A stretch of 62,796 nucleotides of DNA, the filler included, from Sphacelaria rigidula (lineage: Eukaryota): assembly GCA_964200075.2 (NCBI GenBank). It is 5 parts of 5 records of this genome, joined end to end, with 100 filler letters (N's around TTAATTAATTAA, not from the genome) between each part and the next. Parts side by side here need not be neighbours in the genome. Positions count along the whole stretch, not along the records: positions 12,582 to 25,062 come from CAXNAA020003721.1; 4 more parts are not named here. The stretch is one strand, 5' to 3'. Below are positions 1 to 62,796 of this stretch, one piece after another. Position 1 is the stretch's first letter. Every line of letters starts with the position of its first letter. Made by a program: the position numbers and the translations under genes. The notes under the pieces were generated by a model. It ran no database searches and was not told where the DNA came from. It saw only the letters and a program-made list of their open reading frames with translations.

Positions 1-16
1 GTGTGGGGGGGGGGGT

Positions 17-72
<56 letters not shown>
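1..72. repeat. Poly-G tract at contig end
   Basis: Near-pure G run at the start of contig 1; probably an assembly break or low-quality end. Confidence 0.9.
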
Positions 73-106
73 GGTAGGGTAGGTCGGTGCCCATCGAGGA
101 CGCGAA

Positions 107-1774
107 ATGTTCTCCTCAGGCTCGGAGGGTGAGGGCGGCAGATCGTCACGACGTCGTAACCGCACGCGGGTACTGAGCACGGTCAACAGTGATCTCGTAG
201 ATGAGGACGCTAGCGGTGGAGCGGGCCCGGCGAAGGCGTTGTATCCGGTACGGCGCGCGCTTGGTTCGTCCCAGATTTCTGAAATGGGCCAAAATATTGT
301 AACGAGCGATAGTTATCAGAGACAGAGACAGGGCGGTGCAGGTGACTGGGGCGTGGAGGTGGACGTGGAGCCTCCGATCATGACCCCTGCATCGCCCGAT
401 TTTGATCGCATAAGCTCGTTTAAGAACGCAGACCCTTCCAAATCGATTCCTGACGCGGAAGCCCGGCGGAGCAAGGCGCGTAGCCACTCCAAGCGAAGTC
501 GTGGTGGCGGTGGTGGCGGTGGTGGTGGCGGCGGCGGAGGCAGCGGTGGGCGAGACGAAGGGTTCTCCCGGGGACGAGAAAATCATGGGGAGGGGATAGC
601 GGATAGCAGCAATGGTGGTTCCAGTTTAGGGGGCGGTGGCAGCAGCGGCAAAAGGCGTGCCTTGCGCAGGCGTCAATCTAGCTCTGAGGAGACAGTGAGT
701 CCTGTCGACCGGGCGCCAGACTTGCCCCCGCCGCATCGGCCATCTCCTCCGTCTGGTGATTCCCACAGCAGTCGAGGTAACAGGTCACCCGAGAACGACG
801 ACAGCAGGACAGATGTTCGCCAGAAACAGCAAGATCCTGTCGTTGCAGACGTGGAGCTGGACCGCGGAAATCATCGAGAAGTTAACGGCAGCGACACTAG
901 CAGCTCACCGGCAGAGGCCACCCCCTCCCCAGAACAGTTCTCCGATATAACCTCCAGCAGTTATGCTAGCGGATCCGCGCCTACACTCAGCGAGTTGGGT
1001 GGCTTGCCTTCTGTGAGCGATTTCAGTTCGCGAGTCGCGGGCAGCGAGTTCAGTTCTCGGGGGATCCCGGCCAGCGCGTACGATGACAGTGTGTTCGATA
1101 GCGCGTCCACATGGGCAGGGGCCAGCGCGATCAGCGTTGCTTCCACGAACGCACAAAGCAGTGTGTTCAAGACACCCGGGCGAGGGTCCATGCTGGAAGA
1201 TACCCTTACAGCGGTGTCTGAGCACAACACGGAACTGATCACGACGATCACCACGAAGCAGTCCAGCAAAGATTGCATGGGGAGTGGCGAAGGTGGAGGG
1301 GGAGGATGGACGCTTACAGAAAACGGCTGGGTGAAGGGGATGCCACAGTCACTTCCAGAGCCTAGCAGCAGTACCAGCAAAACTGCCACCACGCCGTTCG
1401 GTGGCAGGAGTAGAAAAGCGAGTCCCGGGCACGCGCCCGGAGGCACTGCTGCGCGCCGCGGCAGCCAGCGGCGTAGCCGTTCTGACAGAGAAAACGGCAA
1501 CTCGCAATCGAAACCAAGACATTTGCCGGTGCCCACGTCTACCCCACGGAGGGCGGCAATGTCTCCGCACGGACCGGCAATGGACGCAGCTCTGAGGATG
1601 CTAGAGGACGGCAGCTTGAGGCTAGGAATATTGCCGGAGGAGGGTGGGGGTGGGGCTGATGAGAAGGAGGGCACGGAGCGGGACGTGGCGTATGGTAATC
1701 AGATTGCCGTCCCACCGATGACGTCGCTGGAGCAGCGCAGGCAGCGTGCCAAGGCCTGGGCCAAGTCAAGGTGA
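107..1774 (+). CDS. Ser/Gly/Arg-rich intrinsically disordered protein, probably a large terminal exon of a host gene
   Basis: 555-codon GC-rich ORF with poly-Gly and Ser-rich tracts. It ends in a helical tail (SLEQRRQRAKAWAKSR*), after which composition shifts to AT-richer, UTR-like sequence. The true 5' boundary is uncertain: there is an in-frame TAG at 80-82 next to the poly-G. Confidence 0.7.
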   Translation: MFSSGSEGEGGRSSRRRNRTRVLSTVNSDLVDEDASGGAGPAKALYPVRRALGSSQISEMGQNIVTSDSYQRQRQGGAGDWGVEVDVEPPIMTPASPDFDRISSFKNADPSKSIPDAEARRSKARSHSKRSRGGGGGGGGGGGGGSGGRDEGFSRGRENHGEGIADSSNGGSSLGGGGSSGKRRALRRRQSSSEETVSPVDRAPDLPPPHRPSPPSGDSHSSRGNRSPENDDSRTDVRQKQQDPVVADVELDRGNHREVNGSDTSSSPAEATPSPEQFSDITSSSYASGSAPTLSELGGLPSVSDFSSRVAGSEFSSRGIPASAYDDSVFDSASTWAGASAISVASTNAQSSVFKTPGRGSMLEDTLTAVSEHNTELITTITTKQSSKDCMGSGEGGGGGWTLTENGWVKGMPQSLPEPSSSTSKTATTPFGGRSRKASPGHAPGGTAARRGSQRRSRSDRENGNSQSKPRHLPVPTSTPRRAAMSPHGPAMDAALRMLEDGSLRLGILPEEGGGGADEKEGTERDVAYGNQIAVPPMTSLEQRRQRAKAWAKSR

Positions 1775-3189
1775 AAGTTCTTAGTTGTTTCGAACTTATC
1801 GAATATTTTGAAAAGTCCATCGTGTCTCACACCTTCGATTATCTTGTTCGGCCAAGGGTACCTGTAGATGCTGCTGTCTGTCGTGAAGTCTGTTACGGTA
1901 TGGTTGTGTGTGTGTGCTGGTGGAACTGTACACTACTGCGAAGATGACGTGGGATCAGGAGCGCACAAGAGCACGGTTCTATCTTGCCTGTTTTTATCGT
2001 CGCTGCATATTGTTGCGGCAACGGCTGCGGCCTCTCTCCCTACTGCATGCAGATCTGAGTATCATACACATATACTCCCCCACAGTGTCCAGTACACTCA
2101 GTACTCAGTACAGTACTGTCTATCCCATTTTCAACGATACTCTTTTGGATACCACGATACTCCACGCGAGCCGCAAGCAAGGAGGTCTATTCAACGTCCA
2201 TCTCCTCTCCGGACTGTTACCCTGCACCCCACCGTACAGACAAATTGTGTCGTGTTGAGAACGCGGCATCCCTGGATGCTACGTTATCTCATGCATCACA
2301 CATCACTTGACGTCTGTGACCTGTACTGACTGTACTGCACATATTTTTTTTTATCATGCTCTCGTTGTTTTAGCCGCAATGAAAGTCGCGCGTGGCCTCG
2401 TGGGGGTAAAACTACGTTTCCAAGCTTTGCCGTGTTTCCCATTAAGTGTTTCGGTACCCCTTGCTAAATGCATGCTTTCAAGGGTTGTTCCACAAAGTTG
2501 TCCGAGGCTCGCCTTCACAATCATCCTGTATTCCCCCTATATTACTCTGGCAGAGTCGCATGGCAGCAGCAGACGACAGTATGCGTATGCGAAGTGCCGT
2601 CAGAACACGTCAAGAGAGATTGGGCGAATATACCGTCCTCTGGATCATTTATTTGTTTATCTCAAAGGCTATTCGCCATTTGCTCTGTCTACAAAAGCCC
2701 CTATCATAGCCCCTGACTCTCCACCCCTCGGCATATCGACCCTGTTGATCTCTCGCCACCGTGCACGTGACGGCAATTTTTGGCAACGTGCCATATCCAA
2801 TATACGTCAACGCGGCCGGCCTGCGACCTTTTCTGTTCTAAGTTGGGGACCTGGTTGCGTCTGTATGTAATGTGTACAGAAGTTGTTTTCGCCTTCGTTT
2901 TGTTCCGTTCTGTTGTTTTGTATCGTCTTCTTTGCAGGTTGTCGGATCCTGTACTACTGTATACACAATATATCCGCCCCCCAAAATATACAACCGACCG
3001 TGCCGATTGCACGGTCTGGTACCGACCAACCGAAATTTCGTGCTTGAACGTTCACTGACATTGATAGTTGATACTATACCCCATAATTGCATGCGCGATC
3101 CCTATCCTACACTTCAGATCTGTAAGGTAGTGTTCCAGGACGTGCCGTTGGAGCATCGTGTGGAGATCCTTGTTCCTGTCGCGTGTTGA

Positions 3190-3307
3190 CCCTTTTGGAA
3201 CCCACTGACGATTTTTGTTTTTGTGAATCGGCATCATTTTGACTTGAAAATGACCGAAAACAATGCCGATTCTCAAAAACAAAAATCGTCAATGGGTTCC
3301 AAAAGGG
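3190..3307. mobile_element. 118-bp piggyBac-like MITE (near-perfect hairpin)
   Basis: CCCTTTTGGAACCCACTGACGATTTTTGTTTTTG... pairs with ...CAAAAACAAAAATCGTCAATGGGTTCCAAAAGGG. CCC/GGG termini are flanked by TTGA and TTAA. Confidence 0.8.
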
Positions 3308-5559
3308 TTAAACCAGTCGTATGGACGGTGCCTGGGTTAGCTACGAAATGCCCCCTTGAGTAACTGCCGTTTGTGTATGGTGCGGAGTAGCTGCTGCACC
3401 GGTGCTACGTACTCCTGTGCCGTGCTATGCTGTGCTGTACTGCAACCCGAACGTGCTGAAATGTTGGTTGTAATATACTTCGCCTTACTCCGGAATGTCT
3501 ATGTTTCTGCGGCTCTCAAGTTCTTTCTGCACTCTTAGCGCTATCTGTGATCGCCAGTTATTCAGCTCTAGTCCCCTTTTGACGTTTGCTGTGAGGGGCG
3601 CCTCATTTTCCCACCAGAACGTGGTCCATGCCTCTTATTATCTGACGACATGAAGGACAGTAATTTGCTCCTCTACTATCGCTCAGTCAGGGTGTTGGGC
3701 GGTGACAATGCGATGTGCCTACAATGAACATAACGTGTACCACGAAGGTACAGGGCACTGCAGTTACAGTGTAAACGGCACGAGGGAAACCGGCAGGGTA
3801 CTGCGCTGTTGGGTATTTTTGTTGTGAGCTTAGCCCGCCTATCGTGTAGCGTGTAGGGGAAGAGGATGGACTACTTTCGTGGTCCTTCGTTCGTTGTACC
3901 GTCACATCGGAATTTCAAACGGTTGATGATGTCATGTTCTCTCAGTACCTTGTAAATACGTGGATCCACACGTGTTCGATGTTTCGAGTCGAAAGTCACA
4001 GGTTCGAATACTCGTGTTGTAGCGGATGCTGGCCAAGCGATGATGATCCGAGATGGGCCTCGCGAGCCCCTCTCAGACTCTCCGATGGTGTATCATTTGG
4101 GGCTAGAGAGTTCTTTCGAGGAAATGTGATGTCTGCCGACTCCACAATTGAGCCCGCCCCGCAGTGAACCGGTGATCTTGCGAGGTTTTTCGCCCAAACC
4201 GTTTGACAGCGAATTACCGACCTAGACCTGCAAGGTGGGTGGGAAGGTGTTCTTAGATGTTGTCAACATGACGCCGGAGAAGCTGAACTATCCACTGGGA
4301 TCTTCGCTTTTTTTGAAGTATCTCAATCTCGAGGTTCCGGATATCATTTTACTGTACACTGCTCTTGAAATACTGAAAATACTCTTGAATAAAAACCGGG
4401 AACGTCGAGTTTGAGAGATACCTCCAAGAAGGCAAGAAAAGTTATTCGCAGCCATCTAGGTTTTCATGTACACCGGATCGCGAGCAGAGCCTAAGTCTTA
4501 CAGAGAAGTTGTCGGCAATCGTCTCTGCTGTGGCTCTGTGCGGCTAGCTTTTCGTCTCAACCACTTGACCGCTGAGGGTGGGTCATCTCGTTCTCCTCAC
4601 ATTTCAATTGTAGGTTACTGACTTTTCGAAATATGATGTACCCTGACTGTTGAAAGACGCCAGAGCACGATGCCATGCTGGCTGGCTCATATCGTCGAGT
4701 TGAAAGTAGACAGCGAGAGTGGGTCATATGTTGAATCGGCATCAATATCACTTGAAAAAATAATCGCATGACCCAAATGTACATCATCGGGAAAGGCATT
4801 TCTACACGCGGCAGCACCTCATGGGCTCAACTAGGACCTTCCTCCCCATGTTTTGTTCCATCTCTATCTTTGACCTTTTGTGAGATGATATCTAAGTACC
4901 GTCAACCATTTTGAATGTTCACAGAATAACCGTATTTCCTTATGTCGCTCTCACGGACTTGCGAGCATAGAAAACATCTACAGCGAGAGCTGTTGTACGT
5001 TCACTCAAAACCAGAATACCGAGAGCGCTCCATGATGAGTTGATCGATGAATGCTATCACAGCTACTGTTGTTTGATATCCATACTCGTACCAATCCAGC
5101 GGTGGTCACGAACGATTATGCCCTGGATAATTAGGAATACCGACAATATCGATTTTGATATACCTGTTATAGTAGATACATCTCAAACTGGAGGTTCCCG
5201 GTATGTCAATTACCATAACAGTGTAACACACTTGCAACGTCTAGTTCGAGAGAACGAGCGAACGAAGTCCGAACTTTGACGATGATGTAAGTGGCATGGA
5301 GCATCCCCCGACCATGAGGCATGCGTTGAATTACTTGTGCTTTGTCTTGGCGGTGCGTCGCTGAGTTGTTGTTGTTGTCTTCACATTAAAAACCGTTCCG
5401 ATATCTGCGCGGTACATTTGTACTGGGCATCTGATGCGAACGTCTTCCGTGGTCACAGGCTAGCAAAAGCTGGGTGCGAAGTAGTACTTCTGCCTCGGAG
5501 AAATGACGAAAAGCAACAGTCGGAGCCCACAAAATGGCATTGTCCGGTCATCATATAAA

Positions 5560-6350
5560 TAATCCCAAAAGTCTCAATTCGCTGTACGAATAGAGGGTTG
5601 TGTGGGCAGGGTCGCAGCCATTCTTTGGCAGTGGCACAAACTTGCGTACGTTTTCAGCGAGATGTCGGCCGCTCTGGGCTTGGTCTTGTCCGGTGTTATG
5701 CTAGCCATTGTGCCGCAGTTGTCCCCGAGTGCTCCGTGTTGTTCGTTCATGGAGAAGTTCAGCTTTTGTCGGTACAGGGATACTGGTACCGACAAAACCC
5801 TCAAAATGCCACCGGTAGAAGCTCAGTAGGGCCCTCTTATTCATCGGAAGACATGTGGTCAGCAAGGGTTGGTGTTTCCGACTACAAAATCTTGGGCATG
5901 ACCCAAAGGAGAGCATGTGCCGGGATCCGCGATGGTGCTTATGCGGGGTTGCTGTGGTGAAGACGAGCGCGAAAACATTCCGAAAAACTGAAGAGGCCGG
6001 AGTTTTGGTGACGGTGACCCTGACCACCAGCCACTACATCTCTCCGCAGTGTGAGGCGGGCTGACGCGAGCTTGGCGGCATAAATATATATTCCAACAGA
6101 TACCTTGTTTCCATCAAATCTTAACCTGGACGCCGACCCAAGGCAGACGAACAAGCCTTGAGCAAGCGAGGCCTGGAGTGTGTCCTAAAGCGGTGCAGAT
6201 TTGAGCCACGATGCGTTCTCTGAGCTGTCCCGAAAGATATGGAACATGCGATGATTCATCCGAGACGCGAGTTAGTTTCAAAGCGCTCAACTTTTCAAGT
6301 ATTTACATTCTTCCAGCTTGCACCTCAACGGGAAGTGCTGCCTAGAGGTT
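5560..6350 (-). pseudogene. Decayed non-LTR retrotransposon C-terminal remnant (possibly CRE/RLE-type)
   Basis: Broken minus-strand frames include ...CPRFCSRKHQPLL..., which resembles the zinc-knuckle/HQPLL region I recall from abundant brown algal retroelement ORFs. Multiple stops; boundaries approximate. Confidence 0.35.
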
Positions 6351-6553
6351 GTTGTTCACGGGTATACATGAACTCAAAATGGGATGTCCGACCTTCGGGG
6401 TAGGGTCATCCCTGCCTCCGCATGTTGTCTTGAAGTGATGATGCCGCTTTAGCAGATGGCCCATCCTTGGGTAGGCTTGAAATTCGAGCGAAGGAAGGAC
6501 GAGAACGAGGGAAAGAACAGAAAAGCAGAGAGGAGTCACCTCGATCGGGTAAA

Positions 6554-6671
6554 CCCTTCGACCGCCGGTGGTGTTTTTTACTTTGATTAACTTTGCATCA
6601 TCAATTTACGCCTTTTTTTCAAGTGAAAACGATGCCGGTTCCACAAATGAACACCTCCGGCTATTAAAGGG
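6554..6671. mobile_element. 118-bp piggyBac-like MITE, degenerate
   Basis: TAAA|CCCTTCGACCGCCGGTGGTGTT...AACACCTCCGGCTATTAAAGGG|TTAA. Same length as 3190-3307 and carries a related ATGCCG(A/G)TTC motif. Confidence 0.6.
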
Positions 6672-7587
6672 TTAAGTTCACCCGACCTTCAAGAGTGGAA
6701 CGGACAAGAACGACCACGATCACAAGCACCAATACTGAGAGCAAAAGCATAAGATACGAGAGAGTACTCTGCCGAAGGTGAGAGCCACAAGTCGTGGGAC
6801 TCCGCCGTCTGTCTTTGGACTCATGCAGGGTCCCATTCCTGGCCGTGATTCTTATTACCAAGTGCCGAGTGTACAGGTCGAGGGTTCAAGGGCGTCGGTC
6901 AGGGTCACCCACCGACAGTGGAGGGGTGAAACAACCAGCGACTTCATAAGTTGAATTTTCTTACTTTCACGATTGCACCTGTCGGGTGATGAGCGGTATG
7001 GTGATGCCCACTGAAGTTTTGCGCCAGTGCGCGATGAGGCTGGTGTCGAGCTTGGCCGGACAGGTGTATGGCATGCCGGTCACGTGCCACTTACTCTTGC
7101 AACAGGTTTTGAACTATTTCACCCGCGTAAGAGATGCCCCGGCTACAAAATCCAGGGTAGTGCACCCCCCACCTCGTTTGGCAAAGGAAAGTAACAGCCG
7201 TTCGCCCGAAGAGAGCCCAACCCGCGTATCTGAAGAGTGCAACCCGCTCTTCCTTGTGGGCCGTTTTGGCTCCTGGATCTTCGGCATTACAACTCTCCAT
7301 CGCGTCCCTTTACGCTAACGCTGTCACACCAAAGCGGCGGAAAACGCGAATAAATCCCGCAGACAATCATCATACAAAATCAATCATAAAGGATAATGAA
7401 AGCAGTAGTGAGTGAGGGTAAGAGTACGGAGACTATAAACACGGACCAAGTCATCAGTAGGTACAAGATGATGTTGACGCCCCTGTGGTGCCTGCGTGTC
7501 TTTTCGCCGTCTTCCTCCTCCTCCTCTCCTTTCCCTCGAACAAACAAAAGGGCCGGCGGAGACTCTCACCTGCTACGCACAGGAGCC

Positions 7588-10053
7588 ATGCCTGCCTTGG
7601 ATGAACACGGCAAAGAGGTGCGCAAAAGATCGCCGGTGTTCTCCAGCTCCGGCTCCGAGAGTGAAATTGCAAGTTCGAGCGGAACGACTCCCGCGAGATC
7701 TCGCACGTCGTCCCGTAGCTCAACCCGCACAACCCCAGCAAGATCCCGCACAAACTCCCGTGGATCTTTGGGAATCGTTACACCAGGCCGATCGCGAGCG
7801 GCCCGAAATTCCGCCCGTGGTCTGCCGCCACAACGAGGCACCGCCAAAAACAGGGGTGGTATTGGCGGGGGTGGTCCTGTACCCCGCGATCATCGCCGCT
7901 CGCCGCCTTCCGAAAACAGTAGTGGAGATGGTAAAAGCTACCGGCGGACGAGTTCTGGTAGTTCAGGGGGGGGAAAGAGCAGCAGCGGTAGTCGCCGCGA
8001 TCCAGAAAAAGGCGGGAAAGGGGGGCGCACCGAGCATGCTCGGCGGGTGTCGGCGCCGCACTCCTCGTCCTCGTCCAAGAGTGCAGCGAATGGGGACGGA
8101 GAGGGCAGCGGGGTCTCAGGGGTGGTGGGTGAGCGTGATGAGGCGCAAAGCGCAGAAGGCATGATGAAGCACAAGAAAGGACTGTACAAGCAGAGCGCAA
8201 CCACCGCCAAGAGCATGCCGAACATGGCTGACATGCTCGTGGCGCCGCTCTCACGGCCGATCCCAACGGACTCCGTGGGTTATTGGTACAACAATGGACA
8301 GGACACAGAACAATCGTCGCGCTCGCGTTCACGATCTCAATCTGCGACCGACTGCGAAACTTCGCCGGTGCATGTGGCTGGCAGTGGACAGCCATCACGG
8401 AGCAGGCGGCAGAACGGAGCTCGACCGCTGTCGTATGTCAGCAAAACGACGGGGGCGCGTTCGAACACTCATCCGCACTCTCTTCAGCTAGACGAACATG
8501 CCAATGAGGGGATGCACGACGACGCGCGAGAGGCGCGGTTGCCGTCGCCGCCTCCTCCGACTGCGCTGGTTCGAGGAAGCAGTACCCCCGGCAAGCAGCC
8601 CAAGTCGGGGGCGAAGGTCGGAAGGCATCACCGGCGCAAATCGAGCGGGCAGCAGTCAGAGGAGGACTTGTTGGCGCTGTCGAGGTCGCACCGCGCCGCG
8701 GCGCGAGATCGGCTGAACGGAGCGTCTTCCGCTCTGCCGTCCACGTCTAAACGGTACCAGTCACCACCGCGTGAAAGTGACAAAGTGAAGGTCAGCGCCA
8801 GGCACACGAAATCCGGCGGCCGAGAACGGAAGTCCAAGCATGGCCGGCATTCCGCGACCAAAAGTAAGGAAAAAGACAGCAGGACGAGTGGCGACGATGG
8901 CTGGAAGTGGTCTGCAAACGACAATCCGGAGCCCACGAATATCTCAGGGCAGCCAGACGATTCTGCGACCGGGGGGCGTGCCAGAGAGGACGCAGGAAAC
9001 ACTGCTTCGCATAATGAGAGGAACCGTACGAAACTGCGCGGCGGTGTCAGTGCCGAGGGCAGCAACGGCGCTGGACCCCGGCAGGCCTCGGAGAAGACGA
9101 GAGTCGCCCCCAGGGAAAGCCTCGAGAACGACGTCGCTCTGAACGCGAGAAAAGCAGCGGCGAAGTGGCAACGTGTGGCGTCTATGGGGGAGGCCGGGGT
9201 AGCGGCGGACGCGTCGGCTGCTGTCACGAACGCCGCCGTAATCCGCACGCGACGGACGGCGGAAGCCAAGGCCGCCGAAGCGGCCGCCGCGCTGAAAGCC
9301 CGAGAAGAGGCCGATGCGAAGGTGGCCGAGGCGGCGGAGAAGCTGGCCGCGGCGAAAGCGGCGGCGATGGCCATGTCCCGAGCGTCTCCGATGGCGGCGA
9401 AGGCCGTGACTAAGGCGGCGGCCCCGGTCACCGCCACGGCCAAGCGCACCGAAGCAAAGGAGGAGGTGGGGGCGAGACCAGGAATAGTGGTACTGGACGA
9501 TAAGTCGGTGCCGGTGGTGAGGTCACAATTGCCCCTTGTGAAGAAGGCGGTGTCGAAGGCAACCGCACCGTCGGAACCGGGGCAGCCGTTGCCGATAACC
9601 GCAGCGGCAGCAGCAGCGACCACGACCGGTGACAGTGTTGTGGTCGAGGGTGACAATATAGCAGATGAGAGCGCCGCGGTGTCGGTACACTCTGATGTCC
9701 CGCATGTGTCGGCTTCGTCGCCACCGCGTCGAAAGAGCGGGGAGCGTGAGCTGGGATGGTCTGAGATGGCCGCGCTGGCGACAGCGCAGGCAAAGGCGGC
9801 TAGGGAAGCCCGCCAAGCGAACGATGAGCCACTTGGAAGGTCAGATTCGGCGGAAATGTTGTCGGATTCTAGCGGTGAGGAGGAGGACGATGTGGTAGAG
9901 GGGCAATATGTCGGGAATGGGCGAGGCGTGGAGCATGGAAGCGATAGCGGGTTTCACGAGAGGGAGGGTAGGGAGACGAGCGAGGAGATGTATCTTGTGC
10001 GGCATTCTGGAGACGAACAGCACGATCGACATCGAGCATTTATTATGCACGAG
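7588..10053 (+). CDS. Large exon of a disordered Ser/Arg/Ala-rich protein leading into an ankyrin-like repeat
   Basis: Part of ORF 7396-10248. Likely ATG at 7588 (GAGCCATG, just after a CACAG acceptor-like site). Contains an Ala-rich coiled segment. Donor GAG|GTAATT at 10053/10054, after which the ORF reads like intron. Confidence 0.75.
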
Positions 10054-10848
10054 GTAATTTGTTCTTTTATCGCGGCACTGCACCGCGGTGAAGAGTGTTG
10101 TGATATATTTTTCTGCGGTTTCGTCGCACAAGTTACCGTTGTAATGGGTACAAGACGATCGCCCAGCAGCTCTAGTGAAAAGGTTGGGTCAGGGGATGGC
10201 AATGCTTGGGATGGTGTGGATTGCATGACGGGTGCCAGTGCTGCGTAGTCCACCGTACCTAAGATGGCTGTATTCCAAGAAGAGAAGAAAACCCCACGAG
10301 CTACACGCTCGGACAAGATATCGCTCTTTCCCAAAAAAACAATGCCGGCCGTGCACTTACGTGCAGCTGTGCAAACTTTCAACGGCAGTGGGCACCGCAG
10401 CTCGTCAAGGCGGAGTCAACTTCGGACATATTCCGTCGTAGGAGGTGTTGGATACCACCCTGTCGTCTCTGACGGTAGTACAATAGCGGCGTCGGGTTCA
10501 TTCGATTTGTTTGCGCCCTTCATCCGTCCGAAAGATTTCATTTTGAAAGTATCCAGGGCAGGGCTTCATGTGATGGACGGGACACTTTTACCCATTTTGT
10601 GTGTCAGCTGTTGAATTAAACGCCCCACAGGTAGGGTAGACCCCGTGTACCGTGCACGATCGAAATAGTTTTGGTGATACATGAAACAGATTTCTCGTTT
10701 CTCTTCTTATTTTTTGCGTCGGCGGCGAGATTCACACGTGAAGAACCTACCACACAATGTCGCCCCCCTCCCCCACGGTGTGATGCTGCTTTTATTATTT
10801 TTATTCTGCTCGCGTGTCGTTTGATGCTGGTATGCTGCTATGCAACAG

Positions 10849-10956
10849 GCGGTGTACGATGACGACGTGGATCTGTTGGGATTATTGCTGGACCACGCAC
10901 TCGCTGCTCAAGAAGAGGAAGAGGAAGCGATCAACAACGGGGAGCTCGAACCTCAG
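10849..10956 (+). CDS. Next exon of the same gene (AVYDDDVDLLGLLLDHALAAQEEEEEAINNGELEPQ)
   Basis: CAACAG|GCG acceptor, CAG|GTAGGG donor, 108 nt, phase 0-0. The spliced junction gives IMHEAVYDDDVDLLGLLLDH, an ankyrin-like helix-turn-helix. Confidence 0.7.
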
Positions 10957-11211
10957 GTAGGGTAACACTTTCAGCACACACATGTGAGAGGCGAAAATAA
11001 AACCGTATAAGAAAAACGTGGTGAAAACAGGTGACATGAATACAGAACAGAAACGGAAGAAGGCGGGGGGGACAGCGATGCAATGGGCCCCCATGACGCG
11101 CGCGCGCGCGTGTGTGTGTGCTCCCGTTCATGTCCAGCTGTGCTCACGGCCGACTTTTTCGAAAGTCAATATGCATCCGTTCCGATGCTGCTCCTGCACA
11201 GTGAAGCAAGT

Positions 11212-11354
11212 CAAACCTTGAGAACAAGAGATGGCATTTTGTCAAAAAGTGTACTGCGTACAATGTAGCATGTGTTGTCTATTGCAATAGGCGTAATTGT
11301 CCAAAGCTTCACGCAGTACACTTTTCGACAGTGTCATCCATTGTCCAGGCTGTG
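11212..11354. mobile_element. Degenerate short MITE of the CACACCCTGGACAA TIR family
   Basis: Right end TTGTCCAGGCTGTG. Internal inverted pair AAAAGTGTACTGCGT/ACGCAGTACACTTTT. Shares TTGCAATAGG with 54153-54410. No clear TSD. Confidence 0.45.
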
Positions 11355-12481
11355 ACATAGATTTGTTGACAATCATCGCGATCAGAGAGGTGGCTACTGT
11401 ACTGTAACACTAAATAAGTCGACAATGAATGAGGGAAAGAAGAAAGACGGGCAGAAAAGTGTAGGGGAAAAGAGCATTTTTTTTGGAGACCATCGAAAGG
11501 CCTTTTGCGCCCTCACCTCACACCTCACAAGTCTCATTTTCGAACCGGACGGCGAAATCGGAAGAAATTACATATGGCTCATCCTCAAACCGGTTGGGTT
11601 ACATGGGTGCCTGGAGAAAAGACATGAGTGCAATGCTATCGTGCGAAGAACCTGGGGGAAAATCCTTCACCTGCGTGCTCACGTGTGGTGTAGATGAAAC
11701 AACACTGAAGCATGGGAGCTTGCACAACTGGGAGGGGGGGGGGCGTACTCATTTGCTGCTTGCCTTAGTCGTTTGACCATGGACCACGAGCGGAGGGGGG
11801 GGGGGGGGGGGGGCACACGTTTCATGTTTGACGCAAAAATGTGTTGATACACTACATATAACCGCATGTTGCGAAAAAGATACGGAACTGGAGCGATCAG
11901 TTCCCAACACCAAGATGTTTTTTTTTGTCACAGTGCGTTTTTCGAAAAAAGAACGGTGGAGGATGACAATCGTGTCAGACCTCTCCATGACCGATTCACA
12001 CGACCACGTTTGGGAACTGTGTAAGGGACAGCTTGGCGGAACCAGCGAGCGAAGGTAGGCGCTGCTCCTCGCAGCCCCTACCCTCACAGGATAAGGGTTA
12101 GGTACAGTACAGGAGTAGTCAAACGAAGCAGGGTCATTATGCAAATCACATCTCGCGAGAGAGAGGCTAGTATATAGCCACCGGTAGAGTTTGTGTGAGA
12201 AAACAACACATTACACGTGTACGTACAAATACCAATGCTCCCCACCCCCCCACCCCTATTTGGAAGAAAGATAATGAGCGCCCAAATGTTGAAGGTGTTT
12301 TTTATTGGAGTAGGAAAGGTACTTCGCGTCGAAAGCCACGCGTGGTCAGTCATCGAACGACTAAGGAAGCAAAATATGAATACGCCCCCCCCCCCCCCCC
12401 CCCCCCACACGCCCCCTCCCTTCCTTTTTCTCTCCTCCTTCCTCCCGCCCCCCAACCCCAACACCAACAAATATGCAGCTC

Positions 12482-12581
12482 NNNNNNNNNNNNNNNNNNN
12501 NNNNNNNNNNNNNNNNNNNNNNNNNTTAATTAATTAANNNNNNNNNNNNNNNNNNNNNNNNNNNNNNNNNNNNNNNNNNNN
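12482..12581. other. Artificial contig-join linker
   Basis: N44-TTAATTAATTAA-N44, exactly 100 nt. Confidence 0.98.
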
Positions 12582-15500
12582 GAGTTGCTTCATTCTGTGG
12601 TATCGCCACTTCCAGAGACAGCCACAGGTTTTACACTGCCTGATGGGTGCGTCACTGCTCCCTTGCTCACGGGGGGGGGGGGGGGGTACCGATTACGATG
12701 AATCACATGGATAACATTATAGCCCTTTACGTTTCATCCGTTCCATGGGATAAAGTCGAAGATAAATGTTTTTCATCAAAAACGGCCAATAACACTCCCT
12801 GTCCCATTCGTGGGTCGTTCAACACTGAGCACAGGGATGGCTTCATCTCGGAAAACGACGCGAATGCCCAGTATCCCCTCATCCCCAAACTTTGGGATCA
12901 ACGCTTCACCGGGATAAGCGGTGGTGCGAGGACAAGCTTTTGAAAACCACCCGCCACAAAAAAATCGAGAAAATCTCCCATTACAGCTGAAAACTGCCAC
13001 AGTTCCCATTGACAATGAAAATCGTCTCGTACTACAGATAAGTCACTCATGTGTACCGCGCAGTGCAGAGATTGTGAAACGCCTGTGCTTTCCGACAAAA
13101 CCATAGTGGGGAACCCACATCTCCTTCACTTCATGTAGCTTGAAGGTGAAAATGGAATCTCAAATCACATTTCCATTCCTGGGATTGTTCACGAAACATC
13201 TCCTTCAATAGATTGGCTATTGATGTTGAGACTGCGTTTGCATGATCCGATGACTGCAACAAGTTCGAGCAGGGCAGTTTTACGAATAACGGGTTCCGAA
13301 CCTGTTCCTCACGACTCTGAAGACACTTTCACGCATTTTGCACCGAGCGGGGTACGCGCGCCGTCGTGATCGTTGCCATGGTTGACTTTGTACACGAAAC
13401 GGCGATCACTATACGATGCGGTGTCTACAGCCACGTACTCTAATCTAAAGCGCTCCATCTGTGCGGCTGCACTGCATGTACCTTAGGGTATGTTGCTGCC
13501 GCTTGAACAAGCATAACACATGTACTGCCTTTGCAGTTTCCCCGCGGTACCAGCTTCATTGTATTGTTGCTGCATCGTACACTGGGGGGTGTTGTGTAAA
13601 GTACATACAACGCCACGTGCAGCTGCGTGTCATGCATGTACCGTTTGTTCAGCTGGCTGCACCATAACTGATGGAGGCGTTTGGGTAATTCCATGTCCCG
13701 ACGAACCTCGACTTTTTCAAGAATAGTTCGATTTTCTCAAAACGATGGGCGTGGAAAACATATCTCGGGGGAAATTCCCCGTTTTGGAGAGGATATTCCC
13801 CTCTCTCTGAAAGATCCCGTAAGAAGCTGTGTGCGAACCATTACCTGGCAGAAACGCTCGAACCCGTTTGATCAAGTAATTCACTGATTCGGAAGAAGCG
13901 ACGTTGTATCTTTCCTCTGCCTCTTTTGTATTATTTTTGTCATATCTCACAGCGCGTCGCATCGAAGAAGATGTAATTTTGGGTGTGAAACAGAAGCAAC
14001 TACATGCAAGAAACTGCCGACTCGAAAGAGAAAGCAGCTGGCGAACTGGTGGGGCTTCTGATTCTGAGCTGGTTGGGTACTAAAACCATTGCCGAAGTGC
14101 GGCCTGTTCCTGCACCAATGAATACCGGAGTGACTAGTTACCGTCGAAAATCCGCCGAGCATTACTGAGGTGGCTGGTCCTTGTACTTGACAGTACCAGG
14201 GTGGGCAATTGCCATCCAAACATTACCGCGCACTACCATGATGGCAGGATACTGAGGTGAAAGATTCAAACCTCTAACATGCATATCGAAATGAGCCTTG
14301 TTTTTGTTTTTACTCGGTAATTTCATGACAGATTTTCTCTTTTTGTCTTGTGTTTTTTTTTCCTCATCTTGTCTAATTTCTTCGTCCCGTCTGTTCTTTG
14401 TTCCATTGAACCTTCATTTTACTCATTTTGCTCATTTTGCCGACATTTTGCTTCACGAATTTAGTGTGTTTTTAAAATTCGCGTCAGATTTCTTTACTCT
14501 TCTATTGTTATCTTCTTGTTATCTTCATTTCCTTTTTCACCATCGATTACTCTTCATTTTGGCCTTCGAATTTTCATTTCTACATCTGCGTAGCAGAGGG
14601 GGCACATGGATCGTATGCTACTTCGGTCACACATCAAGGGAGCAACCTCCCCCCCCGGACTCCGCCTCATTTTTTATTGGACCTAGTGTAGGATCTGTTG
14701 ATAAATGATTTTGTGGCATTGTGGGGGGGACGGGGAGGTGAAGAACGGTTCCAATACCTTACCCAAAAAAGTGTGGATGTAGGATGAGGAAAGAATGGTT
14801 GATTTTGCACCCCTGTCGGACATATGTTATCTTCTCTAGAGAAATTGGATAAACGAAATTTCGTGTAGTTACCTGCGGAGCTAGGTGAGACCATCTTTGA
14901 ATACGAACAATACCGATTATTGACGTCAAAAAACTTGGACACACAGGCAACACTGAGTTCGACATGCACACAGTGCCTTGACATGCACGACACTCAAGCA
15001 GTATGTTCGACACACTTGCATCGGCCAAAATGTTGCGGGATCGGTGCATGCCGACCCGCACCTTCCACCAGAACATTCTTGGACCAACAAATGTTGTACC
15101 CTGTGGGTCGTCGATATGTGCTACTGACAGTATGTACTACACAACGGGCTCGGCCGGCGAGGACGTCTGCTCCCTCTGCCTTATGTGGGGATGGCGAGGC
15201 AGGGCACACTCAGGGGTGTCCAAGGGTGCAATTCTAGTGCCGCATCCAAGTCTGCTAGAGTGATATGGACAGGGAGAGGTATACGATGAGAAAAAGAAGC
15301 ATACTGTGCCTGTGTGGCAGGTGCCTACCCTTGTTCCTTCGAGGGTTGGCGTGGGCGTGTTGTCTTGGTGGGTTCATCCTTGATTAAGCGCATGCGAAAA
15401 TACGCTGAACCGAGGACCACTGCAAGGAGCACCGCACACACCTTCCAATTTCGTTTCCTCTCTGAAGACTATTTCATGGACAAAAGACCGCTTCGTTGTA

Positions 15501-15589
15501 TTCTCAAGCGAGAACGTTGCACGCCGAAACAGTACTGCTAGAAACATACGATGAGGGATGTTGACCCTACCTTACGGTTGCAGACAGAC

Positions 15590-16190
15590 GGCACAATACT
15601 GCCTAGGATTGTCTGTATCGCACATTTTCCACATATCTCACGTTGGACGCATCATGTTTACTACAGCCGTTCGTACTGTTCTTGTGTGCAAATTGACACC
15701 TACAGCTTACTGCATGCGACAGCATAGACAGTATCCTGTAATCTCTGCGCTGGTAACTGTCCGTGCTGCAGCGTTTCGAGTGCACGGTCGATGCCAATAG
15801 ATCATCAACCCCTGACGATATCTCGCATGTGCCGGGATGACGAAGCAAAGTTTGGTCTAGTGCGTAAACGGCACTGGGGATGTTTGACATTGCTGTCAGG
15901 AGAGCCCCGCAGATGACGACGGGAACGAACATTTTCAGGGCTGGCGGGCGATGCTAGTCTCGCCGCGTCTCGAATGAAAAAACAAGACAAAGTGTAAGTC
16001 GATCTCGTCTTGAATTAGTTGAAAAGATACAGGCCAGGAGGGCCCATCTCAAAATATTTCTCTTGTTTTTTATTTTTTCCCCGCAAGCGTGTGAAACTGC
16101 TAACCGTAAGTAGCTATCTTGTATTTTTTCTTAGTTTTTTTGCAAAATACGGGGGGGAAATACGAACCGAAAGAAACGGCCTGAGGTCAG
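15590..16190 (+). repeat. Dispersed repeat family R1, copy 1
   Basis: Aligns by eye with 19205-19810 (direct) and 23740-24365 (inverted), e.g. GATCATCAACCCCTGACGA and GTCGATCTCGTC. A further partial inverted copy lies at ~16220-16700. Confidence 0.8.
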
Positions 16191-17303
16191 TATAATTCTC
16201 GATTTTTTTCCGGTGTGTCGGAGATGTGGAAAAATCTACATGTGCGGACGACGTGACGTCTGTGGACAACGTGCTAGGTGGTACTGTACTGTCTGCACTG
16301 CCGCATTCAATAGTGAGATGCACATGCCATGCTGCACCCAGCTGCGGCCGGAAATGATTTGGACAGCGTGCAGTGCAGACAATACATTGCTTGTCCTGCC
16401 GCATTCAATAGTACAGTAGGATGCAACTGTTAGTTTCCCAGTAGTGTACAACGGCTGCAATAACTATGATGAGGACGTGCAGCACAGACACAAGTGAGCA
16501 GTGCAGTACTGTCTTCACTGCCTCTTACGGCAGTATACATGCGCACATATCAGGTTGCACACGGTAATATACAACGGCTGCACTCAAATTGATGTGGAGG
16601 AGTGCAGTACAGACAGTGCTTGACACCAACACTGCCTGTACTGCCGCATACAGGACACAGCAGTATAGGATGAAAATGTTAGCTTGCACACAGTACGAGC
16701 TGGGTCGGCAGCGATCGGGGAAGGGCTACGTTTCATGTCTCCCTGCACCAACACGAGAAACTTGGCATGGCGAAGTCTTGAGGTCCCATTACCTTGCCTT
16801 GGCGGCCACACCCCCTCTGAACTTCGCTGACCACACTTTTGGTGCTTCTCCGCTTTTTTTCTATCCCCGCTCCGCTCCGAAATATATCTGGAACCGTGAG
16901 GTAGGGTCAACATCTCTCATCGTATGTTCCTGGCGGTATTTTTTCCTCATAATGTGTTGCAAAATACGTGGGGAAGATACGAAACGGAAGAAACGCCGTC
17001 AAACCGTTTCTTACGGGTTGTATCTTTCAATAGTATTTCGAAAAACATCACGAAAAATACCGCTAGGAAAATGAAACGGGCATTGTTCACCCTGTCCTAC
17101 GATTCCAGATATACTTTTGAGGAGGTGGGGGGGACAAAAGAGCGGGGAGGTACCTCAAGTACGGTCACTGGAATTCAAAAGGGTGTGCACACCAAGGCGA
17201 GGTGCAAATGCAGGCTTCTCCACGCCAAGCTGCTCATGGTGTAAGAAGACGCGAAACGTATGCCTCCCCCGCTGGTGGCCCAGCTCGTACTGTGTGTAAA
17301 CTG

Positions 17304-18986
17304 CACACCCTGGACAATACAACATGTAACATATATTGCCCGCTCAATATATCGAGGCGTCGGGTGGTCAATATATATTGGGCGAGCAATATGATGACAC
17401 GAGAGAGGGTCAATGTATATTGTGCCATCAATATATCAAGGCTCGCGACATGCAATATATATCGACCGAACAAAATATCACGACACGCGTCACCTCAGTA
17501 TATATTTGCCGAGTAATATGTTGGTGCGAGGAGGCACCAATGTAAATTTATCGAGTAACATACTGGCTGCCACCCGAGGTCAATATATATTGACGATTCA
17601 ATATATCGACACCCGAAGCGCCAATATGTATTGCCGCCCCAATATGTCGTGCGTCAATGCGTCCAATATATATTGGGTGGACAATACAAAAGGGAACCGA
17701 TGGTCGCAATGCATGTTGATGCAGCAAAATATATTGATTTTCAACACATAGATCGGAAAGTGTATTGGAATTAGTTTTGTGGGCAGTTCTTTGTTCGCGG
17801 GCGCCATTCAAAGACGTATTTTACATGCCAAAAATGCTCAATGTATTCCTCCGCAAGCGTGTTCAATATATATTGGCTGCACGATAGCTATCCGATCAGC
17901 GTGCGCAATATATATTGGAAAAACAATACTTCTGCATGGTTTGCGTTCAAAATATATTATGGTAACAATATGCTACGCACCGCCTCGACTCAATATATAT
18001 TGAATGTTTTATTCTCGGAGCAACTACATGTCCAATATGTCTTGGCATACATTCCTTCATGATCATGACACGAGCATTATATTTTGTTGCTTCAATATCT
18101 CCGAGGACATCTCAACACAATATATATTGAAATGACAATATTGGCGTTGGCTCCAATACAAAGTATTGGTATCATATTGGAACATATTATATTGTCCAGG
18201 GTATAAGCAACACAGCCCTGGTGACCACAGGGGTACCAAAAGGCACATATCGACCCGCGTTTTCTGTCGTCGTGATGTTTAGCCAAGATATTTACATTAC
18301 ATGCTGGAAAGGGGATGGGCGGCCCCGCACCGGTGACCAGATAGGTATCAGGAGGCATATATACCGGGTCGCCTCTTCTGTCACCATATTTTCTAACCAG
18401 TTATTATATATATATATCAAAATGATTCGACGACTTTCTGCAGTAATGCACGCGAAATTCTGCGGCTCCCTCTAAAGCTTTTCCCAATCTGCACGGGCTC
18501 CGGCATCCATCGCGTCTGGATCTCTCCTAGAGCGTACACGATACTTATAATATCTAAAATATATTGACCGGTCAAAATGTTTTCATCAATGCAACCCAAT
18601 ATATATATTGGTCGTGCAATATGTTGTTGCCCACGCTGCCCCAATATATATTGATGGGACAATATGTGTTCGACCCAATAGTACCAATATATATTATGCG
18701 GGCAATATGTGTGCAGTCCCTCGACATCAATTTATATTGGGCGCGCAATACATGTGCAGTCTAAGGGTACCAATATATATTACACCAGCAATATAAGAAT
18801 ATATATATATAATATATATATAAATTTAATTAATTAATTAATAAATAAATTGGATGGATGGATGGATGGATGGATGGTTGGTCATTTGATTTATTTATTT
18901 TTTTGAGCAAGGGAAAGACAATATCGCAAATTTCCAATGTGATCGACTAATATATATTGGAAACACATTGTATTGTCCAGGGTGTG
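17304..18986. mobile_element. 1683-bp non-autonomous hAT-type DNA transposon with internal 42-43-bp phased arrays
   Basis: Perfect 19-bp TIR CACACCCTGGACAATACAA (17304-17322 / 18968-18986). Perfect 8-bp TSD GTAAACTG (17296-17303 / 18987-18994). The homologous repeat at 24861 has a single target copy (empty site). Confidence 0.92.
18852..18876. repeat. (GGAT)n microsatellite after an AT-rich tract
   Basis: TGGATGGATGGATGGATGGATGGATGG. Confidence 0.9.
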
Positions 18987-18994
18987 GTAAACTG

Positions 18995-19990
18995 ATATAT
19001 CAATCGTATACTGCCGTAAACGGAGTACAGACAGTACTGTGCTGTCTAGTACTGTCTGTACTGCACTCCTCCACCTCAATTTTAGTGCAGCTGTTGTATA
19101 CGGCAGAAAAGGCGTGGTACTGTCTGCACTCTACGATGTTCAGGACAATTTCAGCAGCTGTTGGGTGCAACATGACATCTGCACCCTTCCGTTCAATGCA
19201 GCAATACAGACAGTACGATACTGCCCAGTGTTGTCTGAATTGCACATTTTCCACGTCTCTTACGTTGGCCGCATCATCTTGACTACAGCCGCTGTGTACT
19301 ACTGTTGAGTGCAAACTGACACCTATAACTCACTGCACGAGGCAGTGCAGGCAGTACTGTAATGTCTGCGCTGGGTACTGTCTGTACTGCAAGGTTTGAG
19401 AGCACGGCCGATGGCAACGGATCATCAACTCCTGACGACATCGCATGTGCGCCGGGATTGAGGAGAAACGTCTGGTCTAGTGTGTAAACGGTGGTGAGAA
19501 TGTTCGACATTGCTGTAAGGAGAGCCTCAAAGATTACAAAGGCTCAAGCATCTCCAGGGCTGGCGGGCGTTGCTTGTCTCGGTGCGTCGCGGATGAGAAA
19601 TACGAGAGAAAAACACGAGTCGATCTCGTCTCATATTTTTTCCGGAAATTACAAGCCAGGAGGGCTTATCTCGTGGAAATTCCCTCGTCCCGTTTTTTCC
19701 CTAGAATCTCGTAAAAATGCGAATCGTAAGGAGCGTTCATGTATTTTTTTCTCGTATCATACAAAATACGATGGGAAAACTCGAACGGCAAGAAACGGCC
19801 TCATCATTGTTTCCTGAAACCAATCAACAGTATATTATACCCCTACCATTACTCGACACTAGGAATACTCTGTGACTACACCGAATTACTAGGCTTGCGG
19901 TCATCACCCCTCAAGACACGCTGTTGCTTTCAGGACTTCGAGCTGAAATCGACGTCTGTTGGCGATGGGTATCGATGCAGAATGGCGTCA
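18995..19990 (+). repeat. Left arm of a ~1-kb inverted repeat (includes an R1 copy)
   Basis: Diverged reverse complement of 23550-24530, e.g. CAGGACTTCGAGCTGAAATCGACGTCTGTTGG / CCAACAGACGTCGATTTCAGCTCGAAGTCCTG. Confidence 0.85.
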
Positions 19991-20264
19991 TCGTGGGAAT
20001 AGGGTTAGGCACTGTTAGCCTCAACAGCTCGTTTCGGGGGCGATGCCGCATATGGGAGAAAGCTGCATGACGTATGACATTCGTTACAGCACACGTTGCA
20101 AGCGTTTTTTGCTGAAGAGATTCATGTATCTGCTAGAACAGGGCGAGTTGGTGCAGGGTTCTCGAGATGTGGGTCCCACGCTGTGCGCATTGGTCTTGAA
20201 ACACACATCCTCATCTGTTGTACAGGAAGTATGCTGCTTGCTGCGTGTGTTTGACGCGGCGTGC

Positions 20265-20600
20265 CACCTGCGGCGTTACGCCTTCGGCGGCACCACCTGC
20301 TCACTGCAAAGCGGCAGGGTGCAGGGTGACAAAGCACACCACAGAATTTCACATCCGTAGCCTATCCCTGTTCTGCATCGGTTTCGCGCTGTCCTATGCA
20401 GTTTGCCGCATCATGCACACAACCGCTTGTATCTGCGATCAACGTGTACGCGGGATGTCATCATCATCTTGTAAAGCTCTCCATGTTGCAGCTACAGCGT
20501 GCGTTTGCACCAGGTTGCGCACGCTGGAGTGAAAGGCCGCCTCTGCTGCTGTCATGGTTGCCTGTATCTTGGGCGAAGCTGTATGGTAACACAGCCGCTA
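20265..20600 (-). repeat. Dispersed decayed element fragment shared with 41365-41730 (opposite orientation)
   Basis: GCGGCAGGGTGCAGGGTGACAAAGCACACC and TATCTTGGGCGAAGCTGTATGGTAACACAGCCGC match the reverse complement of contig-4 sequence. Confidence 0.8.
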
Positions 20601-21541
20601 TAGCGCGAAAGCCACTTGTATAATTTCATACCCTGAAGATTTTGACACACTGTTGTTGTCTCGAAGTCTAGCGCTGCAGTCACCGACTTGAGATACGAGT
20701 ATTACACATTTTTTAGTCGGCGATATATTCTTCACTGTGCAGTACACTTTTATCACCATGTTCGTACTGACTGTAAAATCTTCGTCCAGGTTTGGGTCAA
20801 CATATAATGCCGGGTCTGATACATTCTCACATATAATCTGGCGCGGTGAGATGGTTGAAAAATCCACTACATCCGGGCGAACTGCAGGTGAAATATTCAC
20901 CTGTGAACTCTGCAACAGTGCACTGTAAGTTGATATCGCTAGAAGGACACTGCCATAACTACCTTTGCGGTTGCCAGACTGTCAGGATCATGTATCCGCT
21001 AGCATTGCTACTGTCTGTACGGGGATGTTGCCCACTTGTCGGGTACGTGGAGCAGGGTCCATGGCAGAACACAGCGGTCGTGTGAGATAGGTTTAACCTC
21101 GACGTGTCGAGCTTTTCGGACCGGTAAACCTTCAGCCCAGACCCTCACATATGTGGTGGGGCCTAAATGCTGTTTATTCTCTGGTTTTCTGCGAGCGTTC
21201 ACCCTCAACTGGGCGAAGATTGGTGATGACGCCTCAGGGATCCGTGCGGTCTGCGAGCTTAACCGAAATTGTATGGATTATATTCGTCATCAGACAGGAG
21301 GTAGTAAAAAACAAAGAATCTGATGAGAATGGTATCCACCTTTTCAAAGCAGATCGGGGCATCAGCGCCTTGTGCAGCTACGGCTGCGGCTCCGACACCT
21401 TACTGTAGTACCGATCAACACATCCTCCAAGTTTCGGCTTCATGACAAGCGAGGGGCGGGTTTTCTTGGCGCCTAACCTCCGAAAACAAAGCCTTCATAT
21501 TATCGAAAAGGAACGGCACTACAGTTACAGTTTGGCGCATA

Positions 21542-22092
21542 CAGTAGTGGGCGGTCTAACTACTCATTTTGGGGCATTTTGTGATTTTTTCGCGATCGGC
21601 GATTTTCTTGGGCTCTTTTCGCTTGCCACCGCTCATCACATTGAAGATCTGAAGATATTTGTATCCGCTCCGCATTTTTAGAGAAAAAAATCATCTGTAC
21701 TCAACGTTGAGTGACCTACGGGCTGACCGGTCATCGGGGGTCCCGCCACGTTCCAGCCCAGATTTGTACTCTTCGGTATTTTTTCGGTCGATTGTGCCTG
21801 TCCCGATCATATTTGTGAAGAAATGTGCAGTTTTTTTTTTTTTAATTCTACCTACTTATTGTGCTAGAGCTGAAAAACTGTGTTTTATGGTCAATAACAC
21901 CCTCCTGATAAACGGGGCATTTACTTGTATCGCCTGATGACACCAACCAACTCTGAAATGGGCACCGTGTTTCGAGGATGATCTGTTCATTGTACCAAAA
22001 TCCACCGACGCTAGCGATTTCGACTTCTATGGAATAGAAAATCGCGAGGAAAGTCCGAAAGCACCCCTGAATAGTTAGACCGCCCACCACTG
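21542..22092. mobile_element. 551-bp Tc1/mariner-type MITE
   Basis: 21-bp TIR CAGTAGTGGGCGGTCTAACTA / TAGTTAGACCGCCCACCACTG (1 mismatch), flanked by TA on both sides. Confidence 0.85.
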
Positions 22093-22106
22093 TATATTCC
22101 AGCTGT

Positions 22107-23173
22107 AGCTCAACCTTCTAGATACAACAGAGATCGTCCGTGTAGAGTTTCGGAACAACTTCTTCTCCGGATTGGACAACAGGGGTGCACAGGCATGTAA
22201 CACACGACGCGGTCACCCGTCAGTATCTTGAGGTCTGACATGAGCTTTCAGGACGAGAAAGCGATCTGATTGGGACGATTTTGGAGGGATGCGAGAGGGG
22301 TGACCTCACCAGGATGTATTGAACTCAATGACTATGGCACTGGTCTAGAAGCCGCAGGATCTCATGACTGCTGTACACCCTTGATCAGCCATAACGTGTG
22401 AGGGAAGACATGCCGATGGGTTTGGTTCCATCTTTATAACTTTCGCAGCTGAAACCATAGACCTTGAGGCCCAAAAAAAACTTACCTTACAAGTCCGGCT
22501 AAAAAGCGGAAGGGAAGCACTGCAGAGAAGCAACGGGAACAGGAAATCTACTGGAGTGTCGACTTCGGTGACTGACATGACGACGCATGGTGCATTTAAT
22601 TCATTCAAAAATCATGGAAAACGACGAAGGCACGGCTGATTCCATTATTTCACTCCTATCTGTACCTATGAACTCGGCACATGCTACCTCGACATGTCGG
22701 TCACCGAAGTCGACATTTCAGCAGATTTCATCTACCCGTTGTTTCTCTGCAGTGCTTTCCCTTCGCCGTCTGGCCGGACTTGCGAGGTGAGTTTTGTTTT
22801 GGGACTCAATGTCTATGATTTCAGCTGCGAAAGTTATGCAGGTGGAACCAAACCCATCAGCATGTATTCCCTCACCTACAAAAGCTGATCAAGGGTGTAT
22901 GTACAGCACCAGTGAGTTGCTGAGTCTTCTTCACCAGTGCCATAGTTCTTGAGTTGAATAAATCCCGGTCAGGTCACCACTCTTTCATCCGCCCATCCTC
23001 GCCCGAACCAGACCGCTCTCTCGTCCTGAAATATCATGCCAGACCTCAAAATACTGATCGGCGACCTTGTCTTGTGTTGCATGCCTCTGCACCCTGGTCA
23101 TCCAACACGAAGAAGAAGTTGTTCCGAGACTCCAAACGGAGGATCCCTCTGTTGTATCTCGAACCTTGAGCTA
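22107..23173. repeat. Long imperfect hairpin (~490-bp arms, ~85-nt loop)
   Basis: 22107-22592 is the diverged reverse complement of 22677-23173, e.g. TGTCGACTTCGGTGAC/GTCACCGAAGTCGACA and GATACAACAGAG/CTCTGTTGTATC. Confidence 0.88.
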
Positions 23174-23549
23174 TATGCGCCGAACTCAAACCGAGACGAG
23201 AACATGTATGGGATCGCGTAAATCGTTCACAATTCAGACGTAGGGATCATTTCGCCTCCGCGCTGGCAACTTGCCAAGAAAACGTATTTGCGGCAGGCTC
23301 GGTGATGGTGGCGCGGGGGTGATGGTGCCAACCCCTCAAGGCCCCTCGCTCACGAACGATCAAACACGCGTTTTACTGACTGGTCGTGAGTGCAAATAGC
23401 GATACACACAATCACAATTGACCAAGCAGGTCATGAGTCCCCAAAGAGCGCACTCATTCTATGCATACCTCATTCGTCAGAGGGGTACAGTAGCATCGTT
23501 GTCGTGAAGCGCTGCGCGGCCACCGCACCGGACAGTAGTGCGTACAGTT

Positions 23550-24530
23550 ATGCGCCATTCTGCATCAAACCCCATCACCAACAGACGTCGATTTCAGCTC
23601 GAAGTCCTGACAGCAACACCGTGTCTTGGGGGGTGATGACCGAATACGAGCCTACGGTGTATAATGGACAGTACAGGGTAGTCACAGAGTATTCCTCGTG
23701 CCGACTAAAGGTAGGTGTAGAATAAACCGTCAAGTAGTACCAGAAAACCATGATGAGGCTGTTTCTTGCGGTTCGCATTCTCCCATCATATTTTGTATGA
23801 TACGCGGAAAAAATACATGAATCCTTCTCCCGGTTCGTATTTTTACGAGGTTGTCGGAAAAAAATACGGGAGGAATACTTGACGAGATGAGCTCTCCTGG
23901 CTCGTATTTTCCGAAAAAGTTTGAGACGAGATCGACTTGTATTTTTCTCTCGTATTTTTCATTTGCGACGCGACGCGACGAGACAAGCAACGCCCGTCAG
24001 CCCTGAAAATCCTTGTGTCCTTCGTAATCTTTGGGGCTCTCCTCCCAGTGAGGTCGAACATCCCCACCGCCGTTGACACACTAGACGAGATTTTTCTTCT
24101 CCATGCCGGCGCAAGAAGCTAGATGTCTTGAGAGGTTGATGATCCATTGGCATCGGCCGTGCTCTCGACAATCTGCAGCACAGACAGTACCCAACGCAGA
24201 CATTACAGTACTGTTTGTACTGCCTCATGCGGTGAGTTACAGGTGTTGGTGTGCACACGACAGTAGTGGTACACAGTGGCTGTAGTAAAAATGCTGCCGA
24301 GAAGGTAAGAGACGTGGACAATGTGCAATTCAGACGACACTAGGCAGTACTACTGTACTGTCTGTGTCGCCGCATTGAGCAGAAGGATGCAGATGTCATG
24401 TTGCACCCAACTGTTGCTGAAATTGACCTGAACAGCGTCCAGTGCAGACAGGTCGTACTAAAAGTGACGTGGAGGAGTCTAGTACAGACAGTACTGTGCT
24501 CCTATACTGCCGTATCCGGCAGTATGCATT
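23550..24530 (-). repeat. Right arm of the ~1-kb inverted repeat
   Basis: Inverted match to 18995-19990. Homology resumes at 24861-25003 versus 17158-17303. Confidence 0.85.
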
Positions 24531-25062
24531 GATTGTTCGATTGATTGATTATTTCACATTAGCTGACTGAAACAATCCAGCCCGTGGTCAGGAGCAGCAA
24601 AAATAGATCAGAATAATAAAAAGAAATAGAAAAACGACAGAAGCAACGGCCTCAGAAAGGAAAGAAAGGGGGCAGTGATAACAACAAAAACCACCACCAA
24701 CAACAACAAACAGCAACAGCAGTAACAACAAAATAACGACAAACACGAACACAAACACAAGCATGAACAAAGACAAAAAGGTGATGATCGCGCATTACGT
24801 AGCTGATTGCAACACTCCAGCTCGTAATCAGAAACAAGGAGAAGTATAGAGTTAATATGCCAGTTTGCACACAGCACGAGCTGGGCCACCAGCGGGGGAG
24901 GCATACGTTTCACGTCTTACACCATGAGCAGCTTGGCGTGGAGAAGTCTGTATTTGCACGTCGCCTTGGTGTACACACCTTTTTGAATTCCGCTGACCGT
25001 ACTCAACCCTTTTGGGACTGGGCCTCCAGAACGACCAACGAGGCTGGTTAGGAATGACGTGT

Positions 25063-25162
25063 NNNNNNNNNNNNNNNNNNNNNNNNNNNNNNNNNNNNNN
25101 NNNNNNTTAATTAATTAANNNNNNNNNNNNNNNNNNNNNNNNNNNNNNNNNNNNNNNNNNNN
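25063..25162. other. Artificial contig-join linker
   Basis: N44-TTAATTAATTAA-N44. Confidence 0.98.
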
Positions 25163-28100
25163 TAAGTTGCTTTATTGTCTGGTATCGCCACTTCCAGAGA
25201 CAGGCACGGCTTTTACACTGCCTCATGGGGGGGGGTGTTTTAGGTCATTTCTAAAAACAAAATCGCTTCAAATCGTCGTGAAAACACTCAACGGATGTTC
25301 GAACGCGCTTGCTAATGATAAACGATGCTCCTGCATCCATTCATACTGCTTGACACCGATGAACCCAACTACAAGCGCACTGCGAGTGTGTTAGGTCGAC
25401 TGACACACCGACGAGCCCCTTTCTTCGTGGAATCACTCCCGTCCCTCACTCATCGTACCATGACCCTCTGAGGGCACGAAAAGTCAAACTACACAAGTCT
25501 GGCGGGATACGAACCCGATTTTTTTTTCTTTTTTCCTGACATAATGGCGTCAGTTGATCCCATACACCACCGCGGGGCGCAGCGTGGTGGACTGTGATAA
25601 AATGTGCGTGTGTATGTGATTGTGTAGTTCGATGTGTTTAAGTCTGAGGCAAGGCAAGGATAGCCGGACGCCCACGTACAATTGGATGCAAAACACCGGA
25701 ATCCCCCGGGACCGCGGAACAACTCCGACGCCTTTGCTGCTGACATACGGCGGCATTTGTTTCGTTGTACTTTTTTCACTTCCGAGCTATTTTTGCAAGA
25801 ATATGTCTACTTGTCGACGTGAGTAGTCATTTCCCAGCGTTTTCTTGTCGGATGGGGCTCTCGCATTGTAGGGAGCAAGGGGGCAGCGGAGGCATGCTAG
25901 ACATCAAAGATGCGACTATGATAGCCTTAGACATCCGGGGCCGTCGCTCGCGGCTTAAACGGACGGACTATGGAGAGGAGTCCGGAGTAGCTGTTATGGT
26001 GAAAACCAAACGCACACATAGCATCAAAGTATCTCGGCAAGAAAATTCCGCGCATCGTAGTCAGTCGTGCACTGGCCACGATCAGTTCTATATCGCCGTC
26101 GTAATAAATCGGTGGGCTACCTATTTCTCGTAGTCCGAAATGGTCTTCTGAGGTTGTCACGTATCATTTCTTCTCTGTATTGAGATTTCCACGTCTTCTT
26201 TTTTTAATCTCCTTTTTTCTTTTGATTGCCTTGTACCTTATTCTGGGCAGTCAGTCAGCCTGTGACCACGGAAGGCATCCGCATCAGAGGCCCAGTGCGG
26301 AAGTGAGAGAATAATGCGCAGAGATCGGAACAGTTTGTCATTGGGAAGACAATAACAACAGCGACAACTATGTAGCAAAGTAGTGGAGAGCTGATTCCGC
26401 TGGGGGCAAATGTAGTCCGGAGAGAGACATACGAAGGTGTCAGCACACAGAGCCGAACGTGCACTTTCTTCTCTCCCGACCACGTTCAACACTATAGTGC
26501 TGAATGTCTATGGCCTGTAATGTTACGATCTAGTGCTGGCATCGCTCCTGGGAACGACCCGTGTCAGTTTAACGAGCATCTACCCCTACAAAAGGCCATC
26601 CTCCAAACCTTCAAGGGGCGGTCAGCGCACCAAGTCACAGAATAGAAACGATGAACATTCAATGAGTGAAAACAATTGTGACTACTCCGGAATTTCCCGG
26701 TCCCTCCCCCGCCCCTCCTCCCTGTCCTTCTCCTCTTTTATTTCCGGTCGATCGAGGGAGTTGATATTAACGGTCGTTTGTTCCGTTTTGCTAGCTCCAA
26801 GATCGCGAGATCAATCGCAGTGTTGGCCGTCATATCAACAACTCCTTTTCTCACTACAGTGCCTTGGGTTCATTGTGCACCGCCGTAGCAGAATGTTTAG
26901 ACGACTAGCCGGACGTCCCTTCATTGATTTGATTGATTGATATATTGCCGCACTCTTACTCACTCCCCAGTAATCCAGCCTTGATCACAAGATAGATGGA
27001 CAGAATTCTTCGCTGGCACAGGCTGCTTTTTGTTCACTTTCTCCATTCTCCCCCATCTCGAAAGAGATGCGTGGTGAATGGCCAAATGGCTAAGGTACGC
27101 AACGAATGAGTACCCCTCGCCCCCGTCCCTCGTCCCCCCATCCCCCCTCCCGTGTTCTCAACCCCTCGAGCTCTTCCTCCGAGGAACGGGTCCGTGACTT
27201 AAGCGCATCGATCGCATGAACCTCTCTCTCTCTGTCTCTCTCCAGGTACCCACATCAAAAGATTGATTCCTGCGGCCGGTCGTCCTTCCATCGATTTCTC
27301 CTCTGTTTTTGCTAATTTCTCGCTGAGGCGCCTTTACAGACGATGGAAACAAGGCAAACAGAAAGAAAAATACAAAAGGGTTCTTGTACTTGTATTGTCG
27401 GGGATCGAAACTCCTCAGAGAAAAAAAGAGAGAAAAGGGAACCCTTACTCCAACATCTGGAGCATCGACAAACCAGATCCGAAGTCATTTTCGCAGATGT
27501 GGTTTCTCGTGAGGGAAGGAGGGTGGGGGTGTAGGGGGGGGTTTAATCAGGCTGGACTAACCACCTACACTCTTCAATCACTTTTGGCCGCAAGGGTAGT
27601 CCGTCTGGATCATTCGTTCTTTTCCTCATCAAGGGAAACTGTTGCCGAATCAACAGATGACTTATTGCTGTTGCCGTCAAAGGGTTAAGGTGAACCCGAA
27701 CGTTAAACCCGAACAGGATTCGGTCGTGAACACTGCAATAGGGCAAAGGGAGGTCGGATCTCCCATATTCGTCGAGGTGAAGTGTGCGATGGGCGCCAAT
27801 GGGGGCACGCATACGCTGAGATACGGCTTGGCTTGGGCCCATTATTATCAACTCTGTTTTTTTTTTTCGGAGATCTCAAATTTTTGTTCAGCCTTTTCGG
27901 ACTCCGCGTTCAGAGTTCTCTCTGGAAACGAAGCGACTTGGTTTTGTTTTGGGCAACATACAAAAAAGGGTACACCCTGGTACTTCTGGAACAAAAAAGG
28001 GTAACGTATTTTTCGCTTTGGGGCGCGGCACTGCACGCGGGCTAAACACTTCGAAAACACGTTCCAGCGCCTCAGCCTCACGTCCAAGGTGTCTGGGCAG

Positions 28101-30343
28101 CATACCCGTCCATCTTTTTTCATTTTCACCAGTGTTACTGGGCTGAACCACGGCGCCGAAAATGAGAGCCGGTGAGAGTACCCTTTTTTGTGAGCAACAC
28201 AGGAGGGTACACCCTGCCCTCTGCTAAGAAGTTATACTATGCCCTTTTTCGTTCTACTGTTGACCCTCTTTTGTGACATGGTGATCGTACCGCCGTCTAA
28301 GCACAAGAAACGCCGAGCAGTCACAACCATAGCCATTTTCGGTAAAATCACACCCCACGAAAAAAGGCCGAAACCCAACGCCCACAAGAGTGTATCATCC
28401 CTGCTGGTTGACCCGAAGACCAGGAAGATCCAACGATGCATACAGGTCGCTTGTGTACCGGAGCTCACAAAGATCCAACGAACATGGGTGAACATCTTGC
28501 CGACACGCCAGCCCGAACGGCATCATGCGGCGATAAAATCAGACCGTTGCCGGACCTGCAATCAGCGGCTCGGACACAGATGGACACCGACCGGATTCCT
28601 GATTGGAGGCAGAACGCCTGAATCCAACTGCCTAGACTGTACAATCGGTTGTCTTCCTCTAATCGTTGCCGTTGCACCCACAAGACCACCACTAGTTTTG
28701 CCCCGGATTCTAGGGAACGAGTGGGGAGGGAGTGAAACATCTGAGAACCTGTATGAAGTTCTAGATTTTGTATTTTACCCCCGAGATGGTCAGCGTTTAC
28801 TGCCTTGTGCGATGAGAAAGGCCGTTCTCAGCTCAAGGGTGATCGAGCGAATCTCCTGCGATAGCATCTCAACCCTTTTAGACTCGTGAGGCTAGTCCAC
28901 CTGGATCATGCATACTTTGTTTCAAGTGAAATTGATGCCGTTTTCAACAGATGACCTACTCTGGTCGCCTGAGGGTTCATGTGCAGGAAAAGGTATGGGC
29001 ACACTTTTGAGCCTTTCCATTTCACACCTTCACAGTACTATTAGCAAGCAAAAGTATCTGACGATGCACCTTTTTGAGAGGCGGACAATTCATCGTCGGT
29101 TGGGGTCGCTATTGACGGGACTTTTTTTCAGTCATTTTTTCGTTCACCTTCTCGGAAATTTTGCCAAATTTTCTCAACACAATAATTTGACGAAAAAAGA
29201 ATCCAACGCTAGATTTTCCCGAATAATATGTTGTCAGCCCCGTATTGTTCTATTCCGTGACCTGGTTGGGAAATCTGCTTTTCAAATATTTCGAAGGGAG
29301 AGTTTTTTTCTCCGAAACAATCCGGAAAAGCCTGGAGAAAATCGGCCTCGATGAAAATGAACCTTTATATAACTAAATTTACGATCCCTAAATCTACGAT
29401 CTCTGAGGCCTGATTGCCCAAGAGAGAGAAAAATCGTTGATCGCGGGTTAAACACTCTCTTCGCAAACTGTGCGCTATTCTGCGTTCCTGGGGTGCAACA
29501 CTGAACAAAGCCCAAGGATTAATATAGCTTCATATGATGCTGATCAAACACACCAAAAGTAAGCAGGTCATATTCGGACAAATCAGAATTCTCGGCTGAC
29601 TCTTGAACACTCCAGGTCCATTTCGCACGTCCAGCGCTGCCCCGAATTCTTTGGCCTTTATTACTTCTTCTGTAGCCTCCTCCTTCTGTGTCCTCCCTTT
29701 TCACCCATCCTTGTCTCTATATATTTATATGTGTGTTCTTTCCTGCCGGTGTACGTCAGAGCAGCGTGGCACCCCGCTTCAGTCTGTTTATCCATGGATG
29801 AGAGGGCCTATACCCCATGTAGTGCGGTCGTGGTAAATGAGCCGCAATATTTTCTTTTTCCACGGCATTTTGTTTTCTCTGACTGGAAATGGGTGTAGTC
29901 CTGCGCAAGACCTTTTCCGCCGAAGCCATGTGGCAAAGGACGGCATTTTTTGTTTTTTTTTGTTCTTCCTTTCTTTTCTCTTTATCTCTGAGTCTACTCT
30001 ATTGTTTTGTTCTACGTCTCTCTGTTTGCTTTTTATTTTTTTCTTCAGCGAGTGAGTGTTTCGGTTTTGCTTTGTCTCGGGTACGTAGGTCTACCATGTG
30101 ACATATGACCACCGCTGGATCCGTGGGGGGTCGGTTAAAAATGCGAGAATCAAATAAAATTAAGCCACTCGAACCAGAAGTATTATCAACAGCGTTTTTC
30201 TCGCAGTGTTTTTTTGCCAACTTTCCGCCCACTTCTCCCTACGGAACAACTGAGAAAAGTCACTAAAGTCATAGCACCGACAACTCAGACGAGGCGTTCC
30301 GAAAAGATATACACTGAGCACGCTTCAGTTGGAAAATATATAT

Positions 30344-30727
30344 CATACCGGGAGAAATCTCTGGGGGGCTCCGAACGTGCTCAAATATAACCATACTTTC
30401 ACAATTTCCCCGTGACTGCTGTATTCTGTGACGACCTCCGTTTCGTTTCAAAGACCGTCTCTGTTTTCTACTTTGATCATCTCCGTTTTTTTCTGTGATT
30501 ATCTCCATTTTTTTTGGTGACGATCTCCGTTTTTTTCTGTGACGATCTCCGTTGTATTGGTGACGATCTCCGTGCTCTTCTGCGGCGATCTCCGTTTTTT
30601 CTGTGGCGCGATCTCCGTGCTTTCCTGTGGTGCGATCTCCGTTCTTTTCTGTGACGATCTCCGTGCTTTTTTTTGGTGATCCCTGTCTCTCTCTTTTTTT
30701 TGTGGCGATCTCCGGGCTCCCGGTATG
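30344..30727. mobile_element. MITE-like element with 11-bp TIR and internal ~21-23-bp GATCTCCGT tandem units
   Basis: CATACCGGGAG (30344) / CTCCCGGTATG (30717-30727). About 10 degenerate CGATCTCCGT(T/G)-pyrimidine units at 30475-30715. No convincing TSD. Confidence 0.6.
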
Positions 30728-30740
30728 TACGAGCACACAG

Positions 30741-30847
30741 GCATTATCGGAAGCGGTAGAGGCAGCAGCAGCCGACGTGGCACGTGCGAGGTCCCGAGCG
30801 GAGGGTTTGACGGCTAAGGCTATGTGGACGGAGGCCAATGCGAGAAG
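30741..30847 (+). CDS. Internal exon of a coiled-coil protein (ALSEAVEAAAADVARARSRAEGLTAKAMWTEANAR)
   Basis: CACAG|GCA acceptor and AG|GTGCTG donor. Ends in phase 2, matching the next exon. Confidence 0.65.
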
Positions 30848-31819
30848 GTGCTGAGGGAGTTACATACAAATCAGGGGAAGGCACCCGGTGTAGTAGTAAA
30901 AACTTCGAAAACATACATTATTATGGGATGTACAAGTCCTGTGGAGTGCGTGTGTATGTTTTGTGTGAAAAAAAGGAACGAAAAAATGTACGTAATTTTT
31001 CCACCTGTGTATGAAAGGTTCGAGCTTTTTTTTCAGTAGAGCACTTGCAATCAGTGAGCTTACGGCAGTGCACTGTTGCGAAGCACGGTACTGTGTAGGC
31101 CAGCACATCGACATCTTTTCAAGAAAAACACGCGGATGACCAACACGTCCTATTAGGCATCCATCTCGGTAGCGTCAGCACTTAGCTGCTGCGCTGCAAG
31201 AAGGCAGAGACCCCAACGCCTCCTTCCGTGCGCTTGTTCGCAGTGTTCGGAGCGATCTCATCTTCTTATCGTTTCTGCATGAAACTGGCACAGTTCCTCC
31301 TTCGCCAGGTGAACGTTATGATTGCCAACCATCCCAAACTCAAAAACGGTTTTGAGCAATGCTGGGATAGCCCCCCCCCCGCACCCACCCATTGGCCTGG
31401 TCCAACGAGAACCCGCCCTGCTCCGTCCTGGCTTTGTAGGGACGAACCTCCTATGGGGTTGGCGTCGGTTGGTAACGACGCTGCAAAACACGCCACTCAC
31501 TGCAGAGGCTAGATAACCCGGTCGCTGCTTTTTTTACGCGCTTGGGCTTGTTTTGCGGTAACCATGACGGTGGTCGAGCTTGGTCATGTTATGCGGCGTG
31601 AGAGAACCTCAACTTCGCACAATGGGGATGGATCATCATACTGGTATATGAATGTTCAGACACCCATGAGGCAGTGTGGAACCCGTGACTGTCTCTGCAC
31701 GTGGCGATACCAGGAAGTGAAACGACTCAATGTGGGCTGCCATACTAATGCAAGACAACCAGTACGAATCGGGGCGAACAATCTCAGCAGGATGCATCTC
31801 ACTCTTCATGCGACTCACC

Positions 31820-31965
31820 GAACACACTACGGCGCTTCGCGCTTGGCGATCAATTGCGAGCCCGGTCCGGCGAAACCCCAGCATGCTCCGTCCCGGCTTT
31901 GTAGGGGTGCGAGGTCGATGATCTCATGTTTACGGCATGCGAGATCATGAGTACGCCCCCCTCCC
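31820..31965 (+). repeat. ~150-bp dispersed repeat (other copies at ~55800-55945 and ~62290-62390, partial at ~31400-31445)
   Basis: Shared ACGG(C/A)GCTTCGCGCTTG...GCTCC...GGCT...GTAGGG...CGAGGTC core. Confidence 0.75.
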
Positions 31966-32019
31966 TCCTCCCCGACCCCGGTCACTATACCCCCCCTGCT
32001 ACACACTGACGACGAGCAG

Positions 32020-32233
32020 CGCAAGATTAGCCGTGTCAGCTCTAAGAAAGTCGGTAAGCACAGCTCAGGCGTCGAGGCACTCGGGCCGTGGTGATGCGAA
32101 GGAGGCGTTGACAGGGGGGGCGCGGGGCGGGGGGGAGTGGAGCGGTATATCCGACGGCGGTCATGATAAGGTACAGGGGCTGATGGACAGAGAGCTCGCC
32201 GATGAGCTTCGTCGCCAGGAGAGGTTGTATGAG
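32020..32233 (+). CDS. Next exon of the coiled-coil protein (...LMDRELADELRRQERLYE)
   Basis: Branch-like ACTGAC, then GAGCAG|C acceptor (phase 2; AG+C = Ser) and GAG|GTGTGT donor (phase 0). Confidence 0.7.
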
Positions 32234-33269
32234 GTGTGTATCGTACCGCTATTGGATGCGCAAATCCATTGGTTGATCGATCGGTTGATTGGTTGGTTGA
32301 TTCGAGTTGTGTATATTAAGTGATCCCCGAGGAATTCAGCCGTGATTAGTCATTATCCACAAGGTAGACGTACGTGGCTAAGGCGGGCAAGAGGGAAGCA
32401 CTAGCTAGCGGTGAATAGAGGGAACTCGAGAAAACGGAGGAGAGGAATACAAGATATGAACAAAAACGTTAGACTGAAAAAACGAAGTGAAACCGGAAAA
32501 GACATGAAGTAACACAAAAAAAGAGGATGTGAGACAGGTCACAAATCACTCGCTTTATTGGTTAACGCGCCTGAGAGCTGAACGCGCCATATTGTTGGAA
32601 TCCGAAAGTTTGCCGAGATGAAATACACGCTTGATTTGAAAACAACAAAAAAAATGGTAAAGCCCAAAATCGTACACGCTGCCCGAGGCTCAGACCTCAT
32701 GTATCGTGGATAATAGGTGTTGCCGATAGGTGGTGAGAACTGTTTTTGAACAACAAAAGACTGCTGCGCTTAAACCCCCCAAATCGTCTACCTTGCTCGT
32801 GGCTCAGAATCCGCTTCATCTTGAAGAAAATATATTGCCTGTGCGTGGCAAACGTCTGATTGAGCAACAAGCTGTGATGAAGCTCACGTCACGGGGCTTG
32901 TTGTTGCCGAACTCATCTCGTCGCTGACGACAATGAATATCGCTCACACGAAGTAGAACCTCTCGTCAAGCAAAATAATTGTGACAAGCGAAAGTTACCC
33001 GCCGTTTTATATCGCGCCAGTTTATATCTGGTTAGGCGCTGCCTTGCAGCGAAATGCACAACGTATTCCTGTGGCGTAGACGCGATCCGACAAAGGGCAA
33101 ATATTTGCTACTAAAGTTGGGTAGGATACGACCCCGAACTCCCCAACTCTGAGGGGGTATTTGACTGTTAGTTCCAGCAGCATTGCTTCTCATCACAGTG
33201 CAGTGTGTGTACGGCTGTCTATACACACACATACATATATATATAAATATATGGAGATTAAGCAAACCG

Positions 33270-33625
33270 GTCGCCCCGGTGGCTCAGTTGGTAACCTCGT
33301 TACCTTCTGACGATTGAGTAGTGGGGTCCGATTCCCGGAGCGATCTGGGATCTTTTCTCACACCATGCCCAACAATGGAGAGCGACTATACGTCGTGGGT
33401 ACACAAGATTAGACTTAATGGTCGACGAGGGAAAGGGACTGCTGGACCCCTCTCGCGATAAAAAACAAAGGCAAGCACCGCAGAAGGAAGGTGGGGTACT
33501 CAAAAAACAAATGAGCGCCTGTCTTGACCTTTCTCCTATGTGACTTCGGCTGATGCGCCCACATACACCGAGAGGTGTAGATTGGCGTCCAGAATAAATG
33601 GGTCGACAACACACACAACAGCGCA
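33270..33625 (+). mobile_element. tRNA-derived SINE
   Basis: A box TGGCTCAGTTGG (33280-33291), B box GGTCCGATTCC (33325-33335), a ~290-nt non-tRNA body and a CA-rich tail. An inverted fragment of the body recurs at ~41320-41365. Confidence 0.8.
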
Positions 33626-33754
33626 CATCAAAGTGGGGGATATTACCGTACCATCCAGAGAGCTCATACTTTTCGTGTACCAGGTTATGTTCTTCTGATT
33701 TTTCCCGAACAATGAACGTCCGAAGCTCGGAGTTTTCTTAGCCCCTTGGCCATG

Positions 33755-33844
33755 AGGGTAGCTCATCTGGATCATGCATACTGTTTTCAAGTGAAGTTGA
33801 CGCCGGTTCATCGGGTGACCTATGCTCGCCGTCAAAGGCTTAAG
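33755..33844 (+). repeat. End of a piggyBac-like non-autonomous family (copies also at ~27595-27688, ~28895-28980, inverted at ~47885-47965 and ~4725-4780)
   Basis: Shared CTGGATCAT...TTCAAGTGAA.TTGA.GCCG...GACCTA...AAGG(G/C)TTAA-like terminus. Confidence 0.6.
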
Positions 33845-34777
33845 ACTGTTTCCGTCAACTGGCGGGCCGGGTCCATAGCGATCGGAATTTTCTCGCCGAA
33901 AATTACTCATGTATACGCGCGTTATTAGCTGTGTTTTTTTTTTTCCCCTTTTGTGCTGTGGTGCTTATTCGGGCGAAAAAAGCCCCCTCCCGGTAGAACT
34001 CTTGTCATCTGTTATGTGATATGCGACAGAGTATGTTTTTGTCATATGGCACACGAGTGATGCCACGATAGCCCCCGCCCCCCGCCCCCCAGAAGTAGGG
34101 TCGGTTTGGGGAGGCAAAGTGTACATGTTACTCCAAAATGACAACAGCCGAGGACACGGAGCAGCTGGGAACCAATGCGTTTGGGATCGTTTCTGCCGAT
34201 GTCACGCGTATGACGTACTAGCTATCGTGAACTGTATGGTCATTCTCTTCGTGACATGTTTGGGGCTAGCTTCGGGAGGGGATAGGGGCGTACTCATTCT
34301 TTGCTTGCTTTGGTCGTTTGACTATTGACCACGCATCCCTTTGGAGACAAGGCATAGATGGGCTGGTTTTGGGGTTTTGGGGGGGGGGGTCGCAGCGTCA
34401 CTCACAAGATGTCAAGATATGGAGCGGATGTGACGAAAAACAGAGGATAAATGACGCAGATATTACAAATCAAACATCGCCGGTTCGAATCACCGTAGCC
34501 ACGATTTGTCAGGTCTTATTGTTCGAAATAGTAAAAAAAAACTCAACCACTGGTCAGAAAAGTCTTCACGCAATTTTTGCGCCATTCCACGTGTGAACCG
34601 TTTCACACGCCACACTTTCAGAAGGTGATTTGTCGCTATTGCATTGGCTTGCTGGTCGCACTCAACTCTCCATGATTAGAATATGACACTTTTGTGCGAT
34701 ATGTGACAGTTTCATACTGCCGTGACATATGAATATAAAAAAGCGCCTTACATACGACAAATGACATCAACACATGA

Positions 34778-35236
34778 CACACGCGGCCATTCGGCTACCC
34801 CCATAAACATCGAACGACTAAGGCAAGCAACAACTGAGTACGCCCTCCCCCCCCTCCCATAAACATACTCTATCGCGATTTTCATCCCCTCAAGGAAAAA
34901 GTGATCCTCCGGAGGATAAAAAGACCCTCTAGAGGATATTTCATACTCAGTTCCGGTCATAAAACAAATCCTCTGGGGGGCAACTGATGCTCTCGTGACT
35001 TCTAAGGTCTGAATCCCTCGAGAGTGCCAAAAGCAACAAGTGCTCTGGAGGGCTACGCATCCTCCAAGTTCCTCCAGAGGATGCGCGGCCCTCCAGAGGC
35101 AAAACAAGCCTCTGGAGGCGTTCGATCCTAACTCTCTGGAGGGCCGCGCACCCTCTAGAGGCGTTTAATCCCTCTGGAGGCTCGAAAAGTTGACCGGAAC
35201 AGAGTATTTTGGCGGGTAGCCGAATGGCCGCGTGTG
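34778..35236. mobile_element. 459-bp non-autonomous TIR element (CMC/EnSpm-like)
   Basis: Perfect 23-bp TIR CACACGCGGCCATTCGGCTACCC with GA on both flanks (2-bp TSD). Many internal CCTCT/CAGAGG quasi-palindromes. Confidence 0.8.
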
Positions 35237-37343
35237 GAAGCTACGATACCTAATAGTTGTCATTATCCGAGGGTTGAAGATGACCTCTTGTGATGTACAA
35301 ATATGACAGTTTTGCGCGATACATGACAGTTTCATATTGTAGTGTCATATGAATTTCGAAAGTTGTTATATATATATATATATGACAAAGAAACTAATAT
35401 ATGAAAATATGACTCTTTAGCATAGTCCCACCGAGCGAGATCCTAATACCTGTCATTATCCAACGGTGGAAGATGACATTTTAATGGTGGAGAAAATATG
35501 GAAGTTTCGCGAGATATGAGACAGGTTCGTATTGTCAGGTCAATCTTAAAACGTGTTCTCTCTGTATGAATATTAAAAAAATGGCGAATATATGAAATCC
35601 GACGATTTGTTGTATGGTCCTTACGGATAAAGGCTTAGCTTGTGCGCACGGCATCGGCTCACCTCTTGGCTGGGTCACTATCAAAAACGTCGAGAGATAC
35701 AGGAGCGGAGAATCCAGTGAATCTATACAGACACACTAAAATGTGACGATAGTTCGCGGATACAGGTTGGTCCGAAAATGAAATCCCTACCGGGTCATGG
35801 TCCACATACACGCAAACCTGGATATATGTCACCATGTACCGGGTGGGCAACAATCTCCATAAGAACGGATGGATACTATTTTCAGATTTCCCTGCAATTC
35901 TGTCCCTGTGGTGTCCGTAAAAGGGTATCGCCTAGTTCGTGTATAGTAGTATTGCAGGATGATATACTCCCGAGTACTTGCATCGTTCTGTTGGCCGCGC
36001 GGCTACGTCTTGCATGCTTTCTAGGAGAAGGGTCACGTAGGAGAGTAGTGTAGGGTCATGATCCATATCGAATGCTCGTGAGGGAGGGATTGGTGAAGTC
36101 ACTGTACGGTTCGTGCGAGAAAATGACGTAATGTGTGTGTTGGATTGGGTAGAAGCGTCAAATGCGTTGTGTCCTGAAATAGTTTTCAACTGTTAATGTT
36201 TTCTTGTAACATTAACCCTTCGGGAGCCCTCCCCTTCTCTCCCCGGGCCCAGATGACTCTTTGCTTCAAGTCCTTACAAAGAAAAACAAATGGGAACAGA
36301 GAAGACCTACGACAACGATTCTTTACGGCGGAAGGCGACATGAGAATTCACCAGCATACTCTTGCCGCGCACCAAAAACGTCGCTCCGGTGCGGTCGGAT
36401 GCGTTTTGTTCAATCAGGGGACGAAACGAGTCAAGTGTGTTCAACTTTGTGCATAGAGCTGAAATCAACACCTGCGTGCCTGAACTCTATACAAACAAAA
36501 ATCAGCATCACTTACTTGTCCATTTTCTGGAGCTCGGAAAATGGTACCAGTTATATCTGGCCATTATCATTATGATGGTAATAATGGTAATGATTATATG
36601 AAATATTTAGATGAAGGTTTAATACGCCTGGCGAGGTACATTGATTTGATTTCTGTATAATACGTTAATGATCTATTTCAACTCTTCTCACTTCTAACTT
36701 TCGCCCTGCCTCAGGGGACGAGTCCATGATGTCGAAGCATCAGCCCAATCTTTCCCACGGTACGGTACCCGACATAAATTGCAGTGTCGCGGATTGGATC
36801 ATGACTAGCACTCACTCCCGCACGGCGTCGACTATCGTGACAAACTAAGCCAAACAGACTCTACTGGTTTCTTTTTTCCAATGACGGGAATCAGATAATT
36901 CCGAGAAATTAAAAAAAAAGCAGACTAGACGCACCTGGCGGGAATCGACCGTGCGTTTTCTCCGCCCCAACGCCGTCAGGTGTATACAATTTTAATTTAG
37001 ATCATCGGGGCGCGGCGGCAGATTGTCGTACACCACGTTGGGAGGGCCGAGGCTCATAAGAGTAGGGCGGTGCGCGCCCTGCGCCGAGTGGACTTGGGAG
37101 TTTTCGTCGGTTCGACCCCCCCCGCTGACGTGAGTGAAGCTTTGCGAACGTTCGAGGCGCCTACCCCCACATGCACTGCCGCGAGGCGCTCTAGTCGAGC
37201 CTGCGGGAAATAATCGTCACACGAAGCCGTTCGCGGGGTAAGTGTTGGATCAGGTTTCCTCATCCCTCACGGGAAAAAAAAGAATACTGTTGGTCACAAG
37301 TTGGGCGTGTTACATGTTGAGCGTGTTTCTCCAATACCGACAG

Positions 37344-37466
37344 GCGCTACGGGAGGAGCGGCGGGGTGCGGTGGTGAGGGCGGAGGAGGCGCGCCGGCAG
37401 AGAGAGGCCGATCTCAAAGCTCTGGATGAAGTCAAGGTCCGGCTACAAGATGCTGAAGTTCGACAG
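37344..37466 (+). CDS. Third visible exon of the coiled-coil protein (ALREERRGAVVRAEEARRQREADLKALDEVKVRLQDAEVRQ)
   Basis: GACAG|GCG acceptor, CAG|GTATGC donor, 123 nt, phase 0-0, heptad-like charged sequence. Confidence 0.72.
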
Positions 37467-37569
37467 GTATGCAGGTGCTCAGTCATCTTGCTTTTCTTGT
37501 GTGAGTGGTGTTAATACGTAGCACGCGACCTGGGCTGTGCTCCAAACAAAACGCATACCGTCTCCGTGC

Positions 37570-37638
<69 letters not shown>
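37570..37638. repeat. (GTT)n microsatellite at contig end
   Basis: About 23 GTT units running into the linker. Confidence 0.95.
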
Positions 37639-37640
37639 CG

Positions 37641-37740
37641 NNNNNNNNNNNNNNNNNNNNNNNNNNNNNNNNNNNNNNNNNNNNTTAATTAATTAANNNN
37701 NNNNNNNNNNNNNNNNNNNNNNNNNNNNNNNNNNNNNNNN
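37641..37740. other. Artificial contig-join linker
   Basis: N44-TTAATTAATTAA-N44. Confidence 0.98.
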
Positions 37741-39127
37741 CATTTTTTTCGTGACACTTTTAGCTGGTTTTGGCGGGAGCTATCGTAAAAAGTGTCCGTA
37801 GTAGAACGTGAAGTACAGAATAGAAATGATGAGTGTAGGCACGATGCGCTTCGTTCGTTGCACAAAAGACCCAATATCCGAAACATCACGACGCTTTAAA
37901 AAATTGGTGGACAGGATCGCGCGCCGACTGCAGTTTTTGTACTTAACGGGACACAACAACAGTACAGTAGTTCAGGTATTCCCCGGCGCCGACCAAAATG
38001 CCTTCGCGGGGTTCAAACGCGCAATACTACAGTGTCAGCTACAACACAGGATTGATTGGTCTGCGCACGTAGTGCCTCATTCATCGCAAAAGACACAACA
38101 CCCAACAAACAGACGATGTCATTTAAAATTTTACAGAACAGCATCGCGTGCCGAATATAATTATTTTGTGCAGAGCAAAGCCCAACCGTATATCAGCGTA
38201 GGCAACCCCATCGGAGACTAATCTACAGGGTATAAAAAGATCACAGTGCAGTGACCGCTATGGAACATGAGATAAGGCGTGGGTGTTGTTATGCTGCACT
38301 ACGGTCAAGCATGGCGTATCCCATTTTGTAGCCTTTTCCTCCCGATTATGATCAGCTCCTCGCTTTTGGTCAGCGGGCGGGTTCCTGATGAAAATGGGTT
38401 ACCCATTCTCACCAGGAGCCCGCCCGCTGACTTCAACTCAATATTTTGGGTCACTTTTGTTAGCAACCGTCACTGATCTCGCTTTTGATGACGTTTTTCA
38501 CATTTCGTGTCAAATCGGGCGCGAATTTGATATTGAACGGGTCCCATGAGAGTTACTCTCATTCTTCTCTACACCGAAACAGCACAAACAAACAGCTTAG
38601 GGTTAACAACGCCGAAGAAACCCGTCAAATTCATAGGACTGAATATTCTTCACTACATTGCACCGTATTTAATGGCAATGCAGTGGTTTCTGGATATGTC
38701 ACGTACATCCGCTCAAACGTGTTCGTCCTCTTGTTCCGTGGCCGTGACTGGGCTCTTGCCGTCCCGCATCAGTCTCGTCGCGAATGCTGAGCATACCCAG
38801 CGGCGGCTACAATACAACGGAGTACCTTAGGAAGCTACTGAAGTCAGGAACTGACCGCGACCGGCTCGGCAGCGTTGCGTCGAGTGAAGAGAAAGAAATA
38901 TGATGTGCCGCGCCCATGTTGGACGTATTTGCTATCGGGGTGGCTTTCTGCAGCCAACACTCGGGACGTCTCGCTGCCATCTCTCACATAAAGCTAGAAT
39001 GCAGCCACAGTTACGGGTGTGGGGTGCAGGCATCTCCGCGTGGGTACGGTGCGCCACCTCTTAAGTTTCTATGGCTGTCCTCCGTTGCGGTATTCCGGAA
39101 ACAATGACACGGTACAGCGCTCGTGTT

Positions 39128-39452
39128 TCATACTGGCATCGCCCTACACGCCATAGTGTGACGCACAATTTCTTGTGTCTCGGGGTCGCACAGGTGAGCT
39201 GTGAGACTGTAGAAGGATTGACCAGCACGAGACTCCCAACCATCACCCGTGAGGGCCACATCTTGCCCTTGGAGCTTCGAAGCCAGGATAGAACGAACGT
39301 CGCGAGCCTTCTGCGCAATGCACTCCACCATAGTCTTGACACCAGGGAAGCGAAAATTATACTTCCCAGTAACACCGCAGATCATGTCCCGGAAGTTCTT
39401 CGACTCTACAGTGCTGAGGGATTCGAGATCTTTTTCGATAAACTTGCATATA
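39128..39452 (-). pseudogene. hAT transposase fragment (Hermes-like DNA-binding region plus first catalytic Asp), inverted
   Basis: The minus strand reads ICKFIEKDLESLSTVESKNFRDMI...FPGVKTM...VALTGDGWESRAGQSFYSLTAH, matching the hAT S/A-L-T-x-D-x-W-T-S...Y-x-x-x-T-A-H motif. Confidence 0.85.
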
Positions 39453-40124
39453 ATTACGAACTGGTCAAGAGGGCGATAGAACAAGCGGAGATTAATCTGA
39501 TGGAACGGGACAATGACGTGCGATCGGGAGGTAGCCACTCCTCCTCCAACGACGACTCGGATGATGGCTCCACACGGGATCCCTTGGCCGCTATGCTCCG
39601 TATCGCCGAAAAGTCGAGGGACTGTGACGACGGTTCGTCGGCATCGTCCCTGTCCGACGAGGAAGACGATGAAGAGGAAGGGGGCGATGAGGGTGGCGAT
39701 GGAAGCGAAGGCGACGATGGTAGAAGTGGTATAGAACGCGAAGAGAAAGGCAAAAGCGATCTTCGTCGCAGCCTGAGACGCGCCTCCCCACCAAAGCGCT
39801 GCGGGAGTGGTTCCAGGAGCTGAGAATGAGAAGCTCGGGAGTTTGTACCTGGGTGAATTGTTGCGGTACCGTAACTTGAAGCCAATCACGTGCAAAACTG
39901 TCGAAAAACTAGGTGGTCCTTTGAAGTGGTGGCAGCAGAAGGAGGAGGTGTTTCCTACGCTGGCGAAGATGGCGAGGAAGTACCTTGCTATCCCGGCTTC
40001 CTCGGCATCTTCGGAGCGCCTTTTTTCGGTAGCAGGGAACACCATCACCGTGAAACGCGCGAGTCTTTCAGACGACAACGCCGAAAACATCATTTTCCTG
40101 CACTCTAACCAGCATCTGTGGTAA
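39453..40124 (+). pseudogene. hAT transposase C-terminal part including the dimerisation domain (Dimer_Tnp_hAT)
   Basis: PLKWWQQKEEVFPTLAKMARKYLAIPASSASSERLFSVAGNTITVKRASLSDDNAENIIFLHSN, preceded by an acidic linker in a different frame (frameshift near 39800). Confidence 0.92.
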
Positions 40125-40739
40125 TTGCAGTCCTCCACGGCAGTGTTATTGCAAAATGATTAGCGCAATAGCGGTAGAGGCTATCGGATGAGGATCGGCG
40201 CGTGCTTCTCGTAACGAGTGGGGGGCGGGAGGTAGCTAGCGGGTGGCATGAAATTTATTTTCTCGGGGTTTCGGAGTAGTGCAACTCCGTGTCAGGTGAA
40301 TCCAGCTTGCAGTGTTTTTTGCCTTGCACCTGAAGTTTCGATGTTTTGATTCGATGCAGTTTTTCTTTCTTTGGTTTGATTTTTCGGTCGAGGTTCGTCC
40401 GGTTGCAGTCGGCCGAAGAAGTATTGTATCATAATAGCCGCCTGCCGCCTGACCTGTGATATGCCCTGAAGGTCGGAGGTCGGAGGGATCACGTGTGGGG
40501 CGCCAGCAATAATGAAAAAGGAACATGTATATTTTTATAATGCATGTCATTGCCGTTATTGATCGCAATGCTACTGCTCTCTGCACGTCTGCACGTCTGC
40601 ACGTCTGCACTTCACTATATATGTAAATATAACCTCGGAGCAGGTGCGTTTGGTGGCGTCACCAATACAATTGCCACACTGTGCACAGTTCCCAACCGAT
40701 AGCAGGTACTGATGTGACACGGCGACAAGTACATGGATG

Positions 40740-41128
40740 CGAGCGTATCACTGGAAAACGCGACATATATTATATATGCCGGGACTATATATGTAATACA
40801 CGATATTATTATGTTCTTAATAGGTTATATAGCAGGTTATTTCATCATCATATAGGTCAGATGCCAGGTGATACACGTCACACACGCCAGAAATCACGTG
40901 ACATATAGTATATATAGGGGTATATATAGTGCATATATAGTATATATAGTACATATACTCCTATATATCATATATCCTAAATATATCAGGTTCATAGCGA
41001 TATATGAAAAATGGGGGATATGTGAACATGACTACGAATATATCAACTTTTATGACATATCACCTTTTTCGGGAGGGGTATATATAGATACACTATATCT
41101 CGAAAAGTTGATATGATACCAGGCTCTA
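40740..41128 (+). mobile_element. Probable right subterminal region and TIR of the hAT element
   Basis: Dense ATATA motifs ending in GATATGATACCAGGCTCTA (reverse complement TAGAGCCTGG..., a hAT-like terminus). The left end was not found in the contig. Confidence 0.5.
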
Positions 41129-41744
41129 ACTCTAAAGCCCCTATCGATTTCGGTTTTGTGGGGATCACTCCGTCAAACGGACACCAAACGCATCCTGCTC
41201 CAAGGGGGGCCTAGACAAACAGCAGTTGCCGCTGCCCACCTAGTACCATCCTCCAAATCGAGGTCTTGAGTAAGAACCCCCAGCGTCTGGTGCCCATCTT
41301 CAAGAATGATCTACATCGAGTATTCTGGACGCCAGTCTCCACCTTTCGGTATATGTGGGCGCCCGAGCCGCGGCTGTGTTACCATACAGCTTCGCCCAAG
41401 ATACAGGCAGCCATTACAGCGGCGGAGGCGTCCTTTCACGCCTGCGTACGCCTCCTGGGGCAAACGCACGCTGTAGCTGCAACACGGACAGCTTGACAAA
41501 ATGTCATTTAGCAATGTAGCAATATAGCGCGTGGCGAGGAGGTTGACATCCTGTGTACACGTTGACCGCGATACAACGGCTGAACTAATGATGTGGCGAA
41601 CTGCACAGGACAACGCGGAATCAATACAGGACAAGGATAGACTAGGGGTCTCATGTCCTGCGGTGTGCTTTGTCACCCTGCACCCTGCCGCTGTGCAGTG
41701 ATCAGGTAGTACGCCGCAGGCGTCATGCCGAGGTTGGTACACAG

Positions 41745-41949
41745 TGTAATGCGTGAGAGGACCGCGTGCTTAGAGGACCGCGCCGTAGTTCAAAACACCT
41801 CAGGATTGATGTTTTTCTAAACCAATCGGGCCAGCCCCTGCAGGTACCACGCCGCTGACCATAACCCCAACCCTAACCCTAACCCTAACCATGGGGATGT
41901 TTAAATTCCGATGCGGTCCTCTAAGCACGCGGTCCTCCCACGCATTACA
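41745..41949. mobile_element. 205-bp MITE with TGT...ACA termini, 5-bp TSD and internal telomeric repeats
   Basis: 37-bp TIR with 1 mismatch. CACAG at 41740-41744 and 41950-41954. (CCCTAA)3 plus a variant at 41863-41890. Confidence 0.88.
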
Positions 41950-43443
41950 CACAGTATCGGCTCCACATCCAAAGGGTAACCTCTGCATTGAATTCAATAA
42001 AACACACTGAATTAAATACACTGGCGGAGCGCGTTATTTTCGAGCAGGACGCGCGCCAGCGTTTCCGTGTTGTTGACAGCGTGCCAGCGCGCTTGTGCAC
42101 TACAACGTTATACTCCCCTGTGGTAGCCCGTCACGGTATTACTCTTCATGTTTCATGACGCTTTATTTGAAAATATGCAGAATAGATGCCAGCGAGTCTA
42201 TTGTTGTTGCACTTGGAAATGTGGTGAATCAGTTTTTCGATCTAGTACTGCCGCATGCTCCGTGCTGTACCAACTAGTATACCGTACCAGTTCGAAAACG
42301 GATATTCATGATATAAACGCCATCGACATGCTCTGGTTATCATCAACTGTGTACGAGGCGCGGGTAGCGTAGTTTTTGTGAAGGAATGCAAGGACGCAAC
42401 CAAACTGCAGTACAGGTAGTTTTTATCATTGGCATGCAACACGTGATACGAACGAGACACAGAACGAAGCATTTACATGATACGCGTTGTGGTAGGGAAA
42501 CAAGTCCACCAGTCCCTCCACCACCTATCGTGAGGAGATAAATACCACCTGTTTATACAAAATAAGTTACGGACAGACCTTCATTTTAGAGTAGAGGGCC
42601 CAGCCGAGACCACTCCGGCTTCACCTCCGAAATCCGAGACGGCAGCGTCGCAAACACCGAAATGAATTGAAATTGGAAGCGCCCTCGACACAGGGCAATC
42701 TATGAAAACAAACAAATCTGAGCAGGCGCTGCACCTGCAGGCAGTTATCTCGTCCGGGGCGCAGGTTTGTTCAGAGTAACCGAGTTGACCGTTTATTCGG
42801 CGCACCCGACGGAACCAAAATTCGTGATTTCAACGAGCTGTGCGTCCAGCCTTCCACAACATATGGGTGGAACACATAACCCCATTCTCGAGTACATGAG
42901 TATCCATAATAAAGGTCGATGAATGGCATGTAATGTTTGGAGCTCGCGCTGTATCAGACAAGCTAGTGTTCCACGTGGGGCCTCTGGTTTGCATTCTGCT
43001 TACTAACTAGGGAGACGCGTCGCTTGTTTCATTGCCGAACTAAGCTGCATCCCCTACGCAATTGACTCAGATTTGCGCACGCAGATGCTATCGTATGACT
43101 GCACCTTCCTGTCACCGCAATCACTGCCATGATGCCATGATTCATCGATTGATTGATTGTCGCACATATCCTTATCCCCCCAGGGATACAGCCGTGGTCA
43201 TATGGTATACGTATCCAAAATGAACTAGAACGGAAACACTCGCTGAAGAAAATTGAAGAAAAACGAAACGGTAGAATAGACGAACGGAGCACGGTTCGGA
43301 CGAATAAATCCTGCGTCGACTCTTTTCAACCTTTGTACGAATTAATCATGCAGGTTTGACAGGGGTTGTGATTTGTACATGTGTTGGGTTCATGATTCGT
43401 GCGGTACACCGTCGAAGGTACACGTTACCCATTCGTATGGTAT

Positions 43444-44480
43444 GAATCATGAGAGCATTTTTCCCAACTTCCAGTCATGCGGCATGAATCATTGACACCT
43501 GTTCCTAACCTTTCATCCATGCGCCATGAATCACAGGAACATGTTTCTCTCCTCCCATCCATGCAGCATCAATCATGGGCACACGTTCCCCACCTTCCAC
43601 TCATACGAGGTGAATCAAGCGCACGTGTCTCCCAATTTCCACTCATGCAGGATGAATTCTACGTACATGTTTCCCACCTTCCATTCATACTAGATGGATC
43701 ATTGCACATGAATTTCGCTTTTCATTTATCGAGCATGGATCGTGCTTGCATGTTCCCCATCGGTTGCGCGGCTTGCTCCTAGGTATGATGGGCAAATAAG
43801 AGGGTTCGCAAACGCCTTCAGAGCCAAAGCCACAGTAAACCCAGTTGTAAATATTGTATGCACACTTATCACGACACATCAAACATAGTACAACACACGC
43901 GTCTGCGTGCCCAGAGCGGGTCTCCTAGCTATTTCGTTTCCCGAGCTATGCTAGTGACGGTCTTTCTGCGGTTCCATGTTTTGTTCTGCGGCACAGCTGA
44001 CCTGACTATGTCAACCAATGCGGAGACAGCTTCAGACATCACCGGCACTGCAAGAGGCGTCCCCGCATGTTAGCGTTGGCTTTTGAAAACACTCCCGTAG
44101 CGCTCACTGCAGTCAGGGGATAGTACAACCAGACAGCTTGGTGCTGTACAATTTGTACGGCGGACAACATACACCTATAATGTAAACCTTTGAATCATAC
44201 TGTCATAGATGCATGATCCCGTTCCATTTATGCAGCAAGAATCAAGCGTACGTGCTGCTTACCTTTCATTCATACGAGGTGAATCAAGCGTACGTGTTTC
44301 CCGACTTATACTCAAGCGACATAAATCATACGTACATGTTTCCGGCCTTCCATACATACAAATTGAATCATAAGTATATGTTCCCCACCTTCCATACATA
44401 CGAGATTAATGAGACATACATGTTCTCCACGTGGGATTCATACGAGATTAATCAAGTGTACTTCTTTTCAACAAGTGATT
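43444..44480 (+). repeat. Two blocks of degenerate 42-bp tandem units (GAATCA...CATGTTYCCCACCTTCCAYTCAT)
   Basis: Unit starts at 43444, 43486, 43528, 43570, 43612, 43654, 43696 and at 44239, 44281, 44323, 44365, 44407, 44449. Confidence 0.85.
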
Positions 44481-44969
44481 CATACAGTAATTGCGATTTG
44501 TACATGCTGACACGCTTGATCCGTGTGGCACTACGTGGAATGTACACATTCCCAGTTCGTGATCAGTGAAGCACGACCTTGAGCGTACAACTTCACAACC
44601 CGTGAGTCATACGAGATGACGCTTTGGTACATGATTCGCATCAAATGGTTATGGAGAGTCAATCTGTATGAACTCTGATTTTTTTTAGATCGTGAAACGG
44701 GGTAGACTGAGAGAAAAAGAAGAGAAAAAAAGAGCTGAAACGTACGGGCCTCTGCAACATGGCTTCGGTGGAAAAGGTCTTGCTTGCGCACAGGTACACA
44801 ATGATACCCAATCGTGAGAATAAAAGGTCGCGGGATCAAATTGCGGCTTATCTGTCCCGACCTCGCTCTTCTGGATATGAAGCTATGATCTATGAACCTA
44901 ACGAAAGCGAGGCATAAAACTACTATTTACATACACGGGGAGGAAAGAGTACATATATATGTACATGTA

Positions 44970-46490
44970 TCATTTCACATCACCACTTTTGCCGAGTTTT
45001 CTCTGGCGGCAAGGCATTTCTTCCCAAGCTTTCTTTTGCAGTGCACTGATGAGGCTCTGAGAAGGCTCAGCGGTACATCATCGTTCAGGTTTGGGTGTCA
45101 TCTGATACCTGTGGCGCGTGTTCTGGCCACCGGAAGTCGCTCTTTTTTCGCGGGGTGTCGATCCTGAACAGCCATGAAAGAAAGCCCTAAGATCATGTAA
45201 AACTTGACACAGGAACCCGAACCACAAAAGTCTGTTGAATCATGTAAAACTTCAAGCAGCAGGATTACTTTTGGCGAGGTTTCTCCCCCCGTGTTTCTCT
45301 TCGTCGCGTTCTCGTTCATTTGGCAGCACGAACACACCGGTTATGCCGCCAATGTCACGAGAACATGAGAGCAAGGCAGTTGAAAACAATTGAACATTGC
45401 CTTGGTCTTAGTCAGCAGTAAACACAAGGCCGTGCAGTGAGCTGCTGGCGAGTTGAACATGGCACCAGCGTGGGCAAACGTCCCCACTGTGGGTCACAGG
45501 GATATCCCTACGCAGGTTCTTCACAGGGACATCTCTGCGCCGGTACTTCACAGGCTAGTACCTGTGAGTTAACCCGCTGCTTCGGTAGGCATATACACGG
45601 CAGTGTGTAACTGTGAAGTAGCTGCCCAGGGATATCCCTGGGGGCACTCAACAAGTATGTGTCGCACACGTTGATAATACAGTAGTTGACATCAATACAT
45701 CTGTGCAGTCTGAGTATGAGTAGTACACGATACAGGGTATGGTCCCATATGCATGCAGTATACTGTATACTACAGACAATATATTGCAATCCCATGCAGC
45801 GGGTTTATATTACAGGAGTCTAGATATTACCATGGGAAATGTGTCCGCGGCCAAAGGTGTGCATTCGAAGTCGTGACCTGTGTAATTGGAAGCTCCCTCA
45901 CCAGTTGTCTTTGTTTGTCTACGTATGTTCATTTTCGCGGAGGGCAATATATATCTGCTCGATGGTCGCGGACAAAGCGATGACTCGCGCGCTTTTTCTC
46001 TCTTCATTCAACCAATATACATTGTGTACATTTATTATTTCACATTTTCACCACTTTTGCCGAGGTTTCTGTGCGGCAAGGCATTTTTCCCCACGAGTTC
46101 TTGTGCAGCGTACTGAGAAGGCTCAGCGGTACATTACCGTTCATGTTTGGGTGTTATCTAATACCCGTGGAGCGTGTTCTGGCCACCGGGAGTCGCTCAA
46201 ACTGGCCGTATTTCGCGGAGTGTCGATCGCGTACCACTAAAGCCTGTTGAAGATCATGCAAAACTTCAAGCAGCAGGATTACTCTTGGCGAGGTATTTTC
46301 CGCCCGTGTTTTTCTTTGTTGCGTTCTCGTTCATTTTGGAGCACGAACACACCGGTTATGCCGCCAATGTCACACAAGAACATGAAAGCGAAGCAGTTGA
46401 AAACAACTGAACATTGCCTTGGCCTTAGTCAGCAGCAAGCTCAAGACCGTGCAATGGGCCATTGGCGAGTTGAACAAGGCACAGCAGCAC
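44970..46490 (+). repeat. Local direct duplication (~44970-45460 and ~46035-46480)
   Basis: Shared CACCACTTTTGCCGAG, GAGAAGGCTCAGCGGTACAT, AAAACTTCAAGCAGCAGGATTACT and GCACGAACACACCGGTTATGCCGCCAATGTCAC. Confidence 0.85.
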
Positions 46491-48229
46491 GCGGCGCAGG
46501 AGTGTTCTGCCGCAAAAAACAATCACCCTGTGTTTCAAGAAGGCCCGGTGATGTGGAAGCCACGGTGGTGTACAAAGAACATGCCGAGAATGTTCCACGC
46601 ATTCCATTTTTTCCGGAAGTGCCTCCCGCTGTCATGTCTTCGTGGCACGAGAGCTACTTCGCACTCTGGCACCTCGTGTATAACACGCATATCCTACGCC
46701 GGCGGTTTCGTCGTCGGCCTCTGTCCGAAATCCCATATTTCCGAACGACATCCGATGACGCGTGTGATGTTTTGTACAACCACAACCACTGCTGCACATT
46801 GAGATACAACAGTAGCTTCTCTGACGATATATTTTCGACTTGCGTCACCCCCGGGAGGCCCGTACCAACCTCCCGAAGGGGAACCTTGTATATAATATAT
46901 ATATATGGAGAGGGAGATGGGGAAAGAAAGAGGGAACAAAATGTGCAACTACGGAGGTGATGGAACCCACGAGTACTGCACAGTGAAACAAGTGCGTAAA
47001 CACACCAGGGAGCACCACAAAACCACCAACCGCGGACAAAATTAACAACCGATCGGGAAATACAGAGGTACATCGATTTCAGGCTTTGGTTCTATAGACG
47101 CGCTTAAGGTTCAGCTTAATTCGGGGTTTTGGGCTTGAATTTTTTTTTTTCTAAAAGCTTTGAACGAACCTAAAAGTTCTGAAAAGCGTAAAATGTGCTG
47201 GAAACGCGCATAAAATTGGCACATTTCGAAGGGCCTCCTGCAGTTATTGTAGCAGCTGCCTGAAAGTGCCCCAAATGAGCCACTCTCGTCACTAGACAGG
47301 CTGCACTGCTTCAAACCGCCATGGTTGCGGGTCTGATCGCGAAAACGTTCTGCCGTATATTCCGCATATACTTGATACCATGTTGAAATGAAAATGTAAT
47401 CGACATTTTGCTCAAAAATTGGACAAGGAGTTAAATGACCGGATCGAACCCGCGGTGATGATCAAGTACAATCGGAGCCGGAAGTTTGACTAGATTTCAA
47501 ATGTCGACTGATGGTAGGTGATGGGGGGGGTAGGAGCGGTAGCTTGTCGCTTGTAGCTTGCCGACCGAAAAGCTTGAGGCTGCAGTATCCTGTGTCCAGA
47601 GACTGCGATGCCCCACTGCTGCATCATGTATCATGAGTGTATCTTGTGGCATTTGTTGTTTCGACAGAGTAGAGGTTGGTTGGGGTGTCTTTCAAACTCA
47701 ACGATCGAAGAAAAGTTGCATTTCTCAATAGATACAAACCTTGCGACTTTTAATACCCAAATTGTCTTCTCCTCATGCTAGAAGGCTCGCCCCGTGAGGG
47801 GATACTGCCACAACGCCGCAACAAGGTCGCGAAGGAGGCGCAAAAAGGACGCATATTTTCGCCGAAAAAAGCTGTAAATGAGGCTTAGCCCTTACAAGTC
47901 GAGAATAGGTAATCTGTGAAATCGGCATCAATTTCACTCGAAAAACGTATGATCCAGATGGACTCACCTCCTCGCGGTGTAGGGGTCAAAAAACGAAAAC
48001 AAGCTTAAATGAAAGAAAGGAGCTTGGTTTGGAAAAAAAAAAGGCGCATACAGAGCTAAAGCCTACTCGGTTTCCATGTTTGCCCATTTTCTCGCATTCA
48101 TCCCTAGTCAGGCACAACGCATGTATTTCTCTTGGTCCTTCCCATCGTGGGTTTGTCACAGCTGTTATTCTTACTGTGCTAGCAAGGGTAGTTATCCAAT
48201 CGGCAGCCCACGACGCATCACGCCCTTGT

Positions 48230-49050
48230 TTGTGGCGGTCCATTTCTCGTTTATTCCGCGTCGCCAGGTGTCCTCGAACTCTACCGCCCTTTTCTCAACT
48301 CCAACATTCCATTTGCCTACGCCGTAGTGACCTGATCGTGCGCATGTTTGACCTCTGCACCGTAGACATACCATTTCCATCGTGCTCCTATGCGTGGTAG
48401 AGCTCCAAGTGCACGTAGGTTATCTCGTGGAGGTTTTCCTCATAGTGTTTGGGGAGGCAGCCAGCCTCCTCAGGCTCCTGTGCGGCTGACAGTCCGTGGT
48501 GATGCATCTGGCAAGGCGCGATTCGTTCTGCAGGACAAGGGCCCCCCCCGAACCTTAGTTGACGCTTTGGTACGTCCGCCGATGGTCATCTCGAGCACAG
48601 CTCTGTACGGAAGAGTCTTGCAGCCCGTTCGATTCTCCTGCAGACTCTAACCTCGTGTAGCAAAAGCTTGTGATGGGTAGTGCGCAGAGTGTCGAAGTCC
48701 TCCGAACGTACGGTCAATGTGGCACATCCGGTCGAAAGATCTTCCGTCACTTATGCTTTGAGCAGCCGAATCTCCAAAGATGGCTGGGCATTGATATGAT
48801 CGTAGAGTGGGGAGCGATACTTTCGGAGACGTGCCCACGCCGCGCTGATGCGGCGGTTGATTTCTATGGAAACCTTCGCATCCACGCTGGCAGCACGAAG
48901 GTAGACAAAAGTCGCAGCCTGCTTATACCGTTGAGCTGTCGCGCTGATGGCCAGGCGATCTTTGTGGAACTGGATACTGACCACAAGTGCTTGTTACTTT
49001 CGTTTTTACACCGTCGTCAGGTGCAGCACTGGAATCAACGACAGAGCGGA
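48230..49050 (-). pseudogene. RTE-clade LINE reverse-transcriptase C-terminal remnant
   Basis: QRYKQAATFVYLRAS...SIEINRRISAAWARLRKY...LEIRLLKA, continuing (with stops and frameshifts) through LRTTHHKLLL and KRQLRFGGALV. This is typical RTE thumb/C-terminal sequence. Confidence 0.8.
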
Positions 49051-49134
49051 TGAACCTAAGCGGTAAGTGTTATTTGGAACGACCGTCGTTGGATACTCTA
49101 CGAGGCTGAAACCCTTACGCCTGCAGAGACGTAG

Positions 49135-50218
49135 AGTTCTGCTCACAGAACGTCGAGGACGGGATGGTGGGTGCTTGACGCAAGGCGTGCTGCAGGGAGG
49201 GCTGCTTATAAGATAGCGTCGTTTGGGCTGCAGGGAAGCAGGAAGGCAGAGTTCTGCTCACAGCACGCCGACGACGGGATGGCGAATGTTCAACGCAAGG
49301 CGTGCTGCACGGAGGGCTGCATCACACTACCGTCGTTTGGCTCGGCCGGAAGCAGGATGGCAGAGTTCTGCTCACAGCACGCCGACGACGGGATGGTGAA
49401 CGTCGCCAGCAAGATGTGCCGCAGAGAGGGCTGCTCTAAGCGGGCATCTTTTGGATTGGCGGAAAGCAAGAAGGCGAAGTTCTGCTCACAGCACGCCGAC
49501 GACGGGATGGTTAATGTCAAGTACAAGACGTGCTGCAGAGAGGCTTGCTCCAAGCGGGCGTCTTTTGGGTTGGGAAGCGAGGGAGCGGAGTTCTGCTCAC
49601 AGCACGCCGAGGACGGAATGATTAATGTCCAGGACAAGACGTGCTGCAGGAAGGCGGAGTTCTGCTCACAGCACGCCGAGGACGGGATGATGAATGTTGG
49701 GAACAAGAAGTGCTGCAGAGAGGGTTGCTCCAAGCGGGTGTGGCTTGGGTTGGCGGGAAGCAGAAAGGTGGAGTTCTGCTCACAGCACGCCGAGGACGGG
49801 ATGGTGATTCTTGGGGATCAGACGTGCTGCAGGGGAGGTTGCTCCAAGGTACCGTCGTTTGGGTTGACGAGAAGCGAGGAGGCGGAGGTCTGCTCACAGG
49901 ATGCCGACGACGGGATGGTTAATGTCAAGAACAGGACTTGCTGCAGGGAGGGTTGCTTCACGCTACCGTCGTTTGGCTCGGCCGGAAGCAGGATGGCAAA
50001 GTTCTGCTCACAGCACGCCGACGACGGGATGGTGAACATCTTCAGCAAGATGTGCCGCAGAGAGGGCTGCTCTAAGCGGGCATCTTTTGGGTTGGAAGAA
50101 AGCAAGAAGGCGAAGTTCTGCTCACAGCACGCCGACGACGGGATGGTTAATGTCAAGTACAAGACGTGCTGCAGAGAGGCTTGCTCTAAGCGGGCGTCTT
50201 TTGGGTTGGCGGGAAGCG
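49135..50218 (+). CDS. EsV-1-7-type cysteine-rich repeat protein (~10 units of 38 aa), 3' truncated by the contig end
   Basis: Repeated C-x-x-E-G-C-x-K-x-x-S-F-G-x-x-G-S-x-x-A-E-F-C-S-Q-H-A-x-D-G-M-V-N-V with a 114-bp period. The first unit carries a TGA and a frameshift, so the ORF track start at 49171 is not the native start. Confidence 0.88.
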
Positions 50219-50318
50219 NNNNNNNNNNNNNNNNNNNNNNNNNNNNNNNNNNNNNNNNNNNNTTAATTAATTAANNNNNNNNNNNNNNNNNNNNNNNNNN
50301 NNNNNNNNNNNNNNNNNN
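50219..50318. other. Artificial contig-join linker
   Basis: N44-TTAATTAATTAA-N44. Confidence 0.98.
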
Positions 50319-50489
50319 CGAGTCTCATGGAAGGTGAGCTGCATCCTGCTAAGATTGTTCGGTCCGAGGCCTACTGATTATCTTGCATTTGGATCACAGC
50401 CTTCAACGAGTTGCGTCATTTTCTGGTATCACCACCTCAAGAGACAGCCACAGCTTTTACACTACCTCATGGGTGTCTAACCTCGAGGG

Positions 50490-50613
50490 AGGGGGGAAGG
50501 GGATCAGGCGTTGTGCCCGGAAAAATGGCTCATACCAAAGCGCAGGCGTCGTGGGGGGAAGGGGATCAGGCGTTGTGCCCGGAAAATGGCTCATACCAAA
50601 GCGAAGGCGTCGT
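50490..50613. repeat. Tandem duplication of ~61 bp
   Basis: Two near-identical copies of GGGGAAGGGGATCAGGCGTTGTGCCCGGAAAATGGCTCATACCAAAGCG.AGGCGTCGT. Confidence 0.9.
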
Positions 50614-50944
50614 TGGGCACCAATTGAATGCAGGCGCACATACGTCCCCCCCCCCCCCGACAGGCTGGCTTCGCGGCAGCTTGGTGCCATGATCGATGGG
50701 GTTGTTGTGGCATAGGTGGTACACACTATCCAGCGTTCTGCTTTGTGTGCCGCCGGCTGCAGTGTCAGCGCGACATCGCTGCACCCTCATTGCATAGCTG
50801 GGTTTTTATTTTCTTGTATCACATTCGCCGTCGATGTATAGTTGGTGGTGCTCCTGTTGAAAAAACGCGGACATATCCATGTATGCGTGTGTTTATTCTC
50901 TGTCCGGAAAACCGGGCATATGTCGGAACCCTTCCACTAGAAAA

Positions 50945-52450
50945 CAAACTGGATCCCGTCGGACCCCCGAAAAACGGGGAAAACTCGAGGAGTGAAAAAA
51001 CCTTGTCCATATAAGGTTGCGTAATGACACATGGCTTATTTGTGGAAAAATTCAGGGTCCAACTCCTAATAACGGCGTCAAGGTTTGCGCGTTTGTGGAG
51101 GACGTGGGCTTGAAACGTGCAACTCCGAACTACTTGGTTTTAGTATGGAAACGTCTTTTTGGGTGAATTTGACGTCAAGGCCAGAAAAACTGTTCGGGGT
51201 TCTCGAGTTTCTCCATCAAACTTTGTACATGTGTTCCTTGGACTATCCCGGGACGCATCAATTCTTTTTCTTATCTTGGAGCGTTCTACACCGCCTTCCG
51301 GGAGTCTCTATACGGGGACCCCCGGAAGCCGGTAGAGAACGGAGGAACCACGAACCATTGCCAATTCAATTTTCCTATTTGGAGCATCATCACCTACGAA
51401 ACTGCGAAGTTTGAGAGCGATCTGAACTTTTCTACAACAGATATATGGGACACCGTCACGAGGCTCCCTGGGTCTTTCGTGCGTACGAACTGGTCCAGCT
51501 TAAAAGCTGCTAAAATTGCTCGCACCACAGCTTCCCCAGCTTCTCGAATGAACCCGATGTAAGCATATCACTGTGAAGTGTAGACCAACCTGGTGACACA
51601 CGGCACCACCGCTGAATGAAGAAAAATAATTAAAAAAATGTCTTGCATAATATATAACCTCAACGACGTACGAAAAAAAAAAAATCTGTCGGGATTCGAA
51701 CTCATGACCTGAACATAAATAATTGGAGTCTCCCATCACTTGATTTATAGGGGTGCAGCAGCGTCACGGGAAATGTTGAACACACGGCCGAATTCGACAA
51801 CTCTTGAGCTGATAGTTCACGAGTCCAGCTGCAGTCTCCTTTTTTTCCTGAACCTATGACATTATCTAGTTTTTGCTAAAATTTCAAATGCCCATAACTT
51901 GTTTTTTCGTCTTTTTTTCTTTGCTGGTTCTGTGATCTTCTGCATTTCGATAATCAAAAAGCTGCTGTCGAAATTTCAGCGTCCAACTCCTGATGTCGCG
52001 CCGTGCGTCGCCTCAGCAAGCTCACATCTACTGTTGGCTGGCCCAGCTCGTATCATTGGTGGAAATTAGACAACACCCGACATCACCGAAACATCACAGG
52101 TTCGGGTATTGTTCGATCCCCGTAGTAACCGCTTCGAAATATGTTTTTTTCGTTGCATTCCCGAGCCGATGACGGTTACTACGATTCGAAGCATGTGGAG
52201 ATTAGGTGAAAAATGGGCGTGGGATTCTTAATTTCGACCTCGGAACGATTTGACGGGCGCTGATTGGTCAATGTACCTTTTCGCTCTCAGCGCTACCACC
52301 ATGGCCTTACATACAAATACGGCTATTTCACGCTCTTCTGCTGTCCATGACTGTTAGTATGATATCATGTATGCGACTATCGGATAGGTATGGCAGAAGT
52401 CATTTGCTGATGACAATTTTGGGTGATGAGCATGAACCATCCTGTACATA
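50945..52450 (+). repeat. Left arm of a ~1-kb diverged inverted repeat (interrupted at ~51480-52070)
   Basis: 50945-51480 is the reverse complement of ~57955-58495. 52070-52450 is the reverse complement of ~57550-57925. Confidence 0.8.
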
Positions 52451-53456
52451 TTTCTGGTAATGCCCGCATACAAGAGGCATTGCATGTTTCAACAGCAATG
52501 TTGCTTGCGGAATCCTCCACCGTGGGCGGACAAGTCTTGAAAGTCGGCACACAAGTTGGACACAACAGGCAGCATGTGCTCCATTCGACGGCATGTCTTG
52601 GGTTTGCGGAACATACCGTCGATGCGCACGACTTTTTCGCAGACCAAAGGTTATTAGATATATACATCGGTAGTGTACTCGCTGGGATATTTGTCATCAT
52701 ATGTGATACACGGGCGGTGCAGTTGGGATTGTTTTCATATATTTATATATTAGTATTGGACACAATCGGAACAGAAACAAGTGCACTACCTATGTATATA
52801 TATTGTATATATAACCTTTGACCCCAACTGTACCGTCTGTGGGTCAATGACTACTCATTTTTTAGTATTTTCATATATATTTCAGTATGGAACAATCGGA
52901 ACAGAAACAAATGCACTTCCTATTTATATATGTCATAACCTTTGTCGCAGACCGAACTTCATGCACTGATCCTTGAATTCACATCTCGACACGCTGGTGT
53001 ACTAGCTGCCACATCATGTGCAGCTGGGCGGCGGCTGCGCTGGCAAACAACATCGATCTGTACAGGGATATCCTGTGGATGATGACCATCTAAACAAAAA
53101 ATAAGTCGCACACGGCCTGTAGCGGGCCTCATTTCGGGAGGTACGACCGTATGCGCAATATCGATGCTGCAACGCGTTTAAACTTTGATTTTTATATTTA
53201 TTATGAAGCATTACCAATGAGTCCACATCACTGCATTTAGGGTTCCGTATTTCAGCAGCACGCAACGCGGCGACAAAAGTTAATCTCTTCGTTGCGAAAA
53301 AATGTTATTTTTTCTTCATTTTTTTGGCGAAAGACCTCTCCACGCCAGTATATTAGTTGCTCCGTTTTTAACCTCTTCGATCGCACGCGCGTTTCTCCTT
53401 GTTTTCTCCCTCAGGTAACGAGGCGCACTCGACGGCACGAGGGTGCGAGCTTGTAG

Positions 53457-53559
53457 ATGCCTGGCCCTGGCCGCCCAGCCAAAGGCCGGCCGCCAAAAGC
53501 GGCAAAGGCGAAAAGCGAACCCCGCCCTCCGCGCGCAGGGGATGAAGCCCGTAAAATAG
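53457..53559 (+). CDS. First coding exon of an AT-hook-like protein (MPGPGRPAKGRPPKAAKAKSEPRPPRAGDEARKI)
   Basis: Upstream acceptor TTCTCCCTCAG| at 53414, ATG at 53457, two GRP motifs, donor G|GTGCGG in phase 1. Confidence 0.55.
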
Positions 53560-54152
53560 GTGCGGGGGCGGTGTCTCATTTTGTCTTTTGTATCTTGGGT
53601 GAAGATGAGAGGAGGACTAGATGTTACAGTGTTGGGAATTCAGATAAAAGGCCTGGGTTTTTTGTTCATGTAACGGAGGTCAGAGTTGTGTTTTTCTCTT
53701 CCGTAGTGTTTCAGACAGTTTTGATTGAGTGACAACAGCAGCTGTTTTTTGTTTCTGTTCCAAGAAAAGAGATAGCTGCCAGATGAGTCTGGGCTCGCCA
53801 TTACACCACCGGGGGGCGACGGCTATACTTAGAGTACGTGCGTAAATTTCCCAAGCGTCGTGCACCCAATGACGTCCTTTGTTTATGTTGTACAACAAAC
53901 GCTGCTCTACACGACATGAGTGGTACCCTCTACCGTGAGGGTTATTGCATAAAGCCAACGCTCTGTAAAATCCACATGCCTCCTCAGCTTGAAGTTCAAG
54001 TATAACTTCAACGGAGTAACAGGGTTCCGATTAACCTGTGGTGCATCATCCAATGTTATCTCCCTTGAGTATCCAGTACTCTCGCCGCGGCGCGTGAGAT
54101 CCGGGAATGGATTGAGCTGAACCTGCGAGTAGATCGTCCGCTGCAAATATTA

Positions 54153-54410
54153 CACACCCTGCACAATATACGGGTAATGATTGCAGTAGATAAAAAAACG
54201 TACTGCATAAAGTGTAGGCCTATTGCAACTATTCCTTTGTAAACATTCTTCAATAGTTGCAAGAAGGGTAAACTTCATGCTCCATGGAGTATGTTTCTTG
54301 TCTATCGCAACTATTGACCATTCCAACAACGATTGCAATAGGCCCATACTTCATGCAGTACATCTTCTGTCTATTGGAACTATTGACTATCATCTACTGT
54401 CCAGGGTGTG
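54153..54410. mobile_element. 258-bp hAT-type MITE (same TIR family as 17304-18986)
   Basis: CACACCCTGCACAATA / TACTGTCCAGGGTGTG with flanks AAATATTA / AAATATCA (7/8 TSD). Quasi-palindromic interior. Confidence 0.8.
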
Positions 54411-55254
54411 AAATATCATGTGTCGAAATTTGAACTGCTTGGGTAGAAATGATACTCACGAGTTATGGGCTCGCATTCTTTTTCCGGGACGGTGCTCGCG
54501 CACGGAGGGGAGCTGGTCCTCTACGGCGTCGAGGTTGTCCCGCCGCTGACGGTCAATCGGTAATATTGTTCCGAGGAGACGTATGACGCAAGAGGGGGAG
54601 AGGGAGGGAGGGGAGCGGAGGGGGCAAGGGAGGTTTTTCGACCCTTTGATGGCAAGACAGTTCATTGGAGTCCACGTATCATTCCCATATACCGCTACTC
54701 TTGTCTATTTGGTGTTTTTTGCAGTAATCACTCCTCGTGGAGTAAAATCATGGACTACTCTTCGTGACAGATGGGCTTACCCCAGTTCCCATCTCCCAAA
54801 TTTATGGTTGATACATTTTTGAAAGAGCGCTAGCGTTAAACCTAATCCATTCCCTCGCCCTTGCCCTAACCCTTACTCCAACGAAGGCACACCGAGAACG
54901 TTTTTGGAAAAGTGATGCAAAGGGTGCCAAAGGCAAAGTGTGCGCTGGCAGATTTCAAATCGATCCCTGAAACGCTGATTTAGACAGAAAGTACGCGTAT
55001 GTGTCGTGACTACGGAGGGATTCGTAGCGAGTCAGATCTTCCTGGAAAATCGGTCGATCAATGAAACGTACCATACCGCCAGTCAAATTCTGATCCGTAA
55101 GGCCTCACATCACATCGCATGTACGCTACAATCCCTTCATGCTTACCATTTACCGTATCGAAGTTTTTTTTTCTTGCATGGACCATTTTTTTCATACTTG
55201 CTCGAATCTGTTATCTCACGTTTTTGTTTTGTCGTGTATAATGTGATCCTGCAG

Positions 55255-55358
55255 GTGAAAGCTTTCTGAAAATCGCCGACGTGATTGACGATTGTCCAGC
55301 CCTCGCCAAGCTTTTCGAAGGGAACTTTCTCCGGGATCGATTCCAAGATGTTTTGCAG
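55255..55358 (+). CDS. Exon 2 of the AT-hook-like protein (GESFLKIADVIDDCPALAKLFEGNFLRDRFQDVLQ)
   Basis: Pyrimidine tract with CCTGCAG| acceptor, CAG|GTGAGG donor. 104 nt, phase 1 to 0, fitting both neighbouring exons. Confidence 0.65.
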
Positions 55359-56664
55359 GTGAGGGTGTGGGTATGTGATGTGGAGCAGTGTATGCTTTTT
55401 GCTTTGCTTTGCTTTGCTCTCTGCTTTGCTTCAACATGATGACGGACACAACGTCCCGGTAGCGATTGTATCCTTCCTCGGTAGAGACTTCGCTCAAAGA
55501 TAAGCCCTCGTCGACACCTATGCGTGATGTTACGAAATATTCGAGGATCAAAATCACAGTAATACGGAAGCCAAGTGTAGGGCTCCCTTCATGGGCTTGT
55601 AGGCGGTTTTTCATGTTTGACATACGAGCGATATGTCGACCTTACGATGTATCCAAATTTAAATTAGACTATGGTTACCTCCTGATGTGGAATCCCCACT
55701 TTGTCCGTTTCCAAGACATGCATCATGTCGGAGACTAATTTCAGCTATTTCCACCCGAGATGATTTTTTGAGTGTTGCGCCTCCCCCTTCCCCCCTTCGA
55801 CATCACGGAGCTTCGCGCTTGATGACTGAATACGAGCCTGGCCCGGCGAGGAACCGGCGTGCTCCGCCCTGGCTCTGTAGGGATACGAGGTCAACGGTCA
55901 GATGACTATGGCATGCAAAGTCATGAGTACATCCACCCCCCCTCCAACATCTAAATCCCGTCTGTTTCGCAGCTCCGTCCGTAATTGTTGATTTGTCGGT
56001 CATCCAGCTCTATTTATTGCAGACTATGTTGTTCACATCTTTTTTTAAATGACGCAGGTTGCGATTTTGTGCCGAAGGGCAAAAGTGAAGAACATTGTCG
56101 GTCACTTTCCGGCGATCATCATGTGCTCTCGCTCATGTTTTTGCGTGCCTCGCACAGATTTTCTTGATGTGCGACCATAGTTTCGCTTTGGCCCTCTCGA
56201 AGGCTTCAATGTGGAAAGAGCAACATCTTGACCACTTTCGTGATGCAGGCTTCAACTAGAGTCTACCTCGTGCGGGAGGGAGATGATGAAGGCCATGGTG
56301 GAGCTTGTACGAGACGAAACCTGACACGCAGATGTGTCAAGAGTGAAATCGAACTACGCGTTCCCATCCGTCCCCTTCCCTTCCCTTTCCCTCCCTTAAT
56401 TTTTCTGTGAACAAGGACTGGCGTCTGTCTCATGGTGCATTATTCAGTACGGAAGATACTAGAACCACTCCACTCTACCGACCTTCCCCCCCTCCCGCTT
56501 CATGAGGAGTAGTAACGGTGCTCCGTCTCGAAAGGGATGCGCGGCCAATTGTCAATGACTAAGGCAAGCAACATATTAGTACGCTCCGCCCCCGCCCCCG
56601 CCCCGGCTCCTGCCCCCTCGGCGCTCATCCCCGATATCCGGATCACGCCTCATTTTGTCATCAG

Positions 56665-57117
56665 CTCAAGAGCAGTACCAATGCACCCGCGGTAGCGACG
56701 CCGTCAGGAGGCGGAGGCGGCAGCGGCAGCGGCAGCAGTAGCCATAATCGTAGCACTGGTGGAATGCTCGATGATAGTCGAGGTGACGCACAAGCGCGGT
56801 CGCTGCCTGACAGGCGGCAGGACGGTGGCGAGGACGATGAAGACCATGATGATGTAGCTGATGCGGATGCGGATGCAGATGCGGACGCGGATGTGGATGC
56901 AGATGCGGACGCGGACGCGGATGTGGATGTGGATGCTGATGCCGATGCCGATGCCGATGCCGATGCTGATCCTCAGTCGTCGACAGATGGGGCTGTGGCC
57001 GAAGCGGACGGGGGTGATGCGGAGAGAACCGGTAGGGAGGTAAAAGGGCCGGCGGGTGAAGTGGTGGGTGCAGGTGGTGGACGACGCGGGTCAAGAGCGC
57101 GAGGTTCAACGTCCGAG
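56665..57117 (+). CDS. Exon 3 of the AT-hook-like protein: Gly/Ser-rich, then an acidic (Asp-Ala/Val)n tract
   Basis: TTTTGTCATCAG| acceptor, open 151 codons, GAG|GTATGT donor. About 18 DA/DV dipeptides using mixed codons. Confidence 0.65.
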
Positions 57118-57549
57118 GTATGTGCGATGGAGCAAATTGCGGTAGGGTTTTGCTTCCAACGGTCAGTACGGCGTGTTTATGTGCGCACGCGTTTGCTTGC
57201 ACACCCTGGATAATGACGGTAGATCACATCGTCGAAAAGTGTGCTGCGTACAGTTCCGTCGTACTATCTCATCGGATTACTATCAACATAACTGGTTTAA
57301 TTATATCTGCATCAGTTTACTTAGACCCACTTTCATGACGGGCATGAATCTTGTTTTTTTTCAAAATTGGGGGGACAAAAAATCGGGGAACGCGCTTAAT
57401 GGACGCGGATCTGGACCAAATCGGGGGCGAAAGAATCAGGGGGTCACGATGTCGGAACGTTTTTCCCGATTTTTCGAAAAAAATCGGGGGGATCGTTCCG
57501 AGATCGTGACTTTCCCCGAGTTTTTTGAGGTGACGTACGTGCATTGACG

Positions 57550-58495
57550 TATCTTGCTACAGGCTGGTTCACGGTGATCACCCAAAATTGTGTCATGAGC
57601 TAATGCCTTCCGCAATACGCGCCCAATAGTCGCATATATTGTATCACACTGACCGCAATGAAAAGATGAAGAGGGTGACATGGCCGAATTTTTGTTCAAA
57701 GCCATAGCGGTGGCGCTATGGACGAAAATGTGTCTCATCCAATCAGCGCTCTTCAAACTGTTCCGAGATCGAAATTACGAATACCAAGCCCAANNNNNNN
57801 NNCTTCAAATCGTAGTAACCGTCATCGACACGGGAATCTAACGAGAAAATCATATTTTTAAAAACGGTTACTACGGGGGTCGAATTATACCCGAAACCGT
57901 GATGTTTTGGCGATGTCGGATGTCGGCGTCGTCTAGTTTCCACTAATGACACCTACGACAGACCCAGGGAGCCTCGTGACTGTGTTTCCTATATCTGTTG
58001 TAGAAAAGCTCAGATCGCCCTCAAACTCGGCAGTTCTGGAGGTAATGATGCTCGAAATGTATTTAATTTTATTTTTGACAATATATCATGTTTTCTCCGT
58101 TCTCTACCGGCTTCCGGAGGTCCCACCATGAAGACCCCCGGAAGGCGGTACAGAATGCCGTGAAAAAATAAGAATGAAATGATGCGTCCCAGGAGTCTAA
58201 GGAACACATATACAAAGTTTGGTGAAGGAACTCGAAAACCTCATACAGTTTCTCTTGCCTTGATATCAAATTCACCCCAGAAGACGTTTCTAGACTAAAA
58301 CCAAGTAGTTGGGAGTTGCACGTTTCAAGCCCACGTCCTCCACAAATGCGCAAACTTTCACGCCGTCATTTGGACTTAGATCCTGAAACTTCGCATTAAT
58401 ATGCTGTGTATCATTACGTAACTTTCCACGGACGATGTTTTTTGTACCTCTTGATTTTTTCACCGTTTTTCGGGGGTCTGACGGGATCGAAGTCG
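57550..58495 (-). repeat. Right arm of the contig-5 inverted repeat
   Basis: Inverted match to 50945-52450. Further fragments at ~58740-59075. Confidence 0.8.
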
Positions 58496-60852
58496 TTTTT
58501 CGAAGTAGTCTCGATTTCGGGACCCTAGAAAAACAGCACTACGATATTTTTTCTCATTTTTTCGCAAACTATCTGCCTCCACATAACCCAAGGATGGGCT
58601 CCACAAATTTTCGTTGCAAAACTCGATCAACTGATGCTTGAATTTCCATGTTCACGTCAAAGAAGCCCCCAAAACGCCGTTTTGGTACTGAAACCGAGCA
58701 GTTCGCGGTTTCACCGCGGCACGGCAAAGTTCATCGCACAAAGGCCAAAAACCTCACGCCGTTTCAAGGAGTTGGTCCCTGAATTTTTGCACAACTGTGC
58801 TTCGGGACATTACGCAACTTTGGATGAACGAGGTTTTTGATTATTTTTTTGCTCCCGTATTACGGGGGTCCGATTGGGTCGAGGTTTCGCCAAAAAAACT
58901 GGTATCCCCGAAAAACGATGAAGAAAGTCAAAAAGTAAAAGAAACCTCCATCATCGAAAGTTGCGTAATTACCCATAGAACATTTGTGCAAAATTTCAGG
59001 GTCTAACTATTTTAAACGGCGTGAGGTTTTGCCGATGAGTGTTTTTTGGGTGATCACCGTGAACCAGCCTGTAGAGTACGATGCGTTTGATATTTTTGCA
59101 ACGGCAGCAGAAGAGAGTCTCGTGACAGCACAGGGCGTGCGTACTGCCGCTTCCAGCTGCTGAATCAACTTCGTAAGGGGTTTGTACAAGTGTTCGCAAG
59201 GGGTTTGACAAGTGGATAATGAGTGCTGACGCCATACCCTACGGCGATAGTTATATTTTACACTACGCTGTGCTGCCATATGTATCACTATAACGAACGC
59301 TACGGTACTCTCCTAGCTTTTGTCGCTGTCTTCGAGGGGTGATGTGCGGCACTGCACTACCGAACTCTGCTCGCGCACTGGTTGTTCTCTGTTCTCGCAA
59401 TACCGACTGTGCCATCATGTACTACCACAAGGCATTACCATGTACTGTACTGATGCAGTGTCCTACACTGTATTACCCTAGGGTATCAACGTACGACACT
59501 GTACTCGAAGGATTGTTTACCGCCTGCCTGCTATTCGGCTTCATGCACGAGAACGCAGTACGACACTCACGCAAAAAATGACCGTCTGTGTACCGAACGG
59601 TTTCACAAATCTGTGATACTGTACCGTCTGTGCCATAAAATGGAGTATGATGTGTCTTCATCCTTCCAGAGCATGAGACTGTCTGTAGAACTCCGCCCCT
59701 CGAAATCCCAGCGCAGCTTGAAGTGGTCACTGGGATTCTGATATCTGGGATTTGAGCCCTGGGAATTTGGCCAGATCCCAGGCCAAAAAAATCATATCCC
59801 AGCGCATAAAAGTCGGCCACATGACATTATCTTGTTTTTGCTGGCATTTCAAACCATAACTTCCTCTTTTTTTCATTTCTTCTTTGCTACTCACGTGATA
59901 TTCTGCATGTCGATTGTAAAAAGCTGCTGTCGAAATTTCAGCGTGCAACTCCTGATAGCGCGCCGTGCGTCACCCGGGCGAGAAAACCACCCATTCATTT
60001 CTGGCTGGCCCAGCTCGTACTCGTACTGCCGATTTTTTGTTGGTCGTATCTCCGATCATTTTCCTTCCTCGGGATGAGTCCGTGGTCTCAAGAAATCAAT
60101 TCCTTTTCCCCCGATAAACGCTTGACATTTTGGTACCACGGGTGGGATCAGCCCCTCAGCACCGCGTCGACGCTCGTTATGTTTTGCATGCTACTCAGAC
60201 AATAACAACGACGGCAACCAGATTCTGCCCACAAAGTCCGTATCTGTCGGGATTGGAACCTGTATCCTTCCGCCTTTACTGGACATACTCAGGAGTTACT
60301 CGTAGACCACCGCTGAGAGGGCAAGCGGATGTAGAGTAAATACAAAATATCGGCACACAAATAGTAGAGTAGAGCGAAGCCATGGAGATGAAACACCGCT
60401 ACACGTACAACACTTGCAAAAAAGCATCGCCAACCGAAGTAGACCAACGGACAAGATGCATTTGGCCATACATGACTTTGGCCGACATTACATATTTCGG
60501 AACATTTTTCAAATCTTAGTCGAGCATGCTCCAACAGTAGCAGACGAGGAATACCGTTCGAAGCTCCCTATACAGTCCAATGGACGGCAGGGAGCATGGT
60601 GCAGATGGATTGCTACCATATGAAAAATCATATACAGCAGCAACGTGTGCTACGCTTTCAGCCGGCACACACCCCTTGGGACCCATGTTGTGTTGAACAG
60701 GCAGTACTGAGCAGTACAGACAACACCCGTAGGGAAGCAGCGAACAAATACAGTAGGATAAATACGCTCAGTAGTAGCAGCAGAGACAAAATGGTACTAC
60801 CGTCATAGGCATACGATGCAGTGTAGAACACGCGGCTGCGGGGAACACGTAC

Positions 60853-61032
60853 CTCGAAGTTTCCACTGATTTGGTCGCCTGCCTTAGCAGCGACCAAAAT
60901 GCACTTAGTTTCTCCATCTTGGACAGTTAGAGACAGCCCCTGTACCGCCACCATGCCAACACCTGCGGAGAGAAGGCAAATCACCACGGACATCACGTCC
61001 AGCCTTCTGCGTACTACTCCTCGCGGCTGCAT
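60853..61032 (-). CDS. First exon of an emp24/gp25L/p24 (TMED, GOLD-domain) family protein
   Basis: Signal-peptide-like VMSVVICLLSAGVGMVAVQG followed by LSLTVQDGETKCILVAAKAGDQISGNFE, the typical GOLD N-terminus. Donor GAG|GTACGT. The start could be the second Met. Confidence 0.8.
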
Positions 61033-62796
61033 TCGAAATAGCATTTTCGGTGACCGTTACGGCTACGATATACTAGCGAATAGAGTTATAGAGTGGAGAT
61101 ATTCCTTGTCGTGCGTGTTTCGCTAGTTCGAGATGATCCGGACACAAGCCTCCACCCCAGGCTCCCCGTGCTGAATGTCTTATCCTTGTTCTTTTGTCAT
61201 CTTCCACACTCCGCCGTACCACCTCCCTGCTTGTGAAAAAGGGGTACCCATCTATTGTATTGTTTTGATTCATCAGCAGAGATCACACTGGTACCGTTAA
61301 TGACGGTCGTGTCGATTCAAATTGTCACGTCCTATCCTCAGTGCATATGCGCCGGTCAGATACATGCGTATCTAGCCCCAATGCGTCAAGTATGCTTCTG
61401 GAAACTGAAGAAAGGCAGCAACCAGCAGCACCAGCAATGAACCCCGGCAACAAATTGTCGAGGGATGTTCTCCTGTAAGATGCGCTGCTGCCGGTGCGCC
61501 CTACACATTGCGTTTCTCTTGCCGTGACCAGCTGTTCTGTGGTCTGTGTGCGCGCAGCATCGTTTTCGTAAGCTTAGTTTTGCGTCGTCGGTTTTCACAG
61601 CAGATTGGGGTGTCATGTACTAGGTCAGGGTCAAGAGTGCACGAAGAACGGTCTCCCGTGCACATCTACTCCCCCCTTGGAGGGTCGATAATATATACTG
61701 GTACGAAGTATTATTTTTATTCCGTTTACACCCCCCTGCGCCCCTCTGCTTTCCCCCTCGTAATTCATGTGTTCGCTGCACGCTACCCCTCAAACACGTG
61801 CTAATAACCTATAGTACTTGTTGGAAGTACCTACGTGCTGCTGGTGTTGTTGGTTGGCTTGGCTTCATTTGTGTGATGGTCATGGTTGGAGACGATCCTT
61901 ACCCTGAACCACCCCCTGCGACAACTTTGACAACAGTGTTAATACTCGTAGCAGGTTATAATACAGTACAAAAAACAACCACAACTTTCATCCAAGCTTC
62001 ATGTAAAATAACCGGTACTCGTATAAGAATAATAACGGAAGGGATCCACAACGAGCCTACAAAAGTGGTGTTGCGTAGAGTGTTCCGACAAAATCTTATA
62101 TTACTTACAACACTTTGACAACATACCCGCTACGTTTGTCCGTTGTTCTTGTATCCCTCCATCAAAACATTGGCAACTCATTGCGGAGGCTGTTTATCCT
62201 TGATAATATTATGCATGATGCTTAGTATACGCTTCGGGCCGAACAAACTTACTTGGCAGGATCCAGGACACCCTTCATGCGACTCGACGAACACATCACG
62301 GCGCTTCGCGCTTGGTGATTGATTAAGAGCCTGATCCGGTGAAAACCCGGCGTGCTCCCTCCCGGCTTCGTAGGGATGCGAGGTCGTTAGTCTGACGACT
62401 ACGGGATATTCAAGATGATAATAACGAGTATAATAGTACACCTTACCACCACAGAACCGCCCCACGAATAAATGAGTGCCGGGTTGGTCAGCTAATATCC
62501 AAAATTTATCTTGGATCGCCAAGCTGGATGGTTCCTGTACCGATGAGTCTGTGACGGTTTAAGAGATAACCAACTAGACTACTGACCAGTCAGCGCTGTG
62601 GTAGTCTAGTTAGTTGGGTTTTTCTTGAACCGTCACAGAAGTTAGTCGTGGGGGTCCGATCCCCGTCACTTTCACTCCGAGGAGGGCGACTCCCGTTGCC
62701 AGCGCTGTATCGACTGTCATCAGGACCTCTAGTGCTGTCGCTTTCACCGTGTCCTAGAAGTCCTCGTCTCCCTTACTCATTCCAGATCGGAAGAAC

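Follow-up and report, generated by a model that had tools for sequence, protein, structure and literature searches.

Subterminal repeats are standard in hAT transposons, and the available parts of two accounts (PMC4316626, PMC3355664) describe many short subterminal motifs in Ac/Ds, TCUP and yeast Rover1, which in Rover1 match the end of the terminal inverted repeat (TIR). These motifs lie in both orientations, and no fixed period is mentioned in the portions of the papers available to us. Regular subterminal repeats with short linkers and a target site duplication (TSD) of 8-9 bp occur in the MULE Muta1, but according to the accessible text (PMC5225508) this belongs to another superfamily, and its 12-bp repeats with 3-4-bp linkers lie inside long TIRs. 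For Hermes, the sections at hand (PMC10368747) report an 8-bp TSD, a short TIR, asymmetric ends and, by the TIR, a quasi-palindrome bound cooperatively by two BED domains with a third binding a nearby site. The DNA extends across the octamer ring as far as bp 47 (section 10), and the BED sites are 4 bp long, scattered, unaligned between the ends and dispensable beyond bp 50; internal BED sites are given as dispensable and auxiliary transposases as unlikely (section 16). The closest brown-algal element by description is hAT-2_Ec32 (hAT-2_ESi) of Ectocarpus, an hAT with CACAC-GTGTG termini and a TIR of ~20 bp (PMC12477816). It is autonomous, with 8945 bp and 92 copies, its TSD was taken as 8 bp by assumption (PMC12477816 Supplementary Material 3), and the published table, with which we compared by description only, mentions no subterminal lattice.

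The element described here lies in a window of 62,796 nucleotides of the brown alga Sphacelaria rigidula, the whole stretch of DNA that was analysed. Like Ac/Ds, TCUP and Rover1 it has many short subterminal motifs, and like Muta1 it has them in a regular arrangement, but its modules measure 42 bp and point the same way at either end. The full-text literature that we searched, which covers few subscription journals, holds no description of a fixed 42-bp lattice in hAT ends, and the family itself may already be catalogued in Repbase or Dfam. The main addition to the known subterminal repeats of hATs is a period of 42-43 bp that recurs across families.

The copy in the window is bounded by perfect 19-bp TIRs at 17304-17322 (plus strand, with a CAATA half-site inside; 24 bp in the family consensus) and 18968-18986 (minus strand), and by 8-bp TSD copies of GTAAACTG at 17296-17303 and 18987-18994 (both plus strand), the lengths of TIR and TSD being those that an earlier note on this sequence had stated. 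Between them, three plus-strand arrays share one orientation: array 1 with ten units (17327-17748; mean period in the consensus 42.3 bp), array 2 with seven (17864-18159; eight in the consensus, mean period 42.3 bp) and array 3 with six (18555-18794; seven in the consensus, period 43 bp). In each unit, two CAATAT half-sites form a 12-bp palindrome; a third half-site comes after six free bases, and 17-20 further free bases, more than the ~14-16 nt noted earlier, complete the unit. A unit was present at every one of the 23 positions previously listed; 22 of these score 13-36 bits with the family matrix and the one at 18033 is decayed (-4.8), while no match of at least 15 bits falls outside them anywhere in the window. 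The spacing of units within arrays is 41-44 bp. A lattice over most of the element had been proposed; the units make up about 58% of its length, and TRF detects just two short pieces of the arrays. Three features go beyond the earlier description, namely a decayed internal copy of the right TIR (18181-18204, minus strand), which is also found in the family consensus and is probably an earlier end, a simple-repeat insertion of 128 bp with TA, TGGA and AT-rich runs (18795-18922, approximate boundaries) that is present in this copy alone (1/23), and the loss of two units relative to the 25-unit consensus. A lone core palindrome (18948-18959, plus strand) adjoins the right TIR. The internal non-repetitive stretch with a (TA)n tract (18205-18554) was rejected as a transposase remnant, being without similarity to the fetched transposase loci. 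The window copy is an inert fossil and has no sign of host function. The surrounding host repeat (17004-19801), of about 1.1-1.3 kb, is older, dispersed and unclassified, and serves as context only; over 15585-17000 and 17004-19801 an unclassified dispersed repeat, rich in AGTAC motifs, forms a cluster of three copies that lie in both orientations.

This element is one copy of a non-autonomous hAT family of 1.65 kb with more than 100 copies. A DNA search of its own genome returned 827 first-look candidates, 40 of which were scored, and the genome holds 242 exact matches to the 19-mer TIR and 1512 to its 16-mer start. Full-length copies were recovered at 23 of the 30 best loci; their identity to the consensus, which is 1648 bp long and has 25 units (10+8+7), is 93-97%. 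TSDs of 8 bp with at most one mismatch flank 19 of these 23, and mismatch averages 0.15 for a length of 8 bp vs 0.63-0.78 for other lengths. Empty sites support insertion at the window locus, as the target site is present once and without the element in all 11 listed paralogs of the host repeat. Loose ends were seen in contigs of three sequencing runs, which stop at the right TIR followed by the AT-rich consensus AAATATTT; joints skipping the element were absent among those listed from contigs of four sequencing runs, and the runs listed as containing the sequence include none of RNA. The target of Hermes, nTnnnnAn in the available text (PMC10368747), differs from this AT-rich AAATATTT. Because the latter resembles the unit core, copies probably inserted into copies, and one fetched family copy does sit within another. 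Such self-insertion may be the source of the internal right end at 18181-18204 and of the three-array layout.

No autonomous partner was found among 20 fetched TIR loci, all of which belong to the same non-autonomous family or its derivatives. Two divergent spacers, picked by eye from the first 100 of 205 pattern matches, were considered as traces of such a partner and rejected, since they derive from old diverged relatives. Three loci (L142, L143, L144; G000 C91, C636, C872) carry short MITEs (140-170 bp) whose TIR begins identically and which have an 8-bp TSD but no 42-bp array, so the lattice is dispensable for some elements with that TIR. In or beside another family copy (L044:1452-3549) lies a reverse-transcriptase frame that we take to be Copia-like from its motifs.

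There is little doubt that the element is a non-autonomous cut-and-paste hAT of the CACAC-ended brown-algal kind. The 8-bp TSD, the empty sites and a TIR start in common with a family encoding an hAT transposase all agree with the assignment made earlier. CACAC-GTGTG are the termini of hAT-2_Ec32 in Ectocarpus, and the ends of KDZ, P and MuDR elements differ (PMC12477816 Supplementary Material 3). KDZ was rejected, as its brown-algal termini are of GGGG- or CAGTA-type with complex ends (PMC12477816 Supplementary Material 3); a search with PF18758 for a KDZ transposase gave no match and was uninformative. A P element, with CAAGG termini and a 7-bp TSD in brown algae (PMC12477816), was likewise rejected against the CACAC ends and 8-bp TSD found here.

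The family encoding a transposase was reached by following the 139 PF05699 matches in the genome. Its right end has the same first 16 bases as the TIR of the element at nine loci with different flanks, and one whole copy of 6.8 kb (L130, after which we name the family) has the TIR at both ends and a TSD with one mismatch. The L130 gene is decayed and split by introns, with BED-like, TDAG, CxxH, RW and ERDF motifs; the first catalytic DxWT was not seen in it, and the copies of the family are decayed. Its own pieces gave no match to Pfam hAT profiles and one to Hermes at only E~1, PDB searches with single pieces gave nothing significant, and word-index protein searches with two pieces of the L130 clade found nothing among longer proteins. 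PF05699 was matched at E<=0.01 by 8 of the 15 L130 homologues tested, three of the eight above the cut-off, and an alignment profile of the L130 clade with other local hATs matches Hermes at 5e-12. At both ends of the family, CRATATACATGG-N7-CAATAG recurs in one orientation with a period of 42-43 bp, and autocorrelation at lags of 42, 43 and 85 is 0.39-0.46 vs 0.34 for the best of 200 shuffles. Most of its units have N7 where the element has N6, and similarity is limited to the first ~36 bp, which makes it a sister family. Judged by sequence, it would be a transposase-bearing hAT sister with a near-identical lattice and at most a candidate partner. The element moved in trans, and the cognate transposase of its family was not found in the fragmented assembly. 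A local transposase has relatives named from Discosporangium and Ectocarpus sp. 6, which together with EsV-1-7 repeats in the window point to a brown-algal genome.

At least four hAT clades in this genome carry a lattice of 42-43 bp, each with its own motif. A second element in the window (43290 to about 44690), of the CACGGTTCGGAC TIR family, repeats a different motif in 17 units with a period of exactly 42 bp. Its motif also occurs behind hAT genes at L105 and L115, with the CACGGTTCGGAC TIR beyond the latter, and an 8-bp TSD was found in two of five full copies of this TIR family. The element itself is a non-autonomous one of hAT type with a decayed right TIR, and a first look at the genome gave 1822 candidates for it. 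Behind hAT genes at L075, L079 and L109 lies a third motif, TGAGCTA, and at L114 a fourth. In the C-terminal region the four clades share 28-55% identity, and they occupy separate branches of a tree built from 132 columns, whose deep forks are weak. The 115 loci with hAT C-terminal matches comprise 76 distinct ones, 66 of them with at least 1400 bp downstream. A lattice was present downstream in 25 of these 66 (24 at 40-43 bp) and absent from 41, vs 1 of 38 control flanks; 16 of the 24 belong to the L130 clade, which was deliberately enriched in the sample, and the lattices at L086, L090 and L139 could belong to unrelated neighbours. Paralogs of the host repeat have a period of about 60-62 bp, so 42 bp is not general to all repeats here. 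A tandem array at 30424-30670 of the window has units of 21-22 bp (43 also by TRF), about half the lattice period. Several hATs with transposase (L075:7157, L079:4813, L109:744, L128, L129, L135) also have a second, decayed TIR lying inward of the true end, and hAT ends seem to grow by capture of another end. Two copies of one hAT (L071, L077) have several kb of flank in common past the apparent TIR and were thus duplicated within a larger unit.

The lattice invites comparison with a CRISPR-like repeat-spacer array storing foreign DNA, because within one copy the cores are constant and the spacers different. The spacers were called unique in the earlier note, and within one copy they are; among copies, however, they are fixed. 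The alignment of genome copies proposed there gave, unit for unit, spacers identical in position and kind in all 23 aligned copies. In 8 of the 23, losses of 38-43 or 86 bp have removed one or two entire units, five of the eight sharing the same two losses, and new units are absent from all 23. The spacers thus do not vary through acquisition, and their fixity together with losses of whole units only means that the array is not CRISPR-like, the resemblance having rightly been described as superficial. The spacers are also just 6 and 18-19 nt long, and the element has no Rfam match and no ORF of at least 150 aa. A search for cas genes in 12 plus-strand ORFs of the 29 listed for the window matched only EsV-1-7 repeats. 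The core pattern in viral contigs produced 36 matches, every one single and none in an array, and a single 28-bp core match was found among 147 external viral or metagenome loci, on which grounds a viral origin was rejected. That the arrays store foreign DNA is therefore hardly conceivable. An origin as an old minisatellite, with cores homogenised by gene conversion or slippage, has more to recommend it, as the units are homologous duplicates (adjacent spacers of array 3 are 48% alike), whole units have been lost between cores, and the cores are not conserved after insertion. Likeness between units is nevertheless 0.89 in the cores and 0.29-0.30 in the spacers (0.25-0.26 in shuffles), and conservation per column is 0.72-1.0 in the core and mostly 0.3-0.5 in the spacer (Mann-Whitney p=2e-8). 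Conservation is thus not uniform across the unit, and the earlier view that this is no ordinary decaying satellite holds. Divergence among copies is 4.3% in cores and 3.9% in spacers (p=0.12), and as cores mutate as fast as spacers, decay after insertion is neutral and the lattice is not conserved by the host. Variants found in many copies are those inherited through transposition, and the cores are depleted of them: those common to at least 6 of 54 copies number 13 in cores and 50 in spacers, singletons 351 and 470 (p=0.0005). This was one of three thresholds tried (p=0.025 and 0.033 at three and four copies), and the test is not significant for transitions alone or transversions alone. With a spacer indel rate of 16 per 525 substitutions and assuming star-shaped ancestry, the probability under neutral indels that none of 22 spacings departs by more than 1 bp is 5e-5 for the spacer identity observed, or 0.018 if spacers were still 50% alike. 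Since inherited variants avoid the cores and neutral drift would not have left unit length so constant, selection acted during transposition and not for the host. Against the minisatellite origin also stand the recurrence of the period with unrelated motifs and the indels after insertion, of which cores have 69 and spacers 16, yet cores are uniform in the consensus. This neutral origin is already disfavoured and we consider it improbable. It seems, then, that selection on the element itself has kept both motif and period, which upholds the selection in the selected protein-binding lattice proposed earlier, and the sequence pattern suggests binding by a protein.

The best explanation, and as a whole a likely one, is a lattice for the transposase. 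The CAATAT half-site would be the site for its BED zinc finger, and each unit, palindrome plus third half-site, would serve as the pad on which three BED domains of a single transposase oligomer land. The period would be set by the size of this oligomer, perhaps with some help from having all pads face the same side of the helix. Where transposase is scarce, the arrays would gather it and pass it on to the TIR; they may have grown by duplication of units, probably also by insertion of copies into copies, and would shrink via recombination between cores. As all arrays point one way, the two ends are asymmetric. Each unit shares the three-site composition of the Hermes site by the TIR, the consensus TIR with the first unit ends at bp 47, and by analogy 42-43 bp would be close to the roughly 45 bp spanning the Hermes octamer ring. 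Unlike the scattered Hermes sites, the module of this family recurs 25 times with a constant period. The dispensable internal sites of Hermes and the short MITEs that have this TIR but no arrays speak against the model. A further proposal, which we regard as tentative, is that brown-algal hAT ends are composed of ~42-bp modules taking one ring each, so that the period would be a ruler of the oligomer, maintained among clades of 28-55% identity, the motif would co-evolve with the BED domain and several rings might occupy each end in a row, in place of the single ring of the Hermes model.

Selection through transposition leaves the binder unnamed, and a host or accessory DNA-binding protein might read the lattice instead of the transposase, for example by keeping ends open or escaping silencing. 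Hermes ends, as far as the accessible text goes (PMC10368747), need an unidentified internal feature other than BED sites, which would suit such a protein. However, the motif changes between transposase clades and the half-site recurs within the TIR, and both indicate a binder encoded by the element; a host binder is thus unlikely, if somewhat less so than a DNA shape read by no sequence-specific binder at all, in which phased AT runs would bend DNA or position nucleosomes. An alternating AT run as core, recurring about every four turns in arrays 1 and 2, fits a role of shape, but other families hold the period with GC-rich motifs (TGAGCTA, ACTCGAG), conservation of the third half-site extends to its individual bases, and array 3 drifts out of phase, which leaves this reading with a small probability. 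The earlier note had proposed a phased lattice of four helical turns, and this fits arrays 1 and 2, which imply 10.6 bp per turn, better than array 3, which, with 10.75, drifts 0.57 turn across its six units of 43 bp at 10.5 bp per turn. By arithmetic, roughly a quarter of all periods lie within 1 bp of a multiple of 10.5, and helical phasing is only loosely supported. A constraint by footprint size accounts for the period equally well. Returning to the transposase lattice, the need of hATs for hundreds of subterminal bases and the Hermes ring are only partly explained so far, and several transposase clades with a clean, readable motif each and a common period form a natural test set. Both a change in BED specificity and the question whether the period is the footprint of the oligomer thereby become testable. 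The motifs also name candidate binding sites in advance for brown-algal transposon tools.

Elsewhere in the window, long open frames of 952 and 563 aa (7390-10248 and 83-1774) gave no Pfam match, and an ORF at 49135-50274 encodes nine EsV-1-7 cysteine-rich repeats with a period of 114 bp.
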